From Paragordius varius (Eukaryota > Animalia > Nematomorpha): a stretch of 64,000 nt of DNA. The position numbers were made by a program, and so were the translations under genes. The number at the start of each line of letters is the position of its first letter. Within the stretch, counting starts at the first letter, position 1. The notes beneath the pieces were generated by a model. It made no database searches. It was not told the DNA's origin and saw only the letters and a program-made list of their open reading frames with translations. Below, piece by piece: positions 1 through 64,000 of the stretch. Location of the stretch: the NCBI GenBank assembly GCA_964247055.1, contig OZ176054.1, positions 4,216,001 through 4,280,000 on the forward strand, read 5' to 3'.

Positions 1-3000
1 ACTTAAATTTTTAGAAGCAAGCGCTTTTCCGCCAAAAATTAATGATTTCCTATTATTTATGTTACTAATTTATTCATTATAATAGCAAATAAAAAATACT
101 GTATAATTATAAATATGACTAGTTTCAATCCACAAATGGGGAATGGTTATGAAGTAATAATATATATTTGTATTAAACATATAAACTTCAAGTCTGATAA
201 ATTGAAAAGAAATATTTTTTAAAAAAAGTTACCCATAGCTATAGAAGTTATGATTTTGCCACAAGTGATGGCTATATCATTAACCAATGTCCCTGCATCA
301 TATCCCGGCAATGAACATATAATTAAGGGTGAATTACAATCAATCTATTATTAAATGTGTGTACATACTTCATTTTCAATAATGTTCTTTAGATTTAGGA
401 CATTATCGGGTAATTGATTCAAAAAATCACAGTTAAACACACTGTTTATAAACATCCTTCCGTATTCAATAAATCGATCTGGTTGTAACAATTTCATAAC
501 AATTAATTTATGTAGAGCTTGTTCTTGGGCATCATTTTTATCCATTGAAACTGTCGTAAATAGGTGTTGCAAAAAGATATCCATATTCTCACTTTCATTG
601 TATTTGATAAACAAATTTTTGATATCGCTCGGATTCTGTAATTATATATATAAAAATCGATTTTACAGTGAAATATGGTTTGATTTTGGGCAACGATATA
701 ACATCCAATAAATTCTGTTTCATATCAGATGAAACATCTACGGGCAATTCTATTTCAGGGGTCGATAGAAAATTGTTGGATAGTAAATATGAAATTACTT
801 GTTCCGAACAACTATGATATTATAGTTATAAAACAATACTTGGGTTTATAAAATTTTAAATACATCAAAGCGTTATTCAAGGCATATAAAAGTTTGTCAT
901 CGTTCAAGAGACATTTACCAAAACTGACAAATAAATTTTTTATCAGCTGCAAAAGGAATTGAGTCAAATCCTCGCTAATTAACAGTTCCTTGAAAGTAAC
1001 CAATGTTTGTTGAAATATTTTTAGGAATTGACATAATGAAAACATATACATGTCATTTATCTAAAAGATATAGTTAACATCATAAACATACCTTTTGAAA
1101 GTTTTTTGTAGCAAAATAAAGATCGGCTATATTAGCTGTTAATAATTCATATTTTTCAAACATATATTTAATTTCATTCATTAATTTAACATTTTCATTC
1201 AATTTTTCCGATATGGATTTAGCCTCTGAATTTATATTCTCAATTGTGTTTATCAGCGTGTCATCGTCAATCAAATTTTTTGCTTTACATTGATTCAAAA
1301 TTTCTAACAAATCTTTCTCCAAATTATGCAATTTCGTTTTATAAACATCTAACATATATAATAAAGATTAACTTTCCAAAGCATTTAATTCCGTACGCCT
1401 TGTTTCCAGATCTGGATTAATAAAGGACAATAGACTTGTCATACATTGAGATTGTAGGCCGGATTTAGTTAAATTAAAATTGATATAAACTACACGAGAA
1501 CAAATCTCAGGCGAAAATATGTGCTAAAGATTATTAATAAATTAATTCCTACGTTTGCACTTTTGGTCGATAAATACAAAACGAACGACGGTGATAAATC
1601 GATTTCAAGATCACCCAAAGACACTAATAAGCGTCCAGCAGTTTTTCTGATTTCTTTGTTTAAAATGGAATATATAATAGGATCAATATTTTCTGCGTCC
1701 TGTATGAGCAACGGATTCCCAAATCTCAAACAACTTTCCAAATTTTTTTGAAACACATTATCCAAAAAACTAGAATTTATAATGTCAAAATAACCTTGTG
1801 ATGATTAATTTTTTATTTTGAGTTTTGTAATAATCTATGAGAAAATCGGTTGCTTTATTGTTCGGATCAATGATTAACGGATTGCGTAAATTTAACCCAT
1901 TCAGTTTTTGAGAATACCATTTTATCATTAAAACATTTTCCAGAAACAGGGGATCGGTCTCTTGCTTCCTACTTATTAAATAATATATAATAAATTTAAA
2001 CGTATCGGTTGCATCGCTCTTGATATTTTCCTTCATACTAAGATAATTCAATATATAATTGTAATTGGAAAATTCTTCCCGGTACAATAAATTGTTGGAT
2101 GAAATAATGTTAAGCCATTCATTAAAGATTTTTTTTCGGAAATATTGATCAAAGTATCCACAATAAACCAAAAAAGCTGATGACAATAACACATCTCCAG
2201 GTAACGTAGATAAAAATCGGGAAAACGAATTTGTACTTATTTCCCATCTCCGACTTTCTGACATCAAATTATTTAAAAGTGTGGTACATCGGTTCACCTT
2301 AAAATAAAAAATAATATTTAAAGATAAGATTTTTATATGAATTATGACGGATAGAGAGCAAATGCTATAAATTTAATCTTTTTGGTATAAATGAGTAATT
2401 TGTTAAGAAATTTAATAAAATTTTATCTAACGTAAATTAATTCATATTTAATAAGATATATTATTTTACACCTTTGACTTAATAGTATCCATGTGCATTT
2501 TAATATTTTGGATTTCTGATATCAATAGGGCATATTCCTGCTTACAACGATTTATTGAATCCTCATAATTTTTTATAATGGTATCCATTTCCGAGTTTTT
2601 AACCCGAGTTAATTTTGCTTCGTTCTCTAGAATTTTCAATTCTTGATTCAAAGGATCCAATTTATTTAAAACGTCAGCATAGTTTACCTCGAAATAAAAA
2701 AATATTAAAAACTTGCGCGATTGCCCATTTAACTAATGGTCCACATGCCTGACTAGCCCTAGCTATTTTTTCGACATTGTAATCAGGGTTGGATAAGTAG
2801 GATTGGGTAAATTTACTTTTGAGATTTTCACTAAAATAAAATTAGCTATATCAACTAACTCGATATTTTCCGTGTTAAAATTTAAGATTTGTGATATAAA
2901 ATTTTCGCGCATTAAAACACTTCGTAGTGCCTTCCAATCAGAAATATTTTCGCCGAGTAACATACAAACAGATTCCACGGCTAATTTCACCAATATCGGG

Positions 3001-6000
3001 GGATTACTCATAGATTTTATTTCTACCAAAGGCTGTTTTTTAATATTTTTCACGGCTAAAGACAATAGTTAACAAATATTTATTAACCTTGTTGCGATTC
3101 AATGATGGCAGGTTCAACTTCTGATATTTTAGCCATAACTATTTCTTTATTTTTTGCAATAATTTCTTCTTTTTTCTATAATAGTCAAATAATATCAGTA
3201 AAAAATAATTGTTGATAAAATTAAGTATATATATACCTTTAATTCCTCCTGTAAATCATGGGAAATTTTCTTTTTACTCTCGGCTTCTTGTTGTTCATCA
3301 ACCTGTTTTTAATATGAGATTAGTAAGTGTTACAATAGCGCTTAAATAAATAATAAGTTAGAATGAATTAAAATGAGTTTAACTTTTAAAGTAGCATATT
3401 TTATTATTTTTTAGAAAATAATTAACATGAGATACGATATATGAGCAAAGGGCATAACAATTCACTGCCAAATGCGATTGAATGATTATATAACTTATTA
3501 AGCCATTTTACTTTTATAAACATAGATGTATAATAATGTTATTACCATATCTTTTAATTTTTGATTGGCTAAATTCTCCTTTTCAACCAGCTCGGAATGT
3601 TTTAGATCTAATGATTCTTGTAATAATTCCACTTGAATTAAAGTATCTTTTATTTTATTTATTCCAACAGTTAAATGGAGTTGTTCGGATTCTAAATCTT
3701 CCAATTTTTCCTTGTATAAATGAATCTTAAAAATTATATTAAATTTTATGATACAAAAATGTGCAAAAAGTCGAGAAAGTGTTTAGGTGTGATACTAATT
3801 TGAGATACATTGTACGATGATACAATTTTTCCGACACATTTATGAATTCCAAGTATGGCATTTATTAAAGCATCGTAATTTGGATCTCGTGGTCGAGATG
3901 AACTATAAAAATAAATTTAACTTGGTTTTACCTTTGGAAAAAGTCTAATTTCTTTGTCATATTAACACTAATTTTGGACAAGGTTTCATCGGACCAATCG
4001 CCCAACCAAATAATGATACACCGATTAAAAAGTGCAGGTGAAGTGAAGGATTTTTCTTTCAACAGCGTAATTAATGGATTCATGGTGAAAACAACGTGAA
4101 GATTCTTTATAACCTACAAAATATACTATGCATTAGTAAAATAACAAAGAGATTAAAACCGTTTTTAATTTTTTTGAAATGATCTTTGACAATATTACTT
4201 CCAATTTCATTGTTTTTTTAAATTAAAAACATACTTAATATTCTTTTTTAAATATAATCCTAGTAGCATTATAATTTTATTATCACAATAAAAGAAATAA
4301 ACCCACCTGCATAGTGAACCATGCGTATAATTCTTCATTTGTGTTCAGGATTTGACCATATTTTTGGGCACTTTCTCTACAGCAATTCATAAGGTTTATC
4401 ATAGCTTCACCTTCAAACAGCCCAGGAATCTATGTGAGTCATTTAATCAAAAACTAAACCTCTCCATTAGCTAGAAGCGTATTTAATTTTTCCAAGAAAG
4501 ATGGATTTAAATTATTCAATTCATTTATGATAAACACAATAATCTCGCCATTGCATCCAACCCGTTTCAATAGCTTTCGAAGGTCTTCATCAAAATCTTC
4601 CCCAGTGTATTTTTTGTGAATCTAAAATTTCGATGATTTATGATACCTTAAGTTGAAAAGTTTTCATTCCATTCATCCAAGCTGCAAATTTGCACATGGT
4701 TGTTTTTCCTCCACCACTTGTCCCAATGAGAAGTAAATGACCCTTAAAAATAATTCAAACAAAAAACTTGTGGCTGTTTAAATACTCGATCAATTCGTAT
4801 CAAATATTCCAATAAATCGTCATACATAGTTATGTTTGTTTCAACCTCTTCCTCGTTAAAAGTCTATAATATAAATTTAAGGTAAAAAACTTTTAAACGT
4901 GCAGTGGCATAATTACCAATATCATTAACGCTAACAACTTGATAATTTTTGGACAGCCAATCGCTAAAAATTATGGGACGCTTTAATACTGATTTACCAA
5001 CATTAAAATATTTAAATGCAATGTTATCGATAGTATTGCTAACCCAATCAACATCATCTCGGGATATTAATCTAACAACCATTACAAAAGAAATAACCTA
5101 TCGCTAAATATACGGAGTCCTTCATATACCCATAATGTCACGATAAAATCAATGGAAAGTTCTTCGTTTTTCATAAAAACGTGATACAAGCCTTTCACCC
5201 ACCGACTTAATTCACGCGGACTAAATATGTAATGCGGTTGAACATTTTGATTGTAGCGTTCCTATGTAAAACATAAGACTTTGAATATACTTGAATAATT
5301 GAATAAAACTCAATCATGGCATTTGTTATGGCTGAATCGATATTGGCACAATTCGGACATAATTTAAATAAACTTTTATTGAAAACACTGTAGATCTGAT
5401 ACAATGATTCATTATCGGGGTAATCAATGTAAAGAACGGAACAATGTTTTAAGAATCTGAATATATTATGAGGGGAAAAAACCTATTATCAAGTGGTTTT
5501 CGACCCGGGTCAGTTGGTGGATTACAAGCTCCCAAGATAACAATTCTTTCCATATGTATCCAAATATATTCACCGTTGGCACCTTGTTTGTAAAACCCTT
5601 TTTGCTCAATAATACCACGCAGAAACGATATAACCTTTTGTGTCCCTAAAAAGGTGTGGTTAAATAAAAATTCAATACCATATTTATCCATATCCGGTAA
5701 ATTAATTTCGTCACAAAACAAAATAATAGTTTTGTGATAATGGACCGGAGCAAATGTGGTACCTAATGGAGTTTTCGTGTATTCACAATAATGCTCCAAA
5801 ACTTTTATGATGTTATGTGATGTAGTGGCGCTGGAAAAACTATACCCCACAACTTCATAATCGTCAAGAAATCTTGAAGCACTCAAAATTGTCATAGTTT
5901 TCCCCCCTCCTGGCGGGCCACACAATATTATGGGCTTATTAGATTTGACTAAACTGGTTAACAATCGTTCATTCCTTAATGTGTCATTGGTTGGAATAAT

Positions 6001-9000
6001 GCAATTTGGAGACACTATTTCTTGGGGTTCAATGGTAACCGTGGGAACTCGATCAGATATTTTAACCCAATCACCTTTCGAATTTATTTCATAATTTAAT
6101 ATAGGTATAGGGAAATGTATCGTTACTATATCCCTGATATAGGATACAAATTTGTTACGTTCAACTAAATTACAATCACCAGCAAATGACCATACAATGG
6201 AATACAAAATGTAAGCTTGTAAAAAATTTTCAATATTGGATTCCTAAAATACATATATGTATATTTATATTAACGTCATAAAAATTTTCATTCATAGCTA
6301 TATTAGTATCCAATTCATGCAAGGCATTGACAAATATATGGGTAAATGAATTAAATGATCGGACGCATGATAATTCCATAATATGTGTGAGATTTTGTGC
6401 AAAGCTAAAGCATTTATCTAATAACTTGGATATTTCAAGTTTTTCAAAAACTTTTACCATTACTTCTAATATCTATGGAAATAAAAAATTGAATAACTTT
6501 AGGGTTTATGTGTGCATCATTTTTGCTCATATCAAGTATTTGTGTAGGCATTTGACTGAATTTTTGAACATCGGATATAAAACGTATAAGGTACATGGAT
6601 AAATCAACCGTAGACTTATCAAAACATACCATTCCACATCTAGATATGGTAGCCATAGTGGCATAAGTAATATTCGTAACTTCAAACAAAATTCGAATCT
6701 AAAATAGTTTTTAAGAAAGAATAAACATTGTTTAGCAACGGCAAACGTTCCCCGTTTGGCAGCGTTAAAATTTTGTTATCATCCAATACACTGTTCAAAT
6801 TTTCAACCCATTCAGGATCAATATCTCCATCAAATATAATCCAATGAAAAGCATCCGAATTTGCACGGGAATTATTTATAATTCTAACAATACAAATAAA
6901 ACAACTACTTTCTCAACGTAGCTGTAAAAACTCCATCAGTCCATTCCCGTGTATTGATATCCAAAAAACCATATAGCGCCTCTTTTGTCAATGATTTTGG
7001 TTCAATTACATGATAACTACAAATGTTGGGGGTATCTATAATTAAACGTTAAATTTTATTTTTACCAGTTAAATGTTGAAGGGTAGTGAATAAGGATTTG
7101 ATGGCACTACTTTTTCCACTACCAGATGGACCCAACAATATCACTCCATGGTATATTTGAATAAGGCCATAAAGTTGAAAAACTTTGGATACCCAAATAT
7201 TCTGTATACGAAAAATTAAATATATTATTACAGTTAAATTTGAAATTCTAAAGACAAAACGTAAAAAACTAAGGTAATAAAAGATTATTTTTAAAATAAC
7301 TTAACTATTTGTGTTGCTAAATATGGTATGGAGATAATTGGCAAAATCAATTTTTAAATTGTAATCCTCATGAGAAAATTGTCTCTTGATTTTTAGGTTT
7401 TGTCTTTATTATTTTATTTTTTTACCGTAATAATTGATAATAAACGGTGTTAGTTAAATGAGTACTTACACTGTTTTGAAAGTCATATTTATAGTTTGGA
7501 TACAAAGTAGGACATGATTGAAATGATAAGTTCAAACTCTTGCAACTTTTTTCCAATTCAGCCAATATTTTGTCGTCAATGTTTTTGGGTGATTGAGAAA
7601 AGGTGAAAAAATCGTTGAGTATACCTTGAAACAAGAGTAAATCCCTATTTAACAATTTAGGTGTTATAGTATCATATAATCCACGCAATACAATATCATT
7701 CTCAAATTCAATGGTGTGTTCATTGGTTACATCGGACTGTTTCATTATTCTACCAGCACTAGTTAACATACTTTTGATGGCTCTCAATCCAAAATCATAA
7801 TGGGACATGCGTGATAATTGCTCGTTACACAAATAAAATATATTGACAATTTTTTTGGCTAATATTTCAGCATAATTGAATCCCTACATTTATATAGAAT
7901 GGTTATGATACCTGTATCAATAAGGATATTTCAACAATCGTTAAGTTATCGGAATGAAGCATGGCAAATTTTTTGAAAAGTTTTTTAAGGTTGTCAGGTA
8001 AGAGAGAACGACCAATGTAATTTGGATTCATGGTTATAAATATGGCAGAGTTAGGATGTAATTTTATTTCTTTTGATAAAATCTCCAAGGACAATTGACC
8101 ATTATCTAGGGAATTAAGGGTAAGTAAAACTTGATTTAGATTCATACAATGCTGATTGTATGTTTTCAATCTGTTGAGATACGGCAGACATTATACCTTC
8201 TTCCAATCTATTAAATTCATCAAAACATCCCCAGGATCCGACCTGGCACAATCCCATAAATATGCGACATAGTGCCTATATTAAAATAGGTTAATAGTAG
8301 GAATATATAGCATTAATCTAAAAAAAGTATGGTAAGAAAAGTTATAAACATATTTTTTGACGGAACATCGTTCCAATATTTCTGTAAATACGGCCAACAA
8401 TCTTTGTATGGGAATAGAATAATCTATATTTATACCTGGAAATCAAAATTTTCATCACAATTGAATACAACAACCATCCTTCCCAGCAATTGTCCCAATG
8501 ATTTAACCGATTCAGTTTTTCCCGTACCCGCGGGCCCTAAAAAACAATTAAAAAAATGTCATATATACCAAACGGAGATCCACCCAATCTTTGGTGAAGG
8601 GCCTGTGTCATGCACAAGTAAAATTGATTGGTTAAATCGGTCCAAATTAACTTGTCATAAGTACCCAAATATTCCCAGCCATATAGGAATTCGGCAGATG
8701 CCATTTTAATTTTTACAAGATCGGTATAATTCCTATATGTTATGCGAATTTTTATACTCCATGGTCTCGTTAGTTAGGTAATATCTTATTTGTCGTATCC
8801 ATTCAAAATCAGTGCTAGATTTTATATTATTTCCCAACAAACTTTTAACCAATTTTTTGTAATGTACCAAATCTGTAATCTATCAAATAAAACCACCATG
8901 AATTTACTAAATGTTCAATTTTCTTGCAAATCAATGGGATCAGATTGTTTTGCAGCAAGGCAGATAAGTGTTTGATAAGCGCACATATATTTTCTAATAA

Positions 9001-12000
9001 ATTTGGCAAGCTTTGTGCCGAAAATGATTTCTCAATATCTTCCGTCATTAGTATGTAAGCCGTCAATGTTATAATTTGCATCTATGAAAATGTACATAAA
9101 AAATACCTCATAAGTTTCAATCCACTTATTTATGTTACTAACGTTCACGGTTTGAAAACTACCAATGGATTCTTTAAATAAATGGCAAGAATCAATCAAA
9201 TGTTTGGCCAAAGTTTTTTTCGTATTTATTTCAAAGAGCATCAACCATTCATTAACTTGCATGGGTGAAGCCTTATTCAAATTTATGTTTTCTGTCAACA
9301 CAATCGATTCACCTTCTTTGGATGCAAATCCTGTTATGATAACCTCGAAAGAATTTTCCGTAAAATCAATTGAATTTATGCCATTATACATCTTTTTAAG
9401 ATGTCGTTGAATTTTCACTAAATCCACTGAGTTTCCAACAATTTCAAGCAAATCTTCATCGCCAACAAAGTAAAATCTGATATATATAAAAAATACAAAC
9501 TAACCTTGGAAAAACATCTCTTTTCTTTTCCAAATAATCTTTTAACGATTTTTGAATCTTTAAAAGTAAATCCAAAATCCGTTCAATTGTTTTTTGGCAT
9601 CCTTGTATATTAAGAATTTCTATGATAAGGCGAGTCCCAGTTGCACGCTTCATTAGTGACAAAAAATCATTGCTTAAGCTATAAATAAGAATAGAGTTAT
9701 ATATAACTATATTAAAATAAGCGATGTGGTTATTAAAATAATCTAATATATTCCAAACCTCTGAAATTTTAGCGTTTCATTCGGTAACAAATTCTTAATG
9801 TCCAAATTATGAGAAAAGATGCTATCCAAATAAACCCATTTCCTTTGCATTTCCATCCAAATTTCAAACAGTACATTCAATCGAGATAGCTTATCCTCCC
9901 AGAAAAGCGTGTCTTCCTCAAATTGTCGATAATACGGAGATAATTTCATTGAATTTAACCCATTGAGATGTTCATTAATTAGGTTAAAAAAGGTGTCCCA
10001 ATTCGATATGAGTTGACATTTGTTTTTGTACAAAACAAGGCTAAGAGTATAATTTTGCCATACCTCTTTTACCTGTTATGTTATAAAATATTTTTAGAAA
10101 AATATGCGATATAAACCTGAAATAAATATTGTTCCAAAGCCATTTCCCCACGTGCAATGTTGATAAGTTCACGCATAGCTGAATCATTTTCCAAAATCTT
10201 TAGATCCCATACATCACCAAGCATCATTTCATTTAGGTTAATGTGGGTCCCTAACGTCGAACTATTCTGAAAAAGTCTATTATATAGGTTAGTTAAAAAA
10301 TACTTTTTCCAATGTCTTTCTTTAATAGTGTCATTTTTTAATTCAACAATGTATATATTAATCTTAAGTAATTTTTGTATATAAGTTTCCCAATACTCAT
10401 ACACTGAAAAATGTTTCATGTGAACAGGCATATTCTTTAAATCCGATAAAATAGAATCCAACGATTGACGTACCTAAGTTATATATTAATACATATTAAT
10501 ACATTTCGAGCTTGTATCATTATCCAAGGTGTTTCTTTCAAATTTTTAATTTTATCAGAAAGAGCGTTTATATTCGCCCAAAATTCGGATAAAACCTTAA
10601 CATCTTCCAGTATATTGTTTAAACTTTCATTTGAGATATCTAAGTTATATAAACTTAAAAATAAACTTTTATCCAATAAATTAAGGACAATTTTGGCATT
10701 TTCAATATTATTTTTTTCTGCCATGTATCCCTGGACTTTATGCTCAAAATTTGTCATTTGATCCAACGCATGTGATGGATTGATTGATATATCAGTGGGT
10801 TTGATTTTTTTCCATTCATTTATTATGTTTTCATGTTTTACCGTGAGTAGGCGATATTCTTCACAAATTTTTTCTTGCCATATAGTCGACTAAACAGTAA
10901 TAAAAATTAAGACAATATGAAAAGAACAATAAAATTTATTTAAAGAACAATTTTTAGACTTGATTTTTTTAAATATAAATAATCGTTCGGGTTGCGAAAC
11001 AGGGATGATAAATTGGCACCATACATTTGTATTTTTTAATTGTAATAAAATTAAGAAATCAAGGATTAACTATATTGTTTTCTTAATAAAAAGGTTCCTT
11101 CATCTTTAAAATTTTAAATTTTACTCAAATCACGTTGGTAAAAAAAGAAATAAATTTTTTACTGAACGTTCAATCGATTTATTATGCTTTGTGAGTAATT
11201 GGTAAAATGCATTCCATTCCCCTTCAACATTTTCGACATAAATCCATTCGAGGGGGAAATTGAATCGTTGTTTGGAAAGAAGTTTTTGTCCCTCCTTCAA
11301 AAGGTGCAACTTATCTTGCCATATTTGTGTATTGGCTGAATAGTTTTGTATATCGTTTATTAAAGCAATGGCTGAATTAGTTGTAACAATACTCTCCAAG
11401 TTTTTACTTTCCAAAATGTTACGAGCCTAAATTTATATAAACATTAAAAGCATATGGATTTTAATAAAGTTTTTAGAAAAATTAAATATTAGCAACAGTC
11501 TATTCTTAAAATAACTTTTGCGATCTTAAAAAACTGATTTTAGCTGTATTTAAATGATTTTTATTTTATGATAGGAGTAACTTTTAGATGTATGATAGAA
11601 AAAAATAAATCTGACATATAGCTTTCCTTATTAGAAAACTTTTGTATTATTATTACATTATACATATTTTCACTCGTGATAGCGGTCATGTTATACAACC
11701 TGTCTCGCCATAGAACTCTATCTATGGCGTCTTCTGCGTTAAGCTCGTATTCTGCTAGCTCTCTTTTTACTGTATCTATCCATTTCGTTTTAGGCCGCCC
11801 ACGTCCTCGTTTTCCCTCAACTATATAACCATCTATTATTTTTGCAATATAATTAGAATCTCTCCTTTCAATGTGCCCGAACCAACGTAGCCTATTTTTT
11901 GACATTCTTTCCACTATTAGTTTAACATCTGTGCTCCCACGAATAAATCTATTCTTAATTCTGTCCTTTCTTGTTACCCCACACATCATTCTAATCATTT

Positions 12001-15000
12001 TCATTTCAGTCACGTTAAAATGTCTTTCTTCGATTTTTTGACCACCCGCATCTGTGAATTATACATCATTGTGGGTTGAACAATTGAACTGTATATCTTA
12101 CCTTTCACTCTAACATCAATATTTTTTCCAATTTACACAACTGCTCTTTATTCGTAAATTAATATCATCAGTCAACGAACCATATGCACTTAACATAGCT
12201 CCCAAAAATTTGCAACTTTCTTTACCCTTCAGAACCCAACTATCATCAACTACCATTTCATGTTGTGGACCCCCAAAAGTAATAAGTTCGGTTTTTGCTT
12301 TGTTTACTTTCAGACCATGTTGATCCAGCATAACAACCCATCGGTTTACCGTTCGCTTTAACTCAATTAATGAATCAGACAAGATGATTATGTCAGCTGC
12401 ATACATTAAGTACCATCCTTAACTCACATTAACAACCTTGGCTACCTCGTCCATACAAATTATAAACAATAAGGGGCTGACTGATGAGCCTTGGTAGACT
12501 CCATGCTTTATTGAAAAGGGCTCTGATAAACCTTGTATTTAATCCTGGAGGTGTGGGATTCGTACATTATTTATAACGACTTAATATATTTCTGGCACCT
12601 TTTTACGACGGAGACTCCACCAAATAGTTTCTCTAGGAATCCTGTCAAACGCCTTCTCTATGTCATTTAAAACCCCGTGTAATTCTTTCTTTTTTTTCAA
12701 TGTGTTTTTCAATCAACCTCCTAACCGCATTTATAGAGTCTACTGCTGACTTTCCTGGCATGAAACCAAATTGATTTCCTTCTATAGATATCATTTTCCT
12801 GATTCGTTTTTCCATTATTTTTCAAACAATTTCATGGTGTGCGATATTAGTTTTATCCTACTATAGTTACTACATTCATTTATATCACCTTTTCCTTTAA
12901 ATAAAGGCACAGTTAAACTTTCCTTCCATTACACCGGGATTTCATAAGTTGAAACAATTTTATTAAAACCCCAAGAAATTTAATCCAGCGTTTCCAAGCA
13001 CTTTCCAACAATTTATATTTATGTCGTCCGATCCTACCTTGTTGTTTGGCATTTCTAACAAATTGGATTTTACCTCCTATTCTGTAATTGCTTCTATTGG
13101 TCTATCAGTAGCTTCAACTAGGTTTGGCAAAAATATCTCGCCTACCCCTTCAAAACTCACCAAGTACTCTTTCCATCTTTTTATTTCTACATTTTCGCAC
13201 AGCAAGTTTCCATCTTTTCCTTTTATTAATGTCGCATAATCTGTTAAACCCATCCTGCGTTTATTCCTTTGCTGCGCAACTTTATACACTTTGTTTAAAT
13301 CTTGCTTACTATTAACTCATCATAAAATAAATTCATCTTTTCTTTCTTAACCTGGCCGACTAATTTTTTCAATTCCTTATTTAAACTTTTATACTTATCT
13401 CTATCATCATCATTCCTTGTATGTCTCCATTTGTCAAAAGCCTTACCTTTTTCTCGTGACATCAATATTATTCTTTCATCGTAAAGCCAAGCCTCTCTGT
13501 ATACTTGAGATTTCCCGCCTTTTAATCCACAAACTAGAGTTCCTGCCTTTTTGATTAACTGACTTACTTTATCCCAATCACCATTTAACCCACCATCCTC
13601 GGCTAATCGTATTTCTTTTATAAAAGCATGCTATTTTTCAGATGATTTCTCTATTATAGTTTAAGTTTGGCACGACCTTACAGTCTATTACAAGCTTCAA
13701 TAAGTCTCTTGGGACTGGTATAAAATTTATTTGTGATTTGTATATGCCGCTTTTGTAAGTTACTAGATGAGTCTCTTTATTTTCGAAAAACGTGTTCGCT
13801 AAATTGTGGGATTGTGAAAATGTAAGCATATTAATTCCTTACTCGTTTCTTTCCCCATAAGAATGTCCCCCGTGCCATACTTCAAAAGATTTTCTACTTG
13901 AACGAAGATGACCATTAAAATCCCCACATAAAAACTTGATTCTGAGCTGAGGGAGAGCGACTAATTTTTCATCTAGAGTCTTGTAAAATTCCTCCTTTTC
14001 TTGTTTTGGTAAACCTATTGGATCATATATACTGAATACCGTTATGACCTCGTTACCTACCAAAATATCTAAATTCATGATTCGGCTGTTATAGCGTCTA
14101 ACCTCTTTAACCTGATTGGCCATTTTGGATTTAATGATAACTGCCACTCCATTTCGTCTGTCACTTTCACCTGAGTAATATAATCGATAATTTTCTTCCA
14201 AAGTCCTTGCTCCGTTTCCGCGGTCACGAGTCTCTTGTAATGCCAAAATATCTATATCTTTTTTCATTATTCTCACAATAATTTAACTTACTTTTCAATG
14301 AATCAACATTTAAACTAGCAAAACACAAGCATCCCATTTCTTTGTATTATTGGACACAACACCAAAACCGCGGCTGGCCAGGCCTGACCGGTTACTAATA
14401 TTCACATCAATATTCATTTGACAGCTTTAAACAAACAAACAAATAAAAATAATATTGAAGGGTCGAACTAATTATGACAAATTGATAGATGTTAAAAAAC
14501 CTAGGCTATAGGTAAAAACCTAAATTATATTTCGCAATAAAAAAAATTATAGCAAAAATTTATATATAAAACAAATTTATAAATCAAGGGTTCTTTTATG
14601 TATCAAAGTGAAAATTAAAGTAAAATATTTTATTAAAATTAAATTAAAGAACTGTGCTACAATACTTATCCAAGAATACAATCTATATATTTTAAGAGAA
14701 TATTAATAGGCAAATTATAGGAAATAAGGCTAACGGTAAGTCCTAAGTCCAAAACAAAATGTGAATAGGTATGTGTAAAAGTATAGGATAAGTGATAAAA
14801 GATAGAATAAAGTTAGAGAGTAAATAGATAACAATAGATAATTATAATAATTGGTATGAAAACTTTTGTATAATAATTAAATTTACTTGTGAAATGGTAT
14901 GAAAAAATTGGGTTATTTCATCGAAGAGCAAACGACTAAACTTGCTCAATATTTCCTTGTACCATAAATCAAATTTCAGGGTGATTTTGTTTTGTATTTT

Positions 15001-18000
15001 ACTATAATCTATGATAATGAAACCTATCATTTTGTATGATTTAGTCGAATCAAATAATACGCGTTGTTTTCTAAAACATTAAACAAAATTAATTTACTTT
15101 AAATCAATCAAGCAATTAATCCATGTTTTTAAATGAATGCCCAATTTTTTAAATAATATATCGGAGGTTAAATCCCACAAATATTGGAATTTGATCCAAA
15201 CCTCCAAATATGTATCAACTTTTTGCATAATTTTTTTGATTTGCAACGTGTATTGTTGAAATAATTGTGCCAAATTCTTATACGTTTTAACATCCAAGTA
15301 AGCCAATAATGTTTTTGATATGAAATAATTAGTATTTGCCTTTTTTAATCTATAAATTATATGAGACTCTAAAAAAAACTTATTTGACATCTTAAGTGAC
15401 ATCATTTCTTGCATGTTGGAGAAGAAAATATCCAAGCATAAAGTTTGCAATTGCTCTCGTGATGGGTGCATCACAATTATATTATTTTTGATGGATAATT
15501 CGGCATTAAACAACTACAAAATATTTGATTCATAAATGATACCTTATGAAGAACTTTGGGATTTTGCGTCTTGGATATATTACTAATGTCCAAAATCAAT
15601 GCACTAAAATGTTTTTGAGATAACTCATATAATTTTTGTGCAATCAAGCAATTCACGGTGTTTATGAAGTTGTACGACCAATACGGCAAATTAGCAAAGT
15701 TTTTGAAAAATATATTGTCAATGTATTGATTCATCAAAGCTAATTTTTCAGCGATTACATGGGATTGATTGGCCAATTTTATGTCATACATAACCTTTTG
15801 CATGTTATGATCGATTGAGAACAATTCATTACACTATAAATAATAGAGAGATAAGCAATACTGTATCCTGTAACGTGCAAACTGAATCTGAAAATGTTTG
15901 TACAAAAGATTCCAACTTGTAGGAATCCCAAAACAGTATTATACCCTATAATTAATAACATAAAATTTATTGTGATGAACCTCATTTATTTTTTGATGCA
16001 TTTTTTCTAATTCCTCGGCACATAAAAGTGCCACATTTTTATTCTCATCCAGTTTAAGGATGATAATATCATAAGCCCTCAAATTTTCAATCAAACACAC
16101 AGCAAACGGGTATATTTGTGATGTTTTATTGGCATTTGCCATTATCGAAACTGACAATCGGTAACCTAAATATTTGAGATTCCTCACCTATAAAATATAT
16201 ATATATATATAAAGCGAGGAATAAACCTCTTTGGAGAGTGTAATGAAATCCGGTAAAAAGTTTATAGACAACGAATATTTTAATTGGAGTTCATCTGGGT
16301 TTTCAAGGGCTGAGCGCTTCATTTCCGTACTAAACAATGATGATGACAAAGAATAGGTCCTATTCTGAACTCTATTACACCAATCCTCAAACAATATATC
16401 GGAGTCTAAAAGTTTTAACCTGTGCACATGTATAAAAATATATGGAGATACTTAAATGATTCCGCTTCGGCTTTTAGAGATCGGCCCTCAATATGATTTT
16501 CCCAATCCTTACCAAGGATGTTTTCGATTCGTTGAATGTACATATCTAACCGTTTCTTTATGGAACGTATCCAAATTATATGGCCTGAAACTGGTGGTAT
16601 GTCCCTTACTATGCTAAGGCGATGAGCCGATGTAGCATAGTAATCAACCTAATTCATATTACGGTACCATTAAATTTGAAATTATACAGAAAAGCTAAAA
16701 GACAAATATTTTTCAAAAGACAACCATATTATTGAAAACTTTGATTTTTAACCTATTTGATTAAAATTTTGTATAACAATGAGTTATAACATTTCACATA
16801 TTCATTGCGTATTTTTGCGAACCAAATGACTTATTTTCATAAAAAAATTATTTAATTTTTACGTTTTATCTGTATATTTTCGATATTAATATCAAAAAAT
16901 AATGGCAAAATTATACATTATATTTTTCCTTGAGATTGCGTATATCTTGTTTCACATGTGCTATCAATTGATTTTGATATTCCTTAATTGCTCCTTTAAT
17001 CCGCGGCCGTATAAAAAGAGGATTGTAATTAGCAAAAATTTTAAACATTTGGTTAGCATTTCTAGCCTTGCTAAGTTGATCTCTCAAATTTGACGTTATG
17101 ATGGATTCAATATTGTCAATTTGTAAATCATATCTAAAAAAATATATGGAAATAATGGAAAACAATTCAACACGCTTGATATTTATAAGATCGAAACAGT
17201 TGATCTTCAGAGTTGAAGGTAGCTGGTTTGAGATAAGTTTTTATTGTTGTTTTTCGATTGCTTCTATTTTTAATTTGGCAGTAAGGTCATATATATAGTG
17301 CTGAGCCAGCTTTTGAAGGGCCTGCCAGGTTTTGAGTTAGTTGTAGAGTAGGACATCATTATATGGATAAAATTATCTGGCGGTCTACGATGGATGTAAC
17401 CAGCCCATCTTAGTCTTTTGGCTCTTAGAAAGGGGTCAGAGTAAAGATTTTGAGGATATTATAGGGATTGAATTGATTAAATTTAGGATTATATATAAAA
17501 AGGATTGTTTTGAGAATTTTGGATTCAGAGTTTTGCAGTTTACTAAGGTCAGACTTTGCAATGGGCCAACATTTAAACATTCCATTTTTTTGAAAATTGT
17601 GTTTATGAGCTTAAACATTTTTGGTATAATTTGCCTTTTTTCTGTTTTTTTCTCTGGATGATTGCCCGGCTTTTCGACATATTCAAAATATAATATTATT
17701 GTTTTTTATTTTATTGATTTATATAAACCTAATCTAAATGCAATGTCTAATAAATTCAATTACGAAACTGTTACCCATTTCTAATAAATAGATGATGAAA
17801 TTCCATCAAAGGAAGTATCAGTGATAGCCTCAAACATAGGTCTTCTGAAGCATGGAAAAATCATGAACTAAAACACATAATCAATGATAAATTTATCAAA
17901 CTTGAATCGAAGTTATATTCTTACATTATCCATCCCGCGCTGACTATGGGGCGAAATGCGGGCCTATGACAAAGTCTAATCTTGGTAAATTCCAAAATAC

Positions 18001-20947
18001 TGAATCCAAAATACTCAAAACATTTCTTTTTATTCATAATCCAAATTTTATAATTTTGATAATAAATTTAATTCCTGGAAAATCCTCAAAATCACTGGTC
18101 TTGACCTCTTTCTAATTGCCAAAATACAAAGATGGGCAGGTCACATCTTCGTGGACCTCCTATTCATATAATGATTCTTTCTCCACAACCTAAAACCGGG
18201 AGACCCTTCAAAAGCTGGCTCAATACTATATATGACGACCTTACTGAATATAAACTAATAGAAACAATTGGTAAACAAAAGTAAAAATATCTCAATTTAG
18301 CTACCTAAAATAAACAGCTATGCTGGAATATAAATAATATTATCGTTTTGACAATTATTGCTTTATTTTAGTTTAATATATCAAGTCGTTTAATATCAAG
18401 CTCCAACTGAGAGTGGATTTAGTCCAATAGCATATAAATTATATTTAATGTGAGAAGATATATATTATGATTGTTTATACGTGTGTAAAGCCGATTCCCA
18501 CTCCTCATTAGTGGAAAACAAAGGATCCCCTAAGCATTGTTTAAATGTTTCATAAGCCTTTTCCAATTGCGTTAGAGTGTAGGGCTGTTGTCTTTGTTGA
18601 GATAATGGCGTTAAATAAGACTGTGAATTTCTCAACGAACAAAGTATAACGCTTTTGAAGTGTTCATGCTGTTTTCTAAACCTAAAATTTTTATAAATTA
18701 GTCATGAGATAAAAATCCAACTTTTCCATCTTCACAAAAAGTTGTAGCAATGTTTTGTGGGATAGATTTATGCGCATAAAGAGTTTCATTGAGTCGCCCT
18801 TGCGTTTATTCATATCCTTTAATAAATTTAGGAATTTTTCATAATTTTCATCCCAGACCAAAAATGTCCCAAAGATTAATGACATGACCTATGTGAACAT
18901 ATGTATTTTATATAGAAAAATCCAAAAATAGCCGATTAATTATTTATTAATGATACTGGTATGGCTCCAATTTTCATTTTAAATTAAGGGATATTAATAA
19001 AAAGAAAAAAACCTAGCCTAAAAAATCTAGGAAACGGGCCATCCTAAAAAAAGAGTATGATGAATCCATGTATTTCCGGTATAAAATAAATTAAATTTTT
19101 AAACCAGTTTTTTATGTATTAAAATATTGGCGAACATCTGTTTGAAATTGCATAATAATTTTATCCTTTATTGACATGTGAAAGTCGAACAGTTAAAAAG
19201 GAGCAGTTTGAATAAAAAGGTGATGAGAGAGATTAGCAGCCACAAAGAAATTTAGCTAAATTAATTAAATGTAATATAATTAATTACCTTTTGAAATTCA
19301 AAAAATGGAAGTGCCAAAAAATTCCCGATATGAATCGAGACTTTAATCAATTGATTTTTGAAATCTTGGCTAATTAATTCCAGCAGATTCAGCATTCGAT
19401 TCAAAGGGTAATGTGTGGATCGTATCTTTTTACAATGTTTAAAGATTTTGGTTAGGGCATTGCCAATGTCCTCAAAATTGTTGGCTAAGAAAAGTTCATT
19501 TATGGGAAAATTTTTGAACAATTGATTGTAATTAACAACTATATCCAGGGCATGTTTTAAACCTATAATATATAGTTATGAAATTGAGATGTAACCAATA
19601 TCAGTATCAAAGCTAATTGTTGCATGAAATCTTTTCCCTTGTTTAAGTATATCGAGCGCTAGGTTAACTTCATCGCTATTCCGTAATTCTTGAATCCTTA
19701 ATAAAGCATTCTCCAATTTATTCCACATATTAATTTCATTCAGCGTGTTGGCAGATTTTAACTCTGGATCAAATTTAGTTATCTGAAAAAGACATAAAGC
19801 TTAAATTTAATAAGATATAAGCTTGGTGGATGAACGAATAAAATACCGTATATTTTTAAAGGCTTAAACCTGATCCTAAATCTTTTTACTAAATTAAATG
19901 ATCATTATTACACGAATGAACCCTAAACTAAATCCAGATAATAAGTTTAACGGATATTAAAAAAGAAAATAACAGAGCAAAATTACAGTATAATTAGGTA
20001 TTCAGATTTTGGATAAATATAATCCATAAATTAGAAAGTAAATCGTAGACCTGAAATTCTAATTGTTTATACCATTTATTATACGATTAAAAAAACGCAA
20101 GAATGGTTGTTAACACGTGTATTATTACCATATCCAAAATTTCAGTGAAATTCTTGTGCAAAACCAAGATCGATAATTAGGTAAAAATGTAAAAAAAACA
20201 AACCTTTTGTATGTCGTGAATCCAAGTGTTGACCTGATTTTGTACAGCATTTAAGAAAGTTGAATCATTAATTTTGTCGGAAAAATCCTCTATTTTAACT
20301 TTTCTATTTTGATTCCGACATTCGTCAATAACTTGTTTAATATATGGGTGAGGATCCAAACTAACCAATGGAACATTAAAATCCTGTTGTAACTGCATTA
20401 GACCCATTTCAAGTTCGATCATTTTTTTCTCTAACGAGGGAATTAATTTGCTGAAATTAGCAAAAAAATACTTATCAGATTGGCTTTTTGCAATCGATTT
20501 AAAATATAAAATTAAGGTATCGCTAATTAGAGACCTCATAGTTTCATAAGGTGATTCATAATCCATAATATTAATTCGAAATTGATCATTTAAAATACCA
20601 GTTAAATTGATGTCTTTGGATTTTTTAGTTACAAATACACTAAAATAATATTTTATTTACCATTTTCGTAAATTAAGTGTATTACCAATATCCAATTGCA
20701 AATCAATAAATTTATTTTCATCTTAATTGTTACATTATATAATACCTGACTTCATATCCTTAATAATCAAATGCGATAAAGTTGTATCTTGTATATAAGA
20801 CATAATAGTAGGCAAAACCAAATCATCATGCTTAAAATAATTTACAATTTTTTCCCCTCCAATATCTTGCAAATGAAGGCAAGATATCTCAATCAAAAAG
20901 GGAACAAATTTTTCGTTTATATATGTTACCAACTCGTTTTCCATCAT
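1..20947 (-). CDS. DYNC1H1: Cytoplasmic dynein 1 heavy chain, multi-exon (dozens of mostly 21-40 nt introns); C-terminus continues beyond the left edge
   Basis: Spliced translation gives canonical motifs: tail [18 protein letters not shown]; AAA1 GPAGTGKT and [10 protein letters not shown]; AAA2 GPSGSGKS; AAA3 CGPPGGGKT and [14 protein letters not shown]; AAA4 GTSGGGKT; stalk [15 protein letters not shown]; AAA5 NPLIIDP and [12 protein letters not shown]. The ATG at 20947 is the most plausible start. Confidence 0.97.
11640..14290 (-). mobile_element. Degenerate RTE-clade non-LTR retrotransposon (APE endonuclease + RT) inside dynein intron 11427-14886
   Basis: 13839-14276 encodes DILALQETR...RRNGVAVII...CGDFNGH (APE). 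The RT region has [13 protein letters not shown] and a mutated YADD (YAAD). The C-terminus [11 protein letters not shown]...[12 protein letters not shown] is at 11561-12013. Several stops and frameshifts; boundaries approximate. Confidence 0.92.
17240..17680 (-). mobile_element. LINE 3' fragment (RT C-terminal region), copy 1, in dynein intron 17134-18480
   Basis: Minus-strand translation gives [22 protein letters not shown]...[11 protein letters not shown]...GRPFKSW, typical of the end of a LINE ORF2. Confidence 0.75.
17745..18290 (+). mobile_element. LINE 3' fragment of the same family, copy 2, in opposite orientation
   Basis: Plus-strand remnants [34 protein letters not shown] and GRPFKSW. 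Shares an exact 19-mer with copy 1 (18204-18222 vs reverse complement of 17302-17320). Confidence 0.78.
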
Positions 20948-21659
20948 ATGAACAAATGTATTCAAGCGTAAACGTATGCTCGATATTATAACGGTCTGTT
21001 TCTATATCTAAATTTAATATATGTACAGTTAGAGTCTCTTTTCTTCTTTTACTAAAAAGTAATAAATTGTATCCGAAAAAACTGGGCTGAGACTGATGAT
21101 AGAAAAAATGCGTAGTTTCGGGGTTAGAACTCTGGCACACATTGTAGGAGTTCTACGCCCTACCTACTATATCATCACGACTTAAGTTAAAAATATTAAA
21201 GGCGATCAACCAATTTTACATCAAATTATATTATGATTATAAAAGTGTTAAGTTTAAGCTTAATCTTAAAATTACCATTTATGCATTCATTCTTACAATA
21301 TTAAATTATTCCTTAAATGTTATGATAACCTCTAAATAAGAGTGATAGGTGATATGAATATACACTGCCAGTACATAGTTATTTCCAACTCATGATAATA
21401 TAATTCCTTCATGCTAGTTAAGGTTACTAGAAATAATTCTTGTGTATATTGTATCCAGCCTGGAGATGTTTAAAAAAACCTCACGGACCACATTTTCGGC
21501 ACAAAATATTTGACAAAATTATAAGAAATATGGGTATAAAGAGACCAAACGTATTACTGTGATTTCTTTACAAAAACAATTCACATTATAAAATGATGTG
21601 TCTATTTTAGAATGCAAAAATTATGGTTAAATCAAAATTTATAAATTTTAAGGACGTGA

Positions 21660-21760
21660 TCAAGGACCAACTGAAGTGTTCAAGGACCAACTTGAATTGT
21701 TCAAGGACCAACTTGAAATGTTCAAGGACCAACTTGAAGTGTTCAAGGACACTCTTAAGT
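21660..21760. repeat. Tandem repeat, about 5 copies of a 21-bp unit (gttcaaggaccaacttgaagt)
   Basis: tcaaggac recurs at 21660, 21680, 21701, 21722 and 21743. Confidence 0.9.
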
Positions 21761-21764
21761 GCAA

Positions 21765-21900
21765 ATGGTATATAAATGCAAAATTTTGCAATGGTTTCGA
21801 TTCCCTCCATATTTTTTAAAGAATTTAATTTTATACCAGCCCGGGATATTTAACTACCCCATAATTCGAAGGACCACAACGAATGTGTTGTATTTAAGTG
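21765..21900 (-). mobile_element. piggyBac-like MITE, one-end fragment (copy A)
   Basis: Ends in ...gaatgtgttgtatttaagtg followed by TTAA at 21901-21904; matches the termini of full copies. Confidence 0.75.
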
Positions 21901-22391
21901 TTAACAGTGATAGGTTGCTACGGGAGATCACACACATTTTTATGTTGTTAGCATACTCTCGTAATGTCACTTGCTAACCTACCTTTCCATTGAGTTAGGT
22001 ATTTTTTGACTTATTATATTAAAATTTTATGCAAATGTTTTTTTAGTGAGCATTTTTTAATTTTTTTATACGAATTACCTGGAATCATTGCTAAAAGGCT
22101 GATCCCACATTTTTATATAAATTAATTGTTGAAGATTTAGAACTTACTTAATGATTATTTATTTTTCTTGCCCTTATTTTTTGAGGATGATTCAGAATTA
22201 GACATTTTTAAACCTCTATTAATATTAATATCTAAATTTATGACTTATTAAAGGTTTTATTTTTTATTAAATTTGGATAATATATTAACATTAAATATTT
22301 TAGCCCGGTAAAACAAAAACTTATATATAGCGGTATTAATTTTTACATCTAAATAAATACGAGTTCATTAATTGGTTCTGATAGAAAAATC

Positions 22392-23697
22392 ATGGATGAT
22401 GAAGCATTGACACTATCTTGCATTTATGGTTCAGACATCTCAAGTAAATTACATGTAATCCTAAACAGTCGAAAACAATTGTGTAAATTGTACCCTTATT
22501 TCGAACTCAAGTAATATTTTAATTTTTATTTTAGGAAAACTGGATATATGCATAAATATCACACCAGATTACCCTTATGAATATCCAATTATAACTATTT
22601 TAAATGATGAAATAGACGAACAACATAAAGAAGATGCAATAAGATCCGTTTTTGACCAAGTTATTGAAATTTCGATTTTTATTAGTCTAAAAATATGCCA
22701 TTTCCATTTGAATCAGTGGTTTCCAACATTAATGGCTGGGCGGACCGCATTCGCAGATTATATGGGCATTGATAAAAGATTTCCTCAATTATAAACATAT
22801 GAACCAAAATTACTAGAACAATATAACTATTTATTTGAGTATTTTTTGCTTCATTGCCAAACCTTGGAAGGTCGTATTGAAAAAATTTGTTAAAAAAATA
22901 TCAATTTGTAAATAGCATTCCTTTTAATTACTAAATCTATATTTGGTGTTTTTTGTTGAAATTTTGTACACCCCTAATTTAAATTATACCGGCTTTAAAG
23001 CCAATGATTTTTAATACACATTCAAGCCATATTTATGCATTAAAGTATTTAGCTTCGATTTTGTTACTGTTTGTTTTAATTATTTTAATATGGTTCAATC
23101 CTTAAAATGCGGTTAAAGTGGCTTGTCTCACCTTTTTTAAATCTTATCTGCTTTTGAGTTTCAGATTTATTAAATACATTTACGTAAAATAATGTTTTAT
23201 TTTCAGATGAAAATGTACGCACTATGTACTGATTATAATGTACACAATTGTTGAACATTCGGAATTTATCATACTTTCTCGTATAAAATATCATTTAATA
23301 TTTTATATATAACTTTTTATAGCTTGAACCGTTCAAAGGAACATACATGATTTATGCAATACTAAACTTTTTACAAGAATGGTTAGATAATTTCGATGAA
23401 TATCACACAATTGTCTCAGATAAGCCTCAGCTTGCTTACGTATTTTTCTTCAAAATTATTTTTTAGGAAATTAAGGATGGGAAACCTGTCACCATTGAAA
23501 CATTCAATGAATGGAAGTCATCTTTTTTGAAAGATAAACAAAGTGTAAAAACGAAAAAAATTACTGGGAGAGATATGTTTGAACAAAATATTACATATGA
23601 ACCTGATATTATTGAAAATGACATAGAAATTGACGCTGATTTATTTGAAATTAATCTAGACAATGAATTATTAAGTCTAAAATTGGAAAATAAATAA
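22392..23697 (+). CDS. RWDD1: RWD domain-containing protein 1 (Gir2-like), multi-exon
   Basis: Spliced translation gives MDDEALTLSCIYG...TPDYPYEYPII (RWD YP motif)...GTYMIYAILNFLQEWL...GKPVTIETFNEWKSSF...KITGRDMFE...IEIDADLF, matching the RWDD1 architecture. Confidence 0.85.
22714..22752 (+). mobile_element. Possible hAT-type MITE terminus remnant in an RWDD1 intron
   Basis: cagtggtttccaac...gggcggaccgc resembles CAGTGGTT(C)CCAAC hAT/Charlie MITE ends; no matching second end found. Confidence 0.3.
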
Positions 23698-23748
23698 AAA
23701 GTTATCACATTTTGAGATTGATTAGATTGTGCGTTTTGACTATGTCAT

Positions 23749-26630
23749 TTATACATTATAAGTTGATGAGGACACATCACCGCCGTGTCCAGTCCAATTA
23801 GTATGGACAAATTTTCCCGGAGCGTTTTCTAATTCATAGGTGTGGGCCCCAAAGTAATCTCGTTGAGCCTAAATGTAATAAATAAATATGTTCTATTGGA
23901 TGAATTTAACATTAAACATCATAAATCAATGAAAAGGAAAAATAGAAATAGCGTAAAAACTATAATACCAGAAATAAGTAGTAGTCTAGCTATTAAATTC
24001 GAACAGAAAATATCTTTTATTAGTTAATATATATTATGTTGTACCATTTTTATGAACAACATCATGATGGAGAAACCAAAAGACAGCATATATATTTTAA
24101 CAAAAACCAAACCCAAACCTGTATAAGATTAGCAGGTAAACGGTTGCTTCGATATCCATCATAAAAAGCAAGCGCAGCAGAATAACATGGAAGGGGTATG
24201 CCTTCAATTACAGCCGTGGCCACAACTTTGCGCCACGAATCCTGAGCCTCGATAATTGAGTTTTTAAAGAATTCATCCGTCATGAGATTATGGAGTTTGG
24301 GATTTTTTTCGTAGGCTTCTTTTATGTTCTTGAGAAATTTGCTATAAAATACAATTGTGAAAAAAAATACCTTCTTATAATACACCCTCCACGCCATAAC
24401 AAAGCAATGGTGCCAAAATTTAAATTCCATTTATATTTTTCGGAGGCTGTTCTAAAAAGCATGAATCCTTGGGCATATGATATTATTTTGCTGGCATACA
24501 AAGACTATAATGGTTATAAATAAGAGTTACCTTTCGTATCCAGTCCAGAAATTCGGATTTTTTTCCTTGAAAATTGACTTTTTTAGTTTTAGGGAAAATA
24601 ACACTGGCCGCAACTCTATATTGACATTTTTAATATGCATATTGTGAATATATCATATAAACCAATTTTATTATATATTTTTGAAACTTTTATATTCGTG
24701 TGCCAAAGACGAAACAATTTATAACATATAGAATGCCAAGTCAATATCTTTTAAAAAATTTGATAAAAAAAAATTTTGGATTCAGATTTTTGTAAACTAT
24801 TATTTGCCCGTATAAAAAATACTTTTTTGAGGGGAGGGCACTGTCCTAAAACATAAGAAAAATAAAAACAGCTATTTTGATTATAAATATGTGTATTTTT
24901 CGTTTTTATTCATACTTTAGATGAAATTTTTATATAATTATATTTAAATATATTTAATGAACGAATCCTAATCAACTTCAGCAGTTATTTTGCTTTAATT
25001 TAGGCTTAAATATAAATATTAAATTAAAGCCGAATCAAGTTGTTTTACTGCGCACATAAAGTCTCAAAACAATTAACGGTATATAAAGTTCTAAGTCATA
25101 TATTAAAAGCCCAGAGATTGATTCGATATTATGTTTTAAAAAACAATAAATATTTTTTAAATGTTTCTATTTATTACGAAATCGGGCTAAGGTTTTTAAA
25201 AAAACGTTTATTAGTAGCTGACAAAAAATTGGATCTTTGTATGAATTTTTATTTATTACATATATTTATTTTAAAATAAAAAACATAAATCGAATTGAGA
25301 GGTTTACTTTTATATCACTTTTTCTTAAATAATATAAAACAGGCATATAATTTATAATGTCAACAATTTTAAATCGTAGTCCAAGTAAAAATAAATTATT
25401 CGCCTTTATAACATTTGGTAACAATATATATTGTTTAAGTATAAAAATACCTTTCATTTTTAAGGGCGGACAAACATCGTGCAAAAACGGCTTCGCCTAT
25501 CAGTGTAAGGGGCATAGCTTCATTAAGTGCACTAATAACAGTCCATTTACCTGTACCTTTCTTACGGTAATAATTATTAATTTATACTTGTCCGGCAGCA
25601 TCTCTAATCTCATCAATTAAAAATTTTCCCTCCTTTGTCTTGTATTTAAATATTTGGGACGTAATTTCAATTAAAAAAGATTCAAGCTCAGTTTTATTCC
25701 ATTGATCAAAAGTCTAAATATTTCATTTAAAAACGAAATTCAACTTGTGCTATTTCCTCGTTATTCATTTCCAAAAATTCTTTCATCATCCAATATGCTT
25801 CAGATATAAGCTGCATATCTCCATATTCTATACCGTTATGGACCATTTTAACAAAATGTCCCGCCCCATCATTCCCAAGCTAAATAAATATATTATAAAA
25901 TCAGTGAGTGGTGAGGAAGGTTTAAAAAGTATTAGTCGTGGAGAAGAAATTCAAATTTTTGCACATAATCAGGAAATATATTAATAGAAATTTTTTTAAT
26001 GTTTTTCATATTCATATTTTTAAAAATCTTAATTATGCTTACCCAATCGCAACATGGCTGACCATCGGCTTGAGCCGCAATTTTTTGTAGAATTGGCTTA
26101 ACAGTTGGCCTTAAATTAAATGTAATTTGTACCATGCATCAGGATTGCCACCGGGCATGAGTGAAGGTCCATGGCGAGCTCCATCCTCACCTCCACTTAC
26201 ACCCATTCCAATGAATAAGAGTTTATCTTTTTTAAGCTCATTACAACGTCTCTATAATATTTAAAGGTTATATAACTGTGGAATCATCGTATTCCGAATT
26301 ACCCCCATCAATAATAATATCACCGGGCTTAAGATGAGGCTTTAATTTTATGATAAAATCGTCTACAGCTGCACCGGCTTTTACCATAAGCCAAACGATT
26401 CTAGGTTCTTTTAACTGGCTGGTGAATTCTTCTATGGTGTGAGCTCCAATAACATTTGTATTTTTCGCTTCATTATTAAGAAACCGATCCACTTTTTCAA
26501 CGGTACGATTAAAAACGCATACTTTAAACCCATTATCGTTCATATTAAGAACCAAGTTTTGACCCATAACGGCCAAACCAATTAGACCAATGTCAGCTCT
26601 AAAATTTATCAAATACACAAACTTTGTCAT
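23749..26630 (-). CDS. PGD: 6-phosphogluconate dehydrogenase, decarboxylating, complete and multi-exon
   Basis: [97 protein letters not shown]. All junctions I traced are GT-AG. Confidence 0.98.
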
Positions 26631-26993
26631 GCTGGTAACTCAAGGTGAAAATTTTAAATACCACAAGATATGAGAGATGTAATAGTGCTTTGTCATAATA
26701 AAAAAATATTTTATGTTTTTTTAATTTTGATTTGTAACATGTTAGGGTATATATACCAAAACGACTTAACTTTTTACCTCCGTCTATAGTATTTTTTGAT
26801 TTAAAAGTAAACTTATAAAAAAAATACCTCAATTTATTTACTAGTTTGGGCATTTTTTTTCAATTAAATCTTTATTTATCTCTGTTATAGTTTTTTAGGT
26901 TTTATTGCTTTTAAAATAGCCATATATTTGATAGACCCAATTTGAAATATTTTCCATATATAAAGAAAAATTATGGGTAGCATAATATATTAA

Positions 26994-27555
26994 CAATTCG
27001 ATTCAAATTGGGACTAAATTTAAATTAATATTTTTAAAAAACTACTGAAGGAAACGGTCCCAATTTAAATTTATGCTTATCCTGATAAATATTATATTAA
27101 TATACCAAATAATCTTGATAAAATTTTGTTTTGTAAAAAAAGCTTCATCTCAAACTACTTCGACGCCATTTTTATTTTACAAAATTTTTGCATAATATCC
27201 TCTTATTTAATTTTAAGGGTAAAACTAAAGCTTATTTTTAATATAAATTACATCTAACATTGATAGAAATAGAATAAGCGGCTTAGTTTGTATAATTTTT
27301 CAATTTTACAATTTGACACATGCCACGTTGATCAAATTTTTACTTTTCGGTTTTAGCTTAAAATAAGTAATATCAAGTATTTTTGAATAAAATTTTTTAT
27401 ATATTTCGGTTTATTAGTGTTATATAAGTGCAAAATTTTGCCATGGTTTTGATTCCTTCCATAGTTTTTAAAAAATTTAATTTTAAACAGGCTTGGGGTA
27501 TTTAACTACCCCAATTTGAATCGAAGAACTAAAATGAATGTGTTGTATCCAAGTG
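26994..27555 (-). mobile_element. piggyBac-like MITE, full length (copy B)
   Basis: TTAA-caattcgattcaaattggg at the left end; ...gtgttgtatccaagtg-ttag at the right end; interior matches copies C, E and H in reverse. Confidence 0.85.
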
Positions 27556-27585
27556 TTAGTAAATCGATTTTTGAAAACATTATCA

Positions 27586-28320
27586 ATTAGATAAACACAT
27601 TTATTTTGTCCTTCGATTCAAATTGGGGTAATTTCAAAATTAAAAATTTCAAAAAATATTGAACAAATTGAAACCATGGGATGCACTTATATAACATTAA
27701 CACTTGGATACAACACATTCATTTTAGTCTTTCGATTCGAATTGGGGTAGTTAAATACCCCAGACCTTTCAAAATTAATTTTTTAAAAATATGGATAAAT
27801 CGAAACTATAGCAAAATTTTGCGGTTATATAACATTAATAAACCGATATATAAAAAATTTTATTCAAAAATACTTGTTATTACTTATTTTAAGCTAACAC
27901 CGAAAGGTAAAAATTTAGTCAACGAGACATATGTGTATTGATAAAATACAAAAATAACAAAATAAACCGCTTCTATTTCTATCAATGTTAGATGTAATTT
28001 AAAAAAAAATAGCTTTGATTTACCCTTAAAATTAAGTGAAAACGATATATTTTGCAAAAAAAATATAAATAAAAATGGCGTCGAAGTAGTTTGACAGAAA
28101 CTTTTTTTTAACCAAATTTTATTTAGATTTTTTGGCAAATTTATATAATTTTTATTAGGATAGAAGCATAAATTTAAATTGGGACCGTTTCCTTCAGTAG
28201 TTATTAAAAATCCCAACTATTTAGTCTATGGTATTTAGATAACCCAATTTGAATCGAAGTGTTAATCAACCAAAATATATTAAAAATTCATTAAAAAGTA
28301 CTGATGTTACTTATTAAGAG
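27586..28320 (+). mobile_element. Older decayed copy of the same MITE, interrupted by copy C at its internal TTAA
   Basis: 27586-27696 matches the MITE 5' part up to cacttatataaca-TTAA; the sequence after 28265 resumes the degenerate consensus. Confidence 0.6.
27701..28261 (+). mobile_element. piggyBac-like MITE, full length (copy C)
   Basis: TTAA at 27697-27700 and 28262-28265; CACTT termini; subterminal inverted repeat cgattc(a/g)aattggg. Confidence 0.9.
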
Positions 28321-28415
28321 GTAAAAAACAGAGCTGAAAATTTCGCCATTATGGCATGTGGCATCAGCTATATATATAAAAATGCAAAATATACCTCTTG
28401 TATATATCAACTTAA

Positions 28416-29419
28416 CACTTAGACACACATTCATTTCATTCATTGATTCAAATTGGGGTATTCGATACCCGAAGCCTGTTTAATATTAAATAATTCAAAA
28501 ATGGAGGGATTGGAAACCATGGCAAGAATTTGCACTCATATTTGAATGAACTTAAATATAAAAAAGTTTATTCAATATAAGATATTACTTATTTTAAGGT
28601 GAAACCTTATAAAAATTTAGTCAACATGACCTGTATCCATTAGCTAAATTAAAAAAAATACAATACCCACCACCTGTTTATATTAATGTTTGATATTTTA
28701 ATAAAAAATTAGCTTGTTTTGCTTTAACACTTGGATATAACACATTCATTTTAGTCCTTCGATTATTGGGGTAGTTAACCCCAGGCCTGTTTTAAATTAA
28801 ATTCTTTTGAAAATATGGAAGGAATCGAAACCATGCCAAAATTTTGCACTTATATAACATTAATAAACCTAAATATATATAAAAATTTTTATTCAGAAAT
28901 ACTTAATATTACTTATTTTAAGCTAAAACCGAAAGGTAAACATTTAGTCCATGTGACATATGTGCAATGGTAAAATGGAAAAATAATACAAAATAAACCG
29001 CTTTTTCTATTTTTATCAGTGTTAGATATAATTGAAATAAAAAATTAGATTTAATTTTACCCTTAAAATTAAATGAAGACGATATTTTGCATAAATTTCG
29101 AAAAAAATGGCATCGAAGTAGTTTGACATGGAATTTTTTTAAAAGAAAATTATATTTAGATATTTTGGCTTATTGGGATAAAAGCATAAATTTAAATTAA
29201 GACCGTTTCTTTCAGGAGTTTTTCAAAACTCCCAAATCTAATTTAGTCTGGTATATTTAGATACCCCAATTTGAATTGAAGTGTTAAAATTAAATAAACA
29301 CGAAAATTCTCAAAACTGTCGTAAAATAAAAATGGCGTCGAAGTAGTTTTATAAGTAATAAATTTGGAGCCGCTTCTTTCAGTATTTTTTTTTAAAAATA
29401 TCAACTTAAATCGAAGTGC
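28416..29419 (+). mobile_element. piggyBac-like MITE, older copy D, with copy E nested inside
   Basis: Starts TTAA-cactt at 28412-28420 and is broken at TTAA 28724-28727. It resumes after 29287 with aaaatggcgtcgaagtagttt and ends near aaatcgaagtg. Confidence 0.7.
28728..29283 (+). mobile_element. piggyBac-like MITE, full length (copy E)
   Basis: TTAA at both ends (28724-28727, 29284-29287) and CACTT termini. Confidence 0.9.
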
Positions 29420-30649
29420 AAATAGGTTCGTCCCAACAGACTGTAATTCCCATGAAGATATACCACAAACCAAACAACAATATATTAAATCGCTGAAATG
29501 CTTTCCTGCTTACAATAAACACTCTATGCAAGAAATTCTTTTTTATCACAGCTTAAATGCCCATATCTATAGATTCTGCAAAAGTATTAAGATGTACGGT
29601 GCACCTAAACGATTAGAATGGCTTTGGAGTTGGTAGTTTATTTTGAATGCTAATTCCTCATATTAACTGAATTGCACACTTTGATCATTTTCAAATAAAA
29701 TTTTAGAAATGAGCATATGTGGATAAATATAACTTATGCTAACAAATAATCAGTTTTTTGTTTATCAGTTTTTTGTTTATATCATTGTTTCACGGATTTA
29801 CGTACTGTTAATACAAAACATTATCAATCTGTCATTTACCTATGAAACTTATACTCATTTTATTAAAACTCATTAATGGTAACCGCATAACTTACTATGG
29901 TTTAAATTTTTTTTCATGATGTAATGCGCTAATGCAAACTCAAACCATACTAAACCCGAGACGAGAGACTTGCAATCATTATGAGACAATGACATCGGAG
30001 CTTCTGATATTTGGGCAGAGCCAAATCTCCGCATTTATGATGGTCGAAGTCGAGAATTTGATCGACACGGTTATTTATCTCGGGTTAACGAACCAGTTGA
30101 AGATAGAACTTAAACATGGTGGTAAGAAGGGATAACACTAACATTTGTGATGTGTAATATCCCCAAAATCGGTCTACCTTAAAGGCCGCACTCATGTAAA
30201 AGCATATAAAGACCCTTTTAGCACCAAATATAAAATCATAAACTAAAATCCAAATCGGACTGGACATAGAGCTTTCATATTACTTTGAGGAGTAAGGACC
30301 AAAACGCTTTTTGTATGGTTAATTAAATCAAAACATATAACACGTCGAAATCTTAATGTATATATAAGGCATAACTATACTAACTTACAATAACACCACC
30401 TAAAGCATATATTTATGTATATGGATACTAAAATCAAACCCAATCTCCGATGTGTCTCCCCGCTCTCAAGCTCAATGCCTTACGAGTGGGTAGGGAATGC
30501 CTTGAAGCAGGTGGACGATCTTCCGACGCTACACCTTTAATTGATTACTTGTTGAAAGTAGTGACACATTAATATACGTTAAATTTAATAAATATTAATT
30601 TGATTTTTAGCGCCTAAAAAACATTAAATTTTAAACAAAATTAAGGAGA

Positions 30650-31440
30650 TATGATTATTTGAAATATTTGTTCTGAAACATTCTTTTGTCGAACTTAGAC
30701 GCTTTGCAAAAAAGTGCTTCAAACTCAATATTATATTAAAGCTCCTATTTTCACGCTAAGTGGGACTAAAACAAGAGGCTATTCTTGGGTTATTCACCTA
30801 GGCGCAAACAATACAAAAAGGATATTATTGAAACTGACTGTGCCCGGAGTCGTGCTTCAAAGCTTAAAATTGTTCAGAAATTTTGCATGGGCCCAGAACT
30901 GAGAGGCTAATTTAAAAAAGGGCTTAGTCAGCTATCCGCGATATTGCAAAACCATTAAAAAATATTGAAACTAACGCCTAGACGTTTGTAGCGAATGTGC
31001 TTCAAAACCAATATTTATTTGGAGAAAAACATTTTTACATGGGCTGAAGAGCTAATTCAAAAAAATGGTATGGTAGCCTTCCGCGCATTTATAAATGATA
31101 TAAAAATTAGGAGTTTTGAATATGGACGGGCCTTCACGTTTTCCAAATGCTACAACCTCAAAATTATTTTAAAGCTCCAATTTCAATGCTTCTATTTTCA
31201 CCTTAAGGGGGGTAAATTGAAGGGCGAAAAAAGAGCTTAGTCGATTTCGGCGCATTTGTAAAACATTATAAAAAGTACATTATTGAAACTGGATAGCCCA
31301 CACATTTTCTGGAAACGTCTTTTAAACCTAAATCTTTACGGAGTTCTATTTTCTCAAACTCGATTTTTGCAGTGGCGCAAAACTGAGGGTCTATTTGAAA
31401 AAAGGGCTAGGGTCACTGTCGGCCTATTCAAAGTGATTAA
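30650..31440. repeat. Degenerate tandem array with ~150-160 bp units
   Basis: Recurrent motifs such as aaaaa(g)ggct(t)ag, attgaaact, gtgcttcaaa and ctattttc at roughly regular spacing; similar to 52380-52790. Confidence 0.55.
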
Positions 31441-31832
31441 ATAAATTTTTATATTCGGAAGGGGTTTTATGTTCCCCCATCTTTCTCAAAGCTCACACCT
31501 GTTATTTTTACTAATTAATATACAGATTTAAACATCAAGAAGTAAACTTCGAAATGTACGCAAACTTTGTCATTTTTGATGCTACCGAAAAGTGATAAAA
31601 ACATTTTTATCATTCGTAACCTTATCAAACGTACCATTAATCCAGATAATAGTGTTAAATTGCCAACTTTAGCTATATTAAATTATGCAAAAGAATTTTT
31701 GTCGTACAGCTGGAATCTCATTATTTAGCATCATTAAATTATTTTTTATGGCCCTAGAATAATTTTCTAAGCCCAAATATATTTTTAATCTTATAATAAA
31801 TCCCTCTTAAAAAACCATACTAATAAAATGTA

Positions 31833-32740
31833 CAATGGGTGGGGTGGTAAAAATTTTTTTTTGACTTGACTTGCAAGTTTTTCAAGTCATGGCTTGCTTT
31901 CATGTGATAAAAAAAATTTAGCATTACACGACTTAACACTTCGATTCAATATGCATCTAAATGCCCCAGACTAAATTTGAGTTAGTATTTTTACAAAACT
32001 ACTGAAGGAAACGGTCCCAATTTAAATGCTTCTATCCTAAAATTTTTTTTATAAATATGCTGAAATATCTAAAAAACGATATGTTTTGAAAAAAAAGTCC
32101 ATGTCAAACTACTTAGACGCCATTATTTTACAAAATTTTTGCAAAATATCGTCTTCATTTAATTTTAAGGGTAAAATTAAAGTTAAATTTTTATATAAAT
32201 TACATTTAACGTCGATTTTGTATTGTTTTTCAATTTTACCATTATGTCACGTTGACTAAATTTTTACCTTCCGATTTTTTGAAATAAGTTATATCAAGTT
32301 TGAATAATTTTTTTTATATATTTCGGTTAATTAATGTTATATAAGTGCAAAATTTTGCCAAGGCTCCCTTCCATATTTTTTAAAGAATTTACTTTTAAAC
32401 AGACCTGGGGTATTTAACTACCCCAATTTGAAGGACTGAAATCAATGTGTTGTATCCAAGTGTTAAGTCAAGCAAGAAAACATAATTTGGAGGTGATAAA
32501 AAATCATATGATCAAATAAAACTTAAAGATTTTGCAAGCGGGTGTAGGGCACACTTGACAATGGATAAAATTATTTTGGAAACTATTTATGTATAAAATT
32601 TAGGTTTTATAGGTAATTCAAACCTTTGTTTATGCTATAAATTGTTAATTTGATGTATTTTGGCTAAATAATCTAATCATTGGGTGGATAAGAGAAATAA
32701 TTTAGAGAAAAACTTTGCTAATATGGCATATAAAAATATG
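31833..32740 (+). mobile_element. TIR element family 2 (terminus caatgggtggggtg), interrupted by MITE F and truncated by MITE G
   Basis: 31833-31936 and 32467-32740 match the reverse complement of about 50170-50495. Confidence 0.8.
31937..32462 (-). mobile_element. piggyBac-like MITE, full length (copy F) with a demonstrable TTAA target-site duplication
   Basis: TTAA at 31933-31936 and 32463-32466; the paralogous host element has a single TTAA at 50393-50396. Confidence 0.92.
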
Positions 32741-32744
32741 CTAA

Positions 32745-32971
32745 AAATTTTACCATTGCACACATGACACGTTGACTAAATTTACCTTTCGGTTTTAGCT
32801 TGAAATAAGTTTTGAATAATTTTTTTTATATTTCGGTTTATAAATGTTATATAAAAATTTTGCCATGGTTTTATTCCTTTTATATTTTGTATAGAATTTA
32901 AGTTTAAACACGCTCGGGGTATTTAACTACCCCGAATCGAAGGACTAAAATGAATCTGATATATCCAAGTG
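32745..32971 (-). mobile_element. piggyBac-like MITE fragment (copy G)
   Basis: Ends ...ggggtatttaactaccccgaatcgaaggactaaaatgaat...tatccaagtg. Confidence 0.8.
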
Positions 32972-33419
32972 TTGGAAGACTTGATATTATTTATTTTATG
33001 GATAGCCCCTAAGGTATAGCTTTAGTCAATATGACATGTGGGCATTAACTAAATATAAAAATAGTGCAAAACAAATCCTTTTTTATGTTTGTTACAATGT
33101 TAGATGTGATATATATAATATTTTTGCCTTTATTTTAAACAAACTGGCCCATTTTAGAAGAATCAAAAAATTTGTGTTCGGAGCTAACATCTAAAATTAT
33201 CTTTCAAAATATTTTTTTATAGATTTTTTATGATAGATTTTAGTGATATATTTTATAACATTTAAAAATTTTAATTAAAAAAAATATGCGCAAATTTTGC
33301 CATTTTCTGATATGGTTCTTTTACACAAAAGTGTAATAACTTTTTTATGTCACTCGTGACATCTATAACCATAAGCACCATTAATCCTGGAACATTTTCC
33401 TATTAAAATAATATAATTA

Positions 33420-36261
33420 CACTGTGCAACAAAATATGGGGTCAATTTTCTGGACTCGATTTTCTAAATATTTTCTGATTCCTTATAGTATTGTGATCAG
33501 ATTTGCATAAAAATTTTTTTTACTTACCCAGCTCGTTTTCGAGATATGGGACTTTTTCCATATTTGGACATATCCAAAATTTTCTTGTTTGTAAATATTT
33601 TTCGCTATGTAAACAAATAATATGTGGCTTACATAAGTATTTTTACAAGAAATTACCAATTTATCTTCAAAATAAATAAAAATTTACTCAAAATATCCAA
33701 TACTTTTTGTTTTAGGGGGCAAAAACCCTCAAAAATTGGGTAACTTAACATTTCTTCACACAAATATTATTTATCAATTTATTAAATCAAAACAAACTTT
33801 ATTATATGTTCTTGGATGTTAATGATGTTTGTTTAATTATAAATATCACTTTGTAATAGCTTTGTGGACTTTTATTTTAAAAAATAAATTTAATTTTTAC
33901 ATCTTTTTTGCTGTTTTTTTATGTAAAAAAAGCTAAATTTTACTCAGCTGCATATAATATATTCTTTATTTCATATGATATTTTTAAATATTTCCCACAC
34001 TTAAATATACTCCATATCAGTTTTTTATCAAGAAATATTATTATATACCCAAAATGTACAAAAAATATAATTAATACCCAAGTATATATATTAATAATTT
34101 TAGGATGGATAAAAATATTGTTTGCCATATATGTGGACAATACACAAAAAAACTAATAGCATAAACATTACCACTTACATAAAAAACTATTTTTTTATAT
34201 TATGGGGAACCTAGATTTGGGCCCCGAACACCGTATCTCGGACATGTAGCATTAGTTTATGAGCATGGTACCACAAAACCGGACCTGAACTCCCTTGGGG
34301 TATCCCTATGATATGACTAGAGCCAAAATTCTGAATGTTACTTTTGTGCAGTTCCAAAACCATTTCTTATTAACATTACCAAAAAAAACAAAAAACCTAT
34401 CGAATATCCAAACTTTTCCTCAGCAATTCGTCCTGTTTATCATTCCATTGACCTTCCCGTACCTTCATCTCCAACCATTCATATCGATTTATTTGATATG
34501 ATGGATGATACTGATTTGGAAATTTATCATCAAGATATAAAGGACACTAATAAATTAAGTGGCACTGAGGTGATATCCCTAATCAAAAAAATGCATCTCT
34601 CAAAACGGTATTTTTAGAAAACCCTTCGAAAAAACCTATCAAAACAATATAAATTTAATTTGCGATTATATATATATATATATGAATAAATAAATTATTT
34701 TATTTTTTCTGCACCTAATTTACTTTATTTAAAGTCTAGATTAGATTATCCGTGTCTTAAAATCTTTTGACCAAAATATATTCTAAATATTCACTATAAT
34801 AACTGATTATAATTAGGATTTGCATATAGTTCAATATATTATGATGAAATTATTTATTAATGGTATTATATTTTATTGAAACATTTTTAATAAGATATGG
34901 CATATTCTCCAATTTTCTCTACACAGTCGTCCATATTGAAAGCTAATCTATTAGCTGATGTGATATATAAATTGTTGCGATTGAGTACTTTGTCATGGTA
35001 ATATAACTACCTATCAATAAAATACTTTTATATGGCAGACGCCAAAATCGAATTGGTAAATAATTTTAAATACTTGGGCGATGTCCTAGGTGGAATAAAC
35101 CAATCAGTTAAATATAGATCCCAACAGGCTGGGGTAAAATATCATTAACTTAAATTTATGCTTAAACATATATCAGCAAAAAACAAAGGTTTGATTAGAG
35201 TTGTTGATAAGCGACAATAGTTTAAATTAAATGAAACGTTAACGACAAAAAACAATAATTTAACCGAAGAGACGATAACCCAAATAAAACTTATAAGAAT
35301 ATATGGTTAAAATTATTAAAAATATAATTTAGTATATGAGGGTGCTTTCCTTTGATTTCCCTGTGGCATACATACTGTTCCCTAAACAACTGAAATTTTA
35401 TGGGTGATTCAACTTTTATTAAAAAAGAATTCATTTCCGAGTATCGTAAAACTTCAGGGTAATAAGCTTCTTTAGATTGCACTCTTGACAAAGAGAAAAT
35501 CATCCATATCCCTAAAGTATATATATATATAATGTATTTGATGGTATCAAGGTGTGTTCTTCTCTTATCCAAAAGGCAGACGATTTTTCCGATTCAGAAT
35601 TCAATCACAAATTTATATAAGAATCATTGTCCATTTCATATTATTTTAAAATATTTAAAAATGAAGCAAACGAATCAACATATCTGACACCATATATGGT
35701 CGAAATTTAAAAATTTCAGATGAAAAAATGAAATTAGTATTTACAGCTGAGTAAATTAAATCCTTTTTTACATAAAAAATGCAACAAAAAAGCTGTAAAA
35801 ATTAAATTTATTTTTAAAAATAAAAGTCCACAAAGCTATTACAAAGTGATATTTATATTTAAACAAACATTATTAACACCCAAGAACATATAAAGTTTGT
35901 TTTGATTTAATAAATTGATAAAAAATATTTGTGTGAAAAAATGTTAAGTTACCCAATTTTTGAGGGTTTTTGCCCCCTAAAACAAAAAGTATTGGATATT
36001 TTAAGTATTTTTTATTTTATTTTGAAGATAAATTGGTAATTTCTTGTAAAAATACTTATGTAAGCCACATATTATAAGTTTACATAGCGAAAAATATTTA
36101 CAAACAAGAAAATTTTGGATATGTCCAAATATGGAAAAAGTCCCATATCTCGAAAACGAGCTGGGTAAGTAAAAAAATTTTTTAGGCAAGTCTGATCACA
36201 ATACTATAAGGAATCAGAAAATATTTAGAAAATCGAGTCCAGAAAAAGTTGTGTCACAGTG
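33420..36261 (+). mobile_element. Chapaev3-type (CMC superfamily) DNA transposon, non-autonomous, with ~520-bp TIRs and a 3-bp TTA target-site duplication
   Basis: CACTGTG termini flanked by tta (33417-33419, 36262-36264). Arms 33420-33950 and 35744-36261 are near-perfect inverted repeats. Transposase remnant at about 34200-34560: WAPNTVSRTC...GIPMI*LEPK...ECYFC...IEYPNFSSAIRPVYHSIDLPVP, matching the Chapaev3 WAPH..C...GVPMVWREP..DCYFC...YP...SA.RPVPH pattern as I recall it. Confidence 0.85.
35030..35150 (+). mobile_element. Small LINE RT fragment inside the Chapaev3 element
   Basis: Translates to IELVNNFKYLGDVLGG...VKYRSQQA, like the V..FKYLG thumb motif of LINE RTs. Confidence 0.5.
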
Positions 36262-36304
36262 TTATTTTTTTATCACCCCCGATAAACGGCGTCAAATATT
36301 ATAG

Positions 36305-39300
36305 TCATCATTGTTACATAAAACACATTTTTGTGATGGGCAGCCATCCCGAAGTCTCTAAGCCTACTAATTTACAAAGTTTTTTTTAATAATTAACAAT
36401 AGTTTGGGGATGGGCTTTTTTATTTGTTACCATTATATGTCTTTGTTCAATGGTCGGTGCAATTTTTATATCTACTATGAAGAAAAAATACTTTAAAAGA
36501 ATGCTTCAATTTATGATAGGTCTTGCTACTGGATCACTTTCTGGCTCTGCAGTATTTCATCTCATTCCACAAGTATATTTTTAATATAATATAGGCGTTT
36601 AATATTTACGAAGACAAATTTTATATAAATAAGGCAGCAGTCATCATTGGTGGAATATATTTGTTCTTCATTACCGAATGGCTTATTAAAATATTTCTAG
36701 AGCACAAAAGAGTATATTTCAATTTATATATTATAGGCAAAATATTTTGAAACCAAAAATTTTAAATTTTTTCATCCATATATAAATACTTTATATAACA
36801 AAAGTAAAACGCATTTAATTTTAGAAAAAAATTTCCTAAATATATTTTCCTGTTGTCATGCCACTTCTCAGCATTCAATTAACAATATACCCGTTAAATC
36901 TGAAAAAATTACCTCAGATATAGAAGATGAAATTAAAACGATTAAAGATTCAAGTATGTTTTTATATAAATAGTTTTGAGTAAAATATTGTTTAAAGTTA
37001 TAATACATGGTGTAATATAATTGTAGAATTATGTGAGACTAAAAAGCTTATTATGCTTTTTTATTTATGATTTTTTACTATCTATAAATAATATCGGCTT
37101 TACAAATTATAATGCTTTTATTTACCTCCTAATTCATCAAATGTTAACAGTAGCAAAACCTTAAAATTATATTATTTATTCGATTAAATATCCGGTCTTA
37201 TCTATATAATATTTAAAATTTACAACATTAATTTGGTTTTCAGAAAAAAAAATATCACATAATTGAAAAAATATTTTATAAAGCATATTACTTACGTTAA
37301 AAATAAAGGTAAATCGCTATTAAACCATTCAATATATGATAAATATTATATAAATAATATAGAAATTATAACCGTTGTAATATATAATTTTTGATCCACT
37401 TTATCTTTTTTTGATTTTATTTATTATATTATTTATTGATCAAAACGAAATAACATAATTAAATTTGTCGATGTCTCAAAACGCTTTAAACGTCATTAAG
37501 GTATGTTTAGTTTACGTTTAAATGAATTAAATGTTAACATATAACTTCTGATGATCTGTAATTTTAAAGCGTGTATCAGTTACTCAATTTATTAACAAGA
37601 TATTTTTCGAAAATGATTTTAATTATCCATTAATTGTTGAATTTTAATCATTTTACAAATATTTAGCTATTAGACCACGATCCATTTCCTTCAACATGCC
37701 CAACCAATATGATAAAAGCCTATCTCCTGGTATGAATTATTAAATGTGGTAAAAAACTACCTATCCTTTTTTAATAATCGAATTCAAATAATTGATGAGA
37801 TTAATATAAATATTGTTGGCTGAGATAGGGAAAACTACAAATAATATTGATATATGTGCTGAGTTTGCCTTTTCAATTTAATATATTAGATACTCAATTG
37901 ATGATTAAGTTATTGTTTTTAATTAACATTATTTAAATATTAAACCTAATGTTCGGGATGATTTTTTGAATGACATTACATTAAGTCGATTCTTATTTAA
38001 ATCATAATTAGAATCGTGCTTTGTTTAAAGATTGGGCACTTATTTATAATTATAGTTGCGAAAATATGTTATATTTCGACTCGTCCAATTATTTTTTTAT
38101 ATAATATTTAAAAACTGTTGTCGGATAACAAGTTTATATAGATCGTTTAGTGGCATTAAATACAAGAATATGCTTTTAAACGTTTTCTATAATTACAATA
38201 CCGATTTTCATAATTTCTTTTCATTGAACCTGAAAAAATCTTCTATAAATGATATTTTCCAGCAAAGTAATAAATTTAGCATAGATTCATAACTTTTAGA
38301 AGTATATTTAAAATAATATCTTTGTGCCATTTATAAGGATTGTAACCGGATCGATTAGCTTTTTTGCAACTTTCGGAACAAAAAAAACGATTTTTATATT
38401 AATGACTAAAGTCATTAGCACTTTTCATACTATTATTAATTTCTTTATTCTTTAAAAATATGTTTATAAACCAATATAGGTGATAATAACAGGCTTGGTT
38501 CATGTTTAGATCCCAATACAATATTACTGCCAAATGAATGTTCCACTGTGATTGACATTTTACCAAACGAAGTACATTTTTGTAAAAATTCACCCTATTT
38601 ATACAATATACTAATTAAATCTATTATCATATAAGCAAATATATTTAACTTAATAAAAAAATACTAAGATCTATGGTAAGATACAGCCTTTTTTATAATG
38701 AAATTGGATATTTGCAATTTATAAAAATGATTATGTTGTCAATATTTTGATTTATGTGAAAACAGTTTTTTACCATATACTAAAATTAAACTATAATTAA
38801 TTACAAATTCAAAAATAAAGCGCTTTAATTTGACATTTATTATTTGCTATTTCAAACATTAGCTAATCAGAACATGTAGCCATGAAAATGGGTTACATGT
38901 TCAAGGACAAAAGACGATCGTTACTTTAGCATACATGATTTTACTGGGAGATGGATTGCATAATTTTATCGATGGTCTTTCGATTGGTGCTGCATTTGCC
39001 AGAAATTTTATTTCAGGTGTCAGCATATCATTAGCTGTGATATTTGAAGAATTTCCTCACGAATTAGGTATAAATATAGTGTTTGTTTGCCCTAAATATT
39101 ATCTAAGATTTTTTGATATTTTTGGATTGACAGACTATATTTCAGGATCAGAATAATTGGAAACCTATAATTAAAATCTCTATTTTGAGATGGACATAAG
39201 CGTACACATAAAAATAATTATAAATTTTTAGAATGCCACATTTTAATTTTTTCACATTTTTTGCCCATAAAATATATATCATTTTCTTAATTTAAAAATA

Positions 39301-39719
39301 TCAAAATTTTACAGATTATATTTTAACTCAATATTAATAACAAACAATTCATGATAGGTGATTTTGCCATACTAATAAATTCCGGAATGTCTATCAAAAA
39401 AGCGATGCTATGTAATTTTATATCCGCCTCAACATGTTACATAGGAATGATTATTGGTATATTTATGGGAGAAGATGTACAAATTAGTTTTTATATATTT
39501 TCATTGGCGGCTGGGATGTTTCTCTACATATCTTTGGTAGATATGGTAAATATTTTTATTTTAAGTTAATACTAGATGCCCGAATTGAACAAGGCCATCG
39601 AAAAGGCCAACAAACTTGGTGATTTGACAAACACTTTAATAGCTTTGTTTTTAGGCCTAATTATTGGGCTTTCCTCCATGTCCTTATTGGCTAAACATGC
39701 CTCAATGTTGGAATTCTAG
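36305..39719 (+). CDS. SLC39A (ZIP8/ZIP14-like) zinc/metal transporter; 5' exons not identified
   Basis: [76 protein letters not shown] (the EEFPHE variant is characteristic of ZIP8/14), [13 protein letters not shown]. Confidence 0.92.
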
Positions 39720-39798
39720 TCAATTATTCCCTGTTTTTGTGATATTTTTGTGTATCAGTGAATGCTCAAATATAAATAGTATATTTATTATCCGATGA

Positions 39799-41599
39799 TT
39801 ATTTCCAAAATTGGATATTTCCATCAATAGTCGATGTAATTAATAAATTATTTTCTTCATTTGTTAAAATTTTTGTTATATTATTATATGATTTCGATCT
39901 AATAGCATCCCAATTTTGTTCAATTAAAACTTCGATTCCATCGATCAAACGATTATCATACTTTACATTATTTTTAAGCGCATATGATTTTTCAGGGTTT
40001 GTTAGATCCCAATACCTTACGCATGAATCAGTACCTTTCATTTCAAAAAATATAAATACTTGCTATGAGCATATAATTTTCATCGTTTTCATAATAAATT
40101 TGAGCAATGAAATCCTGGGTAGAATCAGTTTCAGTCAATGGTGGATTTGTATTGAACCAAAATGTTTTTTCACGCGAAAGACTGTAAATATCCCATTTCG
40201 ATATCTCATTATAACTTGGTGCACAAAAAATTTTTGCTGGATCTTTGCTTACCCTTACATGCCTTATTGGAGTTTCTAAAATATTTTATATCAATATATA
40301 ATATATGAGAAATCGTAACCGTTTTTGTTTGTCCAAAATATTTTCAAAAAAACGGTTTGGCCAAATGGTTCCGGTCGTTTCGGCATTTATTTTGATGGAA
40401 TTTGTAATTATCCTAATACCACTGTCGTTATTTATAGATACTGTTCTTCCTTTAACTGTGGTAAAATTAGCTTTTGCTGTGTAGAGTGTTTTTAAACTTA
40501 ATTGACATTTTCCCTTTTAATATATAGGTTAATTTTATGAGTTATTTAGAGTATTTTTTTTTTAAGATTTTTCAGCATTATGCAACCAATAGATTTAAAG
40601 TAGTTGTAAAAATCTAATTTTTAATGGTACATATAATAAAATTAGCATGGTAAAAAAAATTAACAAATTTTCAAAATTATTCAAAAGTACTTTATAATTC
40701 AAATGTTTAAAATAGCGAAATTTTCTGAACCGTTTAAAACCAGGGTTTCGCCAAAAAAAGGTATTGGTTTCAAACGGTTTCGATTCCAATGTTGGTATTA
40801 ACCAAACAAATTCAAAAATTAAGAAAAAGGTCGCCATTATTAATTACGAGAGGCGTGAAAATTTATCACTGGCATTAAAAAACGCATATCCCAACCGATA
40901 ACAAAACCATTTGTGGTTCCATTAACCATAAAGTGCATCGATGGGTTGACATCAATACAAATTGAAGATCCAATCTGTTCATGGAAGTTGTTCATGTTAC
41001 ATATATCGACAGTGTTTGAAACATTTAGGCTAAAACACGACTTTCCACTTCGCATATCGAAACCGTTTATTTCATTTTGCTTAAGGTATATCACAGCTAC
41101 AATATAATATTATACTTATGTACCATTGTGTGACATTGGCATAATTTCCATAATCGAATGCTCGCGTCCCATATTATATTTAATTACTTTTTCTTGTGCC
41201 AAATCTACGGAATAAATGCTTTTACAGCCAGCAGCTATTAAATTTGTTTCATTTAGCCAACATAAGGATTGACCATGCGTATCGAGATCTTTTTGCAAGG
41301 TTGGTCTATAAAAACGTGACTTTAAAAACAACAACACCTTTTCATAAATTATAAGAAAAAAGTTGATGAAATGGAAGATGCTATAACTAATATACTTCGT
41401 AATTATAAGTTATATATTCTGATATTTTAGCCAAAAATTTCACTAAATTTTTGTTTTTATCGCTTTTGATATTAATATTTTTATGACAATTGGCAATGAA
41501 GTAATAAAACATTTTAATAATACAGTGTGTGAAATTTGGAATAGAACATTTTGCAAAGGTCATGCTTACTATGACCGTCTCGTTATTATAAAAAATGCA

Positions 41600-41633
<34 letters not shown>

Positions 41634-44600
41634 TATATATTATATTTCTATGATTTGTGAAACCCTTCGTCAATAGTAATCGCAAATAGTTTCGTGCTTG
41701 TTAGCACTCATCAGTACGACACAATTATTTGACTTCCGTCATTTACCTTTACAATATCTTTATCTTATGTTAACAAAATAGAGTGATGCTTAGTTATTAA
41801 ATTGATTTCTATGAAATCCCTAAGTAGCTATACTCTAAATCTATGGTTAAACCTAGGGTTAATTTTCAGTTTATTTTCATATTTTCAGTTTAATTTTTAA
41901 ATTTAATTTAAATTCGTATAACCAACTGCATTTATACCCAAATTGCAAAGTTGGATATATATACGAAATCGATATGTGAAAACCCCAAGTCAAATAGTTT
42001 TGTCGTACTGATGAGTGTTAACAAGCAGGAAACTATTCTACGATTACGATTGACGAAAGTGTTTCACATATCGTGTGTGATTTCTGTTTTTAAATATAAT
42101 TTTCTATTTATTTTCGTTTATCATTACCTTAAAAATAAACAACTATACAAAACATAATCAATGTAGTTTACCTTTACATATAATATATCTTGGTGGAAAA
42201 TAAATTGGTTAAGCTTGAGCATTACCATATTTTTTATTTATATTAAACATATGATATAATTAATATAATGCATGATACAAAAAAATTCTATAATAATAAT
42301 ATTAAATATTATATTGAAATTCGTTTTAAAATATAGAAAAAAGCTAATATTTTTTTGCTTACAAAGCTCAGAAGTCCAAATATTTTCAAAATCTTTTATA
42401 TTTTATCCGCAAAGTGTTACTTATAGGAGAAAATGAGCAAAATATTGGTTTAAAAATCTCAATACAAAATTTCAAATTACTTGTAATTGAAAGCTTAAAA
42501 AATTTTAAATTGTATGACCAAAATTAAAAACTGCAAAATTATATGTTTTTAAAAAATAAAGATATATTTACTTGCTAAAAGTATTTGAAACTAGGGAGTT
42601 GACATCATAAATGTATAGTTTACCATTTTCTTGCAAACACGGCAATAAGGAATGTGCTGAGTGTGACTAATTAAAATATGATAAAAGATATAGGCAACGC
42701 TTATATTTTTTCAAAAATATACATAATATTTTAAATTACATTTTAATTAAAAAAGAACTATATGGCAATTCAACTGCAAGTATTAAACTTCAAGCAACTC
42801 TAAGTATGAAATATTGTTAAAAATAATTTTTTAATATGCGTTTAATTGCGGGATAAAGTTTTCATTTACTTTGAATCTTATAGAATGCTTGGCATGATTT
42901 GGCAAAGTAAAAATTGGATTTCCTTTCGGTCGCCACAAATGGCCCCTATGTTTACCATGAGCTACTTTGTGAATATCGGATGAGTTAGTACATGTCGGTT
43001 GTGAATTAATGGTGAAACAATCTTTTGCATTATACAACCGTAATTTGGATTGCGATAAAACTATACGATTTTGACTATCATCCTGATTTATATGCAAATT
43101 AATAGTATCACTTTGAAAACCATTAATATTGTTGTTTGTTTCAAATAATTCTGTCCATTCCTGATTGTGATTAGGGAGGTCTTTATTCTTGGCACTAAAG
43201 CATAACTAATTACAACATACGCGTTATTCCGTTGGTTACTCGAAATCGGATTTTCATTATGTGCCTTGTTGTTATTTGGTTTGAGAATATTATACGGAAT
43301 GTTATTCTCTTAAAATAATCAGTTACGGTAAATTATATTATTTAATCCTCTAACCTCTAAAAGCAGTTACTAAATGAAAACCTTCAAACATGAAGTCAAA
43401 AAGTTATCAAGTAAAGCACTATTCCGGCCGAAAATGTGTTAGCATATTTTATTAGACGAGTAGACAATTAGATATGTCCATTTATAAAAATGTAACCCAA
43501 TTATTATTATTTGCTTGAATTTTAAAATAAATCAACCAAAATTATCACCAAGTATCTTAATAAATTAAATCAATTAAAATTTAGCAGTCGTTTGATAAAT
43601 TTTTTAAACATTAAGTGAAATCTTAATTCATGAACTGTGGTGTTGCTTTAAAATAATTATGCCAACTGATATAGTACTTATATAAGGGTTTATTAGAAGA
43701 TGAATAAAATATTTGATACCTTGTATTTTTTTATGCTAAAAATTATAAAATGAAAATGGTACTTCAAACGAAACAAATGATGGTGAAAATCCTACAAGTT
43801 ATTAATATATCAATAAACTTTCTAAATAGATCCCATAATATTGATTTATCAAGTATATGTAATCTTTACTATATGTATACAGATACCTTCATAATTTTTT
43901 TCATGCAAAGGAGGTACATTAATTTTGTTTTGCTTGGCAAGAAAAGACTGTAAAAGTAGATAAATAATTAAAATTTCAAGATCCTTTAATTCTTTTAGCG
44001 TGTTTCGAACAATTAATTTGGCTTTTCTATTTCCTTGCGTATTATCAGCTTGTATTACAAACGGTATTAATAACATACAAATTTTTATAGGGAGAGCAAT
44101 GACTGAAAACTAAATTTTTATACAAATAAAAATTCAAACGATATGGTGTATGGCATTCAAAACAGAAAGTTTGCAATCCATTTTTTCGAACCCGTGATAC
44201 AAAAGTGGATAAATTTGGTCTAAAAAACAATGAATAATAAAAAATGTCAACTTTGATGATTATGAAAACTAGTAAGTCCTCCCCATGTGCCTAATATGTA
44301 TTTTGGTAATAATCGGTATATTTCCCAACAATATCGGTCATTTATATCGTTGAAGAAGGATATGCTATGAGAAACCAAAACATTGCTAATCATGTAGCGG
44401 CGAAATACAAATATAAATTTTGATATAACCATGTAAATTACAGCTTTACGGATGAAATTTCGATACTTTTCATACGTTCCTGTACCAATCAGATATTGTA
44501 CAATTATTTTCGAAAACTGATTTTCAATAACTAACATGGTCTATGTGAATTAGCTATATATTAATATACCTCGAAAAAAGCGTAACGATTCAACCGATAA

Positions 44601-46208
44601 TCGAATTCATTAATGTGCTCAAAAAGATAATAAATAATTTCCTGGATATTTTCAGCGGATTGGTTCAAAAATTTGATTATTAGAAAGATGTATGAATAAT
44701 TATCTGTTAAGTTTGCATCTTTGAACGATCGTATCATATTGTATAAAACAAAATCGGTGTAATAATTTGTGTTTTCTATATCTGATTTATCTAGAAGCCA
44801 ATGATATTTTTGCCAACCGGTTAATAATGTAGCATGAATGTGAGAAAGTGTTTTCAAACATTTATATTTCAATTTAAAATCGGGATTCTCCCTTTGGCTA
44901 AAAATATACATTATGTGTGGGACAATATTCTCCATCATTAAATGCTTAATTTCCATAAATTTATGATAATCAGGATCAAACTTAATCCATTTTTGGAGGC
45001 ATTTAAAAACAATATAATAGGAATCAACAAATTTTAGATCAAAAGTATCGATGGTTAAACAATCATCGGTGTTTGGTGTTTTTAGGGGAGCTAGCAAAAA
45101 TGAAATGAGTATTATTTTATGGAGATTCATATTGACATCCATTTCTAACCGTTCCAAATTGTCTGCAATAGAAATAATCTTTTCATCCCAGTTATAATGC
45201 TTAATTACGGAAAAATATTCATTTATGAATATAAATTCAGCAACTTTTGAATCATTTAATATTATTTTAACGACTTGAGTAGCATTAGGTCTGAGATTTT
45301 CATTAAGTGATAACATTTTAGATATTGCATATCTTACCGATAAATTACTTATTTTATACAAAATCTAAATTGTCATAGATAATACCTCGTGAGGAAAAAA
45401 TTTTTTGTTTTTGAATAAAATTAATTGACGGGAATTAAAGGGAAAAAATCCCCCTGAAAATAATTGTAACAAAGTGCAACCAGCAGAAAATATGTCCATC
45501 TTATCCGTAAAAAACAGTCTATTATCTAAAATTGATTAATTTATACTAACCTTTGATATTATAAAATCGTTCTGGGGCTATGTAACATTGATGCCTTTGA
45601 GATGAATCAAAAAAATATGTGAAATCTGAAGGATTGTCTTCTGGTATCAAAACTGGTTTAAATGAAGCAAAATCGGTTAAGAACAAATAATTCCAGGATG
45701 AGAGTAAAATCTGTTTAAATTATTATTAAAAAACATTTTCGCATTTAATATCCCCATGATATATTTGTTTTTCATGCATCAATTGCAAGGCATATAAAAA
45801 TTGATATGCAATCCATATTTTTTCCGTGTCGCATAAAAAAGGTCGGGTATTTATACGATCATACAAATTATATTTAATATATTGTCTATGGATATAGGCT
45901 GCTCTGCTGCTTTTTACGTCAAAATAATTGTAAGGCAAAAAACAATAGATGTGATTTAGTTTTTCCTAAAATATACGTATTATTACTTTTATATATTGTA
46001 TTTGATCTTTATGTATTTTTATTGAGAAATTGTTTGGTACAATAAATATTTTTAGCGTTAAAAACCCTTCTGCATGAGAAACTTTTATAGATTTGAGAAA
46101 TCTTGATTTACCCATCATGGAATTAAATTGAACCGTTTTAATATCTGCTACATATTCATTAATATCGTAAAAATCTATCGGAGCTAATGCTGCCAGTTGA
46201 TTACCCAT
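39799..46208 (-). CDS. PIK3R4: Phosphoinositide 3-kinase regulatory subunit 4 / Vps15 (kinase, HEAT, WD40)
   Basis: MGNQLA myristoylation-type N-terminus, [79 protein letters not shown]. Confidence 0.95.
41669..41734 (-). ncRNA. Minimal type I hammerhead-ribozyme motif (HHR-2), intronic and sense to Vps15
   Basis: Minus strand reads GTCAA...TCGTA CTGATGA GTGCT-AACA-AGCAC GAAA CTATT TGCGA...TTGAC. It has the core CUGAUGA/GAAA, a perfect 5-bp stem II, stem I TCGTA/TGCGA and a distal GTCAA/TTGAC. One nucleotide shorter than HHR-1 at the cleavage site. Confidence 0.7.
41989..42054 (+). ncRNA. Minimal type I hammerhead-ribozyme motif (HHR-1), inverted relative to HHR-2
   Basis: TCGTA(42003-07) CTGATGA(42008-14) GTGTT-AACA-AGCAG GAAA(42029-32) CTATTC TACGA(42039-43), with distal GTCAA/TTGAC and a further perfect 12-bp helix (41970-41981 with 42062-42073). 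There is a G.G mismatch at the base of stem II. Confidence 0.7.
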
Positions 46209-48490
46209 CCGATCTGTTTTTCAACACGCCTAGAAATGCGTTTTTTGCATATGTGAAAATATAATATGCATGGATATGTATCCACAGTTGTAAACTTTCA
46301 GTTGATACGGTTATCGTTATGGGCTTACCAAAAAGTTTTAAAGAACCGTAACATATATTTATTTCTCTCAAGGGCCGTTCACGATATAATACCGATAAAA
46401 AATTGTTAAAAAACATTTGCAAATATTTTAACATAAATTAAGAAAATCAAATTTTAATAAAAATTTCTGGTCCATAAAAGCACACTTTTAGGGCCGCTGT
46501 GAGTACCATTTATGCTATATTACAAAGAGTACACAATAAAACCTGTTAAATAAAAACTTTCTGATAAAAAATCTATCCCAATTTTTGGGGTGCTTTTGGG
46601 TCTTATCAATGATTTAACACCTCGTTACCGTTTCACTTTTTGTCCTAGTTTACATTTTATTTTGTATATACACTACTGTTTTAAAAGTTATTTCAGTTAA
46701 AATTTAATTATCAAACATTGTTCTCGTGTATTAAGTAAAAAAGATTATTTATAAAGTTTTGGACTTCTAGCGATAAAATTGGGACAGTTCCAAACAAAAT
46801 TGACATGAACAGCTGATTATAAAATTAAAATATATCAAGTTTTTTCTGGTAAAATGTAGCCTGAAACCTTTTTAAGGTTAATTATATACATTTTTTTACC
46901 ATAATATACAATTATTAAACTGTTGCTTAGCGATTTAAAAAAATATGGAAAATAAGCGCGCCAAAAAAGATTAAAATAAGGATTTTTTACAATTTTACAG
47001 TTTTTTAAAAAAATTATAATGCTCCTGAAAGGCTCAAAACAAATTTTTATAGCTTATTACCTTAAATAGTTTTTATGATAATATTTCAAATTGCTCTCGG
47101 ATATAAAACTATCAAGGTAATAGCATGTTGAGAAAGTTTCTACTGATAAAATCGCTCCATATTGAAAAAAAGACAAAATAACACATTTTATCAAAAAATT
47201 GGGAAATTAAATTATTTCTAAAACACTAAGATATTATAAACTATATATAACACACCTAGTCCAAATCGAGAGATAAAAATATCCTGATGAATATATATAT
47301 ATATATATATATATATTCTGATAGAAAAGGTATCAGGATGCTTTTAATTTTGGCCCTTACTAGTAAATTAAGAATATTAATTACACCTATGAGCTGACAA
47401 CACCATATCGAAAAATAGCAAAATCTGTGCACACTAAAATTATCGGTAAAGATATCACTAATATACATCTTAAACAACATAAAAAAAGCAAAACATCCTT
47501 TTTGTAAAATTTTAGATTTGAGCTCCGAAAGCCTCCAATTTTTGGAATGGTCCGAAATGAGCAAGTTCTCTTAAAAGAAACTTAAGATTGAAGATAGCAC
47601 GATAAAATAAGTATACTTTAAATTTTGACATTAAAATAATTTTCCCCTAAAAAATAGATAAAAAATTTATTTTTTAGTATAATTTTGTAGAAATGTATTT
47701 TATATATAGGAGCATCACACACAAATAATATCTCCATTTCGAATAGGGAAAATGCATCAGAATACTTTGGGTGCATTTGGTTTGGTTTATGAGTGATTTA
47801 ATAAAGTAATTTTCAATTTTGTGGTATTTGCTCCGTATCAAAAAAAATCGTAAAATTCGCTCACATTATGCTCAATTTTTTGATGAAAATTAAACACTAC
47901 AGTCCAAAAAGATCAAATTATATCTTAAACTCCATTTTAAAAGCAACGATATTTTTGTGAGAGAGGTTTTTAGATCACGGATTCGATATTTAACATGCGT
48001 TTAGTTTTCTTAAACTAAACGCAACGATGCCAATATTTAGCGATAGAAATTTACACGCTAAATAGCATCAATTTTACTGAACAATTGGATATTTTGCTTA
48101 AGATTATATTTATAAATTTTGGTGAGGTGAGTTTTACGGTATTTTGAAGCATGATTGAAACGGTATAAAAACACTATCCAGGATGCTTACCATTTCTATC
48201 ATCTCATTATTATTAATAATTTTCGTAATTTTAAATTTGGATTAATTTTTGTAAAGCGCATTTTATATTTAATAAAAAAATTAAAAACGATCAAAATTCG
48301 GAGGTGATAGAGATGTTTAGAACTATCATCGAAATGTATATATAGTAAATGTGTCTTTATATATAGCGTTTTTATACAGATTCTATCGTGCTTTAAAATA
48401 GCAAGAAGTACGTTGTAATATCCAATAAATATAAAAAAAATATATTTAAATTTTAACAATGAATTTAAAAAAAAATTAATATTTTATTAA

Positions 48491-49054
48491 CATACAACAC
48501 ATTCATTTTAGTTCGATTCAAATTGGGGTAGTTAAATACCCCAGGCCTGTTTAAAATTAAATTCTAGAAAAATATAGAAGGAATCGAAACCATGGCAAAA
48601 TTTTGCACTTATATAACACTAATAAACTTAAATATATAAAAAAATTTATTCAAAAATACTTGATAATACTTATTTTAAGCTAAAACCGAAAGGTAAATAT
48701 TTAGTCAACGTGACATGTGTGCAATGGTAAAATTAATAAAGAATACCAAATAAACCGCTTTTTCTATTTCTATTAATGTTAGATGTAATTTAAATATATG
48801 CTTTAATTTTACCCTTAAAATTAAATGAGGACAATATTTTGCAAAAATTTTGTAAAATAAAAATGGCGTCGAAGTAGTTTGACATGGAACTTTTTTCTCA
48901 AAACAAAATTTTATCTAGATATTATGGCATATTTATATAAACTTTATTTGGATAGAAGCATAAATTTAAATTGGGACCCTTTCCTTCAGTAGTTTTTTAA
49001 AAATCTTAATTCAAATTTATGGGGTATTTAGATACCCCAATTTGAATCGAAGTG
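48491..49054 (+). mobile_element. piggyBac-like MITE, near full length (copy H)
   Basis: TTAA at both ends; ttcgattcaaattggggta ... taccccaatttgaatcgaa inverted repeat; small deletion at the left terminus. Confidence 0.9.
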
Positions 49055-49460
49055 TTAAAAACAAAAATCATCATCTATTTAAATCTATATGTTTTTTATA
49101 ATTTTAAAAAATTAATGCCATTTAGGAGATTTGGTAGTAATTGCTAACGGTTTAATTTATATTTTTAAAATTCGATATAAAAGGAAATTCTATTTTAATA
49201 GTTAATTTATTTTAAATTAAACAGGGTTAAGCCAATATCAATAAATTTTATAAGCATTTTAAATATTTTATAATATATACTAGCGTACATCTCCCGAGGA
49301 AATCCTTCGGACTTCTTGGGGGGAGCGCTACTCCAAAAGGGATCCACAAAATTGTGATCCATATATGTGAATTATTTCGAAACGTTTTTTAATAGTTATG
49401 ATCTCATAGGATTTTCAGAACGGTTTCATAGATTTTCAAAACTGGGTATCATACTAATAT

Positions 49461-50495
49461 ATTGGGTGGGGTGATAAAAAAGTCGCACTTGACTTGTAAG
49501 CCAAGCGTGGCAAGTTGAGCAAGATTACTTAAGCCAGCAAGTGTACACTTGAAGATCGGTGATAAAAACATTTAAGACAAGTCTTTTGCTTATGAATGAA
49601 ACATTTTTTGCCACCCAATTCGAATTTTATGGAAACTTCTTTGATCATTTTCAGCCAAAATTTATGAAATAAGGCACAAAAAGATAAACAATTTATACAA
49701 TATGCATTTAGTGAAGTTTTTCAAACTCAAGGCACGTATCTTGTTTATATTATAGAGTTTTCTAAATTTTGAGCCTGGTAATAGTTTTTAGATTGATGAA
49801 ACCATTCGCCCTTAAAAACTTTCCTTTATTTTACCACACTACTTATTTTGTTTGGAGTTCCGTTACAAATATAGTGGGAAGATGTTTATACAATATAACC
49901 TATTATTATTCTTGATTGAACATTACATTCGAAATAAATTTATGATGAAATATATTATTTACATTAGTTAATAGTGAAGTAAGTTTTAGCGTTTAATAAA
50001 CGAAGATTGGAAATTTTATAAAATTAATATTTGATTATTAAGTTTAAAAAATTTTCGAGAATGAAATTTTTTTGCGTTCACGAAATAGATATATTTAGCA
50101 TATTTTTATATGCAATGCAAAAATATTAGCAGAGCTTTTCTATAAATTTATACTCTTTTTTATCCACCAATGAATAAATTAATTAGCCAAAATTTACCAA
50201 ATTAACATTTTATAGCATTTACAAAGGTTTGAATTACATATAAAACCTAAATATACATAAATAGTTTCCAAAATAATTTTATCCATATTTTTAAATCTGC
50301 CAAGTGTGCCTTACATTACGCTTGCAAAAGCTTTAAGTTTTAACGGATCATATGATTTTTTATCACCTCCGAATCAAGTTTTCTTGCCTGACTTAAGTCG
50401 TCTAATATTAATTTTTTTTATCACATAAAAGCAAGCCATAACTTGAAAAACTTGCAAGTCAAAGCTAAAAAATTTTTTTATCACCCCACCCATTG
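49461..50495 (-). mobile_element. TIR element family 2, apparently complete non-coding copy (~1 kb)
   Basis: gggtggggtgataaaaaa at the left and ttttttatcaccccaccc at the right; no ORF; superfamily unresolved (two of three ends are preceded by TA, weakly suggesting Tc1/mariner). Confidence 0.75.
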
Positions 50496-50504
50496 TTTAC
50501 TGGT

Positions 50505-52340
50505 GTGAAGGCCCCAAATTGACGGCTAACGGTACAAACCGCTATACAATAATTTTTACCTAATTATGGGTATCATTTAAAGCCTTTATTGAACTCGTAT
50601 GGCTTCTTAGGTTTTTTGAAAATTAGCTCCAAAACCACGTTATTTTTGTATGGCGTCTCAGTTTTAAACCGGTAGATCCCTACCCATAGACCTATATGGG
50701 AAAAGCGCTGAGTTAAATTTTTTGCCTTTATAGGGCAAATATTTGGAATCATCTTTGATAGCATCGTCTCATGGGTTATTCGAAATAACTAAATAATCGT
50801 TATATAATGGCCTATTTTTAACGCATAAAGGCCCAAAATTAACGGCTAATAAAACGCCTGAACTTAATTTTTACTTAGTAACGGGTAATATTTCAAGCTT
50901 TTAATGAGCTCATATTGTTCACAAAATTTCTAGGCGCAATTTTTGGCGGGTAGCTCCTTACCCAGAGGCAGGTATAAAAAAAGCGTCGGGCAAAATATTT
51001 GCCTTTATAAGGGAAATATCTGGAATTATCATCGATTCCAAATGTTCATATAAGTTCTTGGAAATATTGCTTCAAAACTAAAAAATTGTTCTATGGCGGC
51101 GCATTTTCAAGGCATAAAACTTTACTTAGCGACTCATTGAAATAACCCTCTATACTATATTTTTTTAAGGGGTAATAAATATTTTAGGATCTATTGAACT
51201 CACATAGTCCCATAGTTTTTCTGAAATTTGGCTCCAAAGGCATGCTATATCGATAGGTGACGCGGTTTTACGCGGGTAGCCCCCTAACCAGGGGCAAAAC
51301 CAAAAATCGCTCCATTAAAATTTTGGCCTTAATTCGGCTAATACCTGGAATCATGATTGATTCCATGTGCTCTTGCGGGATTTTTGAAATATTGCATTAA
51401 ACCAAAAAGTCATTCTATGATGGCGCCTTTTTTAGGGCAAGGGCATAATTAAAGGGTAATTTAATAAAACCGCTCTACCTAAATTTTGCCTTTTTACGGG
51501 TGATATCTCAAGCCCTTATTGAACTCATATGGCCTGATAAGTTTTATAAAATTTGTCTTCAAAGTCAGGCTGTATCGATATGGTCGCGCAGTTGTAGGCA
51601 AGTAGCCGTCTACCCAGAAGCCAATATAAAAAAGGCGTTCGATAAAATATTTTAGCATTTATTGGGTACCTAGAATCATCATTCATTTCATATGTTTTTT
51701 AATAGTTTTTGGAAGAATGGCTTCAAAACTAAGTAATACAATGACAGCGGATTTTTTAGGGCGTAAAGGGAGTTAACGGCTAATTCAAAAAACCATTCGG
51801 CAAATTTTTACCTTTTTACGGGTAATATTTCAGGCCCTTATTAAACTTATATGGCCTGATCAGTTAAAATTAACGCTTAAACAACACAATTTCGATATGG
51901 TGGTGCACTTTCCGCGCAGCTCCCTACCCAGAGGCTGATACCAAAAAACGCCTGATTAAAATTTTTGCCTTTTTACGGAGAATACCTGGAATCATGATTG
52001 ATTCCATCTCTCATTCGTTTTTGGAAAAATTGCCTCCAAACTGAAAACTATTCTATGGTGGAGCATTTTTCAGGGCGTGAAGGGCCTAATTAACGGCTAA
52101 TTTTAAAAAACCGCACGGCATAAATTTCTGCCTTACTGCTAATATTTTAAGCTATTGTACTCATTTTTTTCTGAAATTTAGCTCCAAAGGCACGGTATTT
52201 CTAAATGACGGGTCAGTTTTTAGCGGGTAGCTCCTTACCCAGCAGCTATCACCAAAGAAACGCCTGACTAAAATTTTTTCCTTTTAACAGGGAATACGTG
52301 GAATCCATATTGAATTTTTACGGTCTCATAACTAGGGCGA
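50505..52340. repeat. Degenerate satellite, about 6 units of ~275-325 bp
   Basis: The motif gggtagctcc(t)tacccagaggc and variants recur at about 50680, 50955, 51280, 51605, 51922 and 52232; taacggctaa recurs with the same period. Confidence 0.85.
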
Positions 52341-52379
52341 AAAATAGATTTAAAAAATTATTTTTGTGGACTTTGTTTT

Positions 52380-52790
52380 TTGAAAAAAATGGCATTTTAC
52401 TGGGGTAGCGGGTAAAAAGAGAGCCTAAATCAAAAAAGTGAGTCGACTATGTTCAGCGCGATCAAAAATAAGTAAACAAAAATCATATTTGAAATTGAAT
52501 GGTCCAACACGTTTTCCGGAAAATTGTCTCAAAGACACGATTTTTGTGGACTTCTGTTTTCAAAAAAAACCATTTTTCACACGGGGTGGGCCCGAACTGG
52601 GACCCTATTTCAAAAAAAGGGCGAAGCTATTGTCGGGGCATTCATTAATGATTATATTTTTTCGAAGTTTGGATTTGAATGGGTCTACCGTTTTTCCTGT
52701 ACCAGATCACAAAGCCAGCATTTTCCATTTTTATAAATATATAGATTATTGATCGTTTGATATCTGATTGCGATCCGCCACTGTATTTTC
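52380..52790. repeat. Degenerate repeat related to 30650-31440, ending in a gatccgccactg motif
   Basis: Shares aaaaagagagcct / ctatttcaaaaaaagg / cacgttttcc-type motifs with the 30.6-31.4 kb array. Confidence 0.45.
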
Positions 52791-53879
52791 CCTCCACAAT
52801 TTCAATCTAATATGTCACTAATAAAAGTGAAAAATTTTATACTGCTAACAGACATGTAAATTAAGTACTCTTTTAGCCATTTCATTACTGTGTGAAAGAA
52901 TAATAGTTCAAATCATAAACCCCCCTTGAATTATTTTAGTCATATCAACAATACTTTTTAACTGATTATAGTTTTCATTTTTATATTAAATTATACTTTT
53001 TATAATTTTGTTAGTGCCAATATATTAATATGCAGAAAATGAAAATTTTATAAAGAAATCGCCAATAATAGCATTATCTATAATGTGGACACCTGAATTT
53101 TAAGTAGGTGATGATACATTATAGATATTGTTTAATATCACCTAATGTACTTCGGAATGATATTTATATTATAAATATTAAATCAAACGGTTCTTAAGCA
53201 TTGTGCTCAAAAGGTTAACCAACCATTGATAGCAAAATGTCAAAAAACAATTTAAGTCGTTTTAAAGTATTTTAAAAACAATAAGCTATCGTTAAATAAT
53301 TTGATCTCTTTCATTAATAACAACGGGTTTTAAACCCCGTGTCCCATGCCAAGGTTTTAAAACAATTTAAGGGAATACACATAGTTTGGTTGACCCGTGT
53401 ATATTTGGAATATTTTACACACAATAATGTAGAATATTACATTTTTTACAAAATTGTCCTAAAATTTATGCAATAAAGAATTAATTTAATATATAAAAAT
53501 ATATCGGGTCGCACATATATTCATTATTTAATACCAAATGACAAACAATAAGGTTAGGTAGTTTACGGCTAAAGCAATGTTTCAGTATCAAGTATAGAGT
53601 ATTATAGTTGTTTTAAAAATAATTTAATTAATATAATTCGCCTTATATATGAATCAATCCAAATTGGATTGCGAACATAATACATATCTTAAAACATAAA
53701 ATTAATTAAAAGGGTAAAAGTTGGCTGGGGACCAAAAATTATCTATAAAAAATATTTTAACTAGATTAATTTATTTTAAAATCTGGTATTGGTATTATTA
53801 GCACCATTAACTGTATTGCTAATAACATGTGTTGTTCATTCCAAAAGCTTAAAGAGGTGGCACACATGTTTCTTTAGAA

Positions 53880-55994
53880 ATGAGTAAGGAACCTGTGATA
53901 CCGAATTATATGAAATTTGTTTTTGGTGGTGGAGCTGGGTATTTTATAGTTTAATACTGTTAGGATGGCAGCTACGTTTTTTGTTCACCCCTTAGATTTG
54001 ATAAAAAATCGAATGCAGCTAAGCGGTAATATTTATATAACAATTTTCAGGGGAAGGAGGCCAAAAAAAATTATATTCATCCACTTTCAATGCAATGCAA
54101 ACCGTTATTAAGAATGAAGGACCCTTGCATCTTTATGATGGGTAATTTTGAATTAAAACTTAAGGTTAACAGCCGGCCTCTTTCGTCAAGCAAGTTATAC
54201 CACAGTTAGATTGGGAACATACACGCTTTTGTTCGAAAAATTTTCAAAGTATATAATAATCAATGTACCTAATATTAAATAATTTTAATTGTGTACATCT
54301 GAAGAATACATGTATTCTTTTGATGTAAAATATTTCAAGCATGCTAGCAGCATGCCAAAACATGTGGTAAGGCGAAGCCTTTTTTGATGCATTTTTTCGC
54401 TTACAAATCACCTTAATTATACATATTGACTTAGATAAATTTATAAGTTTGGGGTTTAATTGATTATTTGTTATCATGTAACCTCTATAAAATAAATATT
54501 CATGCACATTGAATTAAGGATAAAATTTGAAATTAGAAAAATATTATTCCTTATCATATAAAATTGATTGATTTTTTACAACGAGCTATATTCATTCTAT
54601 TGCTATTTACAAAAGATTAGCTATATAATTTTTTAATTAATCAGAAAAATCTTAAAATATTTAAAAGCCAGAAAATTTTGTTCAAAACGCTTTTATTGTG
54701 CAATGGTTTTCCGGTAAAAATGCTTTAAATAAACAATTATTATCCACCAATCAACATGAATAATATCTCACCAAATTAACACCTTTTTCCCAAGTTTTAT
54801 CAATTATTATTATTATTATATCTTGTGAATAGGGACAACAAGCCACCCTCATTTCTAACAAAAACAGGCATTGCAATGACCGCTGGTGCATGCGGAGCTT
54901 TTTTCGGGAATCCGGCTGAAATATCTCTCATTCGAATGTGCGCGGATGGTAGATTACCTGTTGCCGAACGCAGAAATTATTCCAATGTCGTTAATGCTCT
55001 TTTCAGAATTGGTCGTGAAGAGGGTGTTTTAACTTTATGGAGGGTATATTCCAAATATATATATTTAAATAAATTAAAATTTATTATATTTTTATAATAT
55101 ATTTATTAATATAATTGGTAATATTACGCATGTTTTGATACGATTATTTTAAATATTTCTGTAAGGATGATATTATCATGAGCTTTAGCTAGATATAAAT
55201 ATAGCAAATATCATTAGTATTTTTGGTATATATAATTTTATTTGTAAATTAAAGTCCGATGTGCTTACAATTTTATCCCCTCACTATTTTTTTAAGATAA
55301 TAAAAAATAAATAAGTTGTTTTGAAATTTTTGATATTGTTATAAATGTTAATAATTTATGCAGGATTTTAAATTATAATTATATTGGTTTTAACTACCTG
55401 GAAAAAAATTCGGTTTTAAGGAAAAAAGCTTTAATATATTTTTTGTATTGTTTAAAAAGTTTTTATGTTACTTAACTTAGGGAGTAGGAACTACTGTTTC
55501 TCGTGCCATTGTTGTTAATGCTGCTCAACTTGCAACATATTCACAATCCAAACAAATGCTTTTAGAAAATTGGAAACAATTACATGATAACATATTAACC
55601 CACTTTTTGGCCAGTATGATAAGTGGGTTCGTTACAACATTTGTTTCAATGCCAATCGATATGGCAAAAACAAGGTTTTAAAATAACATATACCATTTAT
55701 TTGCTTTTTATAATATGATGGTTAAAGATAAATTTTATAGGATTCAAAACATGAAAGTTATTGATGGAAAACCGGAATACAAAGGAGCAATCGTAATTTA
55801 CAAATAATGTTTTTTAGGATGTTATAACCAAAGTTATTAAAAGTGAAGGTTTCCTTAGTTTGTGGAAAGGATTTACACCTTACTATGCCCGAGTCGGGCC
55901 ACATACCGTTCTTATGTTTATCTTTGTCGAAAAATTTAACCGGTTATACATAAAGTACTGGCTTAAAGATGATAGAAACATTGTTTCTCTCTAA
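53880..55994 (+). CDS. SLC25A11: Mitochondrial 2-oxoglutarate/malate carrier, complete and multi-exon
   Basis: MKFVFGGGAGMAATFFVHPLDLIKNRMQLSG, GLFRQASYTTVRLG, GNPAEISLIRMCADGRLP...RRNY, RAIVVNAAQLATYSQSKQ, SMPIDMAKTRIQNM, KGFTPYYARVGPHTVL. Confidence 0.96.
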
Positions 55995-56067
55995 TCTATT
56001 TACAAAAAAACAGTCATATATATTTTATACCTATATATTCATTTATAACATTAATAATGTTTTCATA

Positions 56068-56652
56068 TTATTTATTTGGTAATGACGGTGCATTTGGTAT
56101 AAATGATTTTTTGACTATTTCATATGATTCCTCCAATTTATCTGCGTATTCATACGGGGATACATTTGTATTATATGGTAAAATACCATGTTGATTAAAA
56201 TATGTTGCTATACCCTCACGAATGGAAAAAGCAAAACTTCTTTCATTACAAACCATTCTTTTCCAATTAGATTTAACTGATGATGTATGATTCGGTCGGG
56301 GTATCATCTCTTTTAAATTTGTTTGTATTTGTTCCATAAAAATTTTGGCATTATTTTTTTCGGCATATAATGCAAGTGTATATGTTATACCAAATTTTTC
56401 ATAAACCACATGTATGCCAAAAATCTTACTTTTTGGTTGTGCCAAAAAAATTCTTGTTTTTTCATATTGAATTTGTTTAGAATCGCAAAATATATTGTAT
56501 CGTTTTTGTTTGCAATCGATAAGTATACCATTACTGAAAACATATAAAACATCTTCAAGGTTTAGTTTGCCATCAAACATAATATCAGTCGTATTATATG
56601 GGAAGCATCCATAATATTTGATACAAAATTTGTATAATGGAATTCCACTCAT
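56068..56652 (-). CDS. Intronless 194-aa ORF of unknown function, possibly PTB/PH-like
   Basis: An uninterrupted 585-nt ORF is unlikely by chance at this AT content; it is convergent with SLC25A11 73 nt away. Weak resemblance to PTB domains (F.IKYYG near the N-terminus; C-terminal A..FMEQI..L helix). Confidence 0.65.
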   Translation of the reverse strand: MSGIPLYKFCIKYYGCFPYNTTDIMFDGKLNLEDVLYVFSNGILIDCKQKRYNIFCDSKQIQYEKTRIFLAQPKSKIFGIHVVYEKFGITYTLALYAEKNNAKIFMEQIQTNLKEMIPRPNHTSSVKSNWKRMVCNERSFAFSIREGIATYFNQHGILPYNTNVSPYEYADKLEESYEIVKKSFIPNAPSLPNK

Positions 56653-57149
56653 ACAAAATTTAGGTAATATAGGTTAATGATAATTATATGTGACCATATT
56701 ACTCTAAATGGTTATAACAGCTTTCATATAATTATCATAACATTTTGCCTGAAAGGAAAACAAAAATAAATCTTATTGCAAGCCACTATAAACTTATATG
56801 TAAAAAAATGCGAAGGAATATATATTACGTATACAATTAAATTTTTATTAAATTAACCATATGAATTAGCTTATTACATTTTGCTTCAATTTAACTCCGA
56901 CCGCTCTAGAAATTTCTACATTTAAAATAATTTTTTTACAAAATTACCATTTTACAAGTGCTTTTATTAACATTTGTTAGATCTTAAAGGCATAAACATG
57001 ACAAGATTATTAGTGCATTTTTTATGACCTATCTTTTATAAATTATCAACTATATTGCATGTTTCAATAGATTTGGGAAAAAATTGGTCATATCAAGAGC
57101 TTATAATAAGGGTAATGATGCCTGCTAAACATCTATTAGTTCGAGTAAA

Positions 57150-58060
57150 CTCTTGAGCAATTGAGACAACTAGAACCAGAGCGTTTTATTGATACATATC
57201 GATACGAGTGATTGATCGACTGTGCTGTAATTTTTTGACTGTGATCTAAATAGGGCAATTTAGGCTTTTTACGTTTTCTAGCCCCTTCTGGGCCTAACAT
57301 GGTCGCTTTTTATATGTTATGGGCTCTCATCACGTCGGAGAATCTAAGTTGCAATGTATGAAATTTTTGAAATAGGCTTGTTTTGGCTAAATTTACTCTA
57401 GTATCATCATTTTTTACCTTATGTCCCACCGTATACCCAGCATATAATTATAGGTTTACAATTCCGCGTTTATTTTGTTGCAATCAGTTTTCGTGAGGGT
57501 CTAGGACTCACAACTGTAATGCATTACTGGAAAAACTATTGTTTCTTATCTTAAGAATGGATTAAGTTAAAGTGTTGTTTTTGCCATTGCTATTTTGTTA
57601 ATGTTTACTGTAGAGGTGTCATTTATTAAAATTTATGTTTTTATGGGCCAGATTTGTGTTCCCAGTTTTATGAATTAATTATCTATATTGGCCATGTATT
57701 ATTTTAGCTGGGTTAATTCATGGACCCTCACGAAATTGATTGCATATTGCAACAAAATAAAAGCATTTGAATTATGAACCTATAGGTATATACTGGGTAT
57801 TAAGGATGATAAGATGTAGAGTATAAGCCTAAACAAAGTCTACTATAAAAATAGTAACCCTGCAACTCATATTCTTTGCAAGTGATGAGAACCCATAACA
57901 TACAAAACGCAACCCTGTTAGGCTTAGTAGAAGGGGCTACAAAACATGGAAGGCCTAAATGCAATATTTATAGATGAAAAAATTACAGCAAACTCGTTAC
58001 ATCAATTAGCAAAGATATGTATCAACCAAACGCTATAGTCCAAGCTCTTTCAGCCACTAG
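57150..58060. mobile_element. Old MITE-like element with ~170-bp diverged inverted arms
   Basis: About 57170-57335 (...tagccccttctgggcctaacatgg...tgttatgggctctcatcac) is an imperfect reverse complement of about 57883-58045 (gtgatgagaacccataaca...gttaggcttagtagaaggggcta...). Confidence 0.6.
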
Positions 58061-59416
58061 CGTTATCATGTAATAATAAAAATTAACCCGTTTTGCGTTA
58101 TAGATAAAAAATGCAAAATGGAGAAGCAGATTAACATATTTCAGTTTTTTGCATTTTAATCCCTTACATTATGGTTAATCTAAAAATCTGATTCCATTAA
58201 CTCTATTAAATAGTCATATAAAATGTAAAAACACTGATTTATATACCATACGCCAATAATATAATATATTTTCGCAGAATAATACACTTTTCGAAAATTG
58301 ATTGAGTTAATTTTTAAATTTTATTACCTCTCCGATTGTAATGTTCAAAAATATAAACTTTGTTTGAATCATAAATCTTAATTATTGACATAATAGTATG
58401 TTATCTCATCAAGACATTTAATTATGTTAGAGTCACACTTAAGTCAATACTATTAACTAAATAATACAAGATAGATGTATATGTTTATTCCATTATCCCT
58501 TCATGATAACGTTAATATCGTTACCCTTAAAGCATATAAGAATATTAGAAAGCTTTGAATTTATTCTAAAATATCACATTGTTAAAAACAAATAAAACCT
58601 AAAATTTTCAACCTAACAACTTTGCATTATTCTCCTATTGAACTTTTTAAGTTGCGCATATTCTATCATTCAATGGCTATTGCAAAAATATCTAAATTAT
58701 TATCCCGAAATCTTAGCTTTTTTGCGTTTATTTTAATCGGATTAAAATATACATTAAATATATACCAAAAAAGTTGATGTAAATGACTTGTAGATAAAGC
58801 ATCATATAAGTACATTTTTTACTAGAACTATATTACATTAAAATATTTATTATTATAAGACGTTTTAAACTTGGTTTGAGTTTTTTATATAAGCTTCTAA
58901 AATCAAATGTAGATTTAGTTAGCGTATATGAATTGTGATTGTGCATATATTACGAAACAAATGGTATTAAGAAGAGCCAATATATCGGCTAAACGGTAAT
59001 AAGAATATTTTAGCTTTTAACCTCAAGCCTATAAATATATTCTAAACTGCATGATTTCTATCATAATTTAGTCCTAAACTTTTATCATCATTTGACCTAA
59101 CCATGCTGCATGTCTTATATTGTAAAACGTTTTCAAAGACAATACCATGCATTTTAAGATCTAACATAACAGGAAAGTAATGGCTTCTTTAAATTTTCTT
59201 TGCAATAGTTTTAGCACAAGATAAAATAAAAAAATCCAATATTCTTTAATGGGTTTTTAATGAGAATATGTTAAATTATGTATTAAACATGCTAACTTAC
59301 TAAAAGAGACATTTGGTTAGATGGGGAAGTATACGACACAGTCCCATAATTTAGCGGTATGATATATTAATAAAAAATTTTTATTTTAAATTATTTTGTT
59401 TCCTGTTGTTAAAGAC

Positions 59417-61855
59417 CAGTGATACTCTAACCGCGGGCCGCATGCGGGCCTAAGAGTGCTATAAATTTGCCCTATGACCATATTGATACCCAATTATTTT
59501 TTATTAATATAATTCTAAAATACACATAAACGAATTTTCGCTCATTTTAATATTAATATATTTTCTTTACATTTAATTTTGGTAATTTTTATTTTTTACC
59601 GAATATGTAATGTAGAAAAATTTCTCTACAGATTTTTGGCACACTTGTTTCTGTTTCTATATTTTCTTTTCTATTTTAAAAATTTTATTGCATTCCTTTT
59701 TGTATTTCAGCAAGCCTTTCACCCAAACTTGCATATACATATTATTTTCATTGCTATCCTGCATCATTTTTATAACTCATTCCCATAAAATATTTTTCAA
59801 ATCAACATTATTGAATTTCAAACTGTTTTTTTATAGCATAATTCAAATTATATTCCCATTTTTTTAAAATTAATTTACATAATTATCAACGGATGACATC
59901 TAATGCTAAAAAACGTAAATCTTCCGATGAACATGACTCCTTTATAAAAGAATGGAAAAAAAATTCTTTTTAGTTCTAATTAAAATTGTTGTTACCTGCC
60001 TTATATGTAAGGACAACATAATTATAAAAAAATACAATATTGAAAGACATTATACAATCCATCATTCTCATAAACCAAAAAATTATGAGGAAAGAAACGA
60101 AAAATATATATTAAGGAATTATAGAAAGATAAATCTATTTTGTCCATAGCTTTCGCCCATGAAAAAGCTGTATCATTAGCTACGTATGAAATTTGCTATA
60201 TTTTAGGAAAAACCCGTTTACTGATTCCCAACTATTTAAAGAATGTCTAATAAATGGTGGCACTTTTTTATTTGATGATTCCATAATAAGATCAAATCAT
60301 GAGACAATTAAAAAACTTCAACTTTGTGATTCAACATGTGCTCGATGAATTGAAGATATGTCTAAATATATTTTTAACAATACATTATTGGCCTAAAAAA
60401 CTACAAATATTTTAGTATTGCTATTGATTCTAGCACTGATATTAGTACAACACCTCAATGGCTCTTCGTGAGATTTTGCAACGACAAGATACTCAACGAG
60501 GAATATTAAAAATATTTACCAATGAATAATACCACGAAAGGAAGTGGTTTTTTCGAAATAATCAGCACTTTTGTCGATATAATGTAATAGCTATGAAAAA
60601 TTTGATCTGCACAGTATGGTTGGAATAGACAAAGGATTTTTTCCTCTTTTGAAAAACAAATATTATTTGCAAAATATTTAATCCTTTTACTGCTTATTCA
60701 TCAGAAAAACTTGATTTCGGGTGTAAAAAATGAATCACTTAATTCAGTAATTAAAATGGTTTTGGATATAGTTAACATTCGTGGCAGATAATTCAGCCGC
60801 CGTAAATAAAACCTTTTAAAAGATATCAGTGAGTTTGACAATATTCGTTTGTACACCGCTGTGAGATGGCTAAGCCTTAGCAAAGTATTAAGATTTTTTG
60901 TTTTAAGATATGAAGTTCTATTATTTATGAAAGATAACAGAAAGTTGACGAAGATATTAATAGTGCCAAATGGTAGGTTTTATTAGCCCACCTTTGCGAC
61001 ATTAATAAACTTAGTTTTTTAATACAATTCTCTAAGGGAGCAAAATAAGAACCAAATTTGCTAATAAAATGATTGCTTTTGAAGAAAAGAAGATTTCATA
61101 AATAAACTCCTATATATTCCAACACTTAAAACGATTCATGGAGAAAATATGGAATTTACCGCGGAGATTATTTAATAATAGAAAATCAAGCATTTTTATC
61201 TATTTAGATGAAACTCAGATTTTAAGAATTAGAAATATTAAAAAAGCTGAAAACTTGTTGAAAATCCATGGCATATGGATATATCCAATATTAAGCAAAT
61301 TGATTTCGGTTTTGATCGGCGCATATCATTGAAGGATTCGTAGATTTTAAAAATGATTCCAATTTGGAGGCTATATTCAAGGAGAATCGTAGAGAAGAAA
61401 GATATGTAGGGTTTTGGCAAAATGTGCCAAATGAATAAGAAAATATAAAAAAATGTGCTCAAGTTATCCTCGTTGTTTTTCCCTCAACTTACACGCGTAA
61501 GACGGCATATTCAAAAATAAAGTATGCCAAGAATTCATACGGAAATTAATTAACCGATGATCATATGGACGAGGTATTAAGATTCGCCTGTCATGAGGCG
61601 AAACCAAATTTGTCAAAAATTATTGGTTAATATTAAAAAAATGTTGATATCAATACTTTAATTTTTTAAGCTAAATGGTGCAAAACGAGTTTTAGTTGGA
61701 TTTACATGTGATCCGCAAAAAATTCATTTTAGTGATTTAGTGTATAAATATGTGCATATGTGTCAAATAGCTGTGGAATATTTACCTTTATAAGGTATGG
61801 CCCTCGAGAAAAATATTTAATTTGACCCGTCAAATTTTTTTGGTGAGTACCACTG
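59417..61855 (+). mobile_element. Buster/SPIN-type hAT DNA transposon, decayed full length
   Basis: TIRs cagtgatactc / gagtaccactg; 8-bp flanks ttaaagac / ttatagac (7/8 match). Transposase remnants MTSNAKKRK...EWKKKFF, TCLICKD...YNIERHY (BED-like finger) and SIAIDSSTDIS, with many stops and frameshifts. Confidence 0.9.
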
Positions 61856-62306
61856 TTATAGACTTAAGGTTTGTTATGCCTCAACAAAAAATATACAAAA
61901 CATGTTTTGATAGTTTTATTGGACATAGTAAAATCGGCTTATAAAAAAATTTCCGTATAAAATTTTCAAGCTCGTATGATGTATTTTAACCAGGAAATTC
62001 AATAGTACAAATACGTCTAATGGTATTTTTGGATAAAATTAGCCGTCTTATAGAAGTAAAATAATAAACTGACACAAATTTGGACTAAGACAATGTTTTT
62101 GCAGAAGCGAGATTATAGGGTAGTTTTTATTTTAGATTGCACTTTAAAAGCTAGTTAAATTAGCACATCTAAATGGATTGTAAAATGATGAAAAAATTAA
62201 TACACCAAGACTTAAAAATTATAACCAATTTTATTATTTACAATAAATCACTTATAAACACATACATACCATATGAATATAATAAATATAATTATCTACA
62301 TAAATA

Positions 62307-64000
62307 TCACAATACATTATCTATCCCATTGAAAAACTTTGGCGGCTCTTCCCAGGAATTTAATAAATGTTTAATATCTAAATATAAATTTGCAATTAAC
62401 TTTGAATTTCTTCGGTGCTTTTAAATGCCTTGTTTGGGAATTTTATATGCAATGTAATATATAAATTTCCAAATTGATTGTTGTCTTCATAGTTTGGCAT
62501 ACCTTGACCCTTTACTAATATTATTTTTCCTGGGTATGAAATCTCTTCGTGATTAATATTTACCTGAAATCATAAAATTATAAAGTTTAGCGTAATTCAA
62601 TGCGTACATGATATATTTAAGAGTCTGCATAATAGGGTAAAATTAATGGTGTAGATAAATGAATCTACCCTATTTATAAGGAATATATATTAATTCACGG
62701 TTAATTTATGTAAAATCATATTCTTTTATTAAAAAAGTCCTTAAAATTAAGTTAACATTGTATTGAATTACAATTTCTCTATCTGTTTTCCTGTGTGTCC
62801 AATAAACAAAAAAATTAAACCAAGGAGTGTTGGGAGCGCGCTCCATTGAAATTTAAAACCTATTTTTTTGAACATTTGTTATATATAAATAATTATGTTG
62901 CTTTTACGAATTATTAATATATATATATACTTACTCACATTGTTTTATCAATTTAATACAGTAATTTAAATTTGTTAGAGCAAATATTTATATTAAGTAC
63001 ATTTATGCTGGCTTAATTCACATTCTAGTTGGTCGATCGGTAACAAAGTAATGTCTAGATAAAAATAACATGTTAAAATTAGAAAAATTTTTTATTTTAC
63101 ATTACTTTGTTTATTTAATTATGGACAAAATTTGTTTTAACGCATACGCTACTCTATTACAAATTGAAATAATGTGAATGAGCCAGCATAAATTTGCATA
63201 ATTTATATTTAATTTTGTTGATGGAATTTATAAAAAAAACGCTGTGATTATATTGCCTAAAATTTTTTGTCTGATAAATTTTATTATCATCGAATTATTT
63301 AAATCTCCTATACTATAAAGAATTAATTAAAACATAAACAGACAAAGTGATTGACAAATATAAAATTTTTACGACACTTATTGATTGGTTGAGAAATATA
63401 AATTAATATGTTTTCTCTATGTTGACAATAATTTGGAAAAAATTATTCATATAAAGAGATATTATTTTTGATAGCACCTTTTCGGAATTAAATTTTAATA
63501 TAAAAAACCAAAGCATAATAATTAACGCCAAAAAATCAAAAATTACGCCGATACATTTTATGCATTAATATAGATTTTAAATAGAAACAAAAACTATCTT
63601 GCTAAGTGAATATACTATAACAAACTTTCATAATTTAATATAGTAATTTCCAGTCACAACTAAAAATATGGTACCATAAAATTTTAGCCATTTTTATAAT
63701 AAATAATTATTAAATTAACCTTGTGGCCGTCTAAATGTGTTAAAATGGTTGAAAATCCTATTAGGGCTTGTTGCAAACTTATAGTAAGATTGCAAAAGAG
63801 ATCGTCTTTGCGCCTTGTAAAAATAGGGTGAGTGGTTTCAATAACCTTAAATATAACATCACCGGGTTCTCCTTCAATATGTGGTTCCCCTAAATTTATG
63901 AAATGTTTGCAAAAAATATACCTTCACTGTAAAATATGTATTCATAAAAATTGTCAACTCCTCTTTCAATTTCAACTTCCAACATTTTTTCTTCAGTTAC
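62307..64000 (-). CDS. DNAJB11: DnaJ homolog subfamily B member 11 (ERdj3), C-terminal exons only
   Basis: EEKMLEVEIERG...EGEPHIEGEPGDVIF...HPIFTRRKDDLF.NLTISLQQALIGF...HLDGHKV...GQGMPNYEDNNQFGNLYIT...FP...KFFNGI. Confidence 0.92.

Follow-up and report, generated by a model that had tools for sequence, protein, structure and literature searches.

The 64,000-nucleotide stretch of DNA analysed here (the window) raises the question of what two hammerhead motifs of opposite orientation are doing in one intron, and how sequences of this kind reached it. The host gene is Vps15/PIK3R4 and the element is intronic, as an earlier note on this DNA had it, because exons on either side match PIK3R4: the frame 40840-41094, a WD40 exon, matches residues 1146-1182 (E 0.007), and the kinase exon 45726-45938 matches residues 94-154 (E 5e-18). 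The flanking open frames, 41116..41337 downstream and 42831..43097 upstream (both reverse strand), are without a match of their own and are assigned as Vps15/PIK3R4 exons only by their position between the matched exons; a PDB search with the 266-aa middle Vps15 exon gave no match.

Both type I motifs, with the stems and the 12-bp closing helix that the earlier note described, are present in the sequence. The HHR-1 domain (41989..42054, forward strand, antisense to Vps15) has a stem I made of an outer GTCAA/TTGAC and a proximal TCGTA/TACGA helix, and its core runs from CTGATGA (42008-14) through stem II (GTGTT-AACA-AGCAG, 42015-28) to GAAA (42029-32) and then CTATTC, with the predicted cleavage site after C 42038. 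The HHR-2 domain (41669..41733, reverse strand, sense to Vps15 pre-mRNA) has the same layout, with CTGATGA at 41714-41708, an intact stem II (GTGCT/AGCAC) and then GAAACTATT-TGCGA; the family cleavage site would map between 41685 and 41684. HHR-1 lies within an extended stem I rod (41970..42073, forward strand) that is closed by the perfect 12-bp helix 41970-81/42062-73 and folds at -28.7 kcal/mol (z -3.1).

The motifs are beyond chance and belong to a family. A genome-wide search with the 114-nt unit gave 291 candidates, 44 scored matches among them, and the intact 31-nt core CTGATGAGTGCTAACAAGCACGAAACTAGTC has 105 identical occurrences in the genome versus 0 in the reversed control; with a relaxed stem II there are 143 versus 0 in reversed controls. 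Descent from a family elsewhere in the genome, which had been proposed from the window alone, is borne out by hundreds of copies dispersed over all large contigs, the majority of which keep an intact ribozyme core. The full unit is 445 nt long with 26.5% GC and contains no ORF (longest stop-free run, 61 aa), in agreement with the suggested non-coding ribozyme retroelement, and the element is non-autonomous because no RT/GIY-YIG ORF is present in the unit. Most copies are dispersed partial units, while tandem arrays, which the earlier note had advised looking for, have a period of 444-455 nt and extend to ~2.4 units. A single natural copy from such an array serves as the reference unit; an automatic majority line covers only the 66-nt ribozyme domain. 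Few parts of the unit are as well conserved as this domain (3-4% differences per site), and unit positions 149-250 are conserved equally. Among assembled contigs, the unit sequence was absent from two putative RNA runs, X6 and X7, whose kind was guessed, and was present only in runs of unrecorded kind, probably DNA.

The family motif is a canonical metazoan type I hammerhead and a predicted ribozyme, rather than the minimal hammerhead of the Penelope-like element (PLE) pLTR kind that had first been named (PMC4209133, PMC7229834). All conserved core positions are present (C3 U4 G5 A6 N7 G8 A9, G12 A13 A14, A15.1-U16.1 and H17), and three helices surround the core, with helix I open-ended and helix III reduced to 1 bp capped by the palindromic tetraloop CUAG. 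Over 25 distinct copies the 16 proposed pairs are 97% paired, compared with 15-43% when the partners are slid. Stem I extends into a helix of ~25 bp, and for an intact copy of the family the fold reaches -42.0 kcal/mol; the 12-bp helix that the earlier note described for HHR-1 is part of a long closing stem I found family-wide. The minimum-energy fold of the ribozyme domain favours an inactive alternative by ~8 kcal/mol.

The same core occurs in Rfam HH9 and in the Schistosoma and newt satellite type I hammerheads. The family core aligns correctly to HH9 (RF02275), its loop 2 is similar to that of the HH9/Schistosoma/newt type (CUAACAAG vs CCAAAAAG), and a UAC-containing internal loop in stem I is common to the family and HH9-type hammerheads, which differ from it in that the family helix III is cut to 1 bp. 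In amniotes HH9 is a conserved intronic ribozyme present as a single copy, whereas the family described here is a repeat. Because helix III is short, Rfam scores stay below gathering (HH9, 23-27 bits vs 52; RF00163, 24.5 vs 34 for one family copy). Across the whole window the Rfam check proposed earlier gave no match at gathering score, while with E-values the sole match was HH9 on HHR-2, at 23 bits (gathering 52). The RF00163 search also reveals a second hammerhead family in the genome.

Could the hammerhead be a chance or fossil motif without a catalytic role, carried by a repeat that spreads independently of self-cleavage? The missing Rfam gathering match would fit this, as would the lack of covariation, which the earlier note had treated as decisive: among the copies 0 pairs are altered on both sides, at a mean column identity of 97%. 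That criterion is too strict here, since no covariation is visible because the family is too young, and the sole pair change seen, a G-U to A-U in stem I, preserves pairing. PLE insertion in vitro is moreover independent of hammerhead cleavage (PMC11167929), and Naiad PLEs thrive hammerhead-free (PMC8557442). Against these points stand the complete set of core positions and helices, the loop and bulge features resembling Schistosoma and HH9 type I ribozymes, the place of the ribozyme domain among the least diverged parts of the unit, and the documented, active type I hammerheads on such repeats in corals, mussels and amphibians (PMC7229834). We therefore give a noncatalytic motif very little credence and retain the predicted ribozyme.

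Relative to the family majority, both window copies are damaged, and the two lesions noted earlier were confirmed. In HHR-1, C11.1 has become G, giving G10.1.G11.1 at the stem II base, and a further C-to-T change in stem II leaves a U.G wobble, yet every core base is kept. HHR-2 is without C17, the 1-nt loss at the cleavage site, although U could act as H17. The earlier list missed a lesion common to both: loop 3 is changed from CTAG to CTAT (G-to-T), so that the ACTAGT palindrome is lost, and the predicted ACUAGU duplex energy is -6.2 kcal/mol for intact copies versus -3.4 and -0.5 kcal/mol for the window copies. Judged from its sequence, the window copy is most probably an inert relic within the intron.

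The two motifs had been described as separate copies; they belong instead to a single insertion, one in each of its two head-to-head, mutually inverted arms. The HHR-1 and HHR-2 regions form inverted repeats, with 92% complementarity over 51 nt and 94% over 17 nt, and blastn with the natural reference unit resolves the arms. The left, inverted arm (41652..41735, reverse strand) covers unit 394-445 and then 1-33; it is 5'-truncated, and its end adjoins a (TA)n microsatellite at 41598..41651 (no strand) that is the probable insertion target. The right arm (41735..42178, forward strand, its 3' end approximate) covers unit 126-445 (41735-42038) followed by 1 to ~145 (42039-~42178), which amounts to 1.04 units and is 88% identical to the reference, and it contains a direct repeat (41742-66/42167-91) with a spacing of 425. 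No target-site duplication is discernible beside the (TA)n tract. The locus is very probably a single old, decayed insertion of the non-autonomous, ORF-less retroelement with the 445-nt unit.

The genomic copies carry a Penelope-like integration signature. The arm census comprised 83 arms, among them 32 adjacent pairs and 19 solo arms. The 5' starts of the 83 arms are scattered across the whole unit, insertions being variably 5'-truncated, while 66 of the 3' ends fall into two clusters ~30 nt apart, at unit 110-129 (31 arms) and 140-159 (35 arms). Partial tandems, in which an arm exceeds one unit, account for 21/83. Every one of the 32 adjacent pairs is head-to-head; 18 combine one short with one long 3' end (short-short, 3; long-long, 1); the solo arms show the same 3' ends as the paired ones. 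One target-site duplication encloses both arms of a pair. The median length of these duplications is 13 bp (range ~7-18 bp) compared with 5 in controls, and they reach at least 7 bp in 28/32 pairs versus 6/32 controls. The hallmarks published for PLE insertions are truncation of the 5' end, partial tandems, an inverted copy alongside and, at one end, a tail of 30-40 bp (PMC8557442); the family has the first two, an inverted and 5'-truncated neighbour and a one-end tail of ~30 nt. PLE insertions and family alike sit in AT-rich or (TA)n targets, and in both a pair of hammerheads occupies opposite strands at a distance of 100-700 bp.

The window copy and 32 other loci do resemble inverted repeats round a short spacer, bounded by duplications, and could be read as a MITE-like DNA transposon whose arms are transposase-recognised terminal inverted repeats with the hammerhead as a passenger. 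We find this hardly credible. The inner arm ends vary while the outer ends are fixed, the opposite of terminal inverted repeats with internal deletions; arms within one insertion are unequal in length and end at two unit positions; and neither the 19 solo arms sharing these 3' ends, nor the 21 arms longer than one unit, nor duplications of unfixed length (~7-18 bp) suit a transposon of that type.

A candidate supplier of the enzymes that the retroelement reading calls for is resident in the genome. An autonomous PLE located elsewhere has ORFs of 758 and 788 aa that contain RVT_1 and GIY-YIG, with ~800-aa RT homologues in animals, and its copies are 95-99.8% identical; the PLE ORF had no match in PDB or NCBIfam. 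This PLE has its own pLTR, its own tail of ~38 nt, (TA)n targets and an inverted-arm architecture. No PLE ORF was found within the 64-kb window, as the earlier note had observed of the RT. Between the unit and the PLE loci, blastn, nhmmer and local alignment gave nothing above shuffles, with one PLE family compared; the family does not resemble the resident PLE's pLTR in sequence, and a ACAATATC that the two have in common close to the long 3' ends is without significance. The search for an adjacent PLE, suggested together with that for tandem arrays, turned up no convincing RT/GIY-YIG neighbour: one unit fragment and a broken, subtelomeric piece of GIY-YIG are separated by ~950 nt, an association judged coincidental. 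Since unit and PLE share no detectable sequence, it is the integration signature only that points to a PLE partner.

The lack of a sequence link between unit and PLE would also suit a SINE-like element moved by a LINE, the hammerhead merely trimming its transcript, and both 5' truncation and duplications of 7-18 bp are typical of LINE target-primed reverse transcription as well. Such an element would be at odds with several of the observations. The 3' ends carry neither a poly(A) nor a simple-repeat tail, they fall at two internal sites ~30 nt apart with mostly one of each per pair (18 mixed vs 4 same-type pairs), the adjacent pairs are head-to-head in 32/32 cases, partial tandems are common, such features being described as PLE-specific (PMC8557442), and the resident PLE has the same tail and inverted-arm architecture. 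We consider LINE mobilisation unlikely and continue with a Penelope-dependent element.

The element is very probably an animal non-LTR retrozyme, and its family is new within the already known retrozyme/Penelope-dependent kind. The metazoan non-LTR retrozymes (Cervera & de la Pena 2020, PMC7229834) are ORF-less, AT-rich and 150-450 bp long, and the family likewise; both have a canonical type I hammerhead and duplications of >4 bp, and some family copies are in tandem. As in those elements, the unit-length circle is predicted to be strongly self-paired, with a fold of -88.1 kcal/mol where shuffled sequences give -57.3 +/- 5.5 (z -5.6). Axolotl HHR_Amex1, which needs dimerisation, likewise has a palindromic tetraloop on a helix III of 1 bp, and amphibian hammerheads with this helix III show good cleavage only as dimers (PMC7229834). 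In contrast to metazoan retrozymes, the family copies are mostly dispersed, 5'-truncated and often head-to-head, and the arrays stop at ~2.4 units where retrozymes form long multimers; the family is known here from DNA.

How such copies might arise can be outlined from these likenesses. Tandem copies would be transcribed into multimeric or circular unit RNA and processed by the hammerhead, which, with its 1-bp helix III and palindromic CUAG loop, is probably efficient only in dimeric form. Acting in trans, a Penelope-like RT/GIY-YIG protein would then cut both strands in staggered fashion and prime reverse transcription from each of the two DNA ends, at a pair of internal sites that lie downstream of the ribozyme. 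For PLE insertion it has been reported that both strands are cleaved and extended and that reverse transcription begins at two adjacent internal sites (PMC11167929). That the family is a retrozyme still active now or until recently, mobilised by the resident PLE in spite of the absence of shared sequence, is a tentative proposal to which we give a modest chance. If it holds, PLE recognition would be structural, through the hammerhead/rod domain or an AC-rich region ~115-145 nt past the cleavage site, and the genomic copies would record a mechanism known so far only in vitro, for the Anolis PLE: a staggered double-strand cut, two-end priming and two internal RT starts on multimeric or circular RNA.

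The window copy, as a probable inert relic, is of little consequence in itself. The family is weightier: it offers a clean genome-scale set of ~80 arms with target-site duplications, in which the repeat, whose hammerhead is of canonical type I, shows a signature tied to Penelope-like enzymes: two start sites, priming on both strands and a one-end tail. Xenopus retrozymes resemble PLE pLTRs (Li et al. 2026 preprint); here a link between hammerhead repeat and PLE would stand without pLTR homology. The family element also differs from PLEs in lacking the RT/GIY-YIG ORF that they carry, and its hammerhead differs from the minimal one of PLE pLTRs, which has a helix II of 7-8 bp and no helix III, whereas in the family helix II has 5 bp and helix III is present (PMC4209133). 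The resident PLE carries a different candidate hammerhead motif with a U3-A8 core.

Reading of the window sequence bore out the arrangement of two hammerhead motifs that the earlier note had described at 41669-42073. HHR-1, on the plus strand (41989-42054), runs in the order GTCAA, a 9-nt loop, TCGTA, CTGATGA, GTGTT-AACA-AGCAG, GAAA, CTATTC, TACGA, a 6-nt loop and TTGAC, and is closed on the outside by a perfect 12-bp helix in which 41970-81 pairs with 42062-73. HHR-2, on the minus strand (41733-41669), repeats this layout; its stem II is intact and GAAACTATT-TGCGA is present. A repeat search of the window identified the two motifs as inverted arms with 92-94% complementarity. Rfam returned no match to the motifs at gathering score, and a local search gave Hammerhead_HH9 as its sole match (23 bits; gathering score 52), with the core of the minus-strand copy correctly aligned.

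We searched the window's own genome (110,561,105 bases in 44 contigs) with a 114-nt stretch from the window and obtained 44 scored matches and 291 candidates genome-wide. The majority sequence of 35 aligned copies, TCGTA-CTGATGA-GTGCT-AACA-AGCAC-GAAA-CTAGTC-TGCGA, makes up a complete type I hammerhead: stem II has 5 bp, A15.1 pairs with U16.1, the loop CUAG is palindromic and the cleavage triplet is GUC. The predicted relationship of the window copies to a family elsewhere in the genome held up, with 105 exact occurrences of the intact 31-nt core, compared with none in the reversed control; allowing any stem II raised the count to 143, all plainly of the same family. Measured against this majority, both previously proposed lesions were confirmed: the G.G pair at the base of stem II in HHR-1 is a change of C11.1 to G, and the 1-nt loss at the cleavage site of HHR-2 is a missing C17. 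Both copies also carry the same second change, CTAG to CTAT in loop 3. The dimer helix III formed from the ACUAGU palindrome was computed at -6.2 kcal/mol for intact copies and at -3.4 and -0.5 kcal/mol for the window copies. As it stands in the window, the element is a decayed relic.

Similarity among copies reaches well past the ribozyme domain, and tandem arrays have a period of 444-445 nt (for example C4:11695768-11697171, in stretch L044), defining a 445-nt unit. As reference we used one natural copy, not a consensus, numbered from the GUC cleavage site. The unit has 26.5% GC and a longest open frame of at most 61 codons; folded as a circle it reaches -88.1 kcal/mol, whereas dinucleotide shuffles give -57.3 +/- 5.5 (z -5.6), and stem I continues as a ~25-bp helix.

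The minus-strand gene hosting the window insertion is identified as Vps15/PIK3R4 from matches of the kinase exon at 45726-45938 (PIK3R4 residues 94-154, E 5e-18) and the WD40 exon at 40840-41094 (residues 1146-1182, E 0.007). Open frames at 41116-41337 and 42831-43097 flank the element, which is therefore intronic, as had been proposed. Relative to the Vps15 pre-mRNA, HHR-2 is sense and HHR-1 antisense, and we found nothing pointing to cleavage of the Vps15 message by the damaged HHR-2. The left arm (41652-41735, minus strand) corresponds to unit 394-445 followed by 1-33, and the right arm (41735 to ~42178, plus strand) to unit 126-445 followed by 1 to ~145, with 88% identity to the reference unit. 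The two motifs are thus the arms of a single head-to-head insertion; a (TA)n tract adjoins it. On the strand opposite to Vps15 (plus), just past the 3' end of that gene, open frames at 38935-39569 carry ZIP-type zinc transporter motifs identified by eye.

The manner in which the family integrates was examined in a census of 83 arms chained over 58 distinct loci. The 5' ends are scattered across the entire unit, while the 3' ends form two clusters, with 31 arms ending at unit 110-129 and 35 at 140-159; 21 of the 83 arms exceed one unit. Wherever two arms adjoin (32 pairs), their orientation is head-to-head and never tail-to-tail. The flanks around these pairs match over a median of 13 bp, versus 5 bp in shifted controls, and a match of at least 7 bp was found for 28/32 pairs versus 6/32 controls; these matches are taken as target-site duplications, so that every pair stems from a single insertion. 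Within pairs, the 3' ends combine as short with long in 18 cases, short with short in three and long with long in one (our own binomial estimate, ~0.002). That the insertions are MITEs does not fit, since MITEs have inverted repeats and a duplication length that are fixed, and mobilization as a LINE-driven SINE fits poorly with the lack of an A-rich tail, the two-site 3' ends and the obligate head-to-head pairs. Insertions of Penelope-like elements (PLEs) are 5'-truncated, include partial tandems, have a second, inverted and 5'-truncated copy next to them and bear a tail of 30-40 bp at one end only (PMC8557442); they arise by a mechanism in which both DNA strands are cut and extended and reverse transcription begins at two adjacent internal RNA sites (PMC11167929). 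Every integration feature listed for the unit family is a published PLE hallmark.

The window is without a PLE ORF, in agreement with the earlier statement that no PLE reverse transcriptase is nearby. A six-frame GIY-YIG search of the genome gave 20 matches, several as head-to-head pairs within long frames. One PLE is represented by copies in stretches L041, L042 and L043 that are 95-99.8% identical; their ORFs measure 758, 788 and 485 aa, and Pfam found RVT_1 (35 bits) and GIY-YIG in them, the GIY-YIG of the 758- and 788-aa ORFs being C-terminal. Homologues of these ORFs are reverse transcriptase proteins of ~800 aa from insects, nematodes and axolotl; the contigs that carry them are 2.5-3.5 kb long. 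This PLE has a ~190-nt pseudo-LTR (pLTR) and (TA)n targets, its arms are head-to-head (L041:5157-7507, plus, and 3579-5157, minus; L042:4149-6856, minus; also in L043), and one of them bears a ~38-nt tail. Its pLTR contains a candidate minimal hammerhead (L041:7375-7404, plus; TTGACAA-A-GATTACT-TGT-AGTAATC-GAAAT) in which U3 pairs with A8 in the core and an unpaired A precedes a 7-bp stem II, the variant described in 2014 (PMC4209133); helix I is hard to discern in the AT-rich flanks. Rfam did not report the candidate, which occurs 212 times in the genome at up to 2 mismatches, versus none in the reversed control. No sequence similarity was found between the PLE and the 445-nt unit. Since the integration signature is common to both, we infer that the resident PLE may mobilize the unit in trans. 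GIY-YIG matches that are short and broken, each with one stop and covering profile positions 3-43, also occur at C7:7794-7928, C28:8476-8598, C3:14411901-14412020 and C4:14188756-14188875; those on C7, C3 and C4 lie within ~10 kb of contig ends, which suggests a subtelomeric repeat holding a PLE endonuclease fragment. Contig C7 opens with a telomere in which CCTAA is interspersed among CCCTAA repeats (L045:1-90; G000:C7:1-90); next comes a low-complexity GTTAAAG-type tract, where both strands show spurious frames of 600-700 aa.

The insertion architecture of the 445-nt element is of the PLE type, but the element is not an autonomous PLE because it has no ORF, and in the one PLE examined it lacks the pLTR homology used as a criterion in a 2026 preprint. 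It probably works like the animal non-LTR retrozymes and fits their definition (PMC7229834), and on these sequence features it is assigned to that already known kind. All core positions of the family hammerhead are present, and its three helices are 97% paired among 25 distinct copies, versus 15-43% with slid partners. In stem I, a polymorphism from G-U to A-U preserves pairing, and in alignment the loop and bulge resemble those of HH9 and Schistosoma ribozymes. Among copies chosen by their non-ribozyme part, 3-4% of sites differ in the ribozyme domain and 10-14% in unit 35-148 and 251-371, with unit 149-250 conserved as well as the ribozyme; a lower ribozyme divergence, 0.7-2.8%, is an estimate biased by copy selection. 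No compensatory covariation was seen in the helices, a test that is powerless because the copies are 97% alike. The family hammerhead scores below the Rfam gathering score, and the predicted minimum-energy fold of its domain favors an inactive pairing by ~8 kcal/mol. Unit sequence was present in sequencing runs X1-X5 (kind unrecorded, probably DNA) and in neither of the putative RNA runs X6 and X7, all as contigs. The family shares its helix III architecture, 1 bp plus a palindromic tetraloop, with amphibian ribozymes whose cleavage is poor in the monomer and good in the dimer (PMC7229834); by analogy, we expect the same of the family hammerhead.

A second hammerhead family gave 34 RF00163 matches genome-wide at 27-33 bits, just below the gathering score of 34, and all except C5:6837634 are apart from the 445-nt family. 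Several form head-to-head pairs: C5:3207224-3207267 (minus) with 3207593-3207636 (plus), C4:786579 (minus) with 786995 (plus), and C5:11946728 (minus) with 11947169 (plus).
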